A program made the translations under genes and the position numbers. From assembly GCA_964556565.1 (NCBI GenBank), contig CAZKWF010000002.1:41499-105498 (forward strand): a DNA stretch of 64,000 bases. Direction: 5' to 3'. The first letter of the stretch is position 1. Every line of letters begins with the position of its first letter. This DNA is from an uncultured Candidatus Bathyarchaeia archaeon (GTDB lineage: Archaea > Thermoproteota > Bathyarchaeia > Bathyarchaeales > Bathyarchaeaceae). The notes beneath the pieces are model-generated. The model was not told where the DNA came from. It searched no databases and saw nothing but the letters and a program-made list of their open reading frames with translations. Shown here in pieces: positions 1 to 64,000 of this stretch.

Positions 1-1
1 T

Positions 2-964
2 GTTAAGTTCAATTCTCCTGTGACCTGCGTTGTTAACAGAGAACTATTTGACAAGTATCTTTCCAATCTCGCCGTGAAAGCGGGAGCACAATACCTTTTT
101 GGATCAAGAGCAGAGTCATTTGTTACAGATTCTGGTTTTATCAGAGGAGTTGCTATCAGAAGAGAGAGAACGAAAAAAACCTTAGTATCCAGCCTTGTGA
201 TAGACGCTGAAGGATGCTCATCTATTCTTCTAAAAAAAGCGGGACTACAAACACTGGACTGCTCTATGACCCTGAACGCAGTCCAAGCTGAAGTTGATAG
301 AGTCGATGATGTAAACATGAATGACGCTGAAGTGTATCTCGGGCGAGAATATGCGCCGGGCTTTTTCGCTTGGATAATTCCGAAAAGAGATGCGACAGCC
401 AAGGTGGGTTTGGCCACAAATATGGGGAATCCTCAAGAAAATTTGCATCGATTCATGCAAAAACATCCAGTGGCATCCAAAAAACTGGGAAAAAGCAAGA
501 TTACCCGCCTTTCTTTCCACCCCATCTCACTGGGAGGTGCGATTCCTAAGACCTATTCAAATGGTCTTCTCATCACAGGGGACGCAGCCTCGCAGGTGAA
601 GCCCACAACAGGCGGCGGCGTAATCTTTGGACTAATATGTTCCGAGATTACAGGAAAAGTTGCCCACGAGGCCTTACAGAACCACGATTTTTCCGAAGCC
701 TTCCTGTCACATTATCAGTCTAGATGGAAGGAACAGATAGGCTTCGATCTAGCTGCAATGCAACAAATGAGGAAATTGCTAAACCTCCTATCTGATGATA
801 AAATTGACAGAATTATTGACTCATGCACAAGATTAGGGATAGATACAGTTCTAGAGGAAGTTGGAGACTTGGACTTTCAAGGGGCATCGCTGATTCACAT
901 GATTCGGCACCCATCAACTCTAATCATAACGCTTTACTCCGTCTTTTCAGCGCTCACTACATAA
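2..964 (+). CDS. geranylgeranyl reductase family flavoprotein (digeranylgeranylglycerophospholipid reductase-like), 5' truncated by window edge
   Basis: The frame is open from the window start. Motifs VIDAEG, YAPGFFAWIIPK and LITGDAA are typical of archaeal FAD-dependent GGR enzymes. Confidence 0.8.
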   Translation, partial: VKFNSPVTCVVNRELFDKYLSNLAVKAGAQYLFGSRAESFVTDSGFIRGVAIRRERTKKTLVSSLVIDAEGCSSILLKKAGLQTLDCSMTLNAVQAEVDRVDDVNMNDAEVYLGREYAPGFFAWIIPKRDATAKVGLATNMGNPQENLHRFMQKHPVASKKLGKSKITRLSFHPISLGGAIPKTYSNGLLITGDAASQVKPTTGGGVIFGLICSEITGKVAHEALQNHDFSEAFLSHYQSRWKEQIGFDLAAMQQMRKLLNLLSDDKIDRIIDSCTRLGIDTVLEEVGDLDFQGASLIHMIRHPSTLIITLYSVFSALTT

Positions 965-1005
965 TTTAGAAGTAACAGATGAACATTTAAGTCAACATGA
1001 AATAA

Positions 1006-1386
1006 TTGAGGTTCAGGTCCAAAATGTCTGGATTTAAATATAAACAGGTTATTGTCCTTCGAGTCGATTTAGGAATGAGTGAAGGAAAGATTGCCGCTCA
1101 GGCCGGGCATGCAGCAGTTTCTGCGGCTGAGAAAACAAGGAAGAAAAAACCAGACTGGTGGAGCACTTGGATAAGGGAGGGGCAATGTAAGATCGCTGTG
1201 AAAGCACGGTCTAAGCAAGAGCTTTTAGAGCTTGAGAAAAAAGCCAAGAAGCTGAAGTTGCCGTCAGTGTTGATTACTGATATGGGGTTAACTGAACTTC
1301 CATCAGGCACTATGACATGTTTGGGAATAGGGCCAGCCCCATCGAGCCAAGTGGACAAAATAACTGGTACGCTCGACCTTTTCTGA
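1006..1386 (+). CDS. pth2: peptidyl-tRNA hydrolase, archaeal/eukaryotic Pth2 type
   Basis: KQVIVLRVDLGMSEGKIAAQAGHAAV matches the Pth2 core. The true start may be ATG 1024 (MSGFKYK). Confidence 0.85.
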   Translation: MRFRSKMSGFKYKQVIVLRVDLGMSEGKIAAQAGHAAVSAAEKTRKKKPDWWSTWIREGQCKIAVKARSKQELLELEKKAKKLKLPSVLITDMGLTELPSGTMTCLGIGPAPSSQVDKITGTLDLF

Positions 1387-1395
1387 GGGGATTCT

Positions 1396-2757
1396 TTGAA
1401 TGTTCCTAGGTTGGAGAAGCAGATTGGAATAGAAGTTTATGCCTCTCCATCACTGGGCATTGGTGGGAAAATTCGTCAGTTCTCTGAAGATTTTGTGGTC
1501 GAAGAGGCCTTAGTTGATGGTTCAAAGGCTGAGGTTTCGCCGGTTGAAACTCGACAGCTTGTAGGAAAAGGACGCTATCTTATTTGTGTGCTGGTTAAAC
1601 GGGATTGGGATACGTTTCTTGCAGTGAGAAAAGTTGCAAAACGGTTGGGCATAAGTCCTAAGCGCATTCAAATAGCGGGCATAAAGGACGCTCATGCCCT
1701 CACAGCCCAGCACATCAGTATCCGCCGCATCACACCTGAACAAGTTTCACGGGTTAAAATCAAAGACATCACCCCCCGTCCACTGCGTTTTTCCGAGGAA
1801 ATGGTTTTCTCCCAACTTCTTCTCGGGAATCAATTTCGCGTCTTGATTAGAGCAGTATCCTACACATCTTCTGTGACTGAACGGCGAGTTAGGAAAGTGC
1901 AAAGTGAATTGTTGAGTTTAGGCGGAGTTCCAAATTTTTTTGGGCACCAACGGTTCGGCACCATCAGGCCTATCACTCACTTAGTAGGTCGCTCTATCAC
2001 CAAAGGCGACTGGAAAAATGCTGCCCTCATCTTTCTTGCTCAACCGAGTCCACATGAACATCCAGAGTCAAGAGAAGCACGCCAACAACTGCGGGATACA
2101 CGAAACTTTAGAGAAGCGCTTCGTCTTTTTCCACGGTATCTAAGATATGAACAAATAATGCTTACTCACTTGACTAAGCAGCCAGAAGACTTTGTGGGAG
2201 CGTTCCGAAAGTTGCCTTTGAAGCTACGCAGAATCTTCGTTCAAGCGTACCAGTCTTTTCTTTTTAACAGATTTCTCAGTCAAAGAATCCGGCGTGGCAT
2301 TTCACTTAACGAGGCTCAAGTCGGAGACTATGTGGTGAGCCTTGACAACCATGGGATTCCAACAGATGAGTTCACGTTGGTGACTACTCAGTCTTTCTCC
2401 AGTGTTAAGAAAGCGTTAAACGAAGATAAGATGCGTGTGGCTATTCCTCTTTTAGGCTTCAAGCAAAGCCCTTCTGAGGGAATACAGGGTGAAATTGAGC
2501 AGGGGATTGTTGAAACTGAAAACGTGGTTCCTAGGAAATTCTATGTGCCGTCTATGCCTGAAATAAGCGCACCCGGTAGATTGCGAGCTATTCTAGCACC
2601 TATGATTGATCTTTCTATAGAACAACCAACTGAAGATTCGGTGAATTCTTCCAAACAAAAGGTAAAGCTAAACTTTGCGCTGCGCAGAGGCTCCTATGCA
2701 ACTGTTCTTTTGCGAGAGTTCATGAAACCACGAAATCTGATAAAAGCTGGCTTCTAA
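1396..2757 (+). CDS. truD: tRNA pseudouridine synthase TruD/Pus7 family
   Basis: 453 aa. Contains FVVEE, GIKDAHALTAQ and NFFGHQRFG, which are TruD signature segments. Confidence 0.85.
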   Translation: MNVPRLEKQIGIEVYASPSLGIGGKIRQFSEDFVVEEALVDGSKAEVSPVETRQLVGKGRYLICVLVKRDWDTFLAVRKVAKRLGISPKRIQIAGIKDAHALTAQHISIRRITPEQVSRVKIKDITPRPLRFSEEMVFSQLLLGNQFRVLIRAVSYTSSVTERRVRKVQSELLSLGGVPNFFGHQRFGTIRPITHLVGRSITKGDWKNAALIFLAQPSPHEHPESREARQQLRDTRNFREALRLFPRYLRYEQIMLTHLTKQPEDFVGAFRKLPLKLRRIFVQAYQSFLFNRFLSQRIRRGISLNEAQVGDYVVSLDNHGIPTDEFTLVTTQSFSSVKKALNEDKMRVAIPLLGFKQSPSEGIQGEIEQGIVETENVVPRKFYVPSMPEISAPGRLRAILAPMIDLSIEQPTEDSVNSSKQKVKLNFALRRGSYATVLLREFMKPRNLIKAGF

Positions 2758-2921
2758 TGAGGACTCTCGTTAAGAAGTGCATTAACAGAGTGATTGGGTT
2801 ACAGAGAGAGAACGGAGCTTGGGCGTTAAGAGATGAAAAAACAGCTGTTTCCACAACTATCAATGTATTGAGAGTTTTGAAATGTATAGAGTTCGGCAGC
2901 GTTGAACGAGCTACGGTGTAA
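2757..2921 (+). CDS. candidate 54-aa ORF with a single QxxxGxW (prenyltransferase/squalene-cyclase type) repeat
   Basis: Below the ORF-track size cutoff. Its ATG overlaps the truD stop (TAATG). Translation: MRTLVKKCINRVIGLQRENGAWALRDEKTAVSTTINVLRVLKCIEFGSVERATV. Its 3' end overlaps the convergent aspS. Confidence 0.25.
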   Translation: MRTLVKKCINRVIGLQRENGAWALRDEKTAVSTTINVLRVLKCIEFGSVERATV

Positions 2922-4230
2922 GCCTGAATCGATCTCTTGGAAACAATACAACGTCACGTATATTCTTCTTCCCCGTAAGCATCATAATCAGACGTTCTAA
3001 GCCTATGGCCCATCCTGCATGTGGAGGCATGCCATAATCAAATGCTTTCAAGTGAAATTTGAACGATTCAGGATGTAATCCGTGTTCTTTCAACCTCTTA
3101 ATCAAAAGGTCCTTAGAATGAACACGAGTTCCCCCAGAGGCAAGCTCTATCCACCGCCACATCAGGTCGAAACCCTCGCTTAAGTCAGGATTGTCATCCC
3201 GCTGTTTTATGTAAAACGCCTTTGACTTCGTTGGCCAGTCAGTTATAAAGTAAAAGTATGGATGAACCTTGCCTAATATTCTGAAAGCAGGAGTAGGAAT
3301 ATCCTCTCCCCAAGGAATCGTTATTCCTTCTTTTTTTAGCTCTTTAAGTATTTCATCATAAGTAAACCGTTTGAAAGGAATTCTGGGCACATCAACCTTG
3401 CATTTTAAGGTCTCAAGCTCTTTTCGGCATCTTTCCGCGACAGCCTTGCACACATTATGTACGAGATCTTCCAGAATCTTAATTACGTCAGTTGCTGTTG
3501 CAAACGCTTCTTCGATATCCACGGAAATGAATTCACTTAGGTGACGACGGGTGTGTGATTCTTCAGCTCTGAAAAAAGAGCCGATCTCAAAAACTTTCTC
3601 AAAACTCATGATCAACTGTTCCTTGTACAACTGTGGACTCTGTGCAAGGAAAGCCTCATGATCAAAATATGCTACAGGGAAAAGCGCGGCACCGCCTTCA
3701 GTGGCGGAAGCGATAATTCTTGGTGTGTGTACCTCCACAAAACCGTGTTCAGATAAGAAGTTGCGCAAGGCTTCTAGCACAACATGTTCGATTTTAAAAA
3801 TCGCTTGGCTTTCATCTCGGCGTAAGTCAAGAACCCGTGCATTCAATCGTGTGTCAATCTCTGCTGGGGTTCGACCAGTGACATCCAAAGGCAATGGATG
3901 CTGTGCAATTCCTAATATCCGAATTTCATTGGGGATGATTTCGATTCCTCGTGGGGTTATTTTGGTTTTTTTCACAGTTCCTTTTACGCCGATACTGAAT
4001 TGAGTCTGTAGGGAATCGGCTTTTTCTATCACTTTCTTGCTAGTCTTGCCTCGTAGAACGGTGATCTGAACGGTTCCTTCCCTGTCTTGTAAGATTACGA
4101 ACCGTACGCCGCCTAAGTCTCGAATGTCTCGAACCCAGCCTAAAACCACAACTTCTTTTCCATCTAATTCGGGCTTGACACTCGTTGAATAGTGGGTTCT
4201 GCGCCAGTCTCCTAACTGGTCAATTTCCAT
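2911..4230 (-). CDS. aspS: aspartyl-tRNA synthetase (archaeal type, class IIb)
   Basis: N-terminal OB anticodon-binding domain. Class II motifs FRAEESHTRRHLSEF, GGTRVH and PPHAGWAIGLERL. Confidence 0.9.
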   Translation of the reverse strand: MEIDQLGDWRRTHYSTSVKPELDGKEVVVLGWVRDIRDLGGVRFVILQDREGTVQITVLRGKTSKKVIEKADSLQTQFSIGVKGTVKKTKITPRGIEIIPNEIRILGIAQHPLPLDVTGRTPAEIDTRLNARVLDLRRDESQAIFKIEHVVLEALRNFLSEHGFVEVHTPRIIASATEGGAALFPVAYFDHEAFLAQSPQLYKEQLIMSFEKVFEIGSFFRAEESHTRRHLSEFISVDIEEAFATATDVIKILEDLVHNVCKAVAERCRKELETLKCKVDVPRIPFKRFTYDEILKELKKEGITIPWGEDIPTPAFRILGKVHPYFYFITDWPTKSKAFYIKQRDDNPDLSEGFDLMWRWIELASGGTRVHSKDLLIKRLKEHGLHPESFKFHLKAFDYGMPPHAGWAIGLERLIMMLTGKKNIRDVVLFPRDRFRLTP

Positions 4231-4243
4231 ATGGGTCCTTCCG

Positions 4244-4774
4244 TTAACGCGTAAACTCTACTCTAAGAGTTATTCCTCGAACCTTCTGAGCGATCTCTTT
4301 TAACGCTTTTTCATTCATTGAAGATGGCCTTCGGTGTCTTCTTCTTAAGATCACTTTGGTTTCAGTGGTTCCGTCAGGCAGCCATATAGTGTTTATCGTT
4401 AGGATGTTTGATGGAGCAAACAGATCTTCTAAGAATTTTCTGTAATCTGCTCCCTGCTCCAGTAAACGGATCTTCTTTCCAGTTTTTTCTTCTAAAGTCC
4501 TTACGATTTTTCTGCCGTAAGCTAATAAACGTGCTACATCACCATGTCCGACTATTAAAGCTAGAATGCCGTTTGCTTCCACTGCCTTATGAAAATGAAC
4601 GTCTTGAAGAGGAGGATATGTATTTTCAAGTGGCAAAAGTAGGCGAGCGATTTTCAAGTCTACCTTACTTACCTCTCCTGACTTGAGTTTTGCTCGACAT
4701 TTTGAGCATAAGATTCCGCTTTTTAGGCAGAATTTGCATAATGTTGTTTTCACCCCGACTTTGCTCCTCCTCAT
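4244..4774 (-). CDS. NusA-like KH-domain protein with N-terminal CxxC...CxxC zinc ribbon
   Basis: CKFC..CSKC N-terminus. This is followed by two KH-like modules that resemble archaeal NusA-family proteins in layout. The assignment is tentative. Confidence 0.4.
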   Translation of the reverse strand: MRRSKVGVKTTLCKFCLKSGILCSKCRAKLKSGEVSKVDLKIARLLLPLENTYPPLQDVHFHKAVEANGILALIVGHGDVARLLAYGRKIVRTLEEKTGKKIRLLEQGADYRKFLEDLFAPSNILTINTIWLPDGTTETKVILRRRHRRPSSMNEKALKEIAQKVRGITLRVEFTR

Positions 4775-4820
4775 GAAATAAAGGAGGGGGCGGCGGAGCC
4801 TTTTGAATCATTTGCGTTGT

Positions 4821-5099
4821 TTATTTCGCTAAGGTGATTTCAATGGTGCTGACGTTTGTTGGCGAGCCACCCTCTTCAAATGGTGCCAATTGTTCTGTGC
4901 CGATGTCTATGTTTTTGACTTTTACATCTGGCAAGAACCTTCGTCTGCAGACTTCTACAACGTCAACAGCTCGGCTGATTGCTCTGCCTCTTGCCTTTAC
5001 GCTTATTTTGGTTGCTCCGCCGTGGAAGAGGGTTATGCAAGCCAGTACGTAGTTCATTACTGGCTTTCTTCCTATCAACACATCGGTTCTTTCTGACAT
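4821..5099 (-). CDS. albA: DNA/RNA-binding protein Alba
   Basis: 92 aa. [37 protein letters not shown] matches the Alba fold sequence. GGTGA lies just upstream of the ATG. Confidence 0.9.
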
Positions 5100-5389
5100 T
5101 TCACCGCCTCACTCCTAGTTTTTTTCATGTTTTGTGGCTTCCTATGCTTTTTTGTCGGTGAATAAATACGTTGTGGTTTATCTCTAGTGCAATCTTTAGT
5201 ATGTTTGCGTTGGGATTACGTGGGGAAAAATATGTTAGACTTTAGTAATGGTTTGTTACGCTATTTGTGTTATTCTCTCTCTTATAGACCCCCCTATAGC
5301 CCCCCCTACATTTTTTTCAAATGAGAGTCTATGGAGCGGGATCTGTTGGTGGGTTTGGTTTAGGGTTTGTTTTGGCCTATAATCTTAGA

Positions 5390-5412
5390 GGGGGGTGAGG
5401 GGTTGGGTTGGG
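5390..5412 (+). other. G-quadruplex-type motif (G6-TGA-G4-TT-G3-TT-G3) in the albA/lrp divergent intergenic region
   Basis: GGGGGGTGAGGGGTTGGGTTGGG was read directly. It is preceded by GGGTTT-type repeats and, about 90 nt upstream, by TATAGACCCCCC/TATAGCCCCCCC. Confidence 0.4.
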
Positions 5413-5550
5413 ACTGCACAAAATCTGCTCTGATGGAAGATCGGCTCATAGATGGGTGGCTAATACCAGCGAGTAAAAACCGAAAGCGTTACATGATTGT
5501 TAGCCTTTAAACAGTATACCATTGTAAAGGTTTGCTTTAACTAAGTACAG

Positions 5551-6024
5551 GTGAGCTTTATGACCAAAGAGGTTCCATCCGGACGACCATTCCGCCTGCT
5601 TCGCATGATGTATGCACAAGGCAGTCCCGTGACAATCTACACTATACAGATAAAGCAAAGTGAATTGGCAAAACAGCTTGAGATTAGTCGGCAGGCGTTG
5701 AACGTGCATCTACGCAAGCTTCGAGATCTGGGATGTATTCGAACTGGCAGAGGCTTCATCGACGTGACTGAGGAAGGTCTAAACGCGTTAGGGGTGGCGG
5801 TGAATCCTGCATTTATCTTTATCAAGATTTCTCCCCTTAGAAGAGAAGAGGCATATCGGGAAATGTCGAACTTACCTATTCAACGGATTTTTAGGGTGGC
5901 TGGAGACATGGACGCGGTGCTTTTAGTGGAGCAGGATAAACTTAATGAGACGCTTCGAAAACTAGCCTTGCTGAAGGGAATTAAAGAGACAAAATCTTAC
6001 GTCACCATCCAAACCCTGAAGTAG
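5551..6024 (+). CDS. Lrp/AsnC-type transcriptional regulator (wHTH plus RAM/ligand domain)
   Basis: HTH segment SELAKQLEISRQALNVHLRKLRDLG. C-terminal AsnC-type domain (FIFIKI...VAGDMDAVLLV). Confidence 0.75.
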   Translation: MSFMTKEVPSGRPFRLLRMMYAQGSPVTIYTIQIKQSELAKQLEISRQALNVHLRKLRDLGCIRTGRGFIDVTEEGLNALGVAVNPAFIFIKISPLRREEAYREMSNLPIQRIFRVAGDMDAVLLVEQDKLNETLRKLALLKGIKETKSYVTIQTLK

Positions 6025-6041
6025 CCTAAGGAGACAATCCA

Positions 6042-7187
6042 TTGAAACTCTTTGAACACGAGGCCAAAGCCATCTTCTCGAAACATGGCATACCTACTCC
6101 TCTGGGAAAACTAGCAGATTCTCCAGCAAAAGCGTGGGAAGTAACCATGCAACTCCACACTCCTGTTGCTATCAAAGCGCAAATCACGGTTGCAGGAAGA
6201 GGAAAGGCAGGCGGAATCCTTTTCGCAAATTCGCCAACAGAAGTCAAGGTTGCGACAAAAAAACTGTTGAGTACACGAATAAAAGGCACCAAGGTTCAAA
6301 GCGTTTTGATAGAAGAGAAAGCTTCCATTCGAAAGGAACTGTATTTTGGCATAACTATAGATCGGTCAACTCGTAGCTACGTGGCTGTAGCCTCCTCTGA
6401 AGGTGGGATGGAAATTGAGGAAATCGCTGCCACCACGCCTGAGAAAATAATCAGGGTTTTTATTGATCCATTGTATGGGTTCCGTTCTCATCATGCGCGT
6501 CAAATTGCCAAGAAACTCGGCTACAAAGGGAGGCAGATGCTTGATCTCGCGACGATCTTTTTTAAACTGTATAAAGTAGTCTTGAATTACGATGCTGAAT
6601 TGGCAGAGATGAACCCCCTTGTTGAAACGGCCGAAGGAAAATTTGTCGCGGTGGACACACGTCTTATCATAGATGACAACGCACTCTATCGACACCCAGA
6701 GTTCAAGAAGCGATTAACAGTGATAGAAGCTGAGTTGACCCCGCAAGAACTTGAGGCTCAAAAAAACGGGTTAGTTTACGTTAAGCTTGACGGAAACGTC
6801 GGTGTGATTGGAAACGGCGCAGGATTGGTCATGGCAACTCTAGACGCAATAAAGCTATACGGGGGACATCCAGCGAATTTTCTCGATGTAGGCGGGGGCG
6901 CGACTGCAAGTAGAATCGCAGCTGCGCTTAACCTCGTTTTCTCTGACCCACGAGTCAACGTAGTTTTCGTTAATATTTTAGGGGGCATCACTCGTTGTGA
7001 TGAGGCTGCGAGAGGGATTCTGGAGGCGAAAAGACGAACTGGTTTTCTCAAGCCTGTTGTAATACGGTTGGTGGGAACCAACGAGGAAGAAGGAAAACGT
7101 ATTCTCACAGATGCTGGCTTTCACGTTTTAGACAGCATGGAAGAGGCTGCTGAAAAAGCGATGGCGATTGTGAAAAGTGGAGGGTAG
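6042..7187 (+). CDS. sucC: succinyl-CoA synthetase (ADP-forming) beta subunit
   Basis: MKLFEHEAKAIFSKHGIPTP ATP-grasp N-terminus. C-terminal GNGAGLVMATLD and NILGGITRCD motifs. Confidence 0.9.
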   Translation: MKLFEHEAKAIFSKHGIPTPLGKLADSPAKAWEVTMQLHTPVAIKAQITVAGRGKAGGILFANSPTEVKVATKKLLSTRIKGTKVQSVLIEEKASIRKELYFGITIDRSTRSYVAVASSEGGMEIEEIAATTPEKIIRVFIDPLYGFRSHHARQIAKKLGYKGRQMLDLATIFFKLYKVVLNYDAELAEMNPLVETAEGKFVAVDTRLIIDDNALYRHPEFKKRLTVIEAELTPQELEAQKNGLVYVKLDGNVGVIGNGAGLVMATLDAIKLYGGHPANFLDVGGGATASRIAAALNLVFSDPRVNVVFVNILGGITRCDEAARGILEAKRRTGFLKPVVIRLVGTNEEEGKRILTDAGFHVLDSMEEAAEKAMAIVKSGG

Positions 7188-7190
7188 CTA

Positions 7191-8099
7191 TTGGGCATTT
7201 TCGTTGATAAGAGCACTAAAACTATTGTTCAAGGCATCACCGGAACTCAAGGCAGTTTTCACACTAGGCTTATGCTAGATTATGGAACCAAAATCGTTGC
7301 AGGGGTAACTCCTGGAAAGGGAGACACACAAGTTCACGGAGTTTCAGTTTATGACACCGTGGATGAAGCAGTGAAAAAGCAAGAGGCGAATGCATCCATA
7401 ATTTTTGTTCCTGCACCTTTTGCCGCTGACGCTGCTTTTGAAGCTTTAGACGCTGGACTAGAAACAATCGCCATAATTACTGAGCATGTTGCCGTTAAAG
7501 ATGCTATACAGGTTATGGCACGTGCTAAAAAACAGGGCGCAACTGTTATCGGTCCTAACACTCCAGGTATCATCACTCCTGATGAGTGCAAGCTTGGGAT
7601 TATGCCTGCGCACATTTTTAGGCGAGGGATTGTGGGGGTAGCGTCAAGAAGTGGAACGTTAACCTATGAGATTGCTTCAGGGCTTTCCGCAGTGGGGTTG
7701 GGGCAATCTACTTGTTTGGGTTTAGGAGGCGACCCTGTTGTCGGCCTTAGCTTTGTTGACGTTCTCAAAGAGTTCGAGGAAGATGAGCAGACTGAGGCGG
7801 TTGTGTTGATCGGCGAGATTGGTGGCAACTTGGAAGAACTTGCAGCTAAGTTTATCTCCGCTGAGGGTTATAGTAAGCCTGTGGCGGCTTTTGTTGCCGG
7901 TAGGACGGCGCCTCGAGGTAAGAGGATGGGTCATGCTGGCGCGATTATTATGGGTAGGACTGGGACCGCTCAGAGCAAGATTGATGCGTTTATGGAGGCT
8001 GGTGTTATGGTGGCTGAGAAGCCTAATGATGTGGCTAGATTATTGGCTGAGAAGTTGAAGAAGAAAGGTATATTTACTGGTGGCATGTCTGGAACGTAG
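7191..8099 (+). CDS. sucD: succinyl-CoA synthetase alpha subunit
   Basis: VQGITGTQGSFH, SRSGTLTYE and the phosphohistidine loop GHAGAII. Starts 4 nt after sucC. Confidence 0.9.
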   Translation: MGIFVDKSTKTIVQGITGTQGSFHTRLMLDYGTKIVAGVTPGKGDTQVHGVSVYDTVDEAVKKQEANASIIFVPAPFAADAAFEALDAGLETIAIITEHVAVKDAIQVMARAKKQGATVIGPNTPGIITPDECKLGIMPAHIFRRGIVGVASRSGTLTYEIASGLSAVGLGQSTCLGLGGDPVVGLSFVDVLKEFEEDEQTEAVVLIGEIGGNLEELAAKFISAEGYSKPVAAFVAGRTAPRGKRMGHAGAIIMGRTGTAQSKIDAFMEAGVMVAEKPNDVARLLAEKLKKKGIFTGGMSGT

Positions 8100-8115
8100 T
8101 TAATAAGTTGAGGGT

Positions 8116-8283
8116 ATGGTTATGCCTATTACTGATCCAGTTAAGAAGGCCATTGCTCAAAAGAGTAGGCTTTACATGAAGATTTGTCGGCATTGTGGAG
8201 TACGTAATGCGCCTACTGCGGTTAAGTGCAGGAAGTGTCACAGTAAGAACTTAAGGTGGAAGAAACGGGAGCTTGTCAAATAG
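8116..8283 (+). CDS. rpl40e: ribosomal protein L40e
   Basis: Not in the ORF track (55 aa). Translation: MVMPITDPVKKAIAQKSRLYMKICRHCGVRNAPTAVKCRKCHSKNLRWKKRELVK. This is the classic L40e zinc ribbon. The start could be 8122. Confidence 0.8.
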   Translation: MVMPITDPVKKAIAQKSRLYMKICRHCGVRNAPTAVKCRKCHSKNLRWKKRELVK

Positions 8284-8412
8284 TTTATGTGTGTTGACAC
8301 TTCAGGCAAAGACATTGCCCATCGCAAAGATTACACGGCGTTCAAAATGACATAAACAAAAGAGTATTTATTCCCGTACTTTCTTGAATGGCAACAGATT
8401 ACACAGGGAGAG

Positions 8413-8763
8413 ATGAGTGTGGCAAGTGCGAAAACTGTGATCGGGTACATCATATCTGCTGTTCTTCTGCTTTTCGCCGTTATTTTCGCTCTAGCTTCAG
8501 CGTACGAGCCGATAAGATTAGTTACAAGCGCGTTTCTTTTTCTCGCAGGCTTTGGAATACTGTACTACATTAGAAAACAACAGCCTGTACAGATCACACA
8601 AAAACTTGAGGTTCCTGGAAAGGTCAAAGTTCAAACAATAAGATGCCCCAACTGCTCAGCTTCCTTGGACATAAGTCAAGCGCAAGTAGTAAAGGGCGTA
8701 CCATCGGTCAAGTGCTCCTATTGTGGGCACGTCTTCGAGGTAACCGAGGAACCAAAATGGTAA
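8413..8763 (+). CDS. small membrane protein (2 TM) with C-terminal CxxC...CxxC zinc ribbon
   Basis: Two hydrophobic helices, then RCPNCSASLD...KCSYCGHVFEV. Its stop overlaps the start of the next ORF (ATGGTAA). Confidence 0.5.
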   Translation: MSVASAKTVIGYIISAVLLLFAVIFALASAYEPIRLVTSAFLFLAGFGILYYIRKQQPVQITQKLEVPGKVKVQTIRCPNCSASLDISQAQVVKGVPSVKCSYCGHVFEVTEEPKW

Positions 8764-10382
8764 AAGTTCAACACCTGCTTGCAGCTTTGCTCACGATATT
8801 CATCTTCATGACTCTTGTTGGCGCTGTAACCGCACAAAGACAGTACCATCTTCAACATGAATGGGCAGAAATATGGATTAACCAGGATGGAACGATCGAT
8901 CTGCTGTACGACATAAGCATAACACTCGATTCGGGGGCCAATATCACCTACGTAAACGTTGGTCAACCCAGAAGTGACTTCACAATCGGAACAGCAATGG
9001 ACCAATATGACCACGCACTAACGACAACTGACGTAAGTGAAAGAGATGATTACAAAGTGCGCGTCAACCTCTACGCGCCCTTACCAGCAGGACAAACCAT
9101 AAGGTTCAACCTCACCACCAACGTTGCCCACATGATATGGCAAGACGAGGACAACCCTGGAAACGTGGGGATGCAGTTCATTCCATGTTGGTGGGACTAC
9201 GCCAGCCTACACGAACTTCATGTTTTGATTGTCCTGCCTCTAGGTGTGACTAACCAAACTGTAATATGCACCCCGGACTGGGAGAATGCCTACTACGATC
9301 CAGCTGAGGAGAATAGGCTTGTTTTGTATTGGGAGAGGCACAATCTGCAACCGGGCGAGAAGTTTCCATGTGGCGTGTCCTTCCCTAAAGAATACGTTCA
9401 ACATTATGATGTGCCCCAAAAAGATTGGGGGTGGATTCTCCCAGTTGTCGCATTTCTCTTCATTGCTTTCGGAGCTGGCATTATAGTCTACAAAAGGGTT
9501 CCGCTTAGAAAGTACGTAAATCCTAGTATGCGAATGGAAGCCTTGGGAATAAGACACGGTCTAACAGCTGTAGAAGCCTCCCACCTATTAGGAGTCCCGC
9601 CTACCAAGATCGTCACCGAGATGCTATATAGCCTGTTGATGAAGAAAGCCATCTGGGTCACAGCCACAACTCCAGCCCTGAAACTGAAGGTCATGGAACC
9701 GTTCAAAGACAAAACAGGAACTCCTGAAACACCTCTACGCTATTACGAGAGAAGCTTTATTGAAGCAGTAAAAAGGGACGGAACCCTAGGCGAAGAAAAA
9801 CTTGCAAAAACAGTTATGTTGCTACGCGACACCGTGGAAAAGAAGCTTCGTGGATATTGCCGAGGAGACACTATCACTTACTACAAGAAAGTTGTGGGAG
9901 AAGCATGGGGACAAGTGGAAAAGGCAGGTACCCCCGAACTTGCGTCCAAGGCTTACGACGAAAATCTTCTCTGGCTTCTCCTCCACGAAGGCTTCAGATC
10001 TAGAACCGAAGACGTTTTCCACGAAAAAATGTTTGAACCGGGAATAGGCTGGTGGTGGTACTGGTACGGCTACACCTCTTATAACCCTCATCCAACCTAC
10101 AAACCAAGCCCAACAACAACCCAGCCGAAATCGCCCCCAACCATTCCAGGCGCGGACTTCGCCAACAACATTGCAACATCTGTTGAAAAAACCGCCAATA
10201 ACATAGTTGCAAACGTGGAGAAATTTGCGAACTCCATAGTCCCAGCACCACCCCCATCCGCAAAAACATCTAAAGCACCAGCACACCACAAGTCTAATTG
10301 TGCCTGTGCGTGTGCTGCATGCGCGTGCGTGTGTGCATGTGTTTCCTGTGCGTGTGCTTGTGCCTCAGGAGGCGTAGGTTGA
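8757..10382 (+). CDS. large membrane protein (DUF2207-like layout) ending in a (Cys-Ala)n tail
   Basis: Start at ATG 8757, preceded by GAGGA. Signal/TM N-terminus, an extracytoplasmic domain and a central TM helix. The cytoplasmic part carries a WWWYWYGY patch, ANNIxxxVEK repeats and the terminal CACACAACACVCACVSCACACASGGVG. Confidence 0.6.
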   Translation: MVKVQHLLAALLTIFIFMTLVGAVTAQRQYHLQHEWAEIWINQDGTIDLLYDISITLDSGANITYVNVGQPRSDFTIGTAMDQYDHALTTTDVSERDDYKVRVNLYAPLPAGQTIRFNLTTNVAHMIWQDEDNPGNVGMQFIPCWWDYASLHELHVLIVLPLGVTNQTVICTPDWENAYYDPAEENRLVLYWERHNLQPGEKFPCGVSFPKEYVQHYDVPQKDWGWILPVVAFLFIAFGAGIIVYKRVPLRKYVNPSMRMEALGIRHGLTAVEASHLLGVPPTKIVTEMLYSLLMKKAIWVTATTPALKLKVMEPFKDKTGTPETPLRYYERSFIEAVKRDGTLGEEKLAKTVMLLRDTVEKKLRGYCRGDTITYYKKVVGEAWGQVEKAGTPELASKAYDENLLWLLLHEGFRSRTEDVFHEKMFEPGIGWWWYWYGYTSYNPHPTYKPSPTTTQPKSPPTIPGADFANNIATSVEKTANNIVANVEKFANSIVPAPPPSAKTSKAPAHHKSNCACACAACACVCACVSCACACASGGVG

Positions 10383-10389
10383 AGGAGAA

Positions 10390-11754
10390 ATGATCGTGGG
10401 TATTCTAAGAAAAGTGAAAAGTGTAGTTGGCAAGGCTTCGAAGACTCCAGTTGGGCTATACTCGTATCGTGGTAAGGGAAAATTCGCTGGTCTAGCGCTT
10501 CAACTTCGTGTGGAGGCAAGCGGTGAAGGCTTGCTTGTCATTAACGCGAACACTGTTCTGTATCTGAACGAAACTGCAACAGCTCATGCGTACTTCTTCA
10601 TGCAAGGTATGCTGACAGAAGAAGCTGTGAAGAAAATTAGAAGACTTTACCGAGTTGAGGAGAAAACTGCTCGTAGAGACCATGAACAGATCATTTACAC
10701 AATCAGCACACTTGCTGAGACAGAGGAGGTCTGCCCTGTATCATTCCTTGATGTGGAGCAGGCTGAACCATTCACACAGGAACTAGCTGCCCCAATACGT
10801 ATGGACCTAGCCTTAACGTTTAGGTGCCAAAACGATTGTGTTCACTGTTATACTGGTGGGCCACACAAGACGCCTGAACTAACTACTGACCAGTGGAAAA
10901 AGGTGATGGATCGACTCAAGAAAATAGGCGTTTTCATATTTACATTCACTGGCGGTGAACCAACCCTTCGTGAAGACTTGCCAGAACTTCTGCAGTACGC
11001 ACAGGAAAAGGGAATTGTAACAGGTCTCATCACAAATGGACGTAGGTTAAAAGATAAAAAGTACGTGAAGAGGCTCGTGAATGTAGGGTTGGACTTCATA
11101 CAGATCACGCTTGAGTCGCATGATCCCACGATACATGATTCAATTACGTCCGTGAAGGGAAGTTGGCGAGAGACTGTGGAAGGGATCAAGAACGTAATCC
11201 CCACGCCGATTTACACTACGACAAACACGACCCTCAACAAGTACAATGCGAATAGTTTTATTGAAACCATAAGGTTTCTGCATGGCCTAGGGCTAAAGGT
11301 TTTCGGATGTAACAGCTTGATCTACTCTGGTAGCGCTCCATCAGTAGCCAACGAGTTTGCTCTAACAATCGATGAGTTGAGAAGCCTGTTGCCCAAGATT
11401 CTGATCAAAGCCAATGAACAGGGAATGAAGTTCATGTGGTACACGCCGACTCAATACTGTCAACTTGACCCCGTTAGCTTGGGACTAGGCGTGAAGTCGT
11501 GCACTGCTGCGAGAGTGAACATGTGTGTAGGACCTGAAGGCCAAGTTTACCCATGTCAGAGCTATTTCGAAAGCGTAGGCAATATCCTCAAAGACAGTTG
11601 GAAAAAAATCTGGAATCATCCGCTCTCTCTGAGCCTAAGAGCCAGAAAATACGCCCCAGAAAAATGCAAGGAATGCCCACAACTACCTGTCTGCGGCGGA
11701 GGTTGCCCCTTAGAACTAAAAGAAACAAAATACATATGCGCCGAAACTCAATAA
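10390..11754 (+). CDS. radical SAM/SPASM-domain enzyme with PqqD-like N-terminal (RRE-like) domain
   Basis: CX3CX2C motif (CQNDCVHCY). C-terminal SPASM cysteines (CTAARVNMC..PC...CKECPQLPVCGGGCP). An N-terminal extension of about 130 aa has a PqqD-like pattern. Confidence 0.85.
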   Translation: MIVGILRKVKSVVGKASKTPVGLYSYRGKGKFAGLALQLRVEASGEGLLVINANTVLYLNETATAHAYFFMQGMLTEEAVKKIRRLYRVEEKTARRDHEQIIYTISTLAETEEVCPVSFLDVEQAEPFTQELAAPIRMDLALTFRCQNDCVHCYTGGPHKTPELTTDQWKKVMDRLKKIGVFIFTFTGGEPTLREDLPELLQYAQEKGIVTGLITNGRRLKDKKYVKRLVNVGLDFIQITLESHDPTIHDSITSVKGSWRETVEGIKNVIPTPIYTTTNTTLNKYNANSFIETIRFLHGLGLKVFGCNSLIYSGSAPSVANEFALTIDELRSLLPKILIKANEQGMKFMWYTPTQYCQLDPVSLGLGVKSCTAARVNMCVGPEGQVYPCQSYFESVGNILKDSWKKIWNHPLSLSLRARKYAPEKCKECPQLPVCGGGCPLELKETKYICAETQ

Positions 11755-11800
11755 GCCTATTATCGGTCTTAATGTCGGTTAATAAAACTGGTGTAAAACC

Positions 11801-12835
11801 TTGGGCGTGAATCTACGAGGCTTGGTGCCCAAAACAACAATTGACCTCAAAAATTTGAGTGGAAAGTCCATCGCCATAGACGCTTACAATGCTCTTTACC
11901 AGTTTCTCGCCATCATCCGCCAGCCAGACGGAACCCCCCTCAAAGACTCCACTGGCAAAGTCACCAGCCACCTAAGCGGCTTATTTTACCGAACCGCCAA
12001 CCTTGCCCAAATGGGCATCAAACCCGTCTACGTATTCGACGGAACACCACCAGCACTAAAAGAAGTTGAAATCAAACGGCGAACTAGAATAAAAGAAAAA
12101 GCACTTGTCCATTATGAACGAGCCTTAAAAGAAGGAAAAATTGAAGAAGCACGCACATATGCCCAAGCTACAAGCCGTCTCAAAGACTACATGACAGACG
12201 ATTCGAAACGACTCCTCACCCAAATGGGCGTACCATGGATACAGGCACCCAGCGAAGGCGAAGCACAAGCAGCCTACCTCGCCAAAAAAGGCAACACAGA
12301 CTACTGTGCCAGCCAAGACTACGACAGCCTCTTATTCGGAGCACCTAGACTGGTAAGAAACGTCACCATCAGTGGAAGAAGAAAACTCCCACGAAAAAAC
12401 GTGTACATTGAAGTCACACCCCAGATAGTAGAACTAGACCAAGTTCTCAAACAACTAAACATCACGCACAAGCAACTCATAGACGTCGGCATACTGGTCG
12501 GCACAGACTTCAACCCAGACGGAGTAAAAGGCGTAGGACCGAAAACCGCGGTTAAACTCATCCAACAACACGGAACCCTTGAAAAAGCAGCGTCCACACT
12601 AAAACAGGCCGAGTTTCCAGTCGAACCAAATCGTATACGAGAAATCTTTCAACATCCAAAAGTCACAGACAACTATCACTTAACATGGAAAGAACCAAAT
12701 GTAGAAGGAGTCATAAGCTTTCTGTGTCGCGAACGCGACTTCTCAGAAGATCGCGTGAGAAAAACCCTCAAAAAAATGATAGAAGGCTCGAAAAAGGCAA
12801 AGGGAAAAGTAACCTTAGAAACATTCTTCGGTTAG
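11801..12835 (+). CDS. fen: flap endonuclease 1
   Basis: MGVNLRGLV...IAIDAYNALYQFL N-domain. I-domain QAPSEGEAQAAYL. H3TH and C-terminal PIP-like tail. Confidence 0.9.
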   Translation: MGVNLRGLVPKTTIDLKNLSGKSIAIDAYNALYQFLAIIRQPDGTPLKDSTGKVTSHLSGLFYRTANLAQMGIKPVYVFDGTPPALKEVEIKRRTRIKEKALVHYERALKEGKIEEARTYAQATSRLKDYMTDDSKRLLTQMGVPWIQAPSEGEAQAAYLAKKGNTDYCASQDYDSLLFGAPRLVRNVTISGRRKLPRKNVYIEVTPQIVELDQVLKQLNITHKQLIDVGILVGTDFNPDGVKGVGPKTAVKLIQQHGTLEKAASTLKQAEFPVEPNRIREIFQHPKVTDNYHLTWKEPNVEGVISFLCRERDFSEDRVRKTLKKMIEGSKKAKGKVTLETFFG

Positions 12836-12838
12836 ACT

Positions 12839-13543
12839 CTAAAATCGATGCCCATACTTTCCAGTCAAAGGCACAAACGCAACCCCACCCAAATTCTCCC
12901 GAACAATCTCTCCATCCCTCTTCCTAATACGTAAAAGTGTTTGATAGAGATAAACACCCCCAACCGGAATAACTAAGACTCCACTAGGCTTCAACTGTTC
13001 TATTAACGGTTGAGGAACATCAGGAGCCGCAGCCGTCACCAAAACACGATTATACGGAGCTTCTTTTGAATATCCCTTCGATCCATCTCCACAAATGACG
13101 GTGACACGATCTCCATATCCAGCCTTTTCAACATTTTTTCTCGCAAACTCAGCCAGTCCAGCAACTATTTCCAAAGTGTAAACGTGCCCCCACTCTTCTT
13201 TAGGCGTGTCCGTCGGAGCTACAACCTCAGCTATCGTCGAGGCATGCCAACCCGAACCAGCACCTATCTCCAGCACCCTGTGCCCCACTTCCAACTCAAG
13301 GGCTTCATCCATAATTGAAACCATGTTTCGCCCGGCTGACCACATAGATCAGCCGAGAGGCGCCGAAATGGTCTGCCCAAATCCTATTGGAAGCGGAGAA
13401 TCTATAGTTCCGTAGGACTTCACATTCTCTGGAAGAAAAGGCTCCCGAGAGACTCGACGCAACGCTTGAATAACCTGTGGCGACTGAAGTATTCCTTGCC
13501 CAACTAACCTTTGGACTAACTCCTCCCAAGCCTGTCTTTTCAT
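12839..13543 (-). pseudogene. pcm: protein-L-isoaspartate O-methyltransferase interrupted by an in-frame TGA
   Basis: Two same-frame ORFs (13349-13543 and 12839-13345) together match PIMT (GQTISAP ... LEIGAGSGW ... GGVAFVPL). The TGA at 13349-13351 lies in a segment of about 10 extra codons. Confidence 0.7.
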
Positions 13544-13627
13544 ACTTTGTCCTCACAACAATACTGAAAACCATACCTTAAGAGTTTATGATTGGAAGCG
13601 TCTAGAAGGTTGAAAAAATCGGGCCAA

Positions 13628-15451
13628 CTACTTGACTGTAACTGACTTGGCTAGATTCCTAGGCTGATCTGGGTCACAGTTTCTTTCAACCGCCATGTAA
13701 TACGCGAAGAGTTGCAGTGGTGTAACATAGGGAATCGGCGAAAGAACTTCAGGCATACCCTTCGGTATTTCAATGTAATCGTCAGCGAGGCTTTTGATGT
13801 CCTCGTCTCCCTCCTCAACTACAGCGATAATGGAAGCCCCACGAGCCTTCATCTCCATAATGTTACCCACAATCGTTTTACGCGTGTCATCTTTGGGACA
13901 GACGAAAATCACAGGGAACCCTTGCTCAATCAAACTGATCGGCCCATGCTTGCTCTCTCCAGCTGGATACGCCATAGCAGGAGCATAAGCTATCTCTAAG
14001 AGTTTCAACCTACCTTCGAGAGCAGAGGCAGAGCTTACCCCTCGTCCCAAGAAAAAGAAGCACTGCTTATCTCGATATTTCTTAGCTAACTGCTTGATTT
14101 TCTCTTCTTGAGTTTCAATAACCTTCTCAACGATGTCTGGAATTTGCTCCAGTTTTTCTTCAAGTTGCTCGATCTCCACATGTGAAACCTTTCCCCTCTT
14201 CTTGGCCAGCCTCAACGCAAGCTGAGAGAGAACAGAAAGTTGAGATGTAAAGGTCTTAGTGGCGGCAACCCCTATCTCTGGACCCGACTGTTGACACACG
14301 TAGGCACGAGCAACACGGGTCAAAGTGGATCCAATAACATTGGTTAGTCCTAAAACGGTGGCGGCACGTTGCCTTGCGCATTCAACAGCCTCTAAAGTAT
14401 CAGCGGTTTCTCCGGATTGGCTGACGGCGAGAAGGACGTTGTCGATGTTGATGGCTTTTCCATGTTGCTCAACGAACTCTGATGCAATGATCGGATGGGT
14501 TGCTAGCATTGCAAGCTTGGAAAACATGTAGGAGGCTGCTAGACAAGCGTGATAGGATGTGCCGCACGCCACTAAGAAAACCTCTCCAGCCCGGTCGAGG
14601 AAAGTGGTCATTAGGTCCAAATACTGTTCCTGCAGCCTAAGCGTATTTCTGAGACAAAGCGGCTGCTCATGAATCTCCTTTAGCATGAAATGAGGATATC
14701 CCCGTTTCTTAGCCATCTCGGGATTCCAATCAATGACCTTAGGCTTTCTTGAAACTAGGCTCCCATCAGCGATTTTCCTTATTTCATATCCCTTATCATT
14801 CAAAATAAGTAATTCTCCATCCTCAACAATGATAGTAGCATTCGTTAACGGGAGAAAAGCGGGAATGTCTGATGCGCAGTAAACCGCGTTTTCGACAACT
14901 CCAACAACAAGAGGACTTTCTTTCCGTGCACAAACGATTTTGTTAGGCTCTTTAGCAGAGACAACCGCAATGGCGTACGACCCCTCTAACTGCTCTACAG
15001 CACTGCATACGGCTTCAGCCAAGGCGCGGCCTTTCTTCAACTCTTCTTCAATAATGTGGGAAATGACCTCAGTGTCAGTTTTGGACCGAAAAACATGTCC
15101 ACGTTCTTCTAGTTCCTTCTTGAGCTCTGAGAAGTTTTCGATAATTCCGTTGTGAACAACCGCTATTTGCTCACTGCAGTCGGTGTGGGGGTGCGCGTTT
15201 ACTTCGTATGGTGCGCCGTGAGTAGCCCATCTTGTGTGGCCTATTCCAATTCGTCCTGGAAGATCGTCTAGGTTGTGCATTGCATGAACTTCATCGATTT
15301 TTCCTTGATCCTTCTTTATGAATAGTTTGCCTTCATGGATTGTTACCTCACCCACAGAGTCGTATCCTCGATACTCAAGCCGTTTTAACGCAGCATGAAT
15401 TATGGGTGCCGCATCGCCGTTTTTAAGGACGCATCCGAATATTCCACACAT
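13628..15451 (-). CDS. glmS: glutamine--fructose-6-phosphate aminotransferase (isomerizing)
   Basis: The mature N-terminus MCGIFG fixes the start at 15451. Two SIS domains. C-terminal KSVTVK-type end. Confidence 0.9.
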   Translation of the reverse strand: MCGIFGCVLKNGDAAPIIHAALKRLEYRGYDSVGEVTIHEGKLFIKKDQGKIDEVHAMHNLDDLPGRIGIGHTRWATHGAPYEVNAHPHTDCSEQIAVVHNGIIENFSELKKELEERGHVFRSKTDTEVISHIIEEELKKGRALAEAVCSAVEQLEGSYAIAVVSAKEPNKIVCARKESPLVVGVVENAVYCASDIPAFLPLTNATIIVEDGELLILNDKGYEIRKIADGSLVSRKPKVIDWNPEMAKKRGYPHFMLKEIHEQPLCLRNTLRLQEQYLDLMTTFLDRAGEVFLVACGTSYHACLAASYMFSKLAMLATHPIIASEFVEQHGKAINIDNVLLAVSQSGETADTLEAVECARQRAATVLGLTNVIGSTLTRVARAYVCQQSGPEIGVAATKTFTSQLSVLSQLALRLAKKRGKVSHVEIEQLEEKLEQIPDIVEKVIETQEEKIKQLAKKYRDKQCFFFLGRGVSSASALEGRLKLLEIAYAPAMAYPAGESKHGPISLIEQGFPVIFVCPKDDTRKTIVGNIMEMKARGASIIAVVEEGDEDIKSLADDYIEIPKGMPEVLSPIPYVTPLQLFAYYMAVERNCDPDQPRNLAKSVTVK

Positions 15452-15663
15452 CACCGATTCCTCAAACTTTATCGCATAAATAATGACCAAGTCGAATCTC
15501 TTACAGGCAAGCTCTATTTAGATTAAAGAGGCTTCTATAAGCTTTTTTAGGAAAAAGCTTTTAATTTTAAAACTGAAACCATAAGGGTTTCTAAAGTTTT
15601 GATGTGTTTAGGTCTAAACCACTAAAAAAATGTTTATAAGGGATTTCTTTTAACTAAGCAAAC

Positions 15664-16629
15664 ATGAAGAAAAAGCTGTTACTCACTGGTGAAAAAAAAG
15701 AATACGAAGTGAAGAACATCGCTGTTTTCGAGGATCGCGACAGGCTTAAGGCTGTTTTGAACAAACTCAGCTGGAAAATTCTCGAGATTCTCGGCGAGAA
15801 AGAAATGTATCCAATGGAAATCGCGAAGAAACTGAAGGTGCATGAACAGAAAGTCTATTATCACATCAGAAAGCTTGCAAGAGCCGGCATAATCAAGGTT
15901 GTCAGAGAAGAAGAAAAGAAGGGAGCCATCGCAAAATATTATAAAGCTTCTTTTCCAGCCTTCGGAGTTGAACTTCCATTTGGCAACAGGACAATCAACA
16001 CGGTTTCAATTCCCAGCATGAACGAAAAAATGAAACAGTTCTTCAGTCCGTTCTTACGAGAAGATGGAAGCTTTAACGGAAAGGTTGTGGTTGGAAGCCC
16101 AGACCCGCATGGTCCTTTCAAAGCAAGAGCTAGGGATGGCCATTACGCGTCTTATCTAACGCTTTTCCTCGGTCAATTCGTCAAGTTGCCAGAGGATTTT
16201 GCGGTAAAACTAGATGTGGATGTAAAGGCTGAGAAAGAAGAGGACAACAACTTAATCTTGGTGGGTGGCCCTGGGACAAACTTGATCACCAAAGAGGCTA
16301 ACGAGTTTTTGCCCATACAATTCGATATGATGCCTTCTGAGCACGGATTCCTTTTAGGAGGACTGGTCTCCAAGAAAACTGGAAACGTTTACACCGGCGA
16401 CACTGTAGGAGTTATCTCAAGAATAGTTAACCCTTGGGACAAGGAAAAACGAATAATTGTTCTTGCAGGCAACAAGACTGTTGGAACAAAAGCCTGCGTC
16501 ATAGCACTCACCAAATTCTGGAAAGAAACCCTAAAGAATTTCAGTGGCCAAGACAAGTTCGCAACTTTAATTCAGGGATTTGATCTACACGGCGATGGAA
16601 AAGTAGACTCCATAGAAGTCCTCGAATAG
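15664..16629 (+). CDS. ArsR-like wHTH protein with uncharacterized C-terminal domain
   Basis: LSWKILEILGEKEMYPMEIAKKLKVHEQKVYYHIRKLARAGII is an ArsR/SmtB-type wHTH. The remaining ~220 aa are unassigned. Confidence 0.55.
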   Translation: MKKKLLLTGEKKEYEVKNIAVFEDRDRLKAVLNKLSWKILEILGEKEMYPMEIAKKLKVHEQKVYYHIRKLARAGIIKVVREEEKKGAIAKYYKASFPAFGVELPFGNRTINTVSIPSMNEKMKQFFSPFLREDGSFNGKVVVGSPDPHGPFKARARDGHYASYLTLFLGQFVKLPEDFAVKLDVDVKAEKEEDNNLILVGGPGTNLITKEANEFLPIQFDMMPSEHGFLLGGLVSKKTGNVYTGDTVGVISRIVNPWDKEKRIIVLAGNKTVGTKACVIALTKFWKETLKNFSGQDKFATLIQGFDLHGDGKVDSIEVLE

Positions 16630-16663
16630 TCCTCGTCAAATCAGGAAGGGGAACCGAATTCCA

Positions 16664-17092
16664 ATGAAAACAACCCAAATTATTGATGCATATGGACATG
16701 AGAACATTCGAGCAACTCATGAGACAACATTCGAAATCACAAAGGAATCGACTCTAACGAAGCGTGGCGATTGCGTAATTGCCGTTGGTGCAACAAAGGG
16801 AGCAAAGGACTTGGATTCAGAGTTTGAGGAAGCCATGAAAAGACAAGACGCCCAGATCACTATAACGATCGAGGCTAGCAAAATCCGGGAATTGATCAAG
16901 GCAAGAGGAAGCACTCAACTGTTGTTCACCCACCCAACCGACATGGTAGTGAGAAAAAGCAACTATATTTGTGATCGAACAATAGCCATAAAAGCGAACA
17001 AGGCTGCCAGAGACATTTCTAGGAAACTTATTCAAAAAATACAGAACCCAGATCAAAAAATCAAAATAACGTTCACCGTGGAGAGCTATTGA
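16664..17092 (+). CDS. DUF371-family protein
   Basis: AYGHENIRATHETTFEITKE..LTKRGDCVIAVGA resembles the conserved archaeal DUF371 family. Confidence 0.6.
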   Translation: MKTTQIIDAYGHENIRATHETTFEITKESTLTKRGDCVIAVGATKGAKDLDSEFEEAMKRQDAQITITIEASKIRELIKARGSTQLLFTHPTDMVVRKSNYICDRTIAIKANKAARDISRKLIQKIQNPDQKIKITFTVESY

Positions 17093-18153
17093 ATTTCGGC
17101 ATCCACAACCACTTGAAAAGTATAGGGCGCTGTTGCTCGAACGAGCCGTGCAGACAAGATTTTCTTAATGTTGCGACTGGTCTGCTTCATGGCTTCGATC
17201 AATCGAACCTTCGCGGTTTCCAAGGGTTCGGGCATGCTCGTAAATTCGTAATAATGCACAATGCCGCCCTTAGGCCTGAGGGCTTCGCAAGCCACATCTG
17301 CGTATTCTATCGCCCTTTCAGGCAAGTTCATGATGACTCGATCCGCAATTCCAATCAGTTTTTTATTCACGATCCGCCTGATGTCGCCTAGAAGTGGCGT
17401 AACACTTTTCTCAACGTGGTTCGCTTTGATATTTTTCTTCAAATAGTTCACGGCACCAGGGTTCACGTCGATAGCGTACACTTGAACGTTTTCATGCTTC
17501 TTCGCGATTAGAATAGAGAAGGGTCCAACTCCGGCGAACATATCGATCACCGTTTCGCCGTCCTTGACTTGTGATGCAACCCGGTCGTGCTCATTGGAAA
17601 GCCTGGGTGAAAAATAGGCCTTCGCAAGGTCTACGTAAAACATACAGCCATGCTCCTTATGAACGGTTTCTGTCTTCCCCATGCCCGCTATCGTCTCAAA
17701 CTCTCTCAGACGATACATACCTTCTACAGCGCCGGATTTCGCTAAAACCGTATGTACCCTCTTATGCGCTTTCAGTACAGCTTCTCCAACAGCCTTTTTG
17801 TAAGCCTCAAGTTCTGGAGGAATCTCGATAACTGCTACGTCGCCCACAAAATCCATCGCGTGGGGAAGACTCGCCAGAAGATGGGGGGGCAACTTGTCCT
17901 CTAGCAAGTCAGCAGGCGTGAGTGAACGCTTGGTGTGCCTAGGAAATTTGTGTACGGCGGCTTCACAGTTTGGAAGGCTTCTCTTGAACTCTTTGACATC
18001 GGCTGAAAGAGGTTCCCTGACTAATGGTATGAACAGATGCTCTCCGACTTGCTCAACCTTCAACTCTCGATTAAAAAGGCTAAGCCCTCTAACAAGACGA
18101 ATGGCTTTTTCACCAAAAGCTTTAGGAACCTTTAAGCAAGGCGCTTCCGACAT
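17086..18153 (-). CDS. trm5: tRNA (guanine37-N1)-methyltransferase Trm5/Taw22 family
   Basis: SAM motif [16 protein letters not shown] and the NLPERA catalytic loop are typical of Trm5. Confidence 0.75.
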
Positions 18154-18334
18154 TGTTTACCCCAAAGTATTGAGTAAAAACGCACTTAAATTCATGGAGT
18201 TAGGCAAGGATTAACCATTTAGAACTTGTCGCCTCTAAGAACAAAAGTAACATAACATTAATCTGCAAGGCGTTGCTTTTTGAAGGTGTTTCAGCGGGCG
18301 CACACCCAACATATACTGTTATGAAGGGGCAGAT

Positions 18335-19000
18335 ATGATCGACGAATATAAGCGCAAAGATTTGCACGAGGAGAGCACAGAAAAGAACGTGGAAGCGCCA
18401 ATAAGACGATTGTTCGCCTTCTTATTGGTAGCTCTCGGCATCACAGTCGCTACAATCATCGGTGCTTGGTACCTGTCCCAGCTGCCATTAATGGAGGGAA
18501 GCGCTGGCGAAGGGCACCAAATAATAATCTTCACCATATCTGATCTATACCCGACAGATCACCCTGCCGATGAACATCCAGGAACCTTAGCTGCAAATTT
18601 TTCTCTGACAGACCCAAACGGAATTTCTTCGTGGCTAAGTGACTTCCGAGGTAAGGTGGTTGTCATAGATTTCATGGCTACGTGGTGTGGACCATGCAGG
18701 CAACAGTTGCCCCACCTCAAGGTCATTTGGGAAAAAGAAGATTATAGTGACAAAATTGTTTTGATGTCTATTGATATTGATCCAACAGAATCTGCGGAGA
18801 CACTTAGGTCCTTTGCCCAAGGATTTCCGTATGCAACATGGATTTGGGCTAGGGATACAGCCAACTTAGGGCAGGCTTATCAGGTTGCGGGTATTCCCAA
18901 GACTGTCATAATAGATCAGGACGGCTACATCAGGTTTACACATACGGGTGTAACATATGTCTCAACTTTCATCGAAGAGATTGACCAACTGCTGGGTTAA
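18335..19000 (+). CDS. membrane-anchored thioredoxin-like (TlpA/redoxin) thiol-disulfide oxidoreductase
   Basis: N-terminal TM helix. WCGPC active site in a redoxin fold (VVIDFMATWCGPCRQQLP). Confidence 0.75.
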   Translation: MIDEYKRKDLHEESTEKNVEAPIRRLFAFLLVALGITVATIIGAWYLSQLPLMEGSAGEGHQIIIFTISDLYPTDHPADEHPGTLAANFSLTDPNGISSWLSDFRGKVVVIDFMATWCGPCRQQLPHLKVIWEKEDYSDKIVLMSIDIDPTESAETLRSFAQGFPYATWIWARDTANLGQAYQVAGIPKTVIIDQDGYIRFTHTGVTYVSTFIEEIDQLLG

Positions 19001-19024
19001 GACAGCTGATAATGCATTCTTTTT

Positions 19025-19047
19025 GCGTGCACGTGTGCATGCGCATG
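19025..19047. repeat. 23-nt perfectly alternating purine-pyrimidine tract (GCGTGCACGTGTGCATGCGCATG)
   Basis: Read directly. Lies 25 nt after the redoxin stop, preceded by a T5 run. Related motifs occur at 37764, 42327, 43176, 34632, 24517 and 19903. Confidence 0.6.
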
Positions 19048-19077
19048 GGCGTCAATTTTGTTTGAATATTTGTCGAG

Positions 19078-19752
19078 GTGATATCATTGGCTCTTGATCT
19101 ATCGGGGTTGACACTCATTTTTACTGCTGGAGCCTTGGCACTTCTCTCTCCATGTGGTTTCCCGATGCTTCCGGGTTACATATCATACTACATCGGAGCA
19201 AAGGCTTCCTTAGAAAAAGCGGTTTTCGGTGGAGTCGCATGCACATTAGGTCTTCTCACAGTGTTTTCCACAATTGGTGTTGTCGTCTCCACACTTGGCA
19301 GTTTCGTATCCCAGCATATACCATTTCTCGAACTTGTAGCAGGTGTAATTGTGATTTTTATGGGCATCTGCATGATCGTTGAAATTAGGTTTCCAACATT
19401 CTTTACAATATCAAGAGCCCCAAAACAAAGAGGTCTCATAGGCGTTTTCCTTTATGGTGTGGCTTATGGCTTAGCCACATTGGGCTGTTCAGCTCCGATA
19501 TTTTTTTCCATTCTCTTCTATGCAATTGCCGCAGGCGGACTTCTCTACGGTATGATAACGTTCTTCGTTTATGCCATCGGTATGGGACTCCCGATAATCA
19601 TAACTACCATCCTCGTAGCCAAGGCTAAGAAGTTTATGCTTAAAAGAATCGTGAAGATGATGCCGTGGTTCCAAAAGATCAGTGGCATAGTCCTTATCAT
19701 AATAGGAATCTACTTGATCTACTTCTACTACATGTCGTTTTATGCTGTGTGA
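19078..19752 (+). CDS. ccdA: cytochrome c biogenesis/thiol-disulfide transporter CcdA (DsbD-beta family)
   Basis: Six TM helices. Conserved LSPCGFPMLPGY and a second Cys in GCSAPIF. Confidence 0.8.
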   Translation: MISLALDLSGLTLIFTAGALALLSPCGFPMLPGYISYYIGAKASLEKAVFGGVACTLGLLTVFSTIGVVVSTLGSFVSQHIPFLELVAGVIVIFMGICMIVEIRFPTFFTISRAPKQRGLIGVFLYGVAYGLATLGCSAPIFFSILFYAIAAGGLLYGMITFFVYAIGMGLPIIITTILVAKAKKFMLKRIVKMMPWFQKISGIVLIIIGIYLIYFYYMSFYAV

Positions 19753-19826
19753 TTAGGGAATTTTGTCCACTAAACCATCTTCAAGATGGAGAAGAATGAA
19801 CAGACAGTAAATTTCACAACTGGGAT

Positions 19827-19903
19827 TGGCGGGCCCGGCGGGAATTGAACCCACGACCTACGGATTAAGAGTCCGCCGCTCTGCCTTGCTGAGCTACGGG
19901 CCC
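19827..19903 (-). tRNA. tRNA-Lys (anticodon CTT), CCA encoded
   Basis: Manual cloverleaf: acceptor GGGCCCG/CGGGCCC, D GCTC/GAGC, anticodon loop CTCTTAA, T-loop TTCAATT. Confidence 0.9.
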
Positions 19904-19968
19904 ACACATGCATCTTTCTGATTTGTGTATGGTTACCCTAATATCTTTCGTTGCCACAGTAACGTAGA

Positions 19969-20793
19969 TTGACTAGAGAGTTGAACAAATTGGGCGAGCT
20001 TGTCTTTGTTGGTTTGGGTTTGTGTGATGAGAAGGATATTTCGCTTCGTGGGGTTGAGGAGATAAAAGAGGCAGATGCTGTTTTTGCGGAACTTTACACT
20101 AGCCTAATGCCTAGATTGTCTGTTCAGAGACTTGAAAGGCTCGTTGGAAAAAAGGTTTCGATTGTTTCGAGGCGAGTTTTGGAGGAAGAGGAGGGAGGGG
20201 CGATCTTGCGGCAAGCAAAGAGGGGAAAGACGGTTTTTCTGGTTCCTGGGGACCCTCTAATCGCAACGACCCATGTGGACTTGCGAATTCGTGCGGAAGG
20301 GCAGGGAATTAAGACACGTATCATACATGGAGCATCTATTATTTCAGCGGTCATCGGCTTGTCGGGCTTACAGAACTATAAGTATGGAAGAAGTGTGACC
20401 ATACCGTTTCCTGAAAATGGGTTTATTTCTGAAACTCCTTACAGAGTGATCGGTGAAAACAGAGAGATGGGGCTTCACACATTATGTTTCCTTGACATCA
20501 GAGCAGATGAGAAGAGGTGTATGACCGTAAGGGAGGGGTTGGAGACACTTTTGGCTGTAGAAAAGCGAAAGCGAAGTCAAGTGATCACAAAAGAGACGGT
20601 GGTCGTGGGTATTGCAAGAGCAGGTTCAAAGATCCCTATAGTCAAAGCAGGCTATGTAGAAAACATGATAACTTACGACTTTGGCTCTCCGCCTCACACC
20701 CTCGTTTTTCCAGGCAAGCTTCATTTTATGGAGGCAGAAGCACTCATTACGCTCGCGGGGGCACCTGAAGAGATAAGGAAGAGAGTTCAATGA
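19969..20793 (+). CDS. dph5: diphthine synthase
   Basis: LVFVGLGLCDEKDISLRG..ADAVFAELYTS and VPGDPLIATTH are tetrapyrrole-methylase-fold Dph5 motifs. Confidence 0.85.
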   Translation: MTRELNKLGELVFVGLGLCDEKDISLRGVEEIKEADAVFAELYTSLMPRLSVQRLERLVGKKVSIVSRRVLEEEEGGAILRQAKRGKTVFLVPGDPLIATTHVDLRIRAEGQGIKTRIIHGASIISAVIGLSGLQNYKYGRSVTIPFPENGFISETPYRVIGENREMGLHTLCFLDIRADEKRCMTVREGLETLLAVEKRKRSQVITKETVVVGIARAGSKIPIVKAGYVENMITYDFGSPPHTLVFPGKLHFMEAEALITLAGAPEEIRKRVQ

Positions 20794-21059
20794 CGTTAAA
20801 GGAACTGGCGTCAAAATACATTCAGAACAGTGAACGAGTGTTCACTGAAATAAAAATCACACAGGACCCAATACAAGTTGGTGGAGAAAAGGCTCAAAGT
20901 GTCGTTGAAACTGCTAAGCATTATTTAGAAGACGCTAAATATTATCAGAAGAGGAACAGGCTGGAAACAAGCTTGGCGTCGGTTGCCTATTGTGAAGGAT
21001 TACTAGACGCTTTACGGCTCCTAGGAATCGCAGAATTTTCATGGAGAGGAAAGAAATGA
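20790..21059 (+). CDS. DUF357-family protein
   Basis: 89 aa helical protein ending AYCEGLLDALRLLG. This family commonly neighbours archaeal ribL. Overlaps dph5 by 4 nt. Confidence 0.6.
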   Translation: MTLKELASKYIQNSERVFTEIKITQDPIQVGGEKAQSVVETAKHYLEDAKYYQKRNRLETSLASVAYCEGLLDALRLLGIAEFSWRGKK

Positions 21060-21505
21060 AGAAGAAAAAGGTTGTCCTAGCCTCAGGCACCTTCGATCTA
21101 CTACATTATGGACATGTGAAATATCTTGAAGAAGCAAAGAAAATAGGCGGAAAAAACGCGGAGCTAATCGTCATCGTCGCCAGAGATAGTACAGTCAAGA
21201 AAAGGAAGGGAAGAAAAACAGTGATGCCGGAAGATCAACGAAGATCACTCGTTGAAGCGTTGAAAGTGGTAGATGAGGCAATTCTGGGCTGTGAAGATTT
21301 TGACATGATAAAGGTGGTGGAAAAAACGAATCCTGACATAATCGCTGTGGGACATGATCAAAATGACATAGAAAGGGAAGTACGAAAAGCGTTGGCAAAA
21401 AAGGGAATTGCCATTCAAGTTGTGAGAGTTGGAAGGTTTGGAAAGGACGAACTGAATAGTTCTTCAAAAATTAAAAGGAAAATTATCGAGTCGTTTGAAA
21501 AGTAG
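21041..21505 (+). CDS. ribL: FAD synthase (FMN adenylyltransferase), archaeal RibL type
   Basis: Cytidylyltransferase-like motif ASGTFDLLHYGHVKYLEEAK and a C-terminal SSSKIKRKI-type segment. Confidence 0.8.
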   Translation: MERKEMKKKKVVLASGTFDLLHYGHVKYLEEAKKIGGKNAELIVIVARDSTVKKRKGRKTVMPEDQRRSLVEALKVVDEAILGCEDFDMIKVVEKTNPDIIAVGHDQNDIEREVRKALAKKGIAIQVVRVGRFGKDELNSSSKIKRKIIESFEK

Positions 21506-21533
21506 TGGGAGAAGAAAATCATATTTAATTTGG

Positions 21534-22235
21534 TTACGGTAGGATGAGAACTTCTACTTTCACTTTGTGTCCATCTTTCAGTTTCAGTTGGCTACGTAGG
21601 TATGTAGGGGCAATGATTTCTAGCACAGAGGAGTTGTAGTGACTTCGTAATGCGAATATGACTGCACCTTTCGTCTTGTTATTGATTACAACAGGATAAC
21701 ATTTCACATTGCCAAAGGTTCTAGACTCGTCTTTGAACCCTTCAATTTCTATTCCTGGATAAGTCTCAAGTTCCGATCGTGCGTTTGTATCGTATTCACT
21801 GGTAAGTTTGAGGTTAAGGGTTCCAGGGTACGGGTCAAACCCGAGTTTTTCCATGAACTGCTTACGGTATTTGTCCCGTGTCACGTAGTAGGCACCTTCA
21901 CCCAGCCCTGTGAACAACACTCCTTCCAAAGTGACGGATGGAGGGTACGCCGCCTCCATTATTAAACGCAAGTTAGAGTACAGTTTCTTCAGCTCCGTCA
22001 CACCAGCTTCTGTTATTTTGATAAGACATCCTTCCGGGGTAATAGTTCTCTTAATCCACGCTTTCTTGTCCAATTCAATGAGGTTGCGGGAGGCGGTTTG
22101 TTGAGAAACCCCCATTTTCTCCGCTAGATATTCTGTGGAGACTTTTATGGTTCGGCTGCGTGCACCCATCTCCGCCAGCTTGTATAGTGTAAAAAAATGT
22201 TTCCACTCCCGTGCATCAACGTTCAAGGAGCTCAT
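21534..22235 (-). CDS. ribK: CTP-dependent riboflavin kinase fused to an N-terminal wHTH (RbkR-like architecture)
   Basis: N-terminal HTH (YLAEKMGVSQQTASRNLIELD). C-terminal archaeal RibK core (GVLFTGLGEGAYYV...YPGTLNLKL). Confidence 0.8.
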   Translation of the reverse strand: MSSLNVDAREWKHFFTLYKLAEMGARSRTIKVSTEYLAEKMGVSQQTASRNLIELDKKAWIKRTITPEGCLIKITEAGVTELKKLYSNLRLIMEAAYPPSVTLEGVLFTGLGEGAYYVTRDKYRKQFMEKLGFDPYPGTLNLKLTSEYDTNARSELETYPGIEIEGFKDESRTFGNVKCYPVVINNKTKGAVIFALRSHYNSSVLEIIAPTYLRSQLKLKDGHKVKVEVLILP

Positions 22236-22265
22236 TTGAACCGCCTTATTTGAGGAAAGGACAAA

Positions 22266-22606
22266 CTATCTATTTAAAGAACTCGAAGTTTGTGGAAACC
22301 CAACAACACCAAATCTTGAGGTGAGGTATTCATGAATCTGCATGACGTCAAAAACTATCAGAGCTAGTCCTCCTGTAACTCCTGTGAAAAGCTTAGCAAC
22401 TGGTTCATTTACAATAGTGTTGAGTCCAAGGGCTAATAGAATGATTAGGGAAAACTCGACAAGGTGTGCCCAACAGCAAATGCCAGACCGCCCCTAGCCC
22501 CTAATTTAGCGCCGTGAGAGATGGCGGCGAAAAACAGTGGACCTGGAGCTAAGGCTCCGGAAGCAGTGACTAAGACGATGGTTACAATGAGGCTCAGTAT
22601 GTCCAT
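22266..22606 (-). pseudogene. LysE/RhtB-like membrane protein remnant with frameshift
   Basis: MDILSLIVTIVLVTASGALAPGPLFFAAISHGAKLGARGGLAFAVGHTL stops after 53 codons. It continues in another frame as EFSLIILLALGLNTIV... The total is far shorter than intact LysE proteins. Confidence 0.3.
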
Positions 22607-22669
22607 ATGGCTATAGGAGTCGGGTTTATGTAAAAAACTAAGTGTCTAGTGGGTTTGAGTTGCTAACTG

Positions 22670-23332
22670 CTACGGATTATCTTTTGTCAGGTTTAGTTTT
22701 TTCAGTTCTTTCATGATCTGTTCTATTATCTTTTCTGGGGGCGTATCTATGTCGTTGCATGTTACGTTTATGAAAGGCACTCTACTTTCGTAATATCTCA
22801 TCAGAGGTCGGGTTTGTTTCTCAAAAACTTGGAATCTTTCTTTTACGACTGGTATGGTGTCGTCTTTACGTTGGATTAATGGCCCACCGCATCTATTGCA
22901 GATTCCTTCTCTTCTAGGCTTCAAAGTCTTAAGATTGTATATTTCCCCGCAGTTTTTGCAGGTTCTCCTATTCGAAAGCCTTTCGATGATAATTTGTTCA
23001 GGAACTAGTAGGTTGATGATTGCATCAATTTCGACGGTTTTTTCCAGAGCTTTTACCTGTTCAATCGTTCGTGGGAAACCGTCTAGGATGAAACCCTTTT
23101 CGCAGTCTGGCTTGGCGATTCTGTCGCTCACTACTTTTATGACCGTATCATCTGGCACGAGTTGACCACTGTCCAAGTATTTTTGAACTCTTTTGCCTAG
23201 TTCGGTGCCTTGTTTTACAGCTTTGCGGAAAATGTCTCCAGTGGATACTGAGGTTATGTCAAGTTTCGATCTTAGTCTGGAAGCGTATGTGCCCTTACCT
23301 GAGCCTGGCGGTCCAAATATCACAAGCTTCAT
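22670..23332 (-). CDS. adk: adenylate kinase (long form with zinc lid)
   Basis: P-loop GPPGSGKGT. LID CKNCGEIYNL...CNRCGG. GFILDGFPRT. Confidence 0.9.
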   Translation of the reverse strand: MKLVIFGPPGSGKGTYASRLRSKLDITSVSTGDIFRKAVKQGTELGKRVQKYLDSGQLVPDDTVIKVVSDRIAKPDCEKGFILDGFPRTIEQVKALEKTVEIDAIINLLVPEQIIIERLSNRRTCKNCGEIYNLKTLKPRREGICNRCGGPLIQRKDDTIPVVKERFQVFEKQTRPLMRYYESRVPFINVTCNDIDTPPEKIIEQIMKELKKLNLTKDNP

Positions 23333-23463
23333 TTGTCGTGTCCCGCTGTTTAGGAGACAATTTATTTGTGTATATCAACTATTTAATGTTAAGTAAATGC
23401 TTCGCGTGCTCATTAAACATATATAGTTTTGCGCAATCTAAAACACCGGAAAGGTGTGAAACT

Positions 23464-23715
23464 ATGAGCTTTGATCCTTTGGCAACTCCTTGCCTGCTTT
23501 ACTGCGGGTCTTGTCGTTATTACATGACTGGAGAATGCAGAGGCTGCGGTAGTGAAGATAGACCAGACTGCAAGATATTCAAATGCTGTAGAATAGACAA
23601 AAAACTGCGATTCTGCACCAAATGCGACGAGTTTCCCTGTGCAGTATTGAAAAAATCTGTGGGGGTTCATCCAGACTGGTTGGAAGATCAAGCAAAGCTT
23701 TCACTAAAAAAGTAG
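23464..23715 (+). CDS. Cys-rich DUF3795-like protein
   Basis: Start at ATG 23464. Translation: MSFDPLATPCLLYCGSCRYYMTGECRGCGS...CKIFKCC...FCTKCDEFPC. The upstream part of the track ORF overlaps adk and is unlikely to be coding. Confidence 0.55.
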   Translation: MSFDPLATPCLLYCGSCRYYMTGECRGCGSEDRPDCKIFKCCRIDKKLRFCTKCDEFPCAVLKKSVGVHPDWLEDQAKLSLKK

Positions 23716-23847
23716 CAACTATGTGTGCGTAAACAGAAAAATTAGGTTGAACCTGCAGAATAGACTTCCATACATGGTTCGGCCGATTGGTTAAAGTAAC
23801 ACAAGGAGCTGAGTCGTTCATTGCACAATTTTTCAATAGGTTTGACG

Positions 23848-24354
23848 TTATTCTGATGGAAAGCCCATGCTCTTGAAATAGCCATTCAGAACCTTCTGGA
23901 AAGCCGCCTCGTCCTTCACCTTCAGCTCATTGTCGATGTACTCGTCAGCGTTTAGGCTAAATTCAAATTTCTTAGACTCTTTACCTCGCCCCATAAAGCC
24001 GCCTTCTTTGTACACCACTTCAAATTCTATTTTAACCCTCTGCGGACCCAGGGCCTTAGAGATGTCGCCGATGGTACCCCCGATTCCACCTGCCCGCAAC
24101 CCACCTGCACCCCTCCTCGAAACCTTTACTTCAACAGCCTTGACGCTTTCAAACGACGATTCAAATCTTCTATAGTGATAGTCTCCACCGCCCCTTCCCC
24201 TTAAACCCTTCTTGGATGGGAAGCCTCTACTCGAAAAGAAATCAAAGATCTTTTCAGCGATCACGTCATCCTTTGACTGACCGGTCATGGCTCTTTGTGC
24301 AATCTTTTTTCCTTCTTCAAATATTCCCAACCGCTCCATCACCCTACAATCCAT
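23848..24354 (-). CDS. hypothetical Gly/Arg-rich protein
   Basis: 168-aa ORF with an RGRGGGDYHYRR / RRGAGGLRAGGIGGTIGD segment. No family recognised. Lies beside the integrase remnant. Confidence 0.4.
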   Translation of the reverse strand: MDCRVMERLGIFEEGKKIAQRAMTGQSKDDVIAEKIFDFFSSRGFPSKKGLRGRGGGDYHYRRFESSFESVKAVEVKVSRRGAGGLRAGGIGGTIGDISKALGPQRVKIEFEVVYKEGGFMGRGKESKKFEFSLNADEYIDNELKVKDEAAFQKVLNGYFKSMGFPSE

Positions 24355-24417
24355 TATTCATAGAAGATGCCTATAAATACGCCTATAAAAGATGTAAAGA
24401 ACCTAGTCCCATCATTT

Positions 24418-24660
24418 CTACTGTGATTCTCGTTTCCACTCACGATTTTTGGGTTCCCATTTTTTTCGAGGCAGGCTGAACAGTAACTTTTTCCAAGATA
24501 CGTTTTGGAGTGGTTCCTGCATGCATGCAGTTCCGAAATAATGCCTCAGGTCATACAGCCTAATAGTTCTCAGAGTAGGATCCTGAAACTTCAGAGCCAG
24601 TTTATTCCTGTGATTCCTCCACGCATCATACATCTGTTTCCTCATCCATAGCAGAGTATT
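24418..24660 (-). mobile_element. tyrosine recombinase (integrase) C-terminal remnant abutting tRNA-Leu
   Basis: The ORF reads through the tRNA into ...TIRLYDLRHYFGT (box II H-x-x-R motif). The box I region and the catalytic Tyr region are missing. Confidence 0.5.
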
Positions 24661-24699
24661 GATAATCCTACCTGTTTCTCCGTTAGGTGTATCCTGTAG

Positions 24700-24784
24700 T
24701 GCGGGGGGTGGGATTCGAACCCACGAACGCCTACGCGACAGGGACCTGAACCCTGCGCCTTTAACCTGGCTTGGCAACCCCCGC
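24700..24784 (-). tRNA. tRNA-Leu (anticodon CAG), long variable arm
   Basis: Acceptor GCGGGGG/CCCCCGC, anticodon loop TTCAGGT, 14-nt variable arm, T-loop TTCGAAT, discriminator A. Confidence 0.9.
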
Positions 24785-24990
24785 TCAACCAGAACTTTCT
24801 CAATACGACGAATTAACTGTTACTAGACTATTTTTGGCTTATTTCTACTGTTTCTCCAATCAAGCCTTCCAGCGCTTCTTGGATTGCTTCACGCGGGCTA
24901 AACCCTCCTCCCTCCCAGCCACAATACTCACCCTTAAAAGCAGACAACAACACCTATAACCCATCATTTACACTCGAGGAAACCATCAAA

Positions 24991-25806
24991 TTGACCGACT
25001 GGTTAAACACACTCAAAGCATGCTCCAAAAAAATCAGAAAGGAGGTTCTTCCTCTTTTCGGATCAGCTGACGCCGCCATCGGATTCGGCAGGGGCGCAGG
25101 AGGCGACATCATGAAGAAGATTGACTTGTCTGCTGAGAAGGCTCTTATCGACACTCTGCAAGATTCTGGCGCATCATGCACCCTTATCAGCGAGGAATCG
25201 GGAGTCAAAGAAATCGGTTCTCAACCCTCTAACTTCTACGTGACAACTGATCCAGTCGATGGCACAACTAATGCAGTTCGAGGAATCCCCTTCATAGCCA
25301 CTTCTATTGCTGTGTCCAAAGCTCCGTACCTCAAGGACGTAGAAGTAGCACTCGTATCAGACCTAATCCATGATATCACCTATACGGCTAAACGAGGCTA
25401 CGGCGCCTTCAAAAATGAAAACAGAATTCAGGCCCCCTTAACATCCACGCTGGAAAAAGCAGTCATAGGCTTCGACCTTAGCGCCGTCGAGAAAAAAGAG
25501 TTTATCACTTCTTTAATAATGGTACTCGGAAAAACAAAACATCTTCGCCATCTTGGAGCCAACGCTCTTGAACTTTGCTACGTTGCAGACGGCATTACCG
25601 ATGCCTTCATAGACCTACGCGGTAAGCTGCGAGTTACAGATATCGCCGGCGCCTATCTCATCCTCCGCGAAGCAGGAGGTATAATGGTTACATTAGAAGG
25701 AAAAGAACTGAATGCTCCATTGACTACAACTCAACGCGTATCGTTTATCGCAGCCGCGAATACGTTGTTGTATGAAACAATTACGAAACTCTTGCTCCCC
25801 CATTAA
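24991..25806 (+). CDS. suhB: inositol monophosphatase / fructose-1,6-bisphosphatase family protein
   Basis: Motifs DPVDGTTNAVRGIP and VTDIAGAYLILREAGG are characteristic of the IMPase/FBPase family. Confidence 0.8.
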   Translation: MTDWLNTLKACSKKIRKEVLPLFGSADAAIGFGRGAGGDIMKKIDLSAEKALIDTLQDSGASCTLISEESGVKEIGSQPSNFYVTTDPVDGTTNAVRGIPFIATSIAVSKAPYLKDVEVALVSDLIHDITYTAKRGYGAFKNENRIQAPLTSTLEKAVIGFDLSAVEKKEFITSLIMVLGKTKHLRHLGANALELCYVADGITDAFIDLRGKLRVTDIAGAYLILREAGGIMVTLEGKELNAPLTTTQRVSFIAAANTLLYETITKLLLPH

Positions 25807-25870
25807 GCGTACTACATGTATCGGTTTTAACTCAGAGCCACGATATTCATAATGAGGAGCGTCCTACGGT

Positions 25871-26719
25871 TTGATAACGCCTGCAAGCCCGTTTCCAGCC
25901 CTGCTATTACGAAGAGGCTCTGAACGAGTTTTAGCGGTTGCAGATCTCCACATTGGTTGGGAAGTCTCTCTAGCAGAGAGAGGAGTCCACGTTCCATCTC
26001 AAACAGCAAAGATGTTAGATAGAATGCTTCAGCTGATCAAAATATGCAGGCCAACGAGTTTAATCTTTCTGGGTGACGTGAAACACGCGATTGCAAAGGT
26101 TGCAATGGGAGAGTGGCGAGATATCCCAAACTTTTTCGAAACCATCTGCAAAAAAGTGCCGAACATTCAGGTTATCCCGGGAAACCATGATGGAAACCTT
26201 GAACCGCTTCTGCCCAAAACTGTAAGAATCTTGCCCTCTAAGGGTGCTGTCTTCCACAATGTCGGGTTTTTTCATGGACACGCCTGGCCAGCCCCAGAAC
26301 TTTTAGGATGCCGCAACCTCGTTACCGCTCATGTTCATCCAATGGTTGCCTTTCGAGATCCCATGGGCTTCCGAATAACAAGACAAGCATGGGTTAAAGC
26401 CACTTGCAGCTGCGTGAAGCTAGCTGGACCCCTTCTTAAGCACATGCGCATCAAGGTTGACACAGATCCTGTTGCTTTGCTCAAGAAACGCTTTGGTGTA
26501 AAGGTGAAGCCTTCATCAGAGTTGCTTATAATGCCCTCGTTCAACGATTTTCTTGGGGGTCAGACCGTTAACAGAAGGGCTTTGAGGAAAGGCGTGAGGT
26601 CTAGGGCATTCATCGGCCCAGTCTTACGTTCTGGAAGCGTTGATGTTGACAATGCTGAGACCTACCTTCTGGACGGAACTTTTGTAGGGACAGTTGAACA
26701 GTTGAGAAAACTAAGTTAA
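25871..26719 (+). CDS. calcineurin-like metallophosphoesterase (ICC-like, COG1407-type)
   Basis: LAVADLHIG, FLGDVKH, PGNHDG and FHGHAWP are metallophosphoesterase motifs. Confidence 0.7.
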   Translation: MITPASPFPALLLRRGSERVLAVADLHIGWEVSLAERGVHVPSQTAKMLDRMLQLIKICRPTSLIFLGDVKHAIAKVAMGEWRDIPNFFETICKKVPNIQVIPGNHDGNLEPLLPKTVRILPSKGAVFHNVGFFHGHAWPAPELLGCRNLVTAHVHPMVAFRDPMGFRITRQAWVKATCSCVKLAGPLLKHMRIKVDTDPVALLKKRFGVKVKPSSELLIMPSFNDFLGGQTVNRRALRKGVRSRAFIGPVLRSGSVDVDNAETYLLDGTFVGTVEQLRKLS

Positions 26720-26828
26720 GTTGGAGACAAACAACAGGTGTGGCTCGTCCAAAAGGGAGCCAAGCGGAAAATAGGTATATCAACGTGGAGGGATGCTTCT
26801 TCTTGACAGATTTTGAAAGGAATTTTAG

Positions 26829-27041
26829 TTACATTCTTTTGTATAGTTTGTATTCCAATGGTTCTGGTTCGAAATAGTGGCAGCGTGTTGTATTTTTTAC
26901 GTGTTGTTTGAGTTTGATGCAGTAGAAGCCTTTGCACGAAGCAATAGCGTGCCTACAATGGGTGCAATTAGCCGAGTCCCTTTTGGTTAGTTCGAGTTTA
27001 ACTTCTTGGCATATCGAGGTCATACTGATATGCACCACCAT
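26829..27041 (-). CDS. candidate small Cys/His-rich protein
   Basis: 70-aa ORF with CTHCRH..C..FYC...RCH. No family recognised. Sits in an otherwise empty 520-nt gap. Confidence 0.25.
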   Translation of the reverse strand: MVVHISMTSICQEVKLELTKRDSANCTHCRHAIASCKGFYCIKLKQHVKNTTRCHYFEPEPLEYKLYKRM

Positions 27042-27204
27042 ATATTATGTCTTAATATGTAATAAAAGTTTCTTCTATATTACATCTATGAAAGTGGAAT
27101 TCACATTCAGACTCAGATATAGACCAAGGGGAGCTTTTGAGAATGTTAGATAGACGGAGTGGAAAGGGTTTCTGGTTGGTTTTGGGAGAGTTAGACGGAA
27201 AATG

Positions 27205-27211
27205 CTTAAAT
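27205..27211 (+). promoter_or_regulatory. candidate TATA box for tRNA-Met (AATGCTTAAAT context)
   Basis: CTTAAAT lies 29-35 nt upstream of tRNA position 1. The same AATGCTTA core precedes tRNA-Pro at 42501-42514. Confidence 0.3.
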
Positions 27212-27239
27212 CGGAATGAAGTGTGGAATTAATGTTGGA

Positions 27240-27331
27240 GGGCCCGTAGCTCAGCTAGGTTAGAGCGACAGAAATTTTCCTTGTCGAAGCTCATAACCTG
27301 TTGGTCGGGAGTTCAAGTCTCCCCGGGCCCA
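27240..27331 (+). tRNA. tRNA with CAT anticodon (elongator Met or Ile2) containing a 17-nt non-canonical intron
   Basis: Removing 27272-27288 (AAATTTTCCTTGTCGAA) gives a perfect 75-nt cloverleaf. Anticodon stem ACAGG/CCTGT, loop CTCATAA. The intron sits at position 30/31. Confidence 0.85.
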
Positions 27332-27372
27332 CTAGGACGATTTTCGTAGCGTAAAAACTTTGTGACATTCTT

Positions 27373-27510
27373 TTACTGAAGCATTCTCTTCTCTAGTCTG
27401 GCGAGTTTTTTCTTCTTTTTCTTCTCTTTTCTTTCTTTCTTCTTAAGCGGCTTAGGTTTCCCTGCTCCTCTTTCCCTTCCTTTTTTTCCACCTCTCGTTC
27501 CTCCACTCAC
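27373..27510 (-). CDS. candidate 45-aa highly basic Lys/Arg/Glu-rich ORF
   Basis: GTG start with GGAGGG 6 nt upstream. Translation: (M)SGGTRGGKKGRERGAGKPKPLKKKERKEKKKKKKLARLEKRMLQ. Encoded by a ~120-nt polypurine tract. The sequence is low-complexity, so the call is uncertain. Confidence 0.25.
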   Translation of the reverse strand: MSGGTRGGKKGRERGAGKPKPLKKKERKEKKKKKKLARLEKRMLQ

Positions 27511-27614
27511 AGGGTTCCCTCCTTCTTTTCAACATGAAACAGATAGTTACGTTTCCTAAAAAATCTTTGTTCTTTTATGCTCAGTCTAAGGTCTGTAAAC
27601 CATGTAAAGAGTTA

Positions 27615-27692
27615 TGGTGGACCGGGCGGGATTTGAACCCGCGTCCTCCTGGATGCAAGCCAGGCATTCATACCAAGCTGAACTACCGGCCC
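27615..27692 (-). tRNA. tRNA-Ala (anticodon TGC), CCA encoded
   Basis: The acceptor carries the G3:U70 alanine identity pair. Anticodon loop CTTGCAT, T-loop TTCAAAT. Confidence 0.9.
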
Positions 27693-27753
27693 ACCTAGAT
27701 GTCATGAGCAACAACGTTGAACTAAACTTTTTCGCTAAGAAAAGAATGGTGAG

Positions 27754-27827
27754 GGCCGGGGCCGGGATTTGAACCCGGGCGCCAGGCTCCACAGGCCTGT
27801 AGGCTACCAGGCTACCTCACCCCGGCC
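27754..27827 (-). tRNA. tRNA-His (anticodon GTG) with encoded G-1
   Basis: An extra 5' G pairs with discriminator C73. Anticodon loop CTGTGGA, T-loop TTCAAAT. Confidence 0.9.
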
Positions 27828-27942
27828 ACTTTTTTGTCTCTAGATTGCGTGCGCTGTTTGATTAAGAGTTTCTAGACATTGTTAAGCCTTTTGACCGTCT
27901 TCTCTGTCAGGCTTTAATATTCGTATCGATAATCTATTCTCA

Positions 27943-28413
27943 GTGAGTTTCATGTCTAATCCTTCTCCATCTGATTTAGTGATAATTGAGTCTAAGTTAA
28001 AGGGAAAAACCTTACTTGTGTACTGGCATCTGCTAAAGTCTCCAACGTCTAAGGTGGGCGTTCGTGAAATTCAGCGTTCTCTACACTTTTCTAGTCCCAG
28101 CGTGGCTGCTCATCACCTAGACAAACTTCTTTCGCTTGGGTTGGTTGATAAGAGCAGGACAGGAGAATATTTTCTAGTTCAGGAAGTTAAGGTCGGTCTT
28201 CTAAGATTTTTCACAAAGCTGGGGCGTTTCCTCGTTCCCCGCTACCTTTTCTATTCTGTTTGGCTTTCAACTATGCTAGCGTTCTATCTAATATTCTACG
28301 GATTCAGTTGGCCAACTTGCGTCCACAACATAGCTGCTATCATTCTCGGCACTCTAGCATCTTTCATTCTATGGTTTGAAACCATTAGGCTTTGGAGGGA
28401 AAAGCCGTTCTAA
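27943..28413 (+). CDS. wHTH protein with C-terminal transmembrane helices
   Basis: N-terminal wHTH-like segment (VGVREIQRSLHFSSPSVAAHHLDKLLSLGLV) followed by 2-3 hydrophobic helices. Confidence 0.5.
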   Translation: MSFMSNPSPSDLVIIESKLKGKTLLVYWHLLKSPTSKVGVREIQRSLHFSSPSVAAHHLDKLLSLGLVDKSRTGEYFLVQEVKVGLLRFFTKLGRFLVPRYLFYSVWLSTMLAFYLIFYGFSWPTCVHNIAAIILGTLASFILWFETIRLWREKPF

Positions 28414-28488
28414 ATGAAACACGAGGTGTTCTAAAACGTGGCTTTAAAAGCACGGTTTAGCCTCTCATAACATGGAGAAGACAGGATA

Positions 28489-28818
28489 ATGAAAAAAACA
28501 GTGCTCTACGTGTTTACTGCAGTTTTGCTAGGCATAGCCATGATGATTATGCCATTATGGTTCTCTTGGACTTCTCAAGTAACCTTTGCCGCAGAAGAAA
28601 AAAATCTTGAGGATTTTACGGAAGCTCTACTTCGTGCCGCTTCAACCCCCGAAAGATGGGAGGACGCACAAAAGGACTCTTATCAAGTCAGTCATAAGCC
28701 AACGGCGTCGTACGAAGGCGTTGAGATTTTTGCAGTTGGTTTCATTTTGGCATTGGCTGCCCGCTTCATTATCAAGAGACGAGCACCATATCCGCGCTTT
28801 CCAATTCGTCCAGTCTAG
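28489..28818 (+). CDS. small membrane protein (hypothetical)
   Basis: 109 aa with N- and C-terminal hydrophobic helices. No family recognised. Confidence 0.4.
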   Translation: MKKTVLYVFTAVLLGIAMMIMPLWFSWTSQVTFAAEEKNLEDFTEALLRAASTPERWEDAQKDSYQVSHKPTASYEGVEIFAVGFILALAARFIIKRRAPYPRFPIRPV

Positions 28819-28823
28819 CTGTT

Positions 28824-29600
28824 CTACTTTCTAAGGGCTTTACGTGCGAAAGTGATGTAGCCCGTGTGCCCTGTCATCAAAGTTTCAGGTCGTGTTTTTC
28901 CTTTCACGATTTGCATCCGTCTCATGAGACATTCGACGGTTTCAATGGCCACGAATGCGTTTTCTTTCAAAGCTTCGACAGTTTTCACGACCTGGTCGAT
29001 CGTGGGACTGAAAGAGACAAGGGTGCCACTTCCCTTCAAAGCCGAGTAAGCGTGGGAGATAACCAGCCATGGAGTTGCTAGGTCAAGAATGACAGCGTCT
29101 ACATCTTGCTCATCTATACCCTCTGTAACATCTTTGTTTTTAAGCTCCACATATTTGGATACACCAGCTCTCTCCAAGTTTTTAGACGCCGTCTCCATGA
29201 ACTCTTGTCGAACTTCGTAACTGTAGATGCATCCTTCTGGTTTGACGTAAAATGCGAGGGCGGTGGTAAGTGCTCCGGTTCCGGTGCCCGCTTCCACAAT
29301 ACGGCTGTCTGGGCCGGCTCCGCTGAACATGACAATGAGTGCGATGTCTTTTGGATATGTTATCTGCGTCTTTCTCAGCATCTTGAAAACGTAGTCTCTT
29401 AAGATGGGTTTCAGGGCCACAAATTCGACGCCCATGCTACTTGTTACACAGGTTCCATATTCCTTTCCGATCAACTCGTCCAGTTGAATGAAGCCCTTAT
29501 GAGTGTGAAAACTTTTCTCCTTCTCCACCATAACCAGATACGTTCTTCTTCGATCCAGATATAGCAGAACGCGGTCTCCCTCGCTAATAGTTTGCGACAA
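28824..29600 (-). CDS. trmI: tRNA (adenine58-N1)-methyltransferase TrmI/Trm61 family
   Basis: N-terminal beta-domain (GDRVLLYLDRRRTYLV...HTHKG). SAM motif VEAGTGTGALT. Confidence 0.8.
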   Translation of the reverse strand: MSQTISEGDRVLLYLDRRRTYLVMVEKEKSFHTHKGFIQLDELIGKEYGTCVTSSMGVEFVALKPILRDYVFKMLRKTQITYPKDIALIVMFSGAGPDSRIVEAGTGTGALTTALAFYVKPEGCIYSYEVRQEFMETASKNLERAGVSKYVELKNKDVTEGIDEQDVDAVILDLATPWLVISHAYSALKGSGTLVSFSPTIDQVVKTVEALKENAFVAIETVECLMRRMQIVKGKTRPETLMTGHTGYITFARKALRK

Positions 29601-29659
29601 TAGGGTCTACCGTGCCCATCTAAACTGACCTACAAGATAATAACGTTGCGGGCTTTTGT

Positions 29660-31138
29660 CTATGGCGTATACTTAAAGGGGTGTTTGGCTCGCTCCTTGT
29701 TCTCTATGATTTCTCCAACCGTAGGTCTACCCTCCATCGCCCGCCGTATAGCATGCCTCATGGCCTTGTAATTGTTTATATAAACCCGTTGACGATCCAC
29801 AGCAGTCGGATGAACAAAAACGTTAGCAATGATAATCAAATCCTCAACAGCCCCCTTAGGTACAATTCCATCCGCCAAGCTATCTGCCACCGCCTTTGCC
29901 ACAGCAGCTTGCGCTGGGCCGTAAACCATGCTAGCCTGCCTCATACTCTTAATCGTAACAGTCGGGACAATGAGCGTTACTGGCTTAACAGTAAGATTAG
30001 GCTCTAGAATAGCAATTAGAGGCTCATGCCCAGGCGTTGGGGTAGCTTTGGCCTTTGCGTAAGCCTCACCTAGTGGGCCAGTCTTCTTTCCAATCATCAA
30101 GTCTATATGTGCAACTTCAGCGCCTTTTCCAGCTAAAGCCTCACCAACGCGCAGGTGAAAGTCTCGGATGATTTTTGGCGTGACCTCGATGGCGGTGAAG
30201 CGTTCTTCCAAAATTTTCTCCTCGATTTCAAATTTGATGGGTTTCGGAGTGATCTTTCCAATCTTTTCTAAGTCGAGACGAAGCTCTTCCCGTGCCTCGT
30301 ACGTCAACTCTCCCCCGACACTTAACGGCATTCTCACTGGGCCAACTTTCATGCCCATCATATTTAGCGCCTCTTTTGTTCCCACAGCTCCGCTTCTAGC
30401 GATTATTCTTGCGATTTTCTGCACTTTATATTGCAGTTCACGAGCCTTCTTGAGGTCGCCTTTTTGAACTGAATTGTAGACATCAACCCATACATCTGGC
30501 ATAACATTGGCACTTGCCAGTATGGCGCCTGAAGCACCAGCGGCAAGGGCGGATAGAACCACCTCGTCGTAACCGCATAATACATTGATCTTGTCTCTGA
30601 CTTTCTCCAAGACTGCGAGAATGAATTTCAACTCTCCGCTGCTGTCTTTTATGCCGACTATGTTAGGGATTTGTGCAAGGTCTTCAACCATTTGCCAACT
30701 CAGCCAAACTCCAGTGCATTGGGGAATATTATAGAGAATAACGGGGAAATCAACCTTGGTTGCAATGGTGTAGAAGTGCTCGTAGATGCCCCGGTCAGTA
30801 GGCTTCAGATAAAACGGCGTCACAATCAGCGCTGCATCTGCACCAGCGTCCTTAGCGTACCTTGTCATTTTAAGGGCTTGATCGGTCCCACTTGCGCCAG
30901 TTCCCGCAACCACCGACACTCTGCCGTTAACTTCATCCACAACGATATCAATCAACTTCTTCTTTTCATCCTCTGTAAGATTTACGAACTCACCCGTTGT
31001 GCCGCACGGGACAACCCCGCTCACTCCTTTTTCGATACAGTGGTTGACGAGGTTACGCATTCTTTCCTCATCCAATTTTCTTCCATCTTTAGTGAACGGA
31101 GTTACCAAAGCGGGTAAGATTCCTTCTGGCTTGAACAT
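29660..31138 (-). CDS. fusion protein: DapA/NAL-family class I aldolase (N-terminal) plus formaldehyde-activating enzyme Fae (C-terminal)
   Basis: Start at ATG 31138 (MFKPEGILPALVTPF). GTTGE, YNIP and the Schiff-base Lys context GIKDSSG. The C-terminal 163 aa (29663-30151) match Fae (GEALAGKGAEVAHIDLMIG...HPFKY). Confidence 0.8.
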   Translation of the reverse strand: MFKPEGILPALVTPFTKDGRKLDEERMRNLVNHCIEKGVSGVVPCGTTGEFVNLTEDEKKKLIDIVVDEVNGRVSVVAGTGASGTDQALKMTRYAKDAGADAALIVTPFYLKPTDRGIYEHFYTIATKVDFPVILYNIPQCTGVWLSWQMVEDLAQIPNIVGIKDSSGELKFILAVLEKVRDKINVLCGYDEVVLSALAAGASGAILASANVMPDVWVDVYNSVQKGDLKKARELQYKVQKIARIIARSGAVGTKEALNMMGMKVGPVRMPLSVGGELTYEAREELRLDLEKIGKITPKPIKFEIEEKILEERFTAIEVTPKIIRDFHLRVGEALAGKGAEVAHIDLMIGKKTGPLGEAYAKAKATPTPGHEPLIAILEPNLTVKPVTLIVPTVTIKSMRQASMVYGPAQAAVAKAVADSLADGIVPKGAVEDLIIIANVFVHPTAVDRQRVYINNYKAMRHAIRRAMEGRPTVGEIIENKERAKHPFKYTP

Positions 31139-31282
31139 ACAAAACCTCCAAACTGTCTTTCCAGACCCTACGTATTGTAACAACACTATATTTCTATATT
31201 TCCAGAGTAACGTTAAACACCAGTAGGATAAATAATATGTAATTCCATAAACTGTATTTTAGCACATTTTGACGGAGGACTA

Positions 31283-33103
31283 TTGGCGATGCTTGGAGGT
31301 TATACTGGAAAAATTCTCAAAGTAAACCTGACCAAAGGAAAAACCGAGATAGAAAAACTGGACGAAAAGATAGCTAGAAAATTTATCGGCGGAAAAGGAT
31401 TAGGCGCCAAAATCCTATATGACTCCATAAAACCCGGTATCGATCCGTTCAGTCCTGAAAATCTGCTCATCTTCGCCTCAGGTCCATTAACCGCTACGTT
31501 AGCTCCCTCATCTGCTCGATCTGCTGTTGTAACAAAATCACCCCTTACAGGAATCTTTTTAGATACACAATTTGGAGGCTTTTTCGGCGTCGAAATGAAG
31601 CTAGCAGGCTTTGATTGCGTGGTCATACGTGGTAAAGCCGCCAGCCCTACATATCTATGGATTCACGAAAATTTCGCTGAACTTATGAACGCCGATGATT
31701 TGTGGGGTAAAGGCTGCTTCGAAACCGAAAGAAAATTGAAGAATCGTTTGGGCAAAAGAGTCAAAGTAGCCTCTATCGGCCCTGCAGGAGAGTGTCTTGT
31801 CCGATATGCATGTGTCACTTTTGATAAGTATAGGCAAGCGGGTCGAGGTGGCGCTGGCGCGGTGATGGGATCTAAAAACATGAAAGCTGTAGTTGTGCAC
31901 GGTGCAGGTAAGATCAAATATGCCGATCTTGAAGGTTTCAGAGAAGCCACCAAGGCAGCAACTAAAAGAATTAAAGAGCATTATTACACTCCCTTGCGGA
32001 AGAAATATGGGACTCCCTTATGGGTTGCTCCTGTAAATGAGGCAGCACTACTTCCAACTAGGAATTTTACAACTGGAGTGTTTGAAGGAGCCGACAACAT
32101 TTCAGGAGAAACCATGAGAAGCAAAATCGTCACAAAGGACGGCGCATGTTACAATTGTCCGATTGCGTGCTGGAAATACAGTCAAGTTGACTCGGGCAAG
32201 TATAGAGTAGATGAACTTGTTGGCCCTGAGTATGAAACGATTGCATTGATGGGTTCAAACTGCGGTGTAGACTCCATTGAAAACATTGCATACGCAAATC
32301 TGTTGTGCGATGATCTTGGTTTGGACACCATTTCTACGGGAAATGTGATCGGCTTTGCCATGGAATGCTTTGAAAAAGGCTTAATCAAGAAGGAGGACAC
32401 GGGAGGTCTTGAGTTGCGTTTTGGTAACGCAGATGCTGAAATAAAAATGGTGGAAAACATCGCTTGCCGAAAAGGATTAGGAAACACACTTGGCGAAGGA
32501 GTAAAGAGAGCAGCTAAAAAGATCGGAAAAAGTTCAGAAAGTTTTGCGATGCATGTGAAAGGCTTAGAGTTTCCTGGCTATGATCCTAGAGGAGCCTTCG
32601 GGATGGCACTGGCCTACGCAACATCTGACCGGGGGGCCTGTCACCAGAGAGTATGGACTGTTAGTGCAGAAATTCGAGGGCGTTTGACCCCCAGATATTC
32701 AACTGAAGGTCGAGCCAAGTTTGTGAAGAACGTTCAAGATGAAAGAGCGGTGTGTTTCTCTCTTGTTCTCTGCGACTTTATGCCACTGAAAACCAAGCAT
32801 TTCACAGAGCTTCTGAATACTGCAACGGGCTTCAACCTCACTGAAGACGAATATCTGAAAACAGGAGAAAGAATCTGGAACCTAACCAGACTATTCAATA
32901 TCCGTGAGGGCATAACGAGGAAGGATGATACTCTACCACCACGCATTATGGAAGAACCGTTGCCAGACGGTGTGGCAAAAGGACAAATGATAACAAAGAA
33001 CATGCTTGACGAAATGCTTGACGAATATTACGCTTTAAGAGGATGGAGCGAAAACGGTATTCCAACTCAAGAGAAGTTGAAGGATTTGGACCTGGCATCT
33101 TAA
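31283..33103 (+). CDS. aor: aldehyde:ferredoxin oxidoreductase family (tungstopterin enzyme)
   Basis: N-terminal YTGKILKVNLTKG. [4Fe-4S] ligands (CYNCPIAC). AOR family domains 2/3. The start could be ATG 31289. Confidence 0.9.
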   Translation: MAMLGGYTGKILKVNLTKGKTEIEKLDEKIARKFIGGKGLGAKILYDSIKPGIDPFSPENLLIFASGPLTATLAPSSARSAVVTKSPLTGIFLDTQFGGFFGVEMKLAGFDCVVIRGKAASPTYLWIHENFAELMNADDLWGKGCFETERKLKNRLGKRVKVASIGPAGECLVRYACVTFDKYRQAGRGGAGAVMGSKNMKAVVVHGAGKIKYADLEGFREATKAATKRIKEHYYTPLRKKYGTPLWVAPVNEAALLPTRNFTTGVFEGADNISGETMRSKIVTKDGACYNCPIACWKYSQVDSGKYRVDELVGPEYETIALMGSNCGVDSIENIAYANLLCDDLGLDTISTGNVIGFAMECFEKGLIKKEDTGGLELRFGNADAEIKMVENIACRKGLGNTLGEGVKRAAKKIGKSSESFAMHVKGLEFPGYDPRGAFGMALAYATSDRGACHQRVWTVSAEIRGRLTPRYSTEGRAKFVKNVQDERAVCFSLVLCDFMPLKTKHFTELLNTATGFNLTEDEYLKTGERIWNLTRLFNIREGITRKDDTLPPRIMEEPLPDGVAKGQMITKNMLDEMLDEYYALRGWSENGIPTQEKLKDLDLAS

Positions 33104-33124
33104 GTGCCGATCGATTGGTCTCTT

Positions 33125-34408
33125 CTAGTATTTGTGTAAGTTCCGAGCGGCGATAAACGTTAAACCACGCTCAGTGAGGGCTTTGGCAGTTCTGTTCACC
33201 GAGTCATGTTTGTCGAGAAAATTAATTGTAAGCTTTGGCATCAGACCCTGTGCGAGTATATCTTTTTTGGGAATGAAGTATTCCAAGATGTCTGACGGGT
33301 GCTCTCGGGTTGCCTCAATCTCAGGGGATCCACCCTCATGCTTAGCGCTAATGTTTTTCACATGGTCCGCGATTTCCAGAAGTTCGTTCAATCGATCATA
33401 TGGCTGCCTAACAATGCTCTTGCAGGTTTCCACAATATGGTGTTCGATGCGAACGATGTCATCAAAGTCAAAGGCTTTTCGTATATACGCTGATAGTTCA
33501 ATCGTCTCATTATTGACAGAATTCGAAAGGTTAAAGCCGATGAGAGGACTCGTGCCATCATCCCGACTGAAGAGTTTTGCAGTCATTAATGTCCAGAAGC
33601 AGGCATAGGGATTATCATTGCCCAGAAATACTGAAATCTTAAACTCGATGTCAATTCCGAGTTTGTAGAGCCAGTAGCCCAGCATTACGCCCCCGAGGTT
33701 TACATTCAATACTTGCCGAACACCATATTCAGTGTAATAATGAAGAAATTCATCGACCCATTTCAAGGCGTATTTATTTGGCACCCCCACGCCTCCGAAA
33801 TAGCCTGTGATAGTTCCGGGACCTCCTAAATGAACGTTAATAGGCAACCCATCGGGTCCGGGCAGGGTTCCTTTTGTGTCTAATGTTTCCACGTAGGAAG
33901 CACCTATAATTTGCATCGCCGCTGCGAACGCGAGGATTTCATCGTCCTCAACTTGTTCTTTCATGAAGCGGACGCGTATGAAGCGACTAGGCATGAGGTC
34001 TTGCTGTGCAATGGCTTTCTTTGCTTCTTCTATGAGCCACGGGAAAAAGTTGCAAGCACTGATTTCTAGGGTAACAGCAAACGACTCATCGAACGTCATG
34101 GAATCAGTTCTATCTCCTAGAATTTTTCTGCGATAGTCTGAGATGCTGATAAAAGCATCTTTATCCCGTTGTTCAATCAGCCACTCAAGATCTTTCACAA
34201 AAGGCGAGTTTTTCGCCCTAAGTCGGGCTATAAGATTTTTGAGCTTGCGGGCTTCCCGAGCCTTGCGGTTAATCTCATCAACACCACCATACTTTGCAAT
34301 GACTTTTAGCAAACCACTTACAAGAGGGTTGTCTTCTTTCAGAAGAAAATCGTTGATTTCCCTTAGAGTTTCCTTTTTAATTGTCAGTTTTTGCCTGAGA
34401 TCAGTCAT
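33125..34408 (-). CDS. conserved-looking hypothetical protein (427 aa), family not recognised
   Basis: Long uninterrupted ORF with alternating alpha/beta-like segments (HLGGPGTITGYFGGVGVPN, NVNLGGVMLGYW). Sits between aor and etfBA-acd. Confidence 0.6.
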   Translation of the reverse strand: MTDLRQKLTIKKETLREINDFLLKEDNPLVSGLLKVIAKYGGVDEINRKAREARKLKNLIARLRAKNSPFVKDLEWLIEQRDKDAFISISDYRRKILGDRTDSMTFDESFAVTLEISACNFFPWLIEEAKKAIAQQDLMPSRFIRVRFMKEQVEDDEILAFAAAMQIIGASYVETLDTKGTLPGPDGLPINVHLGGPGTITGYFGGVGVPNKYALKWVDEFLHYYTEYGVRQVLNVNLGGVMLGYWLYKLGIDIEFKISVFLGNDNPYACFWTLMTAKLFSRDDGTSPLIGFNLSNSVNNETIELSAYIRKAFDFDDIVRIEHHIVETCKSIVRQPYDRLNELLEIADHVKNISAKHEGGSPEIEATREHPSDILEYFIPKKDILAQGLMPKLTINFLDKHDSVNRTAKALTERGLTFIAARNLHKY

Positions 34409-34426
34409 GAATCGTCCTCCAAATTC

Positions 34427-34553
34427 AAGTCCGAGATTGGATTAGTGCGCGCTAATATAAGAATTCCTAGATTAAAGGGTTCTAGAAGGCTTCAGTATGA
34501 AGCATTGGGCGGTGTCGTTAGAGCATTGGAGTTCGAGTCTCCCCGGACTTCCA
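34427..34553 (+). ncRNA. tRNA-like element / degenerate tRNA (T-arm, acceptor-like closing helix, no recognisable anticodon arm)
   Basis: GTTAGAGC...GGAGTTCGAGTCTCCCCGGACTTCCA resembles the 3' part of the tRNA at 27240. AAGTCCG (34427) pairs perfectly with CGGACTT (34544). Confidence 0.25.
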
Positions 34554-34782
34554 TGCTTTTGAAAGAGAACACTTTTCATTAATAAAATCGGTTTGTGCGA
34601 CAACTCATTCTTCTTAAACTTGCTTACCTATCATGCATGCATTATGGATATTATGGAGCTAGTTGCCGAGGGGCTTTTATCCTAGAGTGAACAACACGGG
34701 TGATTAAAAGAGTTAAATATTGAGAACACCATTTTTCTCAAATCTACGGTTCAGATGGCAGGTAGATAGGGAAGCGAATGGA

Positions 34783-35571
34783 ATGAATGTAATTGTCTGT
34801 GTGAAGCATGTCCCAGAAACAGCCGAGGCAGAAATTGCTATTCATGAAAGCGGAAAAGGAATAAAGACAGAAGACCTCGTTTTCGACATCAACGAGTGGG
34901 ATGACTACGCTGTTGAAGAAGCAGTTTTATTGAGCCAAAAACTTGGAGGCTCGGTTACCGCTGTAACAGTAGGCTCAGAAGACGCTGATAGCACATTGAG
35001 AAAATGTCTGGCTAGGGGAGCAGACAGAGCAATAAGGTTAACGGATAATGCATTCGAGGGGTCAGATAGCTACGCCATCGCCAAGATATTGTACAAGGCG
35101 ATCAAAGATTTGCCCTTCGATTTGATTTTAACTGGAGCTCAAGCTGGCGACGACGGCTGTGCCCAAGTTGGCGTTGTGCTGGCGGAGTTGCTTGGAATTC
35201 CTCACGTAACTATGGTGAAGAATATTGAATCCATGGAAGGACTTGTGAAGGTTAATCGCGAGCTAGAAGGCGGTTTAGAGGAGATCGTGGAAGTGAAGTC
35301 GCCAGTGTTGTTCACCGTCCAAACTGGAATCAATGAACCTAGATACATATCAATAATGGGTATCAGGAAAGCTATGAAGAAGGAGATAAAGACCCTAAGC
35401 TTGAGGGATGTTGGCTTAACAGAAGAAGAAGTTGGAGAATCTGGATCATGGATAACCGTGGAAAAGATGTTTATACCTCCAGTAGAGAAGGAAGCCGAAA
35501 TTTTAACTGGAGGAGTTGACGAAATCGCAACGAAAATCGTTGAAACTCTGAGGACCAGGGGGTTGATCTAG
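34783..35571 (+). CDS. etfB: electron transfer flavoprotein beta subunit
   Basis: Start at ATG 34783 (MNVIVCVKHVPE). Typical EtfB/FixA sequence. Confidence 0.85.
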   Translation: MNVIVCVKHVPETAEAEIAIHESGKGIKTEDLVFDINEWDDYAVEEAVLLSQKLGGSVTAVTVGSEDADSTLRKCLARGADRAIRLTDNAFEGSDSYAIAKILYKAIKDLPFDLILTGAQAGDDGCAQVGVVLAELLGIPHVTMVKNIESMEGLVKVNRELEGGLEEIVEVKSPVLFTVQTGINEPRYISIMGIRKAMKKEIKTLSLRDVGLTEEEVGESGSWITVEKMFIPPVEKEAEILTGGVDEIATKIVETLRTRGLI

Positions 35572-36549
35572 ATGAGGGAACTTTTTGTCTTAGCTGAACA
35601 TAGGCAAGGCGAACTCAGGGATGTAACATTTGAAATGTTAACCAAGGGTATGGAGCTAAGTCAAAAAATAAATGCGGATCTAACAGCAGTTCTCTTAGGT
35701 CACAACGTCGAAGAATTTGCGAAAAAGCTTGTAGATTACGCAAAAAGGGTTTTGATTGTCGATGACGTAAGGTTGGAGAACTTCAACGCAGAAGTATATC
35801 AGAGGGTTTTGTTCCATCTAGTTTCCGAATACAAACCGTCACTGACCTTAATCGGGCACACTGCCTTTGGCGTCGACCTAGCTCCAAGCCTTGCAACCGA
35901 ACTAGATTTACCGCTAGCTACAGACTGCATAGACCTAAATTTTGAAGGAGAAAAGTTGGTTGTGGTTCGTCAAGTGTACGGTGGCAAGGTAAACCTTAAA
36001 GCGTCGCTCCGCAAGTCTGAGAGCTATATTGTGACGCTCCGTCCGGCAACCTTCGAAGCCCAAGAACCGAAGCCTCAAGATGGCGATATAGTCAAAATAG
36101 CATCTCCACTTTCGGAGGACATAACCTGCAAACGGTTCATTGAATACTTTCAACCTCCGGCAGGAGAAGTAGACATATCTACAGCAGATATCATAGTTGC
36201 CATAGGCCGCGGAATCAAGGACGCCGACAACATTCCCATGATGAAAGGACTTGCAGAAGCACTCGGAGGAGTGCTCGCCTGCTCGCGCCCCATCGTGGAT
36301 AAAGAGTGGCTTCCAAAAGATCGCCAAGTCGGCACCTCAGGAAAAACCGTGAAGCCTAAGCTGTACATAGCCATCGGCATCAGCGGCCAGTTCCAGCACA
36401 TATCGGGCATGAAAAACTCTGACCTGATCATTGCTATAAACAAAGATTCCAAAGCACCAATTTTCCGTGCGGCCGATTACGGCGTTGTAGAAGATCTATT
36501 CAAAGTTGTGCCCACATTAACAGATAGAATATCGGAGGAAAAACATTAA
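35572..36549 (+). CDS. etfA: electron transfer flavoprotein alpha subunit
   Basis: Abuts the etfB stop. C-terminal FAD-binding segment (SRPIVD..W....QVGTSGKTVKPKLYIAIGISGQFQH). Confidence 0.85.
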   Translation: MRELFVLAEHRQGELRDVTFEMLTKGMELSQKINADLTAVLLGHNVEEFAKKLVDYAKRVLIVDDVRLENFNAEVYQRVLFHLVSEYKPSLTLIGHTAFGVDLAPSLATELDLPLATDCIDLNFEGEKLVVVRQVYGGKVNLKASLRKSESYIVTLRPATFEAQEPKPQDGDIVKIASPLSEDITCKRFIEYFQPPAGEVDISTADIIVAIGRGIKDADNIPMMKGLAEALGGVLACSRPIVDKEWLPKDRQVGTSGKTVKPKLYIAIGISGQFQHISGMKNSDLIIAINKDSKAPIFRAADYGVVEDLFKVVPTLTDRISEEKH

Positions 36550-36593
36550 GTAATTGAGACAGGAGGATAAAACATCTCAAAAAATGAGGTGAA

Positions 36594-37751
36594 ATGATGA
36601 ATTTTGAATTGACCGAGGAGCAAATAGCCATCAAGAAGGCTGTTAGAGAGTTTTGCGAAAAGGAATTAACGCCTGAGCTAGCGTTGGAGTTGGACGAGAA
36701 GGAGGAATTCCCCATGGCGCTTTACAAGAAAGCCGCTAAGCTAGGATTCACCAGTATGAGATTTCCAGAAGAGTACGGCGGTCAGGGATATGGTGTCCTC
36801 GAGGATTGTTTAGTGACTGAAGAAATGTGTCGAACCGACCCTGGACTAGGTATTGCAGTAACATTCGGAACCCTCATGTTCCCGGATGCGCTACTGAAAC
36901 ATGGAACCGAAGAACAGAGACAAAAATATATTCCCCCCTTATGTACGGGCGAAAAAATATGCGCAGCAGCGTTTAGTGAACCAGAGCATGGAAGCGACAT
37001 CACACGCATGGACACAACCGCTGTAAAAAGTGGAAACAAATGGGTGATCAACGGCAACAAAGAGTTCATCACAAATGCTCCTATTGCGGACTTCTTCTGC
37101 GTACTTTGCCAAACAGACCCTAAGGCTACGCCTTCACATAGAGGTGAAAGCATGTTTGCCGTGGAAAGAGGCACACCAGGACTAGATGTTACTAAACTGA
37201 AAGGAAAGATGGGAATTAAACCATGTGTAACAGGTTCTCTTTCATTGACCGACGTTAAGATACCTGAAACAAACCTCATCGGCGAGTTAAGCAAGGGCTT
37301 CTACTATGCACTAGAGCTCTTCGATGAGACTAGAATTGCTGTCGCCGCTCAAGCTGTCGGCATGGCCCAAGGAGCACTTGAACGCGCCTTCAGCTACGCC
37401 AAGGAGAGGAAGCAGTTTGGGTCACCAATCATAAAGTTTCAGGGCGTATCATTCAAGTTAGCTGATATGGCAACGAAAATCGAGACAGCAAGGTTGATCA
37501 CTTACAAGGCTGCATGGCTGTTCGATCAAGGAAGAATGGATCCAATGATCACTGCTATGGCGAAGGCGTACGCGGGTAGAGTTGCAATGGATGTCACAGA
37601 TGAAGCTATTCAAATTTATGGAGGATATGGCTATCTAGCGGATTACCATGTTGAACGATTTCATCGTTGTGCAAAGATAACTGAAATTTACGAGGGAACA
37701 ACTGAAATTCAGAAGCTGACAATCATGAGGTACCTCCTGAAAAGAATGTGA
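36594..37751 (+). CDS. acd: acyl-CoA dehydrogenase
   Basis: FELTEEQ N-terminus, AFSEPEHGSD, and C-terminal QIYGGYGY..RFHRCAKITEIYEGTTEIQ. Confidence 0.9.
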   Translation: MMNFELTEEQIAIKKAVREFCEKELTPELALELDEKEEFPMALYKKAAKLGFTSMRFPEEYGGQGYGVLEDCLVTEEMCRTDPGLGIAVTFGTLMFPDALLKHGTEEQRQKYIPPLCTGEKICAAAFSEPEHGSDITRMDTTAVKSGNKWVINGNKEFITNAPIADFFCVLCQTDPKATPSHRGESMFAVERGTPGLDVTKLKGKMGIKPCVTGSLSLTDVKIPETNLIGELSKGFYYALELFDETRIAVAAQAVGMAQGALERAFSYAKERKQFGSPIIKFQGVSFKLADMATKIETARLITYKAAWLFDQGRMDPMITAMAKAYAGRVAMDVTDEAIQIYGGYGYLADYHVERFHRCAKITEIYEGTTEIQKLTIMRYLLKRM

Positions 37752-37870
37752 GCACAAGAAAATCATGTGTGCACATGGGTTAAATCGAGTTGCACATAAG
37801 AAGGTTCGTGGTTTTTCTTATTTTGCTAATGAATGTATTTTATTGAAGCCTAAAACAGAAAAGGAGAGAA

Positions 37871-38806
37871 TTAAAGAGCGATGACAAACATGAGGCGTTC
37901 AACCAGTTCCTTGTAGCGGTTTCGAATAGTAACTTCAGTTACCTGAGCAATTTCAGCTATTTCCCGTTGAGTCTTCCTTTCTCCAGTCAGCACAGATGCG
38001 ATATAGCTAGCGGCTGCCGCTATGCCGGTGGGTCCCCTGCCCGAGGTAAGTTTGAGTTGTTGTGCAGTATTAAGGATTTTGTGAGCAATTTCTTCGACTT
38101 TTCCTTGCATTATGAGCTGGTTGGAGAATTTGGTCACGTATTGACTGGGTTTTACGGGCGGAATAAAATAATCAAGCTCCTTGACTAAGAACCTGTAGCT
38201 GCGGCCCACTTCCTTTTTGGCGATGTTAGACGCTTGAGCGATTTCCTCAAGTGTTCGTGCGAGTTTACACTGTCTACAAGCCACGTAGATAGCGGCAGCA
38301 GTTACACCTTGAATGGATCGCCCACGAATTAGATGCTCTTTAACGGCTTTTCGATAGATGACCGAGGCGGTTTCCAAGATATTTTTTGGCAGATTAAGAT
38401 TATTGGCTATTTTTGAAATCTCAGATAAGGCAAAGGCAAGATTCCTCTCAGTAGCGTCAGAAACCCTGATGCGACGTTGCCACTTTCGAAGCCGATAAAT
38501 CTGAGCCTTTTGCCCAGGAGAAAGCCTCTTTCCATAAATGTCGCGGTCGTGCCAATCAATCATTGTGGAGAGCCCTTTGTCATGAATAGTATACGTAAGA
38601 GGAGCGCCGACACGAGTTCGCTTAGCACGTTGTTCGTGGTCAAACGCGCGCCATTCTGGCCCTCGATCTGCAATTTTAGAGTCAACAACAAATCCACAGT
38701 CCATGCATACAATTTCGGCACATTCATAGTCTCGCATCAGTCGGGCACTCCCACATTCAGGGCACTGTCGAACCCTTATGGGTTGTGTGGAAATTTCTCT
38801 ACTCAC
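37871..38806 (-). CDS. tfb: transcription initiation factor IIB (TFB)
   Basis: N-terminal Zn ribbon CPECGS...CMDCG, B-reader, and two cyclin-fold repeats. Confidence 0.9.
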
Positions 38807-39066
38807 TTTCTTCTCCTTCTCTTCACCTTTTTGGATTTGGAGGATGGGATTGAGTAAAGAACACTATTAACGAGACGATGTAGATCCTTCATCTCAGTCT
38901 TCACTGAAACATATGGAGAGGAGACAGGCCCGAAAATGTCAAAAACGGTTCCTACGGGCTTGAGTTTTTCATCGACAACTTTGTCTCTGATTCGTGGAAG
39001 ACTTTCCGCCTTAAGAATCATATTCCGATTGGAGCTTATGTGGAGGACTCGACCAATTCTCTGCAA
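38803..39066 (-). CDS. gar1: H/ACA RNP component Gar1
   Basis: [17 protein letters not shown]...[19 protein letters not shown] matches the Gar1 core. Overlaps tfb by 4 nt. Confidence 0.8.
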
Positions 39067-39278
39067 ACTTGCGTATTCCCCTCACAAAAAACAATGTTGT
39101 CAACGAACCGCGTTATTTAAACATTTCTTTTGGTGTTTCTAATTCTGAGCCTTTCTAGGCTTTTTCTCCTTTCTAAGCCCGTTTTCAGCCGTTAACGATC
39201 CCTTCACGTCTCAGAGAAGTGCCATATAACACCGTAATGATTAAAACACTTGAAATTCATAACAAGTTAGGTATCAAC

Positions 39279-39569
39279 ATGCGAAAACGAGACAAGATCG
39301 TTCTGTGGCCCGTCTACTTTGATTCCACAAAAACTAGGTTGGAAGGGCGAAAGGTTCCCAAACGCCTCGCCACACCCTCACCCAAACTAGATGTAATTCA
39401 AAAAGCAATTAAGCAAACAGGTTCTAAACCCGAAGTCGTTCCCGGCGCCGCCCGCCCAAACGCTCCATGGCAAAAAACGGGTTTCATTGTCACAACTAAA
39501 AAGGGGCCCAAAACTCAGATCATATACAGAGTTGCCAAAGAACTTCAACGCCTTCGTGCACAAACCTGA
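39279..39569 (+). CDS. srp19: signal recognition particle protein SRP19
   Basis: Start at ATG 39279. IVLWPVYFDSTKTRLEGRKVPK is the SRP19 signature. Confidence 0.8.
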   Translation: MRKRDKIVLWPVYFDSTKTRLEGRKVPKRLATPSPKLDVIQKAIKQTGSKPEVVPGAARPNAPWQKTGFIVTTKKGPKTQIIYRVAKELQRLRAQT

Positions 39570-39609
39570 ATCCTACTGGATTCCTTGCGCAAGGATGCCC
39601 ATTATAGCA

Positions 39610-40005
39610 TTAAGCGGCCTTTTTTGGAACAAGAATAGCACTTACTTCGCCATTCTGTCCGGGGCGAGATGTCACGCGTGCTGTCCCTAACGATGTTTCG
39701 ATGATTGTTCCCTTTGTGATTACGCCTCTACGGTCATAATCTACGTTGGCTGGGTTTTTTATCACTCTGGCAATCTTAACCTTCTTGGTTTTCCCAGTGG
39801 ATGGATCAGAAATGTTTGCATGCGCGGTGTTTAGCAATCGAATTTTCCCTATACCTCCTCGTTTTCGAGTGAAACTTTTTTTATCCGTGCCCAGCGAGGT
39901 TTCTGTGGGAAAGGAGCCTCTTTCGAATCTTCTCTTCTTTCGAGAAGAGATTTTTCTGCCGCCGGACGCTTTTTTCTTACGTATGTTGCCATGCCATACC
40001 GACAA
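39610..40005 (-). CDS. rps8e: ribosomal protein S8e
   Basis: MSVWHGNIRKKKASGGRK... and VITKGTIIETSLG match S8e. Confidence 0.9.
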   Translation of the reverse strand: MSVWHGNIRKKKASGGRKISSRKKRRFERGSFPTETSLGTDKKSFTRKRGGIGKIRLLNTAHANISDPSTGKTKKVKIARVIKNPANVDYDRRGVITKGTIIETSLGTARVTSRPGQNGEVSAILVPKKAA

Positions 40006-40192
40006 GTCTACATCTCCTTAACAGGTTTCGATGACTTTTGAAGGCCAGCTATTGCTATTAAGCTTTATCTTTCAATATGATTGGCTGTAATAAAAATGAT
40101 TACGCCCCAGTAAAACATACGTGATAGAAAGTAAGTCCATTTTCCAAATAATAAATTAAAAAGCAACAGTTCACTTTTTATCCTTAGAGTGA

Positions 40193-42313
40193 ATGCAGTT
40201 GCCAAGAAAAGTTTCTAAAATTCGTAAAAGAGACGACAGAATTGTCGATTTTGATCAGGAAAAGATTGCGACCGCAATTTCTAAGGCTATGGCCGCTGTC
40301 AATCATGAGGATGGAAAGCTAGCTCAGAAACTTTCAAACGAAGTTGTAAAGCTTATAGACGAACGGTTTGAGGGCAGAATTCCAAGCGTTGAAAACGTTC
40401 AAGACATCGTTGAGGAAGTTCTTATCAGAGACGGGTACGCCGAGGTAGCCAAAGCCTATATTCTATACCGGCAAAGACGCACGGAGATTCGAGAGTTTAA
40501 GAAGTTCTTTGATGTTGTTGATGATTTAAAGTTAGGAGTCAATGCAATAAAGGTGCTGAAGACTAGGTATCTACTTAGGGATGAGAAAGGTAATGCTACT
40601 GAGACCCCAGGTCAAATGTTTCATCGAGTTGCTAAAGCCGTAGCTAAGGCAGATCTTCTGTACGATAAGGAGGCAGATGTGAAGAAGACGGAGGAAGAGA
40701 TTTATCAAGTCATTGCAAATCGTGAGTTTTTGCCGAATTCTCCCACCATGATGAATGCTGATACTCGGCTTGGACAACTTTCTGCGTGTTTTGTTTTGCC
40801 TGTTGAGGATTCGATTGAAGGAATTTTTGACGCGGTGACACGTATGGCAATGATTCACAAGTCTGGTGGAGGAACTGGATTTTCGTTTTCGAGGTTGAGG
40901 CCTAAGGGGGATATTGTGGGGTCTACGAAGGGCATTGCTTCTGGCCCCGTGTCTTTTATGCGTGTTTTTGATGTAGCGACTGATGTGATTAAGCAGGGGG
41001 GACGGAGAAGAGGAGCCAACATGGGGATTTTGCATGTTACGCATCCTGATATTTTGGAATTTATTACGGCAAAGTCGACGGAGGGTATGTTAATGAACTT
41101 TAACATTTCTGTGGCTGTTACTGATGAGTTTATGGAGGCGGTTGAGAAGGATGCTGAATATAACTTGGTGAACCCTCGGACAGGAAGGGTTGAGAAGAAA
41201 CTGCGTGCCAAAGATGTTTTTGATCTGATAGTTATGACTGCGTGGAAGAGTGGTGATCCTGGGCTTGTGTTTATTGATGAAATAAATCGTCATAATCCGA
41301 CACCGAGCCTTGGAGTGATTGAAAGCACTAATCCTTGTGGAGAACAGCCTCTATTGCCTTACGAATCCTGTAACTTGGGCTCTATTAACATGGCTAATAT
41401 GGTTAAAGATGGGAATGTGAACTGGGAGAAGTTGAGAAGAGTTATCATAATCGCTGTTCATTTTCTGGATAACGTAATTGATGTGAATAAGTATCCTATG
41501 TCGGAAATTGAGAAGATGACTAAGGAGAATCGGAAGATCGGACTTGGTATCATGGGGTTTGCTGACATGCTTGTTCAATTAGGGGTTCCATATGATTCAG
41601 AGAAAGCTTTGGCTATAGGTGAGAGGGTTATGAGGTTTATTGATGAAGAGGCTAGGAAGGTGTCAGTGGAGCTCGGTGAGAAACGTGGCTCCTTTCAGAA
41701 TTTTAAGGACAGCATTTGGAAGAAAAAAGGCTTCAAGACGTTGCGTAATGCGGCTATAACCACTATCGCTCCCACGGGGTCGATCAGCATTATCGGTGGT
41801 TGTTCAAGTGGAATTGAGCCCCTGTTTGCTGTAGCCTTCGTCCGTAACGTTATGAGTGGGACCCGGTTGTTGGAGGTCCAGCCTCTGTTTGAGCGTTTGT
41901 TGAAGAAGAGAGGTTTATATAATGAAGAGTTGATGTTACGAATTGCAAAGACTGGGTCAATTCAAGGCTTAAAGGAGTTGCCTGAGAATTTAAGAAGGAC
42001 CTTTGTTACGGCTTTGGATATCGCTCCCGAATGGCATGTGAAGATGCAGGCAGCTTTTCAAAAGCATGTAGATAACGCTGTTTCGAAGACTGTGAATTTG
42101 CCCGCTGATGCTACACCTGAGGATGTTAGAAAAGTGTTTTTGCTAGCTTATAGATTGAAGTGTAAGGGAGTGACCGTGTACAGGTATGGATGTAGAAGGG
42201 AACAGGTTTTGTATGTGGGTCCGATGTTGGCTAAAGAGATGATGGGAGAAGGTCATGTCAGCGCTGATTCTGAATATGCGGGTGGTTGCCCAGTTGGCAC
42301 ATGCCATTTCTGA
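40193..42313 (+). CDS. nrdJ: adenosylcobalamin-dependent ribonucleoside-triphosphate/diphosphate reductase (class II) with ATP-cone
   Basis: N-terminal ATP-cone (KRDDRIVDFDQEKIATAISKA). Active-site TNPCGEQPLLPYESCNLGSIN. C-terminal Cys pair. Confidence 0.9.
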   Translation: MQLPRKVSKIRKRDDRIVDFDQEKIATAISKAMAAVNHEDGKLAQKLSNEVVKLIDERFEGRIPSVENVQDIVEEVLIRDGYAEVAKAYILYRQRRTEIREFKKFFDVVDDLKLGVNAIKVLKTRYLLRDEKGNATETPGQMFHRVAKAVAKADLLYDKEADVKKTEEEIYQVIANREFLPNSPTMMNADTRLGQLSACFVLPVEDSIEGIFDAVTRMAMIHKSGGGTGFSFSRLRPKGDIVGSTKGIASGPVSFMRVFDVATDVIKQGGRRRGANMGILHVTHPDILEFITAKSTEGMLMNFNISVAVTDEFMEAVEKDAEYNLVNPRTGRVEKKLRAKDVFDLIVMTAWKSGDPGLVFIDEINRHNPTPSLGVIESTNPCGEQPLLPYESCNLGSINMANMVKDGNVNWEKLRRVIIIAVHFLDNVIDVNKYPMSEIEKMTKENRKIGLGIMGFADMLVQLGVPYDSEKALAIGERVMRFIDEEARKVSVELGEKRGSFQNFKDSIWKKKGFKTLRNAAITTIAPTGSISIIGGCSSGIEPLFAVAFVRNVMSGTRLLEVQPLFERLLKKRGLYNEELMLRIAKTGSIQGLKELPENLRRTFVTALDIAPEWHVKMQAAFQKHVDNAVSKTVNLPADATPEDVRKVFLLAYRLKCKGVTVYRYGCRREQVLYVGPMLAKEMMGEGHVSADSEYAGGCPVGTCHF

Positions 42314-42505
42314 TGCACTGAGGCCTTACACATGTGCATGTGCGAAGTGATCTACATAGGAGAGAGAGTCAGAGATGGGTATACATACATCTAGAGTAGG
42401 GACTTGGGCGTGCGTGACAGTTTCTACGTAATCTACTATGAGTCAAATAGGATTCTAGTGGGTTTTTTATTATCAGATTAGCTGGGACTTGTCATGGAAC
42501 AATGC

Positions 42506-42514
42506 TTATGTAAA
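42506..42514 (+). promoter_or_regulatory. candidate TATA box for tRNA-Pro
   Basis: TTATGTAAA lies 28-36 nt upstream of tRNA position 1, within an AATGCTTATGTAAA context. Confidence 0.3.
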
Positions 42515-42541
42515 GCTTGTTGTAGAACATGTTTAATGAAG

Positions 42542-42619
42542 GGGGCTGTCGGCTAGTTTGGTCTAGGCTCTGAGACTCGGGCTCTCGGGACCCCGGTTCA
42601 AATCCGGGCAGCCCCACCA
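42542..42619 (+). tRNA. tRNA-Pro (anticodon CGG), CCA encoded
   Basis: Acceptor GGGGCTG/CAGCCCC. D-stem GGCT/GGCT with G:U pairs. Anticodon loop CTCGGGC. T-loop TTCAAAT. Confidence 0.85.
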
Positions 42620-42730
42620 GTTTCGTTGTTCTCTGTCCACACGTATACTCAGTGAGGCTTAGTTTATCACAACTAAAACCCCAACGGAATCTTGATAAGT
42701 TTATATCCGAAATATATCTCGTGATTAAAA

Positions 42731-43075
42731 GTGAGCGAGTTGGAGAAGGAGAAATCCTTAACATGGTTTGTCATCGTGAACCTCGCTTTACTGTTTATCA
42801 GTGGCTGCTGGATGATTGGAAGTCTAATGGTAACTTCTTGGAAATCCTCGCTTGGATTCGCTAGGCCTCTGCTACTGACAAGCACCGCCTTAGCGAACAT
42901 TTCATTCCTCGCTTCAATGCTGGCATCAATTCTGGGAGCAACAAACATTGTAAAGGAGGACCCAGCAAGGCGAGTAATGGTATACGCCTTCACCATTGGC
43001 ATACTCCTCCTGATAGTTTCTATAATCACGTTCTGCTGGACAATTGTCTCTACATCGCCCTACTCATTTGACTAG
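42731..43075 (+). CDS. hypothetical membrane protein (3-4 TM)
   Basis: 114-aa ORF (GTG start) with several hydrophobic helices. No family recognised. Confidence 0.4.
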   Translation: MSELEKEKSLTWFVIVNLALLFISGCWMIGSLMVTSWKSSLGFARPLLLTSTALANISFLASMLASILGATNIVKEDPARRVMVYAFTIGILLLIVSIITFCWTIVSTSPYSFD

Positions 43076-43175
43076 AGGAAAAATAGGAACAACTTATTCC
43101 ACCTAGTGAAGCTTAGATCAAGATATGCCCGTATCTCTGTCTGTACCTAGTTCTCTTTGTCTCCAGCTCATCGCC

Positions 43176-43191
43176 CGTATGCATGCATACG
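43176..43191. repeat. perfect 16-nt palindrome CGTATGCATGCATACG between convergent genes
   Basis: Read directly. Abuts the stop codon of the 43192-44598 gene. Belongs to the alternating Pu-Py motif family. Confidence 0.6.
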
Positions 43192-44598
43192 CTAGTTTGC
43201 TGTTTTCTCTCTTTTGATGATTTCTCTTGCAGCAATAACACCTGAAGCAGAGGCTTGAACAAGTCCTCTCGTTACTCCCGCCCCATCGCCTATAGTAAAC
43301 AAATTATGAATCTTCGTCTCCAAACAGTCGCTCAGCTGAAGCTTCGTAGAATAGAATTTCACTTCCACGCCGTACAGCAACGTGTGTTTCGAGTTCACTC
43401 CCGGCGCAATTTGATCCAAGGCTTGAAGCATTTCACGAATGTCCGCTAGGTGGCGGTAGGGTATGACGAAGCTGAGGTCTCCTGGCGTGGCGTTCTTTAA
43501 TGTCGGAACAACTACGCTTCTTTTCATTCTCTCCTCGGTTGATCGCCGCCCAACTTGAAGATCGCCCAGTCTCTGAACGATCACGCCCCCGCTGAGAAGA
43601 TTCGTGAGCCTTGCAAGATACTTCCCGTACGCAATTGGTTCTCTGAAGGGCTCGGTGAAAGACGTGCTAACGAGGATAGCGAAGTTGGTGTTTCCTGTCT
43701 TCCTCTCCGCATAGCTCTGACCATTCACTGTTAAAATGCCTTCATAAGATTCCGCGATGACTTCGCCCTCAGGTGCAACACAGAAAGTCCTCACCTGATC
43801 ATCGAAACACTTTGAATAATAGATAAACTTGGGCTCATACAACACGTTTGTCAGCTCCGCCATAACCGACGCCAAAACTTCAACCCTAATGCCCACATCG
43901 ACAGGATTGTTCAACGTTTTTAGGCCCAACGACTGAGCCTCGCACTTCAACCATTCAGCCCCAATTCTACCAGGTGCCACAATAACGTATCTTCCAAGAA
44001 TCTTTTCGCCCTTAACCGTCTCCACACCCTCAACTTTGCCTCCTTTTACCAACAGCCCTTTCACTTCGGTTCTAGTTCGAACCCTAACCCTGTCGTTCAA
44101 AAACCTACGCAACTTGTGAAGAGTGTCGGCGCAATTCTCGGTGCCCATGTGACGAATTTTTTGCTGAACAAGTTTTAAGCCAACAAGGGATGCTTTTCGC
44201 TCGATCTCGTCGATTTTGTCAGGATCAACCCCATAAAGATCCTTGGGGGCCCCAAATTTCAAGTAAATGTTATCCACGTAGTCTATAAGCCCTTCCAGCT
44301 CTTTCTCAGCACGATAATCGGTGAGCCATCCACCAACTCCAGTGGACAAGGTTAGTTTCCCATCGCTGAACGCTCCCGCGCCACCCCAACCAGACAAGAG
44401 CACAGAAGGGTCAGGGTGCACTCGCCCCAAGCCTTTATCTGCAGGACGCTTGCGCTGGTCAATGTCGGGTCCCTTGTCCAAAATAAGGACGTTCAATTTT
44501 GTGTTCTCGGTCAGCTCGAACGCGGAGAATATTCCCGCTGGGCCAGCGCCTACAATTATTACGTCGAATTTCAACTGGAAATCCCTCGAAGACCACAA
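43192..44598 (-). CDS. FAD-dependent oxidoreductase (COG2509-like)
   Basis: Rossmann motif FDVIIVGAGPAGIFSAFEL and C-terminal GDGAGVTRG. Confidence 0.75.
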   Translation of the reverse strand: MWSSRDFQLKFDVIIVGAGPAGIFSAFELTENTKLNVLILDKGPDIDQRKRPADKGLGRVHPDPSVLLSGWGGAGAFSDGKLTLSTGVGGWLTDYRAEKELEGLIDYVDNIYLKFGAPKDLYGVDPDKIDEIERKASLVGLKLVQQKIRHMGTENCADTLHKLRRFLNDRVRVRTRTEVKGLLVKGGKVEGVETVKGEKILGRYVIVAPGRIGAEWLKCEAQSLGLKTLNNPVDVGIRVEVLASVMAELTNVLYEPKFIYYSKCFDDQVRTFCVAPEGEVIAESYEGILTVNGQSYAERKTGNTNFAILVSTSFTEPFREPIAYGKYLARLTNLLSGGVIVQRLGDLQVGRRSTEERMKRSVVVPTLKNATPGDLSFVIPYRHLADIREMLQALDQIAPGVNSKHTLLYGVEVKFYSTKLQLSDCLETKIHNLFTIGDGAGVTRGLVQASASGVIAAREIIKREKTAN

Positions 44599-44741
44599 CT
44601 ACATCTCATAGGTATAATATATGTTTTAGCAAAGTCAATGTGGCTTGTTGACTTCTTATACTGAGAGGCTTATCGCTATCAAAACGTTGATAGGAATTTA
44701 GGAGATACGCGTTGACATGTTGCAATGATCCTCTACGAAGG

Positions 44742-45020
44742 TTAATCCTTGATTGCTTCCAGTATGCTCATCACGTTCCAAAGTTTCACCCTAGTGTAAG
44801 GCGGCATATTGGGGTCCTGCAAAATGTCGTCAAGGATGGATATCGCGTTGGACGCCCTTACTGCTGGTGTGTACTCCGTCAAATCAAGAGCGCTGATGGA
44901 CTGTCTTGCAGCCCTCCTTATGTTGCGGGGAGTTGTGGTATCTTCAGAAACTTGTCCGAGAACAACAGTTGCTTGTTTTATTCTTTCCTCATACTCCTGC
45001 AGCTTCTTTTTTCTTACCAT
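44742..45020 (-). CDS. UPF0147-family protein
   Basis: 92 aa helical protein. TPRNIRRAA...ILDDILQDPNMPPYTRVKLWNV resembles the archaeal UPF0147 family. Confidence 0.65.
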   Translation of the reverse strand: MVRKKKLQEYEERIKQATVVLGQVSEDTTTPRNIRRAARQSISALDLTEYTPAVRASNAISILDDILQDPNMPPYTRVKLWNVMSILEAIKD

Positions 45021-45212
45021 ACAGAAGCCTCCTAACAGTGGTGTCGCGAATACTTAGATTACTAATTATTGCCCAGACACTGATTTATACCATTTGTGTT
45101 CTTCTTACGTGTCTCCTACATAGTCTTCTTCTCATTTTCTATGGCGCATATAAATTAGACCAAGGCATATATTATCTACCTTAACTAAAATTTCTTCAAG
45201 AGGCTTCAAAAA

Positions 45213-45569
45213 TTGTCTAGAAGGTTAAAGGATATCCAATCCATGGCCGACATGCTTAAGCAGGGGGGTACACTCACAGAGTTTTCGTGCCCCGCATGCG
45301 CTTCACCGTTGTTCAGATTGAAAAGTGGGCAACTCTGGTGTGTGAAGTGCAAAAAACGTGTGGTAGTGGTGAAAGAAGGAGAGCAAACGATAGAGAAATC
45401 CGACTCTGTGCTTCTCACCAGTTTAGAATCAACTCTTCTCAAAAAGATAGAGGAGATAAACACGAAAATAGAAGAAGAAAAAGATCCGGGACAGCTACAA
45501 AAATTGGGAGCCACTCTGTCTGTGTTGCTTGAAAACCTTGAGAAAGCGAGAAAGATGAAAAGAACCTGA
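45213..45569 (+). CDS. UPF0148 / autoantigen p27-like zinc-ribbon protein
   Basis: LKQGGTLTEFSCPACASPLFRLKSGQLWCVKCKK followed by a coiled-coil tail. Confidence 0.6.
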   Translation: MSRRLKDIQSMADMLKQGGTLTEFSCPACASPLFRLKSGQLWCVKCKKRVVVVKEGEQTIEKSDSVLLTSLESTLLKKIEEINTKIEEEKDPGQLQKLGATLSVLLENLEKARKMKRT

Positions 45570-45570
45570 T

Positions 45571-46119
45571 TTGGTCACAGGAAGGTATTGCCCTTTGCTG
45601 GGGCGTTATGAAAGTTTTCCAGAAACCGTTCACGGAATTGCACGATTCGCGTCCCCGTCTTCAATAGCGAAGATGCAAGAGGCGATTCTTCATGCTCTCT
45701 ATCAACTAAACCATGAAAACTGCGATCTAAAACGCATTGTGCCTGTTTCCTTATTGAAATGCGAGGTTAGCTTCGAGTTCGGAGTAGCTGAAGCCGAAGA
45801 GTTCAGTTATTTAGATGAGGAGGAGTTGAGTAAGTTTCGTAAAAGCATTGTTGATAAGACTTTCTCGGTATTAGATTTTTTCTGCGTTGTCCGTTATCAT
45901 GTAAACAAAAAGGGTAAACGTGTTCCATTAAAGTTTGATTATCAACTGCTCCGTTTCATGTTCTATGACAGTAGCATGGAATTGCAAGTAACCCATGAGC
46001 GTGGTGCACAACACGTTTCTTTGGAAGAATTCGTTACTTTCATAGCAAAACGTGTAAATGAAAACCTTTCTAAAAAAAGACTAAAACCATTAACTTTAGA
46101 ATATTTAAGAACTCTTTGA
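45571..46119 (+). CDS. hypothetical protein
   Basis: 182-aa ORF starting 2 nt after the previous stop. No family recognised. The start is uncertain. Confidence 0.45.
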   Translation: MVTGRYCPLLGRYESFPETVHGIARFASPSSIAKMQEAILHALYQLNHENCDLKRIVPVSLLKCEVSFEFGVAEAEEFSYLDEEELSKFRKSIVDKTFSVLDFFCVVRYHVNKKGKRVPLKFDYQLLRFMFYDSSMELQVTHERGAQHVSLEEFVTFIAKRVNENLSKKRLKPLTLEYLRTL

Positions 46120-46129
46120 ACAATGCATG

Positions 46130-46804
46130 TCAATGTTTCCCCCTACTTTTCAAAAAATCTAGAACAAATGTTAAAACATCCTTTGACACTTCAGCCCTCG
46201 GGCGGTCTCCATCAATAGCGATCAAGGTTCCATTCTTTACCAGTCTCATGTAAACCTCTCGAACTTTACGCTGAATCTTCAGTCTCTCCATCACTGATCT
46301 CCTTCCCCGCAACCTCCTCACCACAACCTCAGCTGGAACATCGAGGTAGATCGCAAGATCCGGAGGAAGAGCCAATTCGTTGATCCCCTCAATCCACTTT
46401 ATGTCCAACCCCGCCGCTCCTTGGTAAGCCAGAGACGAATACACATACCTGTCAGAAACCACGATTTTACCTTCTTGCAGCGCAGGCTTAATCTCCTTTT
46501 CCACATGGTCGACTCGGTCAACCGCGAAAAGAAGAGCCTCCACCACGCTTGGCACACGTTTTCTCCTCTGAAGAACATATGTTCTTATGAACTTTCCAAT
46601 CTCTCCTGCACTCGGTTCCGTGGTGTATATGGCGTCGAAACCTCTCTTTTGCAGATCTCGCACAAGCCGACGCGCATGCGTGGTCTTTCCGCTGGCATCC
46701 AGCCCCTCGATACAGATGAACAGCCCTCTTTCCTTCACATGGCAGCCCGCCTTTTCACACAAAATGTTTCCTACAGAGTTTCCATTACTCATTATATGCA
46801 TCAA
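46130..46804 (-). CDS. tmk: thymidylate kinase
   Basis: P-loop FICIEGLDASGKTT, TEPS, and DRYVYSSLAYQ. The true start is possibly GTG 46738 (MKERGLFICIEG). Confidence 0.85.
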   Translation of the reverse strand: MMHIMSNGNSVGNILCEKAGCHVKERGLFICIEGLDASGKTTHARRLVRDLQKRGFDAIYTTEPSAGEIGKFIRTYVLQRRKRVPSVVEALLFAVDRVDHVEKEIKPALQEGKIVVSDRYVYSSLAYQGAAGLDIKWIEGINELALPPDLAIYLDVPAEVVVRRLRGRRSVMERLKIQRKVREVYMRLVKNGTLIAIDGDRPRAEVSKDVLTFVLDFLKSRGKH

Positions 46805-46852
46805 TCACTTTATTAATATGCCAAGGTTAGCAGAGCTTGAGGAGAACTTGCA

Positions 46853-48130
46853 ATGCGGCGATACTGGGGCGAAATCAAAGACCCTGTTTACGGATACGTT
46901 TACATCACCGAAGCAGAGAAAGAAATCATTGACTCTTTTCCAGTGCAGAGGCTTCGTCGACTACGGCAACTTGCGGGAACGGAGTTTGTCTACCCTGGCG
47001 CCAACCACACCCGATTCGAACACTCCGTCGGTGTCATGCACCTAGCTGGTCTTTTGTCAGAAAATCCGAATCTCTCACAAGTACTATCTGAAGACGAAGT
47101 TCAAATCGTCCGAATAGCTGCTTTGCTACACGACGTTGGACATGGCCCGTTCTCACACGTATTTGAGCACATACTAACAAAATTTCTCAACAAAACGCAT
47201 GAACATATGACTACATGGATCATCCAGAAGTCAGAGCTAAGAGACGTAATTAACAAACTTGGATATAGCGGTAACATGATTGGAAAACTCGCAGTGGGGT
47301 TGCTACATAAGCCTCGCAGAGCATATATGGATCAGATCATCCGAAGTTCTGTTGATGTGGACAAACTCGACTTCGTCGTTCGAGATACCTATCACACAGG
47401 TGCTCAATACGGATACGTGGATATCTTCCGACTCATCCATATGCTTGATATACTCGATGAAAACCTTGCAATCGATCTGGGAGCCCTTTCAGCCCTTGAA
47501 TCCTTCATTCTAGCCCGAATTGAATCCTTTAGAAGCATATACTTTCATAGAGTCGGGCGAGCAGTACAGATAATGCTTGCCATGGCCATGGAGGAGACAA
47601 AAGACGAGTTAGGCTTGACAGACTTTAAATCACCTGAGCAATATCTAGCACTCAACGACTACACTATGTGGACTATGCTGAAAGAATGCGAGAAATCAAA
47701 GGAAATTATAGAAAACTTGGAAAGGCGTAGGCTGTTGAAGTGTGTTTATGACCAAACTTTCTATATGAAAGATAAAACGGTATCCAGCATCTTCAGCGTT
47801 GAGGAAATTCGAAATCAAATAAGAGACCAAATTGCTTCAGAAGCAGAAGTGGAACCACGATCAGTTGTCATCGACGTGCCCACGCTTCCAACCGTTCCGT
47901 ATCGACACTCAGTCTTACTGGAGCCTATGGAAATCCCCGTGTTTCACAAAACACGCGACGGCCAGAAGATTCCTCAGCGGCTGAGCGAAATCTCTGGAAT
48001 ATTTGATGTGCTCAGGGGCTTCATAAATATTCTACGAGTCTATACTGACGAAAAGCATCGCGAACAGGTGGGGTCGGCAGCGGCAAAACTTCTTGGCAGA
48101 ACTCCTTCTTCGGCGAAGATTTCCTACTAG
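46853..48130 (+). CDS. HD-domain phosphohydrolase (SAMHD1/dNTPase-like, COG1078-type)
   Basis: RFEHSVGVMHLAG and LLHDVGHGPFSH are HD motifs. DKLDFVVRD. Confidence 0.8.
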   Translation: MRRYWGEIKDPVYGYVYITEAEKEIIDSFPVQRLRRLRQLAGTEFVYPGANHTRFEHSVGVMHLAGLLSENPNLSQVLSEDEVQIVRIAALLHDVGHGPFSHVFEHILTKFLNKTHEHMTTWIIQKSELRDVINKLGYSGNMIGKLAVGLLHKPRRAYMDQIIRSSVDVDKLDFVVRDTYHTGAQYGYVDIFRLIHMLDILDENLAIDLGALSALESFILARIESFRSIYFHRVGRAVQIMLAMAMEETKDELGLTDFKSPEQYLALNDYTMWTMLKECEKSKEIIENLERRRLLKCVYDQTFYMKDKTVSSIFSVEEIRNQIRDQIASEAEVEPRSVVIDVPTLPTVPYRHSVLLEPMEIPVFHKTRDGQKIPQRLSEISGIFDVLRGFINILRVYTDEKHREQVGSAAAKLLGRTPSSAKISY

Positions 48131-48261
48131 GATGTTATAGGAAGTTTTTATGCAGTCAAACGCCTTCATAATAGAGGAGACCTAGAAAAGAGGTGACACT
48201 TGGGCTCTTATGTGAACCATTTCTCGTCCTTTTTTCATTTCATCGAGAAAACTTCGCAGAC

Positions 48262-48636
48262 TCATGCCTCAGCCTCGCCGCCCCTAAGAGTCTTTTCAAC
48301 CAGTTTTAAAAGGACGGGCCCAGCTTCCCACTCGTCAACTGTCTTAATGAATACAGATACTAACGCGATTTTGTTCATTTTCGCAGCAAGTCTCTCGGCG
48401 AGAACACGAGTAATTGTCACGTTTCTATCTCCAAGCAGAATGGACGACAAGGGAGGTCCCACCGTTTTCGACGCCTGGGGTATGGCCACCGCCAGTGTGC
48501 CTAATCGATCTTCTCCCTCGCTTAAAAGAATTAAGCTCGCGTTCTTTGTCCCTAGATAAAGGGCAAAGAATAGCGTATCTTTTCCCTTGATTTTTTCCCT
48601 AACAATTTTTGCACGTGGCATATGCAACCCTGCCAT
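48262..48636 (-). CDS. hypothetical protein
   Basis: 124-aa ORF. No family recognised with confidence. Confidence 0.45.
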   Translation of the reverse strand: MAGLHMPRAKIVREKIKGKDTLFFALYLGTKNASLILLSEGEDRLGTLAVAIPQASKTVGPPLSSILLGDRNVTITRVLAERLAAKMNKIALVSVFIKTVDEWEAGPVLLKLVEKTLRGGEAEA

Positions 48637-48700
48637 GTTTATTTATAGCGTTCCTCACTCACTATTTATGTTTTCAAACGAACCGGAAGAAGTCAGCGCA

Positions 48701-49363
48701 ATGGCGAAAAACAGAGCAAAAGATATGTTGCGAATACTTCGAAACAATTTCACTCTTCCGTCATGGCCCAGAGCAAGCAGACACCCTTTTCAAACGTTAA
48801 TTAGAACGGTGCTTTCTCAAGCAACCGCTGACAAAAATACACATAGAGCGTTCAGAAATCTCTCAACAAGGTTTCCCATCACTCCGAAAGCTTTGGCGAA
48901 GGCAGACGTCAGAGAGATCGAGAAAGCCATAATGGTCGCGGGGTTGTATAAGAACAAATCTAAAGTCATAAAAAATCTTTCCCGCATAATTCTTGAAGAC
49001 TTTAACGGCTCCATGGATTTTATCTATTCTATGCCATTTGAAGAGGCACGAAAAATACTTATACACATTCCTGGAGTAGGACCGAAAACCGCTGATGTTG
49101 TCCTCCTCTTTTGCGCCGATAAGCCAACCATCCCCGTAGATACTCACGTGAACCGGGTTTCAAAAAGACTAGGGTTAGTTCCGCCAAACGCTAGCTACGA
49201 GACGACACGACAAGCTCTTCAATCTCTTTACACACCTAAAGACTATCTTCCAGTTCATCTATTGCTCATTTCACTTGGACGAAAATATTGCAGAGCGAGA
49301 AAACCGTTGTGTAACCCCTGTCCTCTCAACGAACTCTGTCCGACCAAACAGATGGAAAATTAA
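48701..49363 (+). CDS. nth: endonuclease III (HhH-GPD DNA glycosylase with FeS cluster loop)
   Basis: Start at ATG 48701. HhH IPGVGPKTADVVLLF, VDTHVNRV, and C-terminal CX6CX2CX5C. Confidence 0.85.
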   Translation: MAKNRAKDMLRILRNNFTLPSWPRASRHPFQTLIRTVLSQATADKNTHRAFRNLSTRFPITPKALAKADVREIEKAIMVAGLYKNKSKVIKNLSRIILEDFNGSMDFIYSMPFEEARKILIHIPGVGPKTADVVLLFCADKPTIPVDTHVNRVSKRLGLVPPNASYETTRQALQSLYTPKDYLPVHLLLISLGRKYCRARKPLCNPCPLNELCPTKQMEN

Positions 49364-49375
49364 GACAAGCTGTCG

Positions 49376-50653
49376 TCAATTTGCAGAAATTGAGCCCAAG
49401 CCGATTTCTCTTCCGTTTTTGCTCAATTTTATTTGACCAACACAAATAGTTGACACGTTCTCGCTTACTGGAGTGTAAACTTTCATTACCCGCTTTCTAT
49501 AGTGCACCTCAAGCAAGACACCAATTCCCAGAAAACTGCCCAACTCATCTTGTAATCCAACAAGCAAGCCTTCCTCATTGCCTTCCGTTATCACTACTGC
49601 TTTCCTCTCTAAACTTTCCTCAATCTTCCTTATCTGTTCTTCATCAATCCATTGAGTTTTCCTCAAAACGATGAAAATGTTAGTAGGCGTTTCTTCACAG
49701 TAAATAGGACTTATCCCCAAGCATTCCTCTATTTGTTTCATATGCTCCGCAGTTGGAGGAGCACCGACCCCTAACGGAACTCTTTCAACTCTAATCCAGT
49801 TCATGAAAAACGACTGCACCTTAGCCTTTTTCAAATATTTCTTGTAACTTAGCTCACGGAGGATTTTTCTTTTCTCTCTATTTCTTTTGTGTATCACGGA
49901 CGGGCAGTCTATCGCCAGAACCTTCGTCTTCTTCAACGCGGTTAATATAGGCACCAACTCATCGTCACCCTGTATTCCTACAACTATGTTAGGAGCAACT
50001 TTTTCCGTCAACAGAACTTTGTATCTGGCGGCGTCTTCATCGGCAACCCATCCGTCCGTGTTTATGACAAGAAAATCTACATTTACATCTAAGGCCCTAT
50101 CTTTTAACGTAATTAACCCTTCCACAACTCTGTTTATTGCCCTACTCGGGCTTGTCAGTCCCACAAAATACGCGTTTTCTGCGTTTATTTCAAAAAGGTC
50201 CTTTATCGGTGTCTTAACGTGACTAAATCCGATGGTGGAAGGAGGCCCTACATCAGACTGCCCCAAATCAGCGTCAATAACGGCTGCTTTCCATTTCTTT
50301 TCCAAAGCTTGGTTTATAAGATAGGTACAGAAACTCGTTTTGCCCGAGTCAACGCCGCCAATCACCATGACTGCCGACGGCTTTCCGCATAATGTTATCT
50401 CGTTTAAGGCTTTTTCCCAAGAGGAAGGAATGGTGCTTTCGTCGACTTCTTCAAAAGAAGCACTCTCACCCAACATCAAATCAAAAACCGCCTTTTTCCT
50501 AGCCTCAAAGGGCACACGTTTTCCCTCTCGCACCACGACTTTTTCTCCCGTTCTAACAGTTGCGCCCAAAACCTCAACCTTTCCAGCGAGAAGGATTACA
50601 GACGCTGGACCGTCGACAACTAGGGTTTTCCCCTTTTTAACCGTGCATTTCAC
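49376..50653 (-). CDS. Clp1/Grc3-family polynucleotide 5'-hydroxyl kinase
   Basis: P-loop GGVDSGKTSFCTYL followed by DADLGQSDVGPPSTIG, the Clp1 signature. Confidence 0.75.
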   Translation of the reverse strand: MKCTVKKGKTLVVDGPASVILLAGKVEVLGATVRTGEKVVVREGKRVPFEARKKAVFDLMLGESASFEEVDESTIPSSWEKALNEITLCGKPSAVMVIGGVDSGKTSFCTYLINQALEKKWKAAVIDADLGQSDVGPPSTIGFSHVKTPIKDLFEINAENAYFVGLTSPSRAINRVVEGLITLKDRALDVNVDFLVINTDGWVADEDAARYKVLLTEKVAPNIVVGIQGDDELVPILTALKKTKVLAIDCPSVIHKRNREKRKILRELSYKKYLKKAKVQSFFMNWIRVERVPLGVGAPPTAEHMKQIEECLGISPIYCEETPTNIFIVLRKTQWIDEEQIRKIEESLERKAVVITEGNEEGLLVGLQDELGSFLGIGVLLEVHYRKRVMKVYTPVSENVSTICVGQIKLSKNGREIGLGSISAN

Positions 50654-51294
50654 TGCGTTATCTTCCTCCTAGACAAGATTCGACCGTTTCTCTCTGCAAT
50701 TTTTATGGCAGACATCATGTCTCTAGAACCCCTTCGATGGGTGGTTTCCCTCATGAAATGGCTTGTTCCTGCTTCGCTCACTATTTCTACGGCAACTCTC
50801 TTCGGTAAAGATATGTCTAATAAACGTATCAGTTTTTCAGCATAGATGGGCGCGCCGTTTCCTATTTTCACGACGTTAACCGTAGCTGGTGTTCTGTCCA
50901 AAGACTCTAAAACCGTGTTTACTGTTTCTTCCAAACTTGAACATGCGGTGGTTTCAAGGACCTTCCCGTCAGCTGTAATTGCTACGCCAAAGGTTTTGCC
51001 AGGGTCTATCCCAATAATTACTCTGTCATAGTCTAGCTTTCCTTGAGCCACTCGAATTGCTTCATCGACAATAGTTGTGGGGGCCATTTCATTTTCGAAA
51101 ATAAGAATGTTTGGATGCTTGACTAAGTGTTGTTCCTCCTTGGTTGTGATTACAACTTTAATGTTTAAGGAAACATGGTCTCTGGGGATTAGACTTAGGA
51201 AGGGTATCTTTCTTTGTTTAAGTTCTTTTACTAACTTGTAGTATGCTTTACCAGATACAGTTGCAAGCGCTATCTTCACTTTATTCGCTTTCAT
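50650..51294 (-). CDS. RNase H-fold protein (YqgF/RuvC-like putative nuclease) with N-terminal extension
   Basis: IIGIDPGKTFGVAITADGKVLET resembles the first strand-turn-strand of YqgF/RuvC-type nucleases. Overlaps the clp1-like start by 4 nt. Confidence 0.5.
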   Translation of the reverse strand: MKANKVKIALATVSGKAYYKLVKELKQRKIPFLSLIPRDHVSLNIKVVITTKEEQHLVKHPNILIFENEMAPTTIVDEAIRVAQGKLDYDRVIIGIDPGKTFGVAITADGKVLETTACSSLEETVNTVLESLDRTPATVNVVKIGNGAPIYAEKLIRLLDISLPKRVAVEIVSEAGTSHFMRETTHRRGSRDMMSAIKIAERNGRILSRRKITQ

Positions 51295-51356
51295 TAGGTC
51301 CCCTTTACGTTAATGAAGACAAAATTATTAACTTAAGGGTTATTATTCGCTTTGAC

Positions 51357-52058
51357 GTGGAGCTCTTGCAAGGCGTGATTCCGACTGGTTGTAGTTCGCT
51401 TGATAAACTGTTAGAGGGAGGGCTCCCCCTTAAGAAAATCGCTCTTGTTTACGGAGAGGCTGAAACGGGTAAAAGTTCTTTCGCCATTCAATGCGCCGTT
51501 AACTGTGCCAGAATAGGGTACAAGACAGTCTTTATAGACTCAGATGGCACGTTTTCTACAAGACGATTGTCTCAAATAGCCCATTATGATTCTGAAAAGG
51601 TCTCCCCCTTGATAATCTTAGTGAGGCCAACTACCTTTCAAGAACAAGCCCTTGCAATAGATCACCTTGACGAGTACATAACCAGAAAAGTCGGATTAGT
51701 AGTCGTTGACACCATCACATCGTTATACCGCGTCGAGATAGGAGGCAAAAAAGAAACGTTTGCATTAAATCGAGAATTGAACAGACAAATTGCGTGCCTA
51801 GCTCAAGCTGCAATAGCCCATGAAATAGCAGTTCTTATCACCAGCCAGGTTCGAAGCGTCTTTTTTGAAGACTCGATTAGAATGGAGCCTGTGGCTACAC
51901 GGGTTCTAAAGTTCTGGTCGGAGGTAGTGCTTGATTTCATACATACCGATCAAACATGCATGATAAAAGTCCGTCTAGAAAAAAATCCAAAATATAAACG
52001 GGCCGCCACATGTCATTTGGTTATAAAAGGAACGGGCATTAGCGATTATGACCGTTAA
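51357..52058 (+). CDS. radB: RadB (RecA/RadA paralog)
   Basis: Probable GTG start at 51357. IPTGCSSLDKLLEGGL, Walker A GEAETGKS, and Walker B VVVDT. Confidence 0.75.
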   Translation: MELLQGVIPTGCSSLDKLLEGGLPLKKIALVYGEAETGKSSFAIQCAVNCARIGYKTVFIDSDGTFSTRRLSQIAHYDSEKVSPLIILVRPTTFQEQALAIDHLDEYITRKVGLVVVDTITSLYRVEIGGKKETFALNRELNRQIACLAQAAIAHEIAVLITSQVRSVFFEDSIRMEPVATRVLKFWSEVVLDFIHTDQTCMIKVRLEKNPKYKRAATCHLVIKGTGISDYDR

Positions 52059-52641
52059 CCTTTTTTCTTTCCTGAATCAAATGAACTGGAGATGGGGCAT
52101 GCCAATAACTATAATCATTGACATCATTAATGCCTTGTACTTCATATTTCCAGCTTACTGCGCCAATGCGGCACCCGTGATTTTTGGAGGGGGGGCGTCC
52201 ATCGATTCTGGTAAGAAATTCTTAGACGGAAAACCGATACTGGGCTCGCATAAAACCTTTCGAGGATTTTTTGTTGGATTGGCTCTTGGAACTTTTGTGG
52301 GTTTCGTTCAGTACGTCTTCCTTCAATCTAACAATTTTCTCAAAGAGACACTTCAATTTCAGTTCAGCATATCGCTTGGATTCATGCTCTCGCTTGGAGC
52401 TTTGGTTGGTGATTTGATCGAATCTTTCTTCAAACGACGACTGGGGCTTCGTCCTGGGGCCTCACTTCCCATAGCTGACCAGCTTGACTTTGCAGTAGTG
52501 GCACTCCTTTTTTCTCTGCCAGTTTCGCCGCCTCCTTTGGCTATTGCCCTGATAATTATCGTGATAACGCCTCCTATTCACCTTTTGACTAATTTCTTAG
52601 GAAGTTTTCTACGAAAAAAGAAGGCTCTTCCGTTCAGTTAG
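52048..52641 (+). CDS. carS: CDP-archaeol synthase
   Basis: FIFPAYCANAAPVIFGGG and LGSHKTFRGFFVG are CarS (DUF46) motifs. Multi-TM. Confidence 0.8.
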   Translation: MTVNLFSFLNQMNWRWGMPITIIIDIINALYFIFPAYCANAAPVIFGGGASIDSGKKFLDGKPILGSHKTFRGFFVGLALGTFVGFVQYVFLQSNNFLKETLQFQFSISLGFMLSLGALVGDLIESFFKRRLGLRPGASLPIADQLDFAVVALLFSLPVSPPPLAIALIIIVITPPIHLLTNFLGSFLRKKKALPFS

Positions 52642-52668
52642 TGTGCATCAGTAGGTTCCGAAGGTTCT

Positions 52669-53103
52669 TTATCCCCCGCGAAATCTACCCATGAAAACGT
52701 ATTCAACACATATGTACGCAGCAAAAATGAGAAGAGAACCCGTTAACAGTAGAATAAATGCTTGGCGGGGCCTATAGGCGTATTTTGTGCTTTGATACGT
52801 CAAGAGGAGACCTATGGCTCCGAGAGCGTAAAATATCATAATAAACACGCTTTCAAGCACAAATTGCTCATTCAGAGAATAGGGATAGTAAAAAAGAAAT
52901 CTTTCACCAGTCCACCACAACACTAGGGGGCCTTCTAAGAGATTATAGACTCCACCGGCCAGCAGAAAAATGGAAGCGGCGAGTACTATAGCTGTGATAA
53001 CGAGGACTGATGGTCTAGCAGTTACTATTTTCCAATAGGTTTTTTGCATAAAATAACCGAGAGAAGAAAAACTCCTTTTAATTCGGCTTGTCATTGTTCT
53101 CAT
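52669..53103 (-). CDS. hypothetical membrane protein (about 4 TM)
   Basis: 144-aa hydrophobic ORF. No family recognised. Confidence 0.45.
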   Translation of the reverse strand: MRTMTSRIKRSFSSLGYFMQKTYWKIVTARPSVLVITAIVLAASIFLLAGGVYNLLEGPLVLWWTGERFLFYYPYSLNEQFVLESVFIMIFYALGAIGLLLTYQSTKYAYRPRQAFILLLTGSLLIFAAYICVEYVFMGRFRGG

Positions 53104-53309
53104 TCTCCTTTTTTCATCAAGTGCGCGGCTAATTCTTTTGCAGATGAGCCTGTATACGGATTCTTAGCTATCTCATTTAAATATTCCTTCCATGAAATGT
53201 TCAGCGCTTTGTTCCAGACATCGTACTTCTTCACGATGTTTTTGTTTACTTTCTCATGTAATTCGCAGTATTCATTTATCGCTTCTCTGTTGCAGATTTT
53301 GCATTTCAA
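53100..53309 (-). CDS. small hypothetical protein with N-terminal CxxC...C..H
   Basis: 69 aa (MKCKICNREAINEYCELHEK...). 4-nt overlap with the downstream membrane gene. Its start overlaps the topA 3' end. Confidence 0.4.
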   Translation of the reverse strand: MKCKICNREAINEYCELHEKVNKNIVKKYDVWNKALNISWKEYLNEIAKNPYTGSSAKELAAHLMKKGE

Positions 53310-55389
53310 CGCGTTTCCTCCTTTCTTCCTTTAATGGACATTCAGGGTTGAAGCACAGTCTCCACGGTCTTCTACCTCGCATTCGTATCTGCACTAGTGA
53401 CCACCCACAGGATTTACAATTTTTCCCTAATGGTTTCGCGGTTCCTCGTTGGGGAAGGGGGAACGAGGTTTTACAGAGGCCTTTGAAATAGTTGGTGCAG
53501 CCGATGAAGCGTTTTCTCGTTTTTCGTGAGTACAAAATCATCAATTGACCTGTGCCGCAGTTCGGACAATTGCCTATGATCCGTTCTTGCATTCGTGCTC
53601 TTTTAATAGCATTACTTAACGTTTGACCTATTGTTCCCTCTTTTTGCTTAAACTCCTCCAGCAATGGTTTTAACTGATTAACAGCATCTATGAGTATGTT
53701 TTCCCTCTTATCGCTACCACTTTGAACTTGTTCCATTTTTTCCTCAAGTCCTCGAGTGAACTCTACCGAAATTACTTCGGGGCAATGTTTTTGAAGAGTT
53801 TCGAAAACGTCAATTCCCAAGTCAGTAACTACAATCCGCTCGTCTGTAACGTATCTCCTGCTGTAAAGGGTCTCGATGATGTCCGCTCTTGTGGCCTTAG
53901 TCCCGATTCCTTCTTCTTCCATTTTCTTAAGCAGGCTACTTGGATTGTAACGTGGTGGAGGTTTCGTAAATTTATCCTCTCGTGTTACCTGCTTTAATTG
54001 TATCTTTTCTCCCTCCTTTAGAGGAGGCAGCAGCGCTTCTTCGGTGCGTATATATGGTTTGTAGAAATGCATCCAACCTTCTTTCAGGGTTCGTCTTCCA
54101 TGTAAGTAAAAGCGATGATTCTTTGCTTTTATACAAACTCTCATATTTTGCTTGATTCCTGGTTCGCCGAAAACAGCCATAAAGCGTCTAACAATCAGGT
54201 CCCAAACTTTTTTTTCAGGTTCGCCCAATGCTCTTGTAGGCAAGTTGCCAGTTGGATACACTGCTGGGTGTGCAGGGTCTTCTTTTGTTCCTTCTCTCGG
54301 TTTCAGCTTCTCTTTTTCAAGAAGTTCTGATGCTAGTTTTCTGTAGGCTGGTTTTTTACTTAATGCCTTGAGTATCGCTCTGTAATTGATTCTTGGGGGT
54401 AGTTTCTGACTGCTTGTTCTTGGGTAAGAAATTAAGGCGCCGAGGTATAGGCGTTCAGCGATGCCTGCAGTTCGTCTCGGTGTGTATCTGAATAGGCTGT
54501 ATGCCTCGGTTTGCAGCTTGCCTAAATCGAAGGGGATAGGGGGCGTTTGGCGAAAATTTTTTACATTAATCTTTTCTATTTCACTGATTTTTCCTCTGCA
54601 CTCCTCTACAATGGTGTCTGCTTCTACCTTTTTCGCAATCTCCTTTCGCTCATACTCCGCTTCGTATCTAGAGCCTTTTATTTCAACCATTGCTTTTATG
54701 CCCCAGTAAGGGGTGGGCACGAAACAACGAATTGCCCTTTCTCTTCCAACCAAAAATCTGAGAGTAGGGCCTTGAACCCTTCCTGTACTCAGTGTGGCAT
54801 ATCTTCCGCTCCAACGTTTGGCCGCCAAGGTTAGTGCACGCGAGAGATTTATGCCATATAACCAGTCTACTTCGTGCCTAGTCTTTCCAGACTCTATGAG
54901 AGCGAAGTCAAGCTGGGGTAGCGACTCTTCATAGGATTTTTCTAACTCGATTTTCATCAGTGTAGAAAACTTCATCCTTTTCGCGGTGGCTTCTTTGTTT
55001 CCACATGCATATTTCAGTATGCAGTAGCCGATGAGGCTTCCTTCAAGGTCGTAATCGCAAGCTCCTATAAATTGATCAGCGTCTCGGGCGAGTTTTGAAA
55101 AAACTTCGATCCATGCGCGAATTTGTTTTGCTCCCTTCTCTGCAACATATCGTGGGGCCCATTTGAAGTTGAAGATTGGATAATAGTTTCTTTTTCCTTG
55201 TGTTTGGACAATCGTGTATAGGTGTCCAAGAGCTGGAACTACAACAAGTTTCTTTTCTCCCCGATGAGCTATAAAATAGGGTACGCCTTTTTCTTCAATT
55301 TTTTTAAGTTTCTCTTTATGGTCTAGTGCTTCTGCTACTCGTTGAGCAGCATTTGGCTTTTCGGTGATGATTAAAGTGTATTTCTCCAT
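53272..55389 (-). CDS. topA: type IA DNA topoisomerase (topoisomerase I/III) with C-terminal zinc ribbons
   Basis: Toprim N-terminus LIITEKPNAA. Active-site context ISYPRTSS. C-terminal CPNCG...C and CKSCG modules. Confidence 0.9.
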   Translation of the reverse strand: MEKYTLIITEKPNAAQRVAEALDHKEKLKKIEEKGVPYFIAHRGEKKLVVVPALGHLYTIVQTQGKRNYYPIFNFKWAPRYVAEKGAKQIRAWIEVFSKLARDADQFIGACDYDLEGSLIGYCILKYACGNKEATAKRMKFSTLMKIELEKSYEESLPQLDFALIESGKTRHEVDWLYGINLSRALTLAAKRWSGRYATLSTGRVQGPTLRFLVGRERAIRCFVPTPYWGIKAMVEIKGSRYEAEYERKEIAKKVEADTIVEECRGKISEIEKINVKNFRQTPPIPFDLGKLQTEAYSLFRYTPRRTAGIAERLYLGALISYPRTSSQKLPPRINYRAILKALSKKPAYRKLASELLEKEKLKPREGTKEDPAHPAVYPTGNLPTRALGEPEKKVWDLIVRRFMAVFGEPGIKQNMRVCIKAKNHRFYLHGRRTLKEGWMHFYKPYIRTEEALLPPLKEGEKIQLKQVTREDKFTKPPPRYNPSSLLKKMEEEGIGTKATRADIIETLYSRRYVTDERIVVTDLGIDVFETLQKHCPEVISVEFTRGLEEKMEQVQSGSDKRENILIDAVNQLKPLLEEFKQKEGTIGQTLSNAIKRARMQERIIGNCPNCGTGQLMILYSRKTRKRFIGCTNYFKGLCKTSFPLPQRGTAKPLGKNCKSCGWSLVQIRMRGRRPWRLCFNPECPLKEERRKRVEMQNLQQRSDK

Positions 55390-55477
55390 TTAGTCCTTTC
55401 CTTTTTTCAAGCATATGCAGAAGTTATAAATAGTTTGCGACGTTTGTTTTTCTGCGTTTGACAACGGTTGTGATGCC

Positions 55478-55642
55478 ATGCCTCAACGTGCGATTTGTCA
55501 GAATTGTGGCGCTCTTCTTTATGAAGGCGTAGACTTGAAGCCTCCTGACGAAATCATTCAACAGTACGATGGCAAGTGCCCGAAATGTGGCAAAAAGTTA
55601 TCTTCTATCCCGAAAGATGTGGAAGTTAACCCCATTAAGTAA
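55478..55642 (+). CDS. small zinc-ribbon protein (54 aa)
   Basis: Not in the ORF track. Translation: MPQRAICQNCGALLYEGVDLKPPDEIIQQYDGKCPKCGKKLSSIPKDVEVNPIK. It has two CxxC pairs. Confidence 0.45.
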   Translation: MPQRAICQNCGALLYEGVDLKPPDEIIQQYDGKCPKCGKKLSSIPKDVEVNPIK

Positions 55643-55666
55643 CTGACGTGTAAATATCATTTCGCC

Positions 55667-56842
55667 TTGCAATCATGTTGCCATAATGTTTGGAGGTTTG
55701 CTTGGTTGAGTCAACCTGCACGAAGAATCCATCTCTATAGGTTTCACAGTCAAAAGGGCAAAATGTCCCTGTTTGCCGGATTTGAAATGCCAATGTGGTA
55801 CCGAGGAATCGTCTCGGAGCATATGGCTGTACGAAATAAAGTGGGGATTTTTGATGTTTCGCACATGGGGCGAACACTCGTCACTGGCCCAGAAGCCGAA
55901 GCTTTTCTGAACTACGTAACAACCAATGACGTTGCAGCACTGTCACCTCTTTGCGCACATTACTCATTGATGTGTAATGAACAAGGCGGCATAATAGACG
56001 ACTTTGTCCTATCTAGACTAGAAGAAGAAAAGTTTCTTATGGTTTACAACGCAAGCAACCGAGATAAAGATTTTAAGTGGCTAACTGCACATTCTCGCGG
56101 TTTCAACGTTAACGTCAAGGAAAGCTCAGATAGCATAGCTATGTTTGCGGTGCAAGGTCCAAAGGCAGAAGAAACACTACAGAAAATATCTGTTGAAAAT
56201 CTAAGCAGAATCGAACGATTCAAGTGTGGCTGGACCAAATTAGCTGGAGTCGACGCTTCTGTTTCAAGAACAGGATACACAGGAGAAGACGGGTTCGAAG
56301 TCTTCGTATGGAACACTTCTCTTTCGAATCCTCATAAGGCTGAAAGGGTGTGGAACGCTGTCTTAGAGGCGGGTCAAGAAGCGGGGATAGAACCATGCGG
56401 ACTAGGTGCTAGAGACACACTTAGACTGGAAGCTGGCATGTGTTTATACGGCAACGAAATCGACGAAAATACTAACCCTTTTGAAGCAAGGCTGAGCTTT
56501 GTTGTCAAACTTAAGAAAGGAAACTTCATCGGCAGAGATGCATTGATAAGACGGAAAGCTGAGGGTTTGAAAAGGAAGCGCGTTGGTATACGAATGTTGG
56601 AAAGGGGGATTCCTCGCCGGCATTGTGAAGTGTGGAGAAATGAAGAAAAAGTGGGGCTGGTGACCAGTGGAACATTGTCCCCAGTGCTTAAATGCGGTAT
56701 AGCTATGGCATATGTTTTCAAGGAAAATGCAATTGATGGCGAAAAAGTCGTGGTAGAGATACGGAATAGACGCGTAAAAGGGGAAATCGTTAGGTTTCCT
56801 TTCTATGACACCACGCAGTACGGTTCCAGAAGAAAAGTATGA
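55667..56842 (+). CDS. gcvT: glycine cleavage system T protein (aminomethyltransferase)
   Basis: [33 protein letters not shown], and [10 protein letters not shown]. The start is likely TTG 55706 rather than 55667. Confidence 0.85.
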
Positions 56843-56855
56843 CTGAGCCTTGCTC

Positions 56856-57629
56856 TTATGAAATATAGGTAATTCGCTCTTCTTCCATTCTACGCATTTT
56901 CGATGAATAAATCTCTCTTCGCCTCTCGATTTCTCGCATTCTCTCCACGATTTTCTTAGACTTCTCTATTTCCTCATCCAGCCTAGTCAAATCAACTTTT
57001 ATCTTCAACATTTTTCGTAAAATGCTAAGAATGCTTTTGGCTGCTTTTGGATCTGGCAGATAGCCACGGGTTTCCCCTAAGAGGCAAAGTGCATTTATGT
57101 TCCTAAATCTTGCCAGACCTAAGAGTAGCCCAGCTGTTCCAACAATTGGATTTCCCGCAGGACTGGTTGATGCCTCCGCCTCCAATGCTTTTTTCAAAAG
57201 CTCAGAATTGGTTGACACCGCTACTACCTTTGGCGTCTCTTCCGGCTCTTTCCGATACCCTCCAATTGTGACTATTGTTTTTACGTCGTGTTTTTCAGCA
57301 AAGTCTAGTATGCAGTCGGCTACGTCATATTGTCCCTCGATTGTTTGTGCTTGGCTGTCTCCGGTTAAGAAAATGAAGTCGTTTTCTCCAGCTTCGTTTT
57401 TCCAGAAGTAGAATGTTCCATGAAGTAGTCTTACGCTTCCTTTCTTGCTTACAAGAACGTAGTAGGGAAAGTGGGGTGAATATAGTTCTGCGAGTTTTTT
57501 GGCGTTTAATTGTCTAGCGAGATACCGCGTGGCTATTCTTCCAACCATTCCTAATCCAGGGAGTCCCTCTACTAGAATGGGATTTTTTAACTTGATCTGC
57601 GTTTTTTCCTTTACATGCGTTGTTTTCAT
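56856..57629 (-). CDS. PAC2-family (proteasome assembly chaperone-like) protein
   Basis: LKNPILVEGLPGLGMVGRIA is the PAC2/DUF75 N-terminal signature. C-terminal coiled coil. Confidence 0.75.
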   Translation of the reverse strand: MKTTHVKEKTQIKLKNPILVEGLPGLGMVGRIATRYLARQLNAKKLAELYSPHFPYYVLVSKKGSVRLLHGTFYFWKNEAGENDFIFLTGDSQAQTIEGQYDVADCILDFAEKHDVKTIVTIGGYRKEPEETPKVVAVSTNSELLKKALEAEASTSPAGNPIVGTAGLLLGLARFRNINALCLLGETRGYLPDPKAAKSILSILRKMLKIKVDLTRLDEEIEKSKKIVERMREIERRREIYSSKMRRMEEERITYIS

Positions 57630-57793
57630 TTCAGCTTCAAACCTCGCATTGCCCGCCTATATTTCGCATATCTATCGTCAGGAGAAAATTTTGCCGGATG
57701 AGGGATACGCACGTTTCCTCCGCAGTAAGGACATTTTTCTAGCTTTAACGTGTATTTTTTGCACTTTTCACATTTTCTAAGCAGCCAGACCAT
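57626..57793 (-). CDS. nop10: H/ACA RNP component Nop10
   Basis: Not in the ORF track (55 aa). Translation: MVWLLRKCEKCKKYTLKLEKCPYCGGNVRIPHPAKFSPDDRYAKYRRAMRGLKLK. Overlaps the aIF2-alpha stop (TAATG) and the PAC2 start (ATGA). Confidence 0.85.
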   Translation of the reverse strand: MVWLLRKCEKCKKYTLKLEKCPYCGGNVRIPHPAKFSPDDRYAKYRRAMRGLKLK

Positions 57794-58584
57794 TATTTTT
57801 CCCTTTTAAAGGTGCCTTGTCCGCCAGCCTTTGCTATTTTTTTCAGGGCTATTTTTGTGGCTTTTTCAAGGATTTTTTCAGCCTCTTTGTAGTCTTCAGC
57901 TAAAACATCAATGCGATATTTAGGTGGGGAAATTACGTGAATATGAACCTCAGCTTCTTCAGAATCCTCAGCTTTTTGAGCACTTGATAATGCGTCTCGG
58001 ATTTCGGTTACTCCGTTGGGCTTTGTGCATTCAAGCTCTAGTATTCCTTTTATTTTTACCGTAGGTATTCTGATTCTTTCTTTTGTAATTTCCTCAAGAG
58101 TTGTCGCTATGTCTTTAGGCACACCTATCTTCAGTAGGATGTCTGCTCCGTCTTTTGCAGTTTTTTCTAGTCCTTCATATATTCCTCCAAATTCTTTTTC
58201 GAGCAGAACTCCAGCTTTTTCATAGATTTCTTCCGGAGACATTTTTAATTCTTCAGAGGCGCTCTCCAGCAGGGTGTCTGCTTTTCTTTCTTTTTTCCAA
58301 AAGAGAATTTTTTCTTTTTTCTCACGTCTTGTAACTCTTCTAAGTGAGAGATCTACTTGCTCCTTTTCTACGTTGACCCGTAGAACCTTCAATACAACTT
58401 TTTGTCTTTCACGCACGAAATCGCGGATATTTTTAACCCATGTTGTGGAAAGCTCGGATATATGGAGTAGGCCTCTTTTGTCATACTCATCTAATGCGAC
58501 ATAGGCACCATAACTTGTTACTTTTTCAACCGTTGCGATTACGAGGTCTCCTACCTCTGGCCATTCCATTTTTCTAAATGCCAT
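57793..58584 (-). CDS. eif2a: translation initiation factor 2 alpha subunit
   Basis: S1 domain WPEVGDLVIATV..YGAYVALDEY..GLLHISE, followed by the aIF2-alpha helical and alpha-beta domains. Confidence 0.9.
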   Translation of the reverse strand: MAFRKMEWPEVGDLVIATVEKVTSYGAYVALDEYDKRGLLHISELSTTWVKNIRDFVRERQKVVLKVLRVNVEKEQVDLSLRRVTRREKKEKILFWKKERKADTLLESASEELKMSPEEIYEKAGVLLEKEFGGIYEGLEKTAKDGADILLKIGVPKDIATTLEEITKERIRIPTVKIKGILELECTKPNGVTEIRDALSSAQKAEDSEEAEVHIHVISPPKYRIDVLAEDYKEAEKILEKATKIALKKIAKAGGQGTFKREK

Positions 58585-58597
58585 TTTCTCTCCTCAT

Positions 58598-58801
58598 TTA
58601 CTCAAGCACCGCGACAACTTCTCCCTTAATTGCAACCTTTCCACTAGAGGGTTTGGCAAGCAGAGCTCCACAAACATTGCAGTGAACGATGTTCGTGGAA
58701 TGGCTGAAGACTGTCTGCTCGTTTCCACAGTCGGGGCATTTTACTCGAAGGAACCTGCTTCTAGGTTTTGGTATTAGTTCTTCCCAATCACTCATTTTCA
58801 T
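58598..58801 (-). CDS. rps27e: ribosomal protein S27e
   Basis: [29 protein letters not shown] is the S27e zinc ribbon. Confidence 0.9.
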
Positions 58802-58806
58802 CCCTT

Positions 58807-59082
58807 CTATTCAAAGTCTAATTTTTTGAGACGCATTCCTTTCTTGTGTCTTGTGTAACTACAAGTTTTACATGTAAGTTTTAATGTTTGTTTTTTCGTT
58901 GTTTTGGCAAATTTTCTTTGAAGCGCGTATTTTTGCCCGCCATACCCTTTCTTTTCACGTTCATGTCGTCGTTCGCCCTCGGCCAAAGCCCGCCTCTTCC
59001 CAGCTTTATAGAGAGCGACCGAGTGAAGCTGATGGGTTTTACATTTCGGACAGTATGTGGTGACTTCCTTAGGTGTTTTCAT
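58807..59082 (-). CDS. rpl44e: ribosomal protein L44e
   Basis: [18 protein letters not shown]...GYGGQ...LKLTCKTC matches L44e. Confidence 0.9.
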
Positions 59083-59376
59083 ATGGATCTGCCAACTAAA
59101 TCGGTATAGAACAGCCCACTTAATTACTATTTAAATGCTTCTGGGCACAGATTTAAACACTCCCCCATTTTTGCATTCTCCTTTTGTATGGCTGTGGTTC
59201 TTGCCCATGTTAAGGCCAGAAAGCCCGTAGAACAGAATGATAGAAAAAACGCGTAAACCCCATAAATCTAGGTATACTGGTTTCCACTCTCTTCTATATC
59301 TACACCGCACAGACGCCAATTTGCTTAAATGCGCAACGTGTGAGTTGCCGTTTCATCTCCCGTGCTAACCATGATT

Positions 59377-59928
59377 TCAGTCTTTTGCTTCTACTTCTAC
59401 AGCTACACCTTGTTTAATCAGGATTCGAGCATTTTCAGAAGGTAGAGTTGCTATATTCTCTGGCTTGAACGGCCCATACGTCTTCATATCAGACCCGATT
59501 ATAGCTGGAATTTCTTCAAGAAAGCGCACCAACTTCTTTTTTGGCTTCTCCTTTCTTTTCACGTGTGGCAGGCGCCCTCTGAGAATTTCTTTCACCACCG
59601 CTTGATACGACTCGGCTAGCGGCGAAATCTCTTCTATGAATTTTTCCTCTTCTTCGGTTAAACTTTCTCTGGGCACGATTTTTCCATTTATGGTTTTTCG
59701 GAAAGTCTTTTGGTAGCGAAGTTGAATTAATTCATCAACCATTTTTTTGGCATTCGTAAACTCACGTTGCATGAGTCTGGCTTTTGTTGTTTTTTCATCC
59801 ATCATTCGGCCTTCTTCTTTTATTTTTTTCATGTAGTCAGCTAGCTTCGCGTAGAAATCTCGAGGAAGCATCTGAATCTCAATGTTTTCTCTTTCTTTTT
59901 TCCATGCTTCATAGAGCTTGTCGTACAT
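59377..59928 (-). CDS. GINS subunit (Gins15/Gins51-like)
   Basis: Helical N-domain (LYEAWKKERENIEIQMLPRDFY) plus a small C-terminal beta-domain. Sits immediately downstream of priS, as in other archaea. Confidence 0.6.
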   Translation of the reverse strand: MYDKLYEAWKKERENIEIQMLPRDFYAKLADYMKKIKEEGRMMDEKTTKARLMQREFTNAKKMVDELIQLRYQKTFRKTINGKIVPRESLTEEEEKFIEEISPLAESYQAVVKEILRGRLPHVKRKEKPKKKLVRFLEEIPAIIGSDMKTYGPFKPENIATLPSENARILIKQGVAVEVEAKD

Positions 59929-59930
59929 GG

Positions 59931-61058
59931 TTATTCCTCCATTTTCGCCCTTCCTTTACACAAGAGCAACAAGGCAGCAGCCGTTGGTAGTTCAATCGTT
60001 TCTTCTTGATAGGGGCCATAAGTTTCATCTCCTAATCTAAATTGAGGAGCATCTGCTGCCGTGACCACTACTGTACCTTCTTTGAACGCAACAGCGCTTT
60101 TAAAGGGGTCGAAGTGTTCGATGCCGACGATTGGAACCATAATTTTTCGCAAACCTGTTTTTCCATGTAACGTGTTACTGAGTCTTAGTAGTCGATGAAT
60201 ATCCGTTGTAACCACGGTGTCAATTTTTGCTGATTGCTTCTCTATCCCATGTTGAGCTATCTTTTTCCAGCTCTCAACGCCTACGTCTTTTATGATTCCC
60301 CAAGGCCCTTTTCCTTTCCAGCTTTCCAACAGCGTCTCTCTATGGTTAACCAGAGTAGCGGCGATCTTTTTTCTTAATCCTATTTGTTGTAATTCTTCTG
60401 GAGTAGCTGACAGAAGGAACTCGTAGGTTCCCTTAGCGATTCTTCCTTTCCATCCAGAATCATTCAAGTCTGGGCCAGTCAGTATGCGCGATTTCTTTTC
60501 GCTTCTTTCTCCTAAACCGTGGAACCGAGGTTCTAACCCTATCCCTATGACGTAGTCTACTATTTCTTTGCGAGCCATTTGATCGAGTGCTTGAACTTCC
60601 CCGCTTTCCACACAAACATGATAACCACGATGCCCCGAAAAACTCACCTCCATTTCTTCTGGGGAAAAACCGAAGTCCCTCATCAGAAAGTCTACAAGTT
60701 TCATCGTTTCCGTCTTTGCAGACCCCAAACAGACTTCACATGGCCAAGTTTTTTCATCAAACTTCTGTTCTCCACAGGCAGGACAGTTTCTAGGCGTAAC
60801 ACCTCGGCCAGCAGCACCACAGTTCTTACAGACCCATTTGTCGTGGTCTTTCTCGCAAGGAGTTGGAATATGATCTGCGTCGATGTCAAAGATTAAATCT
60901 GCTCCCATCCAGCCTTTTTCTTCCATTTTCTCTTCTGGCCTTGCATAATAGGCACTTGAATAGTAAACATCCGAGGGAACTATCATTTTTAAAAACGACT
61001 CGAGGGCTTTCACGTTTTTGAAGCCTTTATGCCTGACCATGACTCTTTCCTTAAGCAA
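59931..61058 (-). CDS. priS: DNA primase small (catalytic) subunit PriS
   Basis: Catalytic LIFDIDADH, a Zn knuckle (CKNCG...CPACG), and SGHRGYH. Conserved N-terminal coding sequence continues in frame upstream to 61190 without ATG/GTG/TTG (see findings). Confidence 0.85.
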   Translation of the reverse strand: MLKERVMVRHKGFKNVKALESFLKMIVPSDVYYSSAYYARPEEKMEEKGWMGADLIFDIDADHIPTPCEKDHDKWVCKNCGAAGRGVTPRNCPACGEQKFDEKTWPCEVCLGSAKTETMKLVDFLMRDFGFSPEEMEVSFSGHRGYHVCVESGEVQALDQMARKEIVDYVIGIGLEPRFHGLGERSEKKSRILTGPDLNDSGWKGRIAKGTYEFLLSATPEELQQIGLRKKIAATLVNHRETLLESWKGKGPWGIIKDVGVESWKKIAQHGIEKQSAKIDTVVTTDIHRLLRLSNTLHGKTGLRKIMVPIVGIEHFDPFKSAVAFKEGTVVVTAADAPQFRLGDETYGPYQEETIELPTAAALLLLCKGRAKMEE

Positions 61059-61362
61059 GATAAAACCGAACTCACGCCTTTCAATAGTAGAGGGCGGTTG
61101 AATATCAGATGAATGCTTATGATAATATTCAGCGAATTTCTCTCGAACAAAACGTGGTAAAGAGAAAGGTATGCGTATTCCTCCCGGGAACTACATCACA
61201 GTTTGTTATCAACCCATCCCTAGTACAACGATGGATAATTACGTTTCGACGAGTCCTTCTGTTCTAAACCCAAACTAGACTCGTTAAATGCGCTTAATCA
61301 CTGCTACATTTGTGACACGCTTACGCCCAGCCTTTCAGTAGCAGTTGCCCTTGTAAAAGCGT

Positions 61363-62280
61363 TTAGGCACGCAGGTTTTCCATCTTTTCCACCTTTTCCA
61401 CCGGAGTCTTTCTTCGTACAGTCCTTAATTTCCTTCGATAATAGGCTAGAGGATGGCGTATTCTTTTGCATATGGCATCCATGCTGTGACAGACTCCGTG
61501 GGTGCGTAGCGTGTCGCAACGAGGGGGAATATATTTTGTTCGGGATCCTCTTCCGCCAGCTATGTGTTCAACTTGATATCGGGTTAGTCTTTCGTTGAAG
61601 TCGGAGACTGAGCTGAAGAGGTTGACAACGTTTTTTGTGGTCATGCCTATGTTTATTAGGAATGATGTTAAGGCGAAGCGACCGATGTGGGAGACGTTGC
61701 GGCCGGACGCTATTGTGTCATATAGTTCTTTTATGCATGGTGGAAATGCGTTTACAATTACTTCTTTGGGAAGTTCCTCTAGTTGGATTTCTCCTCGTTT
61801 TTCTATGAACAGTTGTTTTAGTCGGTTTATGCGGTTCATTACCGCTTCAGGTAGCGATCCTATTTTTATGTCGAGTTTTCCTTCTATGTGCTTTCGTACT
61901 TCTTCTTCTAAAAGGCGTGCTACTTCACTTTTTATTAGGTAAACTTCTCCTTTTAGCATGCACCTGTTGATAAGTTTCCATTTTTTATCGTGAAAAATTG
62001 TTGCGCTTTTTAAAAAGTCTGTGTAATGGAGTGCAAAATCGTAGGTTAATGAAACAGCAGGGTCTTTGACGGGTTTTATCTTCCAGTTGAAGTTGTTTGC
62101 GATATGTGCGATGCTGTCTTTGTTTTCGTTTCCAAGTAGGTTAGAAACTCGTTTTGCTTCTGCTAGTGCGTATCTTCTTTTGATAAATGAATCAGCCGTT
62201 GCGGCTGCCATCATTACGGCTATTGGAAAGGAGGGGATTTCGATGTCGTCGTTGGATGATTGTTCGGTTACTAAGCCCAA
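61363..62280 (-). CDS. priL: DNA primase large subunit PriL
   Basis: FPPCIKELY and the C-terminal FeS-domain cysteines (YIPPRCDTLRTHGVCHSMDAICKRIRHP). The PriL-like N-terminus continues in frame upstream to 62463 (see findings). Confidence 0.85.
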   Translation of the reverse strand: MGLVTEQSSNDDIEIPSFPIAVMMAAATADSFIKRRYALAEAKRVSNLLGNENKDSIAHIANNFNWKIKPVKDPAVSLTYDFALHYTDFLKSATIFHDKKWKLINRCMLKGEVYLIKSEVARLLEEEVRKHIEGKLDIKIGSLPEAVMNRINRLKQLFIEKRGEIQLEELPKEVIVNAFPPCIKELYDTIASGRNVSHIGRFALTSFLINIGMTTKNVVNLFSSVSDFNERLTRYQVEHIAGGRGSRTKYIPPRCDTLRTHGVCHSMDAICKRIRHPLAYYRRKLRTVRRKTPVEKVEKMENLRA

Positions 62281-62458
62281 GAGAATGGCTTCTTCTATCC
62301 GTTTTTCAGCGCGGTCTAGTATGGATCTGTATTCTGGGCTTGTTAAGTCGCTTATCTTGATGTCCAGTGTTTTTACGTATTTGGCTGCCTCTGGAACAAA
62401 AGGGTATTTGGCCCAGTCACTTTTTGTTAGTGGCAGTTTCCCTTCCCTGCCGTAGTTG

Positions 62459-63214
62459 TTACTCTACTTCTATGCGGGGAGCCAAAAAGAATGATAGTTT
62501 TCCTTCTTTTTGCTGTTTAAAGTCTAGTTTCACGGGCATGTCTGAGGAGAATTCTAGCGTGACGATGTCTGACGTTGCTGCTGCGGCTTTAACAATTTCG
62601 GAAAGGTAGCTTAGGCTGAAAGTGGCTTTCGAGTTCTCTTTTGTTTCTAGGTCGAGGAGTGCGTCGCTTCCTTTCTTCATCTCTATTGTGGCGCCCATGA
62701 GGTCTCCTGTTGCATTCAAGATCAGCTTTTCGTTGTCCGCCTGAATTCGAACGTGGTCACTCACTAGAACGGCGTCTTCGATCGCTTCACGCAGCCCTTC
62801 AGTGGTTGTCTTTGCTTTTGCGTTGAAGGCGACTTTGGGGGTGGGAACCTCTTCTTCTACTGCTTCTAACGTGGGCATGTTGAACGCACGCGTGTATTTC
62901 CCTTTGATAGTTATTTGTAGTCGCCCAGTCTTTTCATCCAATGAAAGTTCGACGGATTCGTCTTTTCCCGCACGCCTGAGCAGTTTTAGCAGTTCGCTCA
63001 CGTTTATGCACATTTTCATAGTCTCGCTGGCGGCGTATTCATCGAAGACTGTTTTTGGCCATTCGAAGTCTATCATGGCTACACGTGACGGGTCCATTGC
63101 GCGGAGTTTAATTGCGTCTGGGGTTATGTCGAATGTTGCCTCGTCGATGAGTGTTGAAATTGTGGCGACCATATCTTTCAAGAATTTTGCGTCGGCCATT
63201 TTAACCTTGAACAA
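62459..63214 (-). CDS. pcn: DNA polymerase sliding clamp PCNA
   Basis: Start is probably TTG 63214, with GGAGG 7 nt upstream (MFKVKMADAKFLKD). PCNA fold sequence throughout. The track ORF extends to 63256. Confidence 0.9.
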   Translation of the reverse strand: MFKVKMADAKFLKDMVATISTLIDEATFDITPDAIKLRAMDPSRVAMIDFEWPKTVFDEYAASETMKMCINVSELLKLLRRAGKDESVELSLDEKTGRLQITIKGKYTRAFNMPTLEAVEEEVPTPKVAFNAKAKTTTEGLREAIEDAVLVSDHVRIQADNEKLILNATGDLMGATIEMKKGSDALLDLETKENSKATFSLSYLSEIVKAAAATSDIVTLEFSSDMPVKLDFKQQKEGKLSFFLAPRIEVE

Positions 63215-63400
63215 CGATAATCCTCCTTTAACGCTTACTTTTAATCTTTCAGCCATTTTAATCTTTACTTGTTTCCATCTTGCTCGTTCAACTTCTATTC
63301 TAGGTTGATCGCGCTAGGGTTGAACTCGAAATCAATGACACAACAACGTAAACATCTCGGTATGATTGCACAAAGAAGTGGGTCTCGCAAAAGCTTTGTT

Positions 63401-63745
63401 TCAGCTGTATTCTCGGAAAGTATGGTTACACTTTGTACAACGGAAAAATTGTGTAGAAGACTCATCACTCCCCCGAGTCTGCACCTGCCACGCATAAGCC
63501 AACATATTCCTACACTTAGGGCACTCAACTCTAACAGTAGGCAAAGTCCGCAACTTCTGCGCCTCCTTCCCAATTACAACCACACGCTCCTGAGGCCCAT
63601 GCTCTATAACCTTTGGGGTAGCCACTATTTGCACCGCTCGTTTCTTATAGCCACACTTTGGGCATGAAAGCGCAACAGTGACCTTACTTCCCTTTTCCTT
63701 TCGGGTTGGAGTCAGCCGCATCCCACATTTGGGGCAAAACTCCAT
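63401..63745 (-). CDS. tfs: transcription factor S (TFS) / RNAP subunit M family
   Basis: N-terminal Zn ribbon FCPKCG...CPKCG. C-terminal TFIIS-type ribbon CPKC...QTRGSDESSTQFFRCTKCNHTF. Confidence 0.85.
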   Translation of the reverse strand: MEFCPKCGMRLTPTRKEKGSKVTVALSCPKCGYKKRAVQIVATPKVIEHGPQERVVVIGKEAQKLRTLPTVRVECPKCRNMLAYAWQVQTRGSDESSTQFFRCTKCNHTFREYS

Positions 63746-63787
63746 AATATATCACCATTCCGTTCACTTCCCTTACTTTCGCGTCTT

Positions 63788-64000
63788 TTAAATCTTTTCT
63801 TTCGATTGGGTTAACCCGGATGCTATGATGTGCGCCACTCGCAACGCTTCGGGAATATTGCTTCGTGTAGATGTACTCTTTAGAATCTTCTCGGCATCCT
63901 TTTCCGAAATTCCCACAATCTGCACATACACGGCTTGTTCAGCGTCTCGCGTACGCACCTCTATTAGCTTTCCAGCATTCTCCATTGCTTCCAACCTTTT
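63788..64000 (-). CDS. hypothetical protein, possibly 5' truncated by the window edge
   Basis: The frame stays open to the window end upstream of the TTG at 63994. The C-terminal sequence ...IPEALRVAHIIASGLTQSKEKI is not confidently assigned. Confidence 0.3.
   Translation of the reverse strand, partial: KRLEAMENAGKLIEVRTRDAEQAVYVQIVGISEKDAEKILKSTSTRSNIPEALRVAHIIASGLTQSKEKI

Follow-up and report, generated by a model that had tools for sequence, protein, structure and literature searches.

A 541-residue archaeal membrane protein ends in a tail in which cysteine alternates with alanine or valine, and we propose that this tail is acted on by a radical-SAM/SPASM enzyme encoded directly behind it. 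Together with the gene of a small zinc-ribbon protein, the two genes form a module of three translationally coupled genes that is conserved in Archaea and Bacteria. The explanation that we consider best, and rather probable, is that the tail DNA is ordinary coding DNA, that the Cys-Ala/Val tail lies in the cytoplasm, and that it serves as the substrate of the enzyme. The strict conservation of the tail and the near-constant presence of a radical-SAM gene downstream make it probable that the tail is an enzyme substrate and not an unstable DNA repeat. Throughout, the window is the whole 64,000-nt stretch of DNA that was analysed.

Why should such a tail matter? Radical-SAM enzymes acting on Cys-rich peptides are a main source of new peptide chemistry. 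To our knowledge, nearly all known substrates of these enzymes are small secreted peptides; a strictly alternating Cys-Ala substrate, carried by a large membrane protein, would constitute a new substrate class. The module is uncurated, spans both prokaryotic domains and can be tested directly, and the Bathyarchaeia are a lineage with almost no biochemistry.

Three coupled genes in Archaea and Bacteria

The gene for the small membrane protein is the first of the module, and its stop codon overlaps the start codon of the tail gene (ATGGTGA). The tail gene in turn ends 8 nt before the start codon of the enzyme gene, which lies behind an AGGAG (Table 1). This gene order, in which a Cys-containing candidate substrate adjoins the enzyme, resembles that of a precursor followed by its maturase. 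How constant is it? A radical-SAM gene is found directly downstream of the tail gene in 72 of the 75 loci with enough sequence, and upstream of it in one more. Two divergent loci, L095 and L098, have no adjoining radical-SAM gene, each of them being either rearranged or near the end of its contig. The zinc-ribbon gene directly precedes the tail gene in 64 of 70 loci; one apparent cassette lacking it, L014, is uninformative since its upstream DNA is N-masked.

The two helices of the small protein were located by hydropathy and its zinc ribbon by matches to Pfam Zn_ribbon_4 (E=2.6e-8) and NCBIfam MJ0042_CXXC (E=8.5e-8). Its EEPKW C-terminus is invariant, and its homologs encoded in front of the bacterial cassettes (E 1e-13 to 1e-21) invariably end in E-x-PKW. 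In these cassettes, from Chloroflexota/Anaerolineales and Zixibacteria, all three proteins are homologous to those of the window and the flanking genes are different.

Neither a protease nor an exporter or transporter is conserved in the archaeal or bacterial neighbourhoods, where a conserved metallochaperone and a linked sortase-like gene are likewise absent. A cluster with no conserved protease or exporter, and with a membrane protein of 541 aa as its candidate substrate, is not of the classical RiPP type. A methyltransferase was considered as a fourth component; it lies downstream in two bacterial loci and does not recur beside the archaeal cassettes, and the methyltransferase nearby in the window is an ordinary PCMT (E=5e-41). 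We therefore do not count a methyltransferase among the core genes. In the literature, the tail strings were found in no paper, and nothing relevant was found on DUF2207, ACGX, or Bathyarchaeota together with radical SAM.

Table 1. Features of the module and of the tail tract, in window coordinates
Feature	Position	Strand	Remarks
Small membrane protein, 116 aa	8413-8763	+	Two hydrophobic helices, putatively cytoplasmic zinc ribbon (aa 75-110), C-terminal EEPKW
Tail-bearing protein, 541 aa	8757-10382	+	Homologs back the start at 8757, not the longest ORF from 8643
N-terminal signal or anchor helix	8757-8840	+	Precedes the beta-sandwich domain
Beta-sandwich domain, aa 29-210, predicted extracellular	8841-9386	+	AF2 pLDDT>90
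Transmembrane helix, aa 224-247	9426-9497	+	AF2 helix; Kyte-Doolittle 2.56
Shadow ORF, 140 aa, His/Ala/Thr/Gln repeat	10097-10519	-	Mechanical ORF listing; not a gene
Pre-tail helix, aa 465-494, PGADFANNIATSVEKTANNIVANVEKFANSIV	10149-10238	+	AF2 helices 465-483 and 487-494
Cys-Ala tail, 22 codons	10299-10364	+	DNA TGTGCCTGTGCGTGTGCTGCATGCGCGTGCGTGTGTGCATGTGTTTCCTGTGCGTGTGCTTGTGCC; peptide CACACAACACVCACVSCACACA; proposed substrate ('core') region
14-nt direct repeat CCTGTGCGTGTGCT, copy 1	10303-10316	+	Repeat count in window
Perfect alternating Pu-Py run, 27 nt	10316-10342		Window DNA
14-nt direct repeat CCTGTGCGTGTGCT, copy 2	10345-10358	+	Repeat count in window
SGGVG end and stop codon	10365-10382	+	Conserved; stop at 10380-10382; G538 and G539 invariant
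Radical-SAM/SPASM enzyme, 454 aa	10390-11754	+	Pfam Radical_SAM E=2e-26, SPASM E=3e-10; proposed maturase
Putative N-terminal PqqD-like peptide-recognition (RRE-like) domain, aa 22-110	10453-10719	+	Pfam PqqD, AF2
CX3CX2C radical-SAM cluster motif, C146/C150/C153	10825-10848	+	Invariant in alignment
SPASM domain	11500-11739	+	PF13186 at aa 371-430, E=3.4e-10

A membrane protein with an invariant cysteine array

The tail-bearing protein has more than 1600 homologs, which fall into 539 representatives on 50% clustering; one entry, P0001, shows 100% identity to it over 541 aa. Searches of Pfam and NCBIfam returned no family at E<0.01, and in particular no NCBIfam peptide model. Foldseek comparison of the beta-sandwich ectodomain with the PDB retrieved the luminal domain of ribophorin I/OST1 (E 2e-11 to 2e-9) and the N-domain of M1 aminopeptidases (E ~3e-9). 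The predicted cytoplasmic domain gave nothing significant against the PDB or Pfam, its sole match being the Z-alpha winged helix of ADAR (E=0.68).

On which side of the membrane does the tail lie? The transmembrane helix is flanked by two K+R residues before versus three after it, and by three D+E residues before versus one after. Since K and R are more frequent on its C-terminal side, the region downstream is predicted to be cytoplasmic, and we infer a type-I topology with a cytoplasmic tail. This is the compartment in which radical-SAM enzymes work, a point in favour of the tail as a substrate. Some 20 residues before the tail begins lies a helix in which G465, A469 and F490 are invariant in archaeal and bacterial homologs; it is a candidate recognition ('leader-like') segment.

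The tail itself contains 10 cysteines among its 22 residues, as the sequence-only reading had correctly translated it from 10299-10364, arranged as (CA)3-A-(C[AV])4-S-(CA)3. Across 14 genomic orthologs with 50-93% protein identity, all ten cysteines (10/10) are invariant, and pairwise comparison of the tail codons gives 969 synonymous and 146 non-synonymous differences; those of the second kind all fall at four A/V/S positions. Of 120 close homolog clusters, 118 have a tail of 22 aa, as do 76 of 84 loci, and every full-length homolog examined possesses the Cys array. A core of (C[AV])4-x-(CA)3-GG is invariant, including in bacterial homologs at ~28% identity. In these Chloroflexota and Zixibacteria the tail is shorter (CACACACAGCACACAGGGR), its array, which poly-Gly and GGGR flank, being only 13-17 residues long, and clades differ by one CA unit more or fewer in the first module of the array, with 3, 4 and 5 units in 11, 96 and 11 of 118, respectively. 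Two homologs, P0269 and P0294, have an internal array followed by a domain of ~88 aa; we rejected the idea that this C-terminal extension is a fused enzyme or a domain for recognition, as it gave no Pfam match and only 0.1% probability in hhalign against the radical-SAM alignment.

Chance falls far short of accounting for the Cys array as a protein feature. Conservation and synonymous variation together show, at the level of sequence comparison, strong purifying selection acting on the protein. The sequence-only reading had allowed that the tail could be a selected CxC array, and the part of this hedge that concerns selection is borne out by the alignments. Furthermore, the residues between the cysteines are limited to A, V, S and G, which suggests that they have a role beyond spacing.

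The enzyme and its probable substrate

The enzyme belongs by its domain content to the peptide-modifying type. The CX3CX2C motif of radical-SAM/SPASM peptide maturases is present with all three cysteines invariant (PF04055, E=2e-26), and the invariant cysteines of its SPASM domain (371, 379, 389, 426, 429, 435, 439 and 450) include a CX2CX5CX3C arrangement. At the N-terminus, Pfam PqqD matches aa 52-102 at a sub-threshold E=0.038; at the same position in bacterial orthologs that are 43-50% identical, the match reaches 5e-7 (above the gathering score), 1.8e-4 and 2.6e-4. The AF2 model, of moderate confidence (pLDDT 68), gives this putative domain four strands followed by three helices. Both this topology and the start of the SkfB alignment at aa 45 are consistent with a PqqD-like element. 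SkfB is the best match among solved structures (E=3e-20 by sequence over aa 45-426, 2e-15 by fold), and SuiB, PqqE and anSME come next. In NCBIfam, no family scores above its cut-off: the best is NirJ2, with 136 bits against a cut-off of 500, and all 25 listed matches, with NirJ2, MftC, PqqE, SkfB, AlbA and the ACGX system among the families considered, fall far under theirs.

What might such an enzyme do here? The tail is probably its substrate. In the mechanism that we envisage, the recognition domain would dock on the conserved helix upstream of the tail, and 5'-deoxyadenosyl radical chemistry would modify the Cys/Ala/Val array while this is still attached to the membrane protein. Bridges from Cys sulfur to carbon, like those in the products of SkfB, AlbA and QhpD, would be the most probable chemistry, and the tail is thus perhaps cross-linked by thioethers; the outcome would be a RiPP-style modification of the full-length protein rather than a secreted peptide. 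Radical-SAM/SPASM enzymes place thioethers on Cys-rich peptides and also on a protein subunit, as QhpD does on QhpC (PMC10114670). As a counterpoint to thioethers, the close relatives of the window enzyme include the C-C cross-linkers PqqE and SuiB and the formylglycine-generating anSME. Counterpoints to the explanation as a whole are the sub-threshold PqqD match, the moderate confidence of the enzyme model, a second candidate substrate within the module (the invariant EEPKW end of the small protein), the two loci L095 and L098, and the lack of a conserved protease or exporter.

More tentatively, and with more doubt than confidence, we suggest a previously undescribed modification system common to Bathyarchaeia, Chloroflexota and Zixibacteria, in which the enzyme rebuilds or cross-links the tail of a ribophorin-like type-I protein and the zinc-ribbon protein is a third subunit. 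If this is true, the product would be tethered to the protein, for example as a poly-thioether ladder or as a peptide-derived cofactor that is redox-active or binds metal, and a membrane protein would acquire a permanent, organelle-like appendage from a RiPP-type pathway, with no natural product being secreted.

How does the module compare with known systems? The sactipeptide systems SkfB/SkfA and AlbA/SboA share with it an enzyme that has a PqqD-like domain, putative in the window enzyme, at its N-terminus and an auxiliary-cluster domain at its C-terminus, and a Cys-containing substrate encoded directly upstream, here a candidate one. However, SkfB is only ~21% identical to the window enzyme and has a twitch domain where the latter has a full SPASM domain, and the NCBIfam models for SkfB and AlbA score 86 and 80 bits against cut-offs of 300 and 850. 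Sactipeptide substrates are short leader-core peptides with spaced donor cysteines and distant acceptors, whereas the candidate here is an alternating Cys-Ala array at the end of a 541-aa membrane protein with no linked protease or exporter. Among SCIFF peptides and ranthipeptides (CteB, PapB) and in Haft's ACGX-repeat system, Cys-rich low-complexity targets are likewise paired with radical-SAM/SPASM enzymes, but those targets are small stand-alone peptides, unlike the tail protein, and the radical-SAM model of the ACGX system gives the window enzyme 68 bits against a cut-off of 400.

DUF2207 and ribophorin-I-like proteins resemble the tail protein in their signal peptide, beta-sandwich ectodomain, transmembrane helix, cytoplasmic region and low-complexity Gly-rich C-terminus, and the ectodomain fold of ribophorin I/OST1 matches that of the window protein. 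One source annotates the homolog P0068 as DUF2207. The window protein has no Pfam match to DUF2207 (PF09972) even at E<10, and the best match in the family is a weak one to the DUF2207 N-domain in the distant homolog P0309 (E=5.5e-5; 23.9 bits versus a gathering score of 24.4). We know of no description of a Cys-Ala array or a radical-SAM partner for DUF2207 proteins; the only functional study that we found in the DUF2207 literature concerns S. mutans SMU.243.

QhpD/QhpC offers a likeness of another kind, namely a radical-SAM/SPASM enzyme whose thioethers sit in a protein that stays functional and is not a secreted product (PMC10114670). In contrast to the tail protein, to which it is unrelated in sequence, QhpC is the small, periplasmic gamma subunit of quinohemoprotein amine dehydrogenase, with links from Cys to Asp/Glu and a quinone cofactor; the window enzyme, for its part, has no NCBIfam match above cut-off.

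Metallothionein-type arrays share the high Cys density and the Cys-x-Cys spacing. Could the tail then simply bind metal? We consider it unlikely, though worth weighing, that the tail stays unmodified and binds metal or iron-sulfur clusters as a CxC array of the metallothionein-like thiolate-cluster type, with the enzyme acting elsewhere, for instance on the EEPKW end, or just exchanging clusters with the tail. Ten invariant cysteines in CxC spacing would suit such an array, all of whose thiols would share one face if it formed beta-strands. The conservation of the EEPKW C-terminus across both domains favours action elsewhere, and conserved C-termini are typical radical-SAM targets, as in the mycofactocin and PQQ precursors. 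The window array nevertheless differs from the metallothionein type in being tethered to a large membrane protein, in its A/V/S/G spacers, themselves under constraint, and in its obligate linkage to a radical-SAM gene. Metal binding does not normally need a dedicated enzyme with a peptide-recognition domain, such as appears to be encoded here 8 nt downstream, adjoining the tail gene so regularly, and no metallochaperone or transporter is conserved nearby.

A role of the tail as a hydrophobic membrane anchor at the C-terminus, or as a sorting signal, rather than as a substrate is very improbable. Its best 19-residue window reaches a Kyte-Doolittle value of 2.25, equal to that of true transmembrane helices, and its composition of Cys, Ala, Val and Gly is uncharged. 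However, the bacterial tail is too short for a membrane-spanning helix, AF2 leaves the window tail disordered (pLDDT 31-39) with no helix, the array is internal in the two homologs with the C-terminal extension, and no sortase-like gene is linked.

The tail tract as DNA

Is the tract remarkable as DNA? The perfect alternating Pu-Py run within it was first given as 25 nt; the run exists and measures 27 nt, which makes it the longest in the window, and no run of at least 24 nt arose in 200 dinucleotide-preserving shuffles. We nevertheless regard it as a by-product of the coding sequence, since four consecutive purine-ending Ala/Val codons lie between TGY codons here, and since the equivalent run varies from 11 to 27 nt among the 14 orthologs, some having shrunk to 11-13 nt. 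The antisense frame that the sequence-only reading had pointed out at 10097-10519 does exist, as a mechanical shadow of the Cys-Ala frame; it overlaps the 3' end of the tail gene and the 5' end of the radical-SAM gene, and homologs strongly support both genes. Pu-Py alternation, the open antisense frame and the self-complementarity of the mRNA all follow mechanically from TGY-GCR/GTR codons; what is extraordinary is the peptide, and the DNA coding for it is ordinary.

That the tail is instead a Z-DNA- or slippage-prone repeat of strain-variable length, a contingency-type locus possibly recruited from intergenic Pu-Py motifs, is scarcely credible and largely refuted by the ortholog comparison. 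The length of the run, the variation by one CA unit among bacterial clades and one deletion allele speak for it. That allele, in contig L018 from the metagenome ERR507302, lacks exactly 42 nt, in frame, between the pair of 14-nt direct repeats, with the loss of one repeat spacing (CCTGTGCGTGTGCT occurs in exactly 2 copies in the window against 0 expected), and it is the sole hint of slippage. Against this stand the fixed length and Cys register of nearly all close homolog clusters, synonymous changes that disrupt the repeat and leave only 68% matches at period 6, and a Pu-Py run too variable in length to be conserved as DNA. The tract thus shows neither the near-perfect repetition nor the copy-number variation among close relatives that would mark a slippage-prone microsatellite. 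Variable tail length had been predicted from the sequence, and the homologs contradict it; the DNA-level inference more generally is not supported, because amino acids are conserved amid abundant synonymous variation, an outcome that the sequence-only reading had itself named as a refutation. As a DNA curiosity the finding would be ordinary. The sequence-only reading drew no link between the tail and the radical-SAM/SPASM gene 8 nt downstream of its gene.

The tail RNA folds at -24.7 kcal/mol (z=-2.5), and its hairpin is kept in 14 of 14 orthologs. We considered selection on mRNA structure and rejected it: none of the 21 pairs shows a compensatory change (0/21), and the hairpin is no evidence for a selected structure because UGY/GCR codons are self-complementary, with G-U wobble, and so dictate its pairs. 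The intergenic Pu-Py palindromes, when folded as hairpins, are of unremarkable stability (z -0.3 to +0.8).

Did the tail arise from such intergenic strings? Similar strings reported from non-coding DNA are indeed present and intergenic (19024-19047, 37764-37777 and 42327-42344), but their supposed relatedness to the tail does not hold. The longest k-mers that they have in common with it are just 9-10 nt (GTGTGCATG at 19033 and TGTGCATGTG at 42333), no better than matches to unrelated coding DNA. Local recruitment also fails on age: shared with bacterial homologs at ~28% identity, the tail is ancient, older than the split from them, and was not drawn from the intergenic strings of this genome. 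At 12 nt, the longest word that the tail shares with any part of the window is found at 10997, within the unrelated radical-SAM gene.

A cross-domain module with a Cys-Ala tail

The Cys-Ala tract marks an uncharacterised module, found in both Archaea and Bacteria, that joins a Cys-Ala tail to a radical-SAM/SPASM enzyme. Translation of 10299-10364 (TGTGCC TGTGCG TGTGCT GCATGC GCGTGC GTGTGT GCATGT GTTTCC TGTGCG TGTGCT TGTGCC) gives CACACAACACVCACVSCACACA, confirming that 10 of 22 residues are Cys; SGGVG follows, then a stop at 10380-10382. More than 1600 homologs of the tail protein were detected, mostly annotated as Bathyarchaeia or Bathyarchaeota, and 118 of 120 homolog clusters share a 22-aa tail whose 10 Cys keep one register, C[AV]CAC[AVH][ASTH]CAC[AV]CACVSCACACA[SG]GG.

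The enzyme gene starts 8 nt past the tail's stop and is preceded by AGGAG. Upstream, the gene for a small zinc-ribbon membrane protein overlaps the tail-protein start. The longest tail-protein ORF begins at 8643; homologs favor the ATG at 8757, whose overlap with the upstream stop (ATGGTGA) implies translational coupling. Among the archaeal loci listed, most likewise have a zinc-ribbon match that ends about 4 nt beyond the point where the tail-protein match starts. The order zinc-ribbon protein, tail protein, radical-SAM enzyme holds in all 13 reference-genome loci long enough to show it, while synteny of the flanking genes (L40e, FEN1, PCMT) is seen in the closest relatives only. The methyltransferase near the module in the window was rejected as a component, being an ordinary PCMT.

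In a survey of 98 loci, with the enzyme counted where 400 nt or more were available downstream, a radical-SAM gene lies directly downstream in 72 of 75 loci and a zinc-ribbon gene directly upstream in 64 of 70. The three loci lacking the downstream enzyme are L072, where it is upstream, and L095 and L098, which are rearranged or lie close to the end of a contig. The zinc-ribbon gene of L098 is divergent, with no enzyme gene within 2.9 kb; in L093 and L096 it lies downstream of the enzyme gene on the opposite strand. No protease or exporter was linked to the module.

An exhaustive representative search expanded the tail-protein family to 539 clusters. Those with 28-35% identity have shorter tails, typically of the form GGGG-CACACACAGCACACA-GGGR, and their named sources are Chloroflexota/Anaerolineae, Zixibacteria, and unclassified bacteria. 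Three bacterial neighborhoods (L015-L017) encode a 122-134-aa protein, a tail protein, and a radical-SAM/SPASM protein of about 455 aa, which are homologous to their window counterparts at E 1e-13 to 1e-21, 28-29% identity, and 43-50% identity, respectively. Invariant columns of the joint alignment include C524, C526, A527, C528, C531 through A536, G538, and G539 in the tail, and G465, A469, and F490 in the preceding helix. To the universal (CA)4-x-(CA)3 core, the bathyarchaeial tail adds a (CA)3-x module on its N-terminal side. The small protein's C-terminal E-x-PKW (EEPKW, EQPKW), invariant in archaeal and bacterial cassettes, could be a second target for radical-SAM modification or could serve in interactions. 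As far as gene neighborhoods and alignments go, these data show that the Cys-Ala array is genetically tied to a radical-SAM/SPASM enzyme and a zinc-ribbon membrane protein in both prokaryotic domains.

In L015 (8061-9018) and L017 (8138-8996), the cassette continues with genes for a class-I SAM methyltransferase and a 53-54-aa hydrophobic peptide; further on are a convergent MiaB-like radical-SAM gene and a prepilin peptidase gene. All four are possible lineage-specific accessory genes.

Positions of the module genes, their motifs and repeats, and the predicted regions of the tail protein
Feature	Position	Details
Small protein	8413-8763	116 aa; two hydrophobic helices and zinc ribbon
E-x-PKW end	8746-8760 (window); about 4990-5004 (L015)	also in L016, L017, L098
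Tail protein	8757-10382	541 aa; P0001 (homolog) 100% identical
14-nt direct repeat CCTGTGCGTGTGCT	10303-10316 and 10345-10358	2 copies vs 0 expected
Radical-SAM/SPASM enzyme	10390-11754	454 aa; Pfam PF04055 E=2e-26, PF13186 E=3e-10
N-terminal signal or anchor helix of tail protein		AF2
Beta-sandwich ectodomain, confident	aa 29-210	AF2
Single transmembrane helix	aa 224-247	AF2
Predicted cytoplasmic region, helical and winged-helix-like	aa 271-442	AF2
Conserved helix	aa 465-494	AF2
Disordered tail		AF2; pLDDT 31-39

The tail as a candidate substrate

What might the enzyme modify? It carries CX3CX2C (C146/150/153); toward the C terminus, another eight Cys are invariant, some of them spaced as CX2CX5CX3C. 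Its N-terminal domain, modeled by AF2 as strands followed by three helices, gives a weak PqqD match in the window protein (E=0.038), and bacterial orthologs match PqqD over the corresponding segment with E-values of 5e-7, 1.8e-4, and 2.6e-4; by sequence, it is a putative recognition-type domain. No NCBIfam cut-off was reached, the best score being that of NirJ2 (136 bits vs 500). The nearest solved structures are SkfB, SuiB, PqqE, and anSME, all peptide- or protein-modifying radical-SAM enzymes. SkfB, whose product contains a Cys-S to C-alpha thioether, matches in sequence (E=3e-20 over aa 45-426) and in fold (E=2e-15).

The AF2 model of the tail protein has a mean pLDDT of 80. By Foldseek, the fold of its ectodomain is similar to both the M1 aminopeptidase N-domain and the luminal domain of ribophorin I/OST1 (E 2e-11 to 1e-8). 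The window protein matches no Pfam or NCBIfam family, and one distant family member scores slightly under the DUF2207 threshold. Charges flanking the transmembrane helix suggest that the C-terminal half, and hence the tail, is cytoplasmic.

We consider it fairly probable that the tail is a substrate of the adjacent enzyme. Recognition would involve the conserved helix some 20 residues before the tail, and the membrane protein would keep the modification. Thioether bridges would be the likeliest chemistry, a guess prompted by the nearest relatives and by the Cys/Ala/Val composition, and one more apt to fail than to hold. Thioether formation inside a protein subunit is catalyzed by QhpD (PMC10114670). 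The module is best classed as a putative RiPP-like radical-SAM modification variant acting on a full-length membrane protein, and its interest would rise if the modification proved true. A literature search for the tail motif and the module found no paper containing or describing either.

A rather unlikely alternative is that the tail stays unmodified and binds metal or Fe-S clusters, while the enzyme works on another target, such as the small protein's EEPKW terminus. A hydrophobic C-terminal anchor, suggested by a Kyte-Doolittle score like that of a transmembrane segment, is very improbable: bacterial tails are too short, AF2 predicts no helix in the tail, and the Cys array is internal in P0269 (aa 541-659) and P0294 (aa 561-675), two divergent homologs from the representative search. 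There, a conserved domain of about 88 aa follows, with no Pfam match and no detectable relation to the enzyme or PqqD.

Codons, repeats, and folding of the tract

The sequence-only reading suggested a tract possibly prone to Z-DNA or slippage, with tail length that may vary between strains. Its perfect alternating purine-pyrimidine (Pu-Py) run exists but measures 27 nt (10316-10342) rather than 25; it is the window's longest, and 200 dinucleotide-preserving shuffles contained no run of at least 24 nt. The antisense ORF at 10097-10519 was also recovered. Since Cys codons (TGY) read Y-R-Y and Ala/Val codons (GCN/GTN) R-Y-N, a Cys-Ala/Val array alternates automatically when the third base of the Ala/Val codon is a purine, and the 27-nt run is four consecutive such codons. 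The longest run within the equivalent 66 nt varies from 11 to 27 nt among 14 genomic orthologs; therefore, alternation per se is not conserved. Tandem Repeats Finder reported only an imperfect period-6 repeat (68% matches).

Codons were compared among 14 reference-genome loci with 50-93% protein identity. All 14 encode Cys at each of the Cys codon positions, with TGT and TGC, and likewise all GCN/GTN codons, interchangeable. Pairwise differences within the tail comprise 969 synonymous and 146 non-synonymous changes, the latter limited to positions 2, 6, 7, and 11 and to A/V/S exchanges. Complete tails from genomes and metagenomes are 22 aa long in 76 of 84 cases, and 83 retain the core (C[AV])4-x(1-2)-CACACA. 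Invariant Cys with abundant synonymous variation is the result that the sequence-only reading had itself named as refuting, and, bar one deletion allele, it largely overturns a DNA-level explanation; as read from these codons, the comparison shows an array kept by protein-level selection.

The deletion allele, the only one among the 120 clusters, is in L018 (an ENA contig; protein P0015), which encodes CACACACASGGVG, a tail reduced to 4 Cys. Alignment of L018 2459-2500 against 10299-10382 gives an exact 42-nt in-frame deletion between both copies of the direct repeat CCTGTGCGTGTGCT. It has the look of slippage or recombination, or of a rare artefact of assembly. First-module CA units in the bacterial branch (n=118) number 3 in 11 cases, 4 in 96, and 5 in 11, differing from clade to clade and not between close relatives. 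Units are therefore gained and lost over evolutionary time and not at strain level, and the L018 allele is the sole hint of slippage. Although that deletion bears the signature of slippage or recombination, a slippage or Z-DNA locus is the most improbable account of a tail so constant in length and Cys register.

The tail mRNA (10299-10364) forms a hairpin of -24.7 kcal/mol (z=-2.5) directly 5' of the ribosome-binding site for the enzyme. Pairing is kept in 14/14 orthologs with compensatory changes at 0/21 pairs, because UGY and GCR are self-complementary with wobble. The hairpin is probably a coding by-product; it could influence coupling of enzyme translation.

Intergenic alternating strings

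The strings likened to the tail are present and intergenic (19024-19047, 37764-37777, and 42327-42344); further alternating strings occur at 43176-43192, 23720, 24518, 42379, and 63921, and the set is partly palindromic. The window holds an excess of Pu-Py runs: 17 reach 12 nt or more (5.2±2.1 in shuffles) and 8 reach 14 nt or more (1.1 in shuffles). They are concentrated in intergenic DNA, with 8 of the 17 there against about 18% of the sequence. Their relatedness to the tail did not hold up: common words are just 9-10 nt (e.g., GTGTGCATG), and the tail's longest shared word, of 12 nt, lies in unrelated coding DNA. Nor was the tail recruited from this genome's intergenic motifs, as had been proposed, since bacterial homologs at about 28% identity also carry it.

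The intergenic strings may be protein-binding or 3'-end signals; as RNA hairpins, their palindromes have no unusual stability (z -0.3 to +0.8). Several strings lie 10-25 nt past stop codons. Sites include the 3' end of a minus-strand gene (43192-44598), positions after the acyl-CoA dehydrogenase and ribonucleotide reductase genes, and a TlpA-like thioredoxin/CcdA spacer. In this spacer, a 24-nt string separates genes recognized by ORF-translation inspection only, encoding a TlpA-like membrane thioredoxin (18335-19000) and a CcdA/DsbD-like thiol-reductant transporter (19078-19752).
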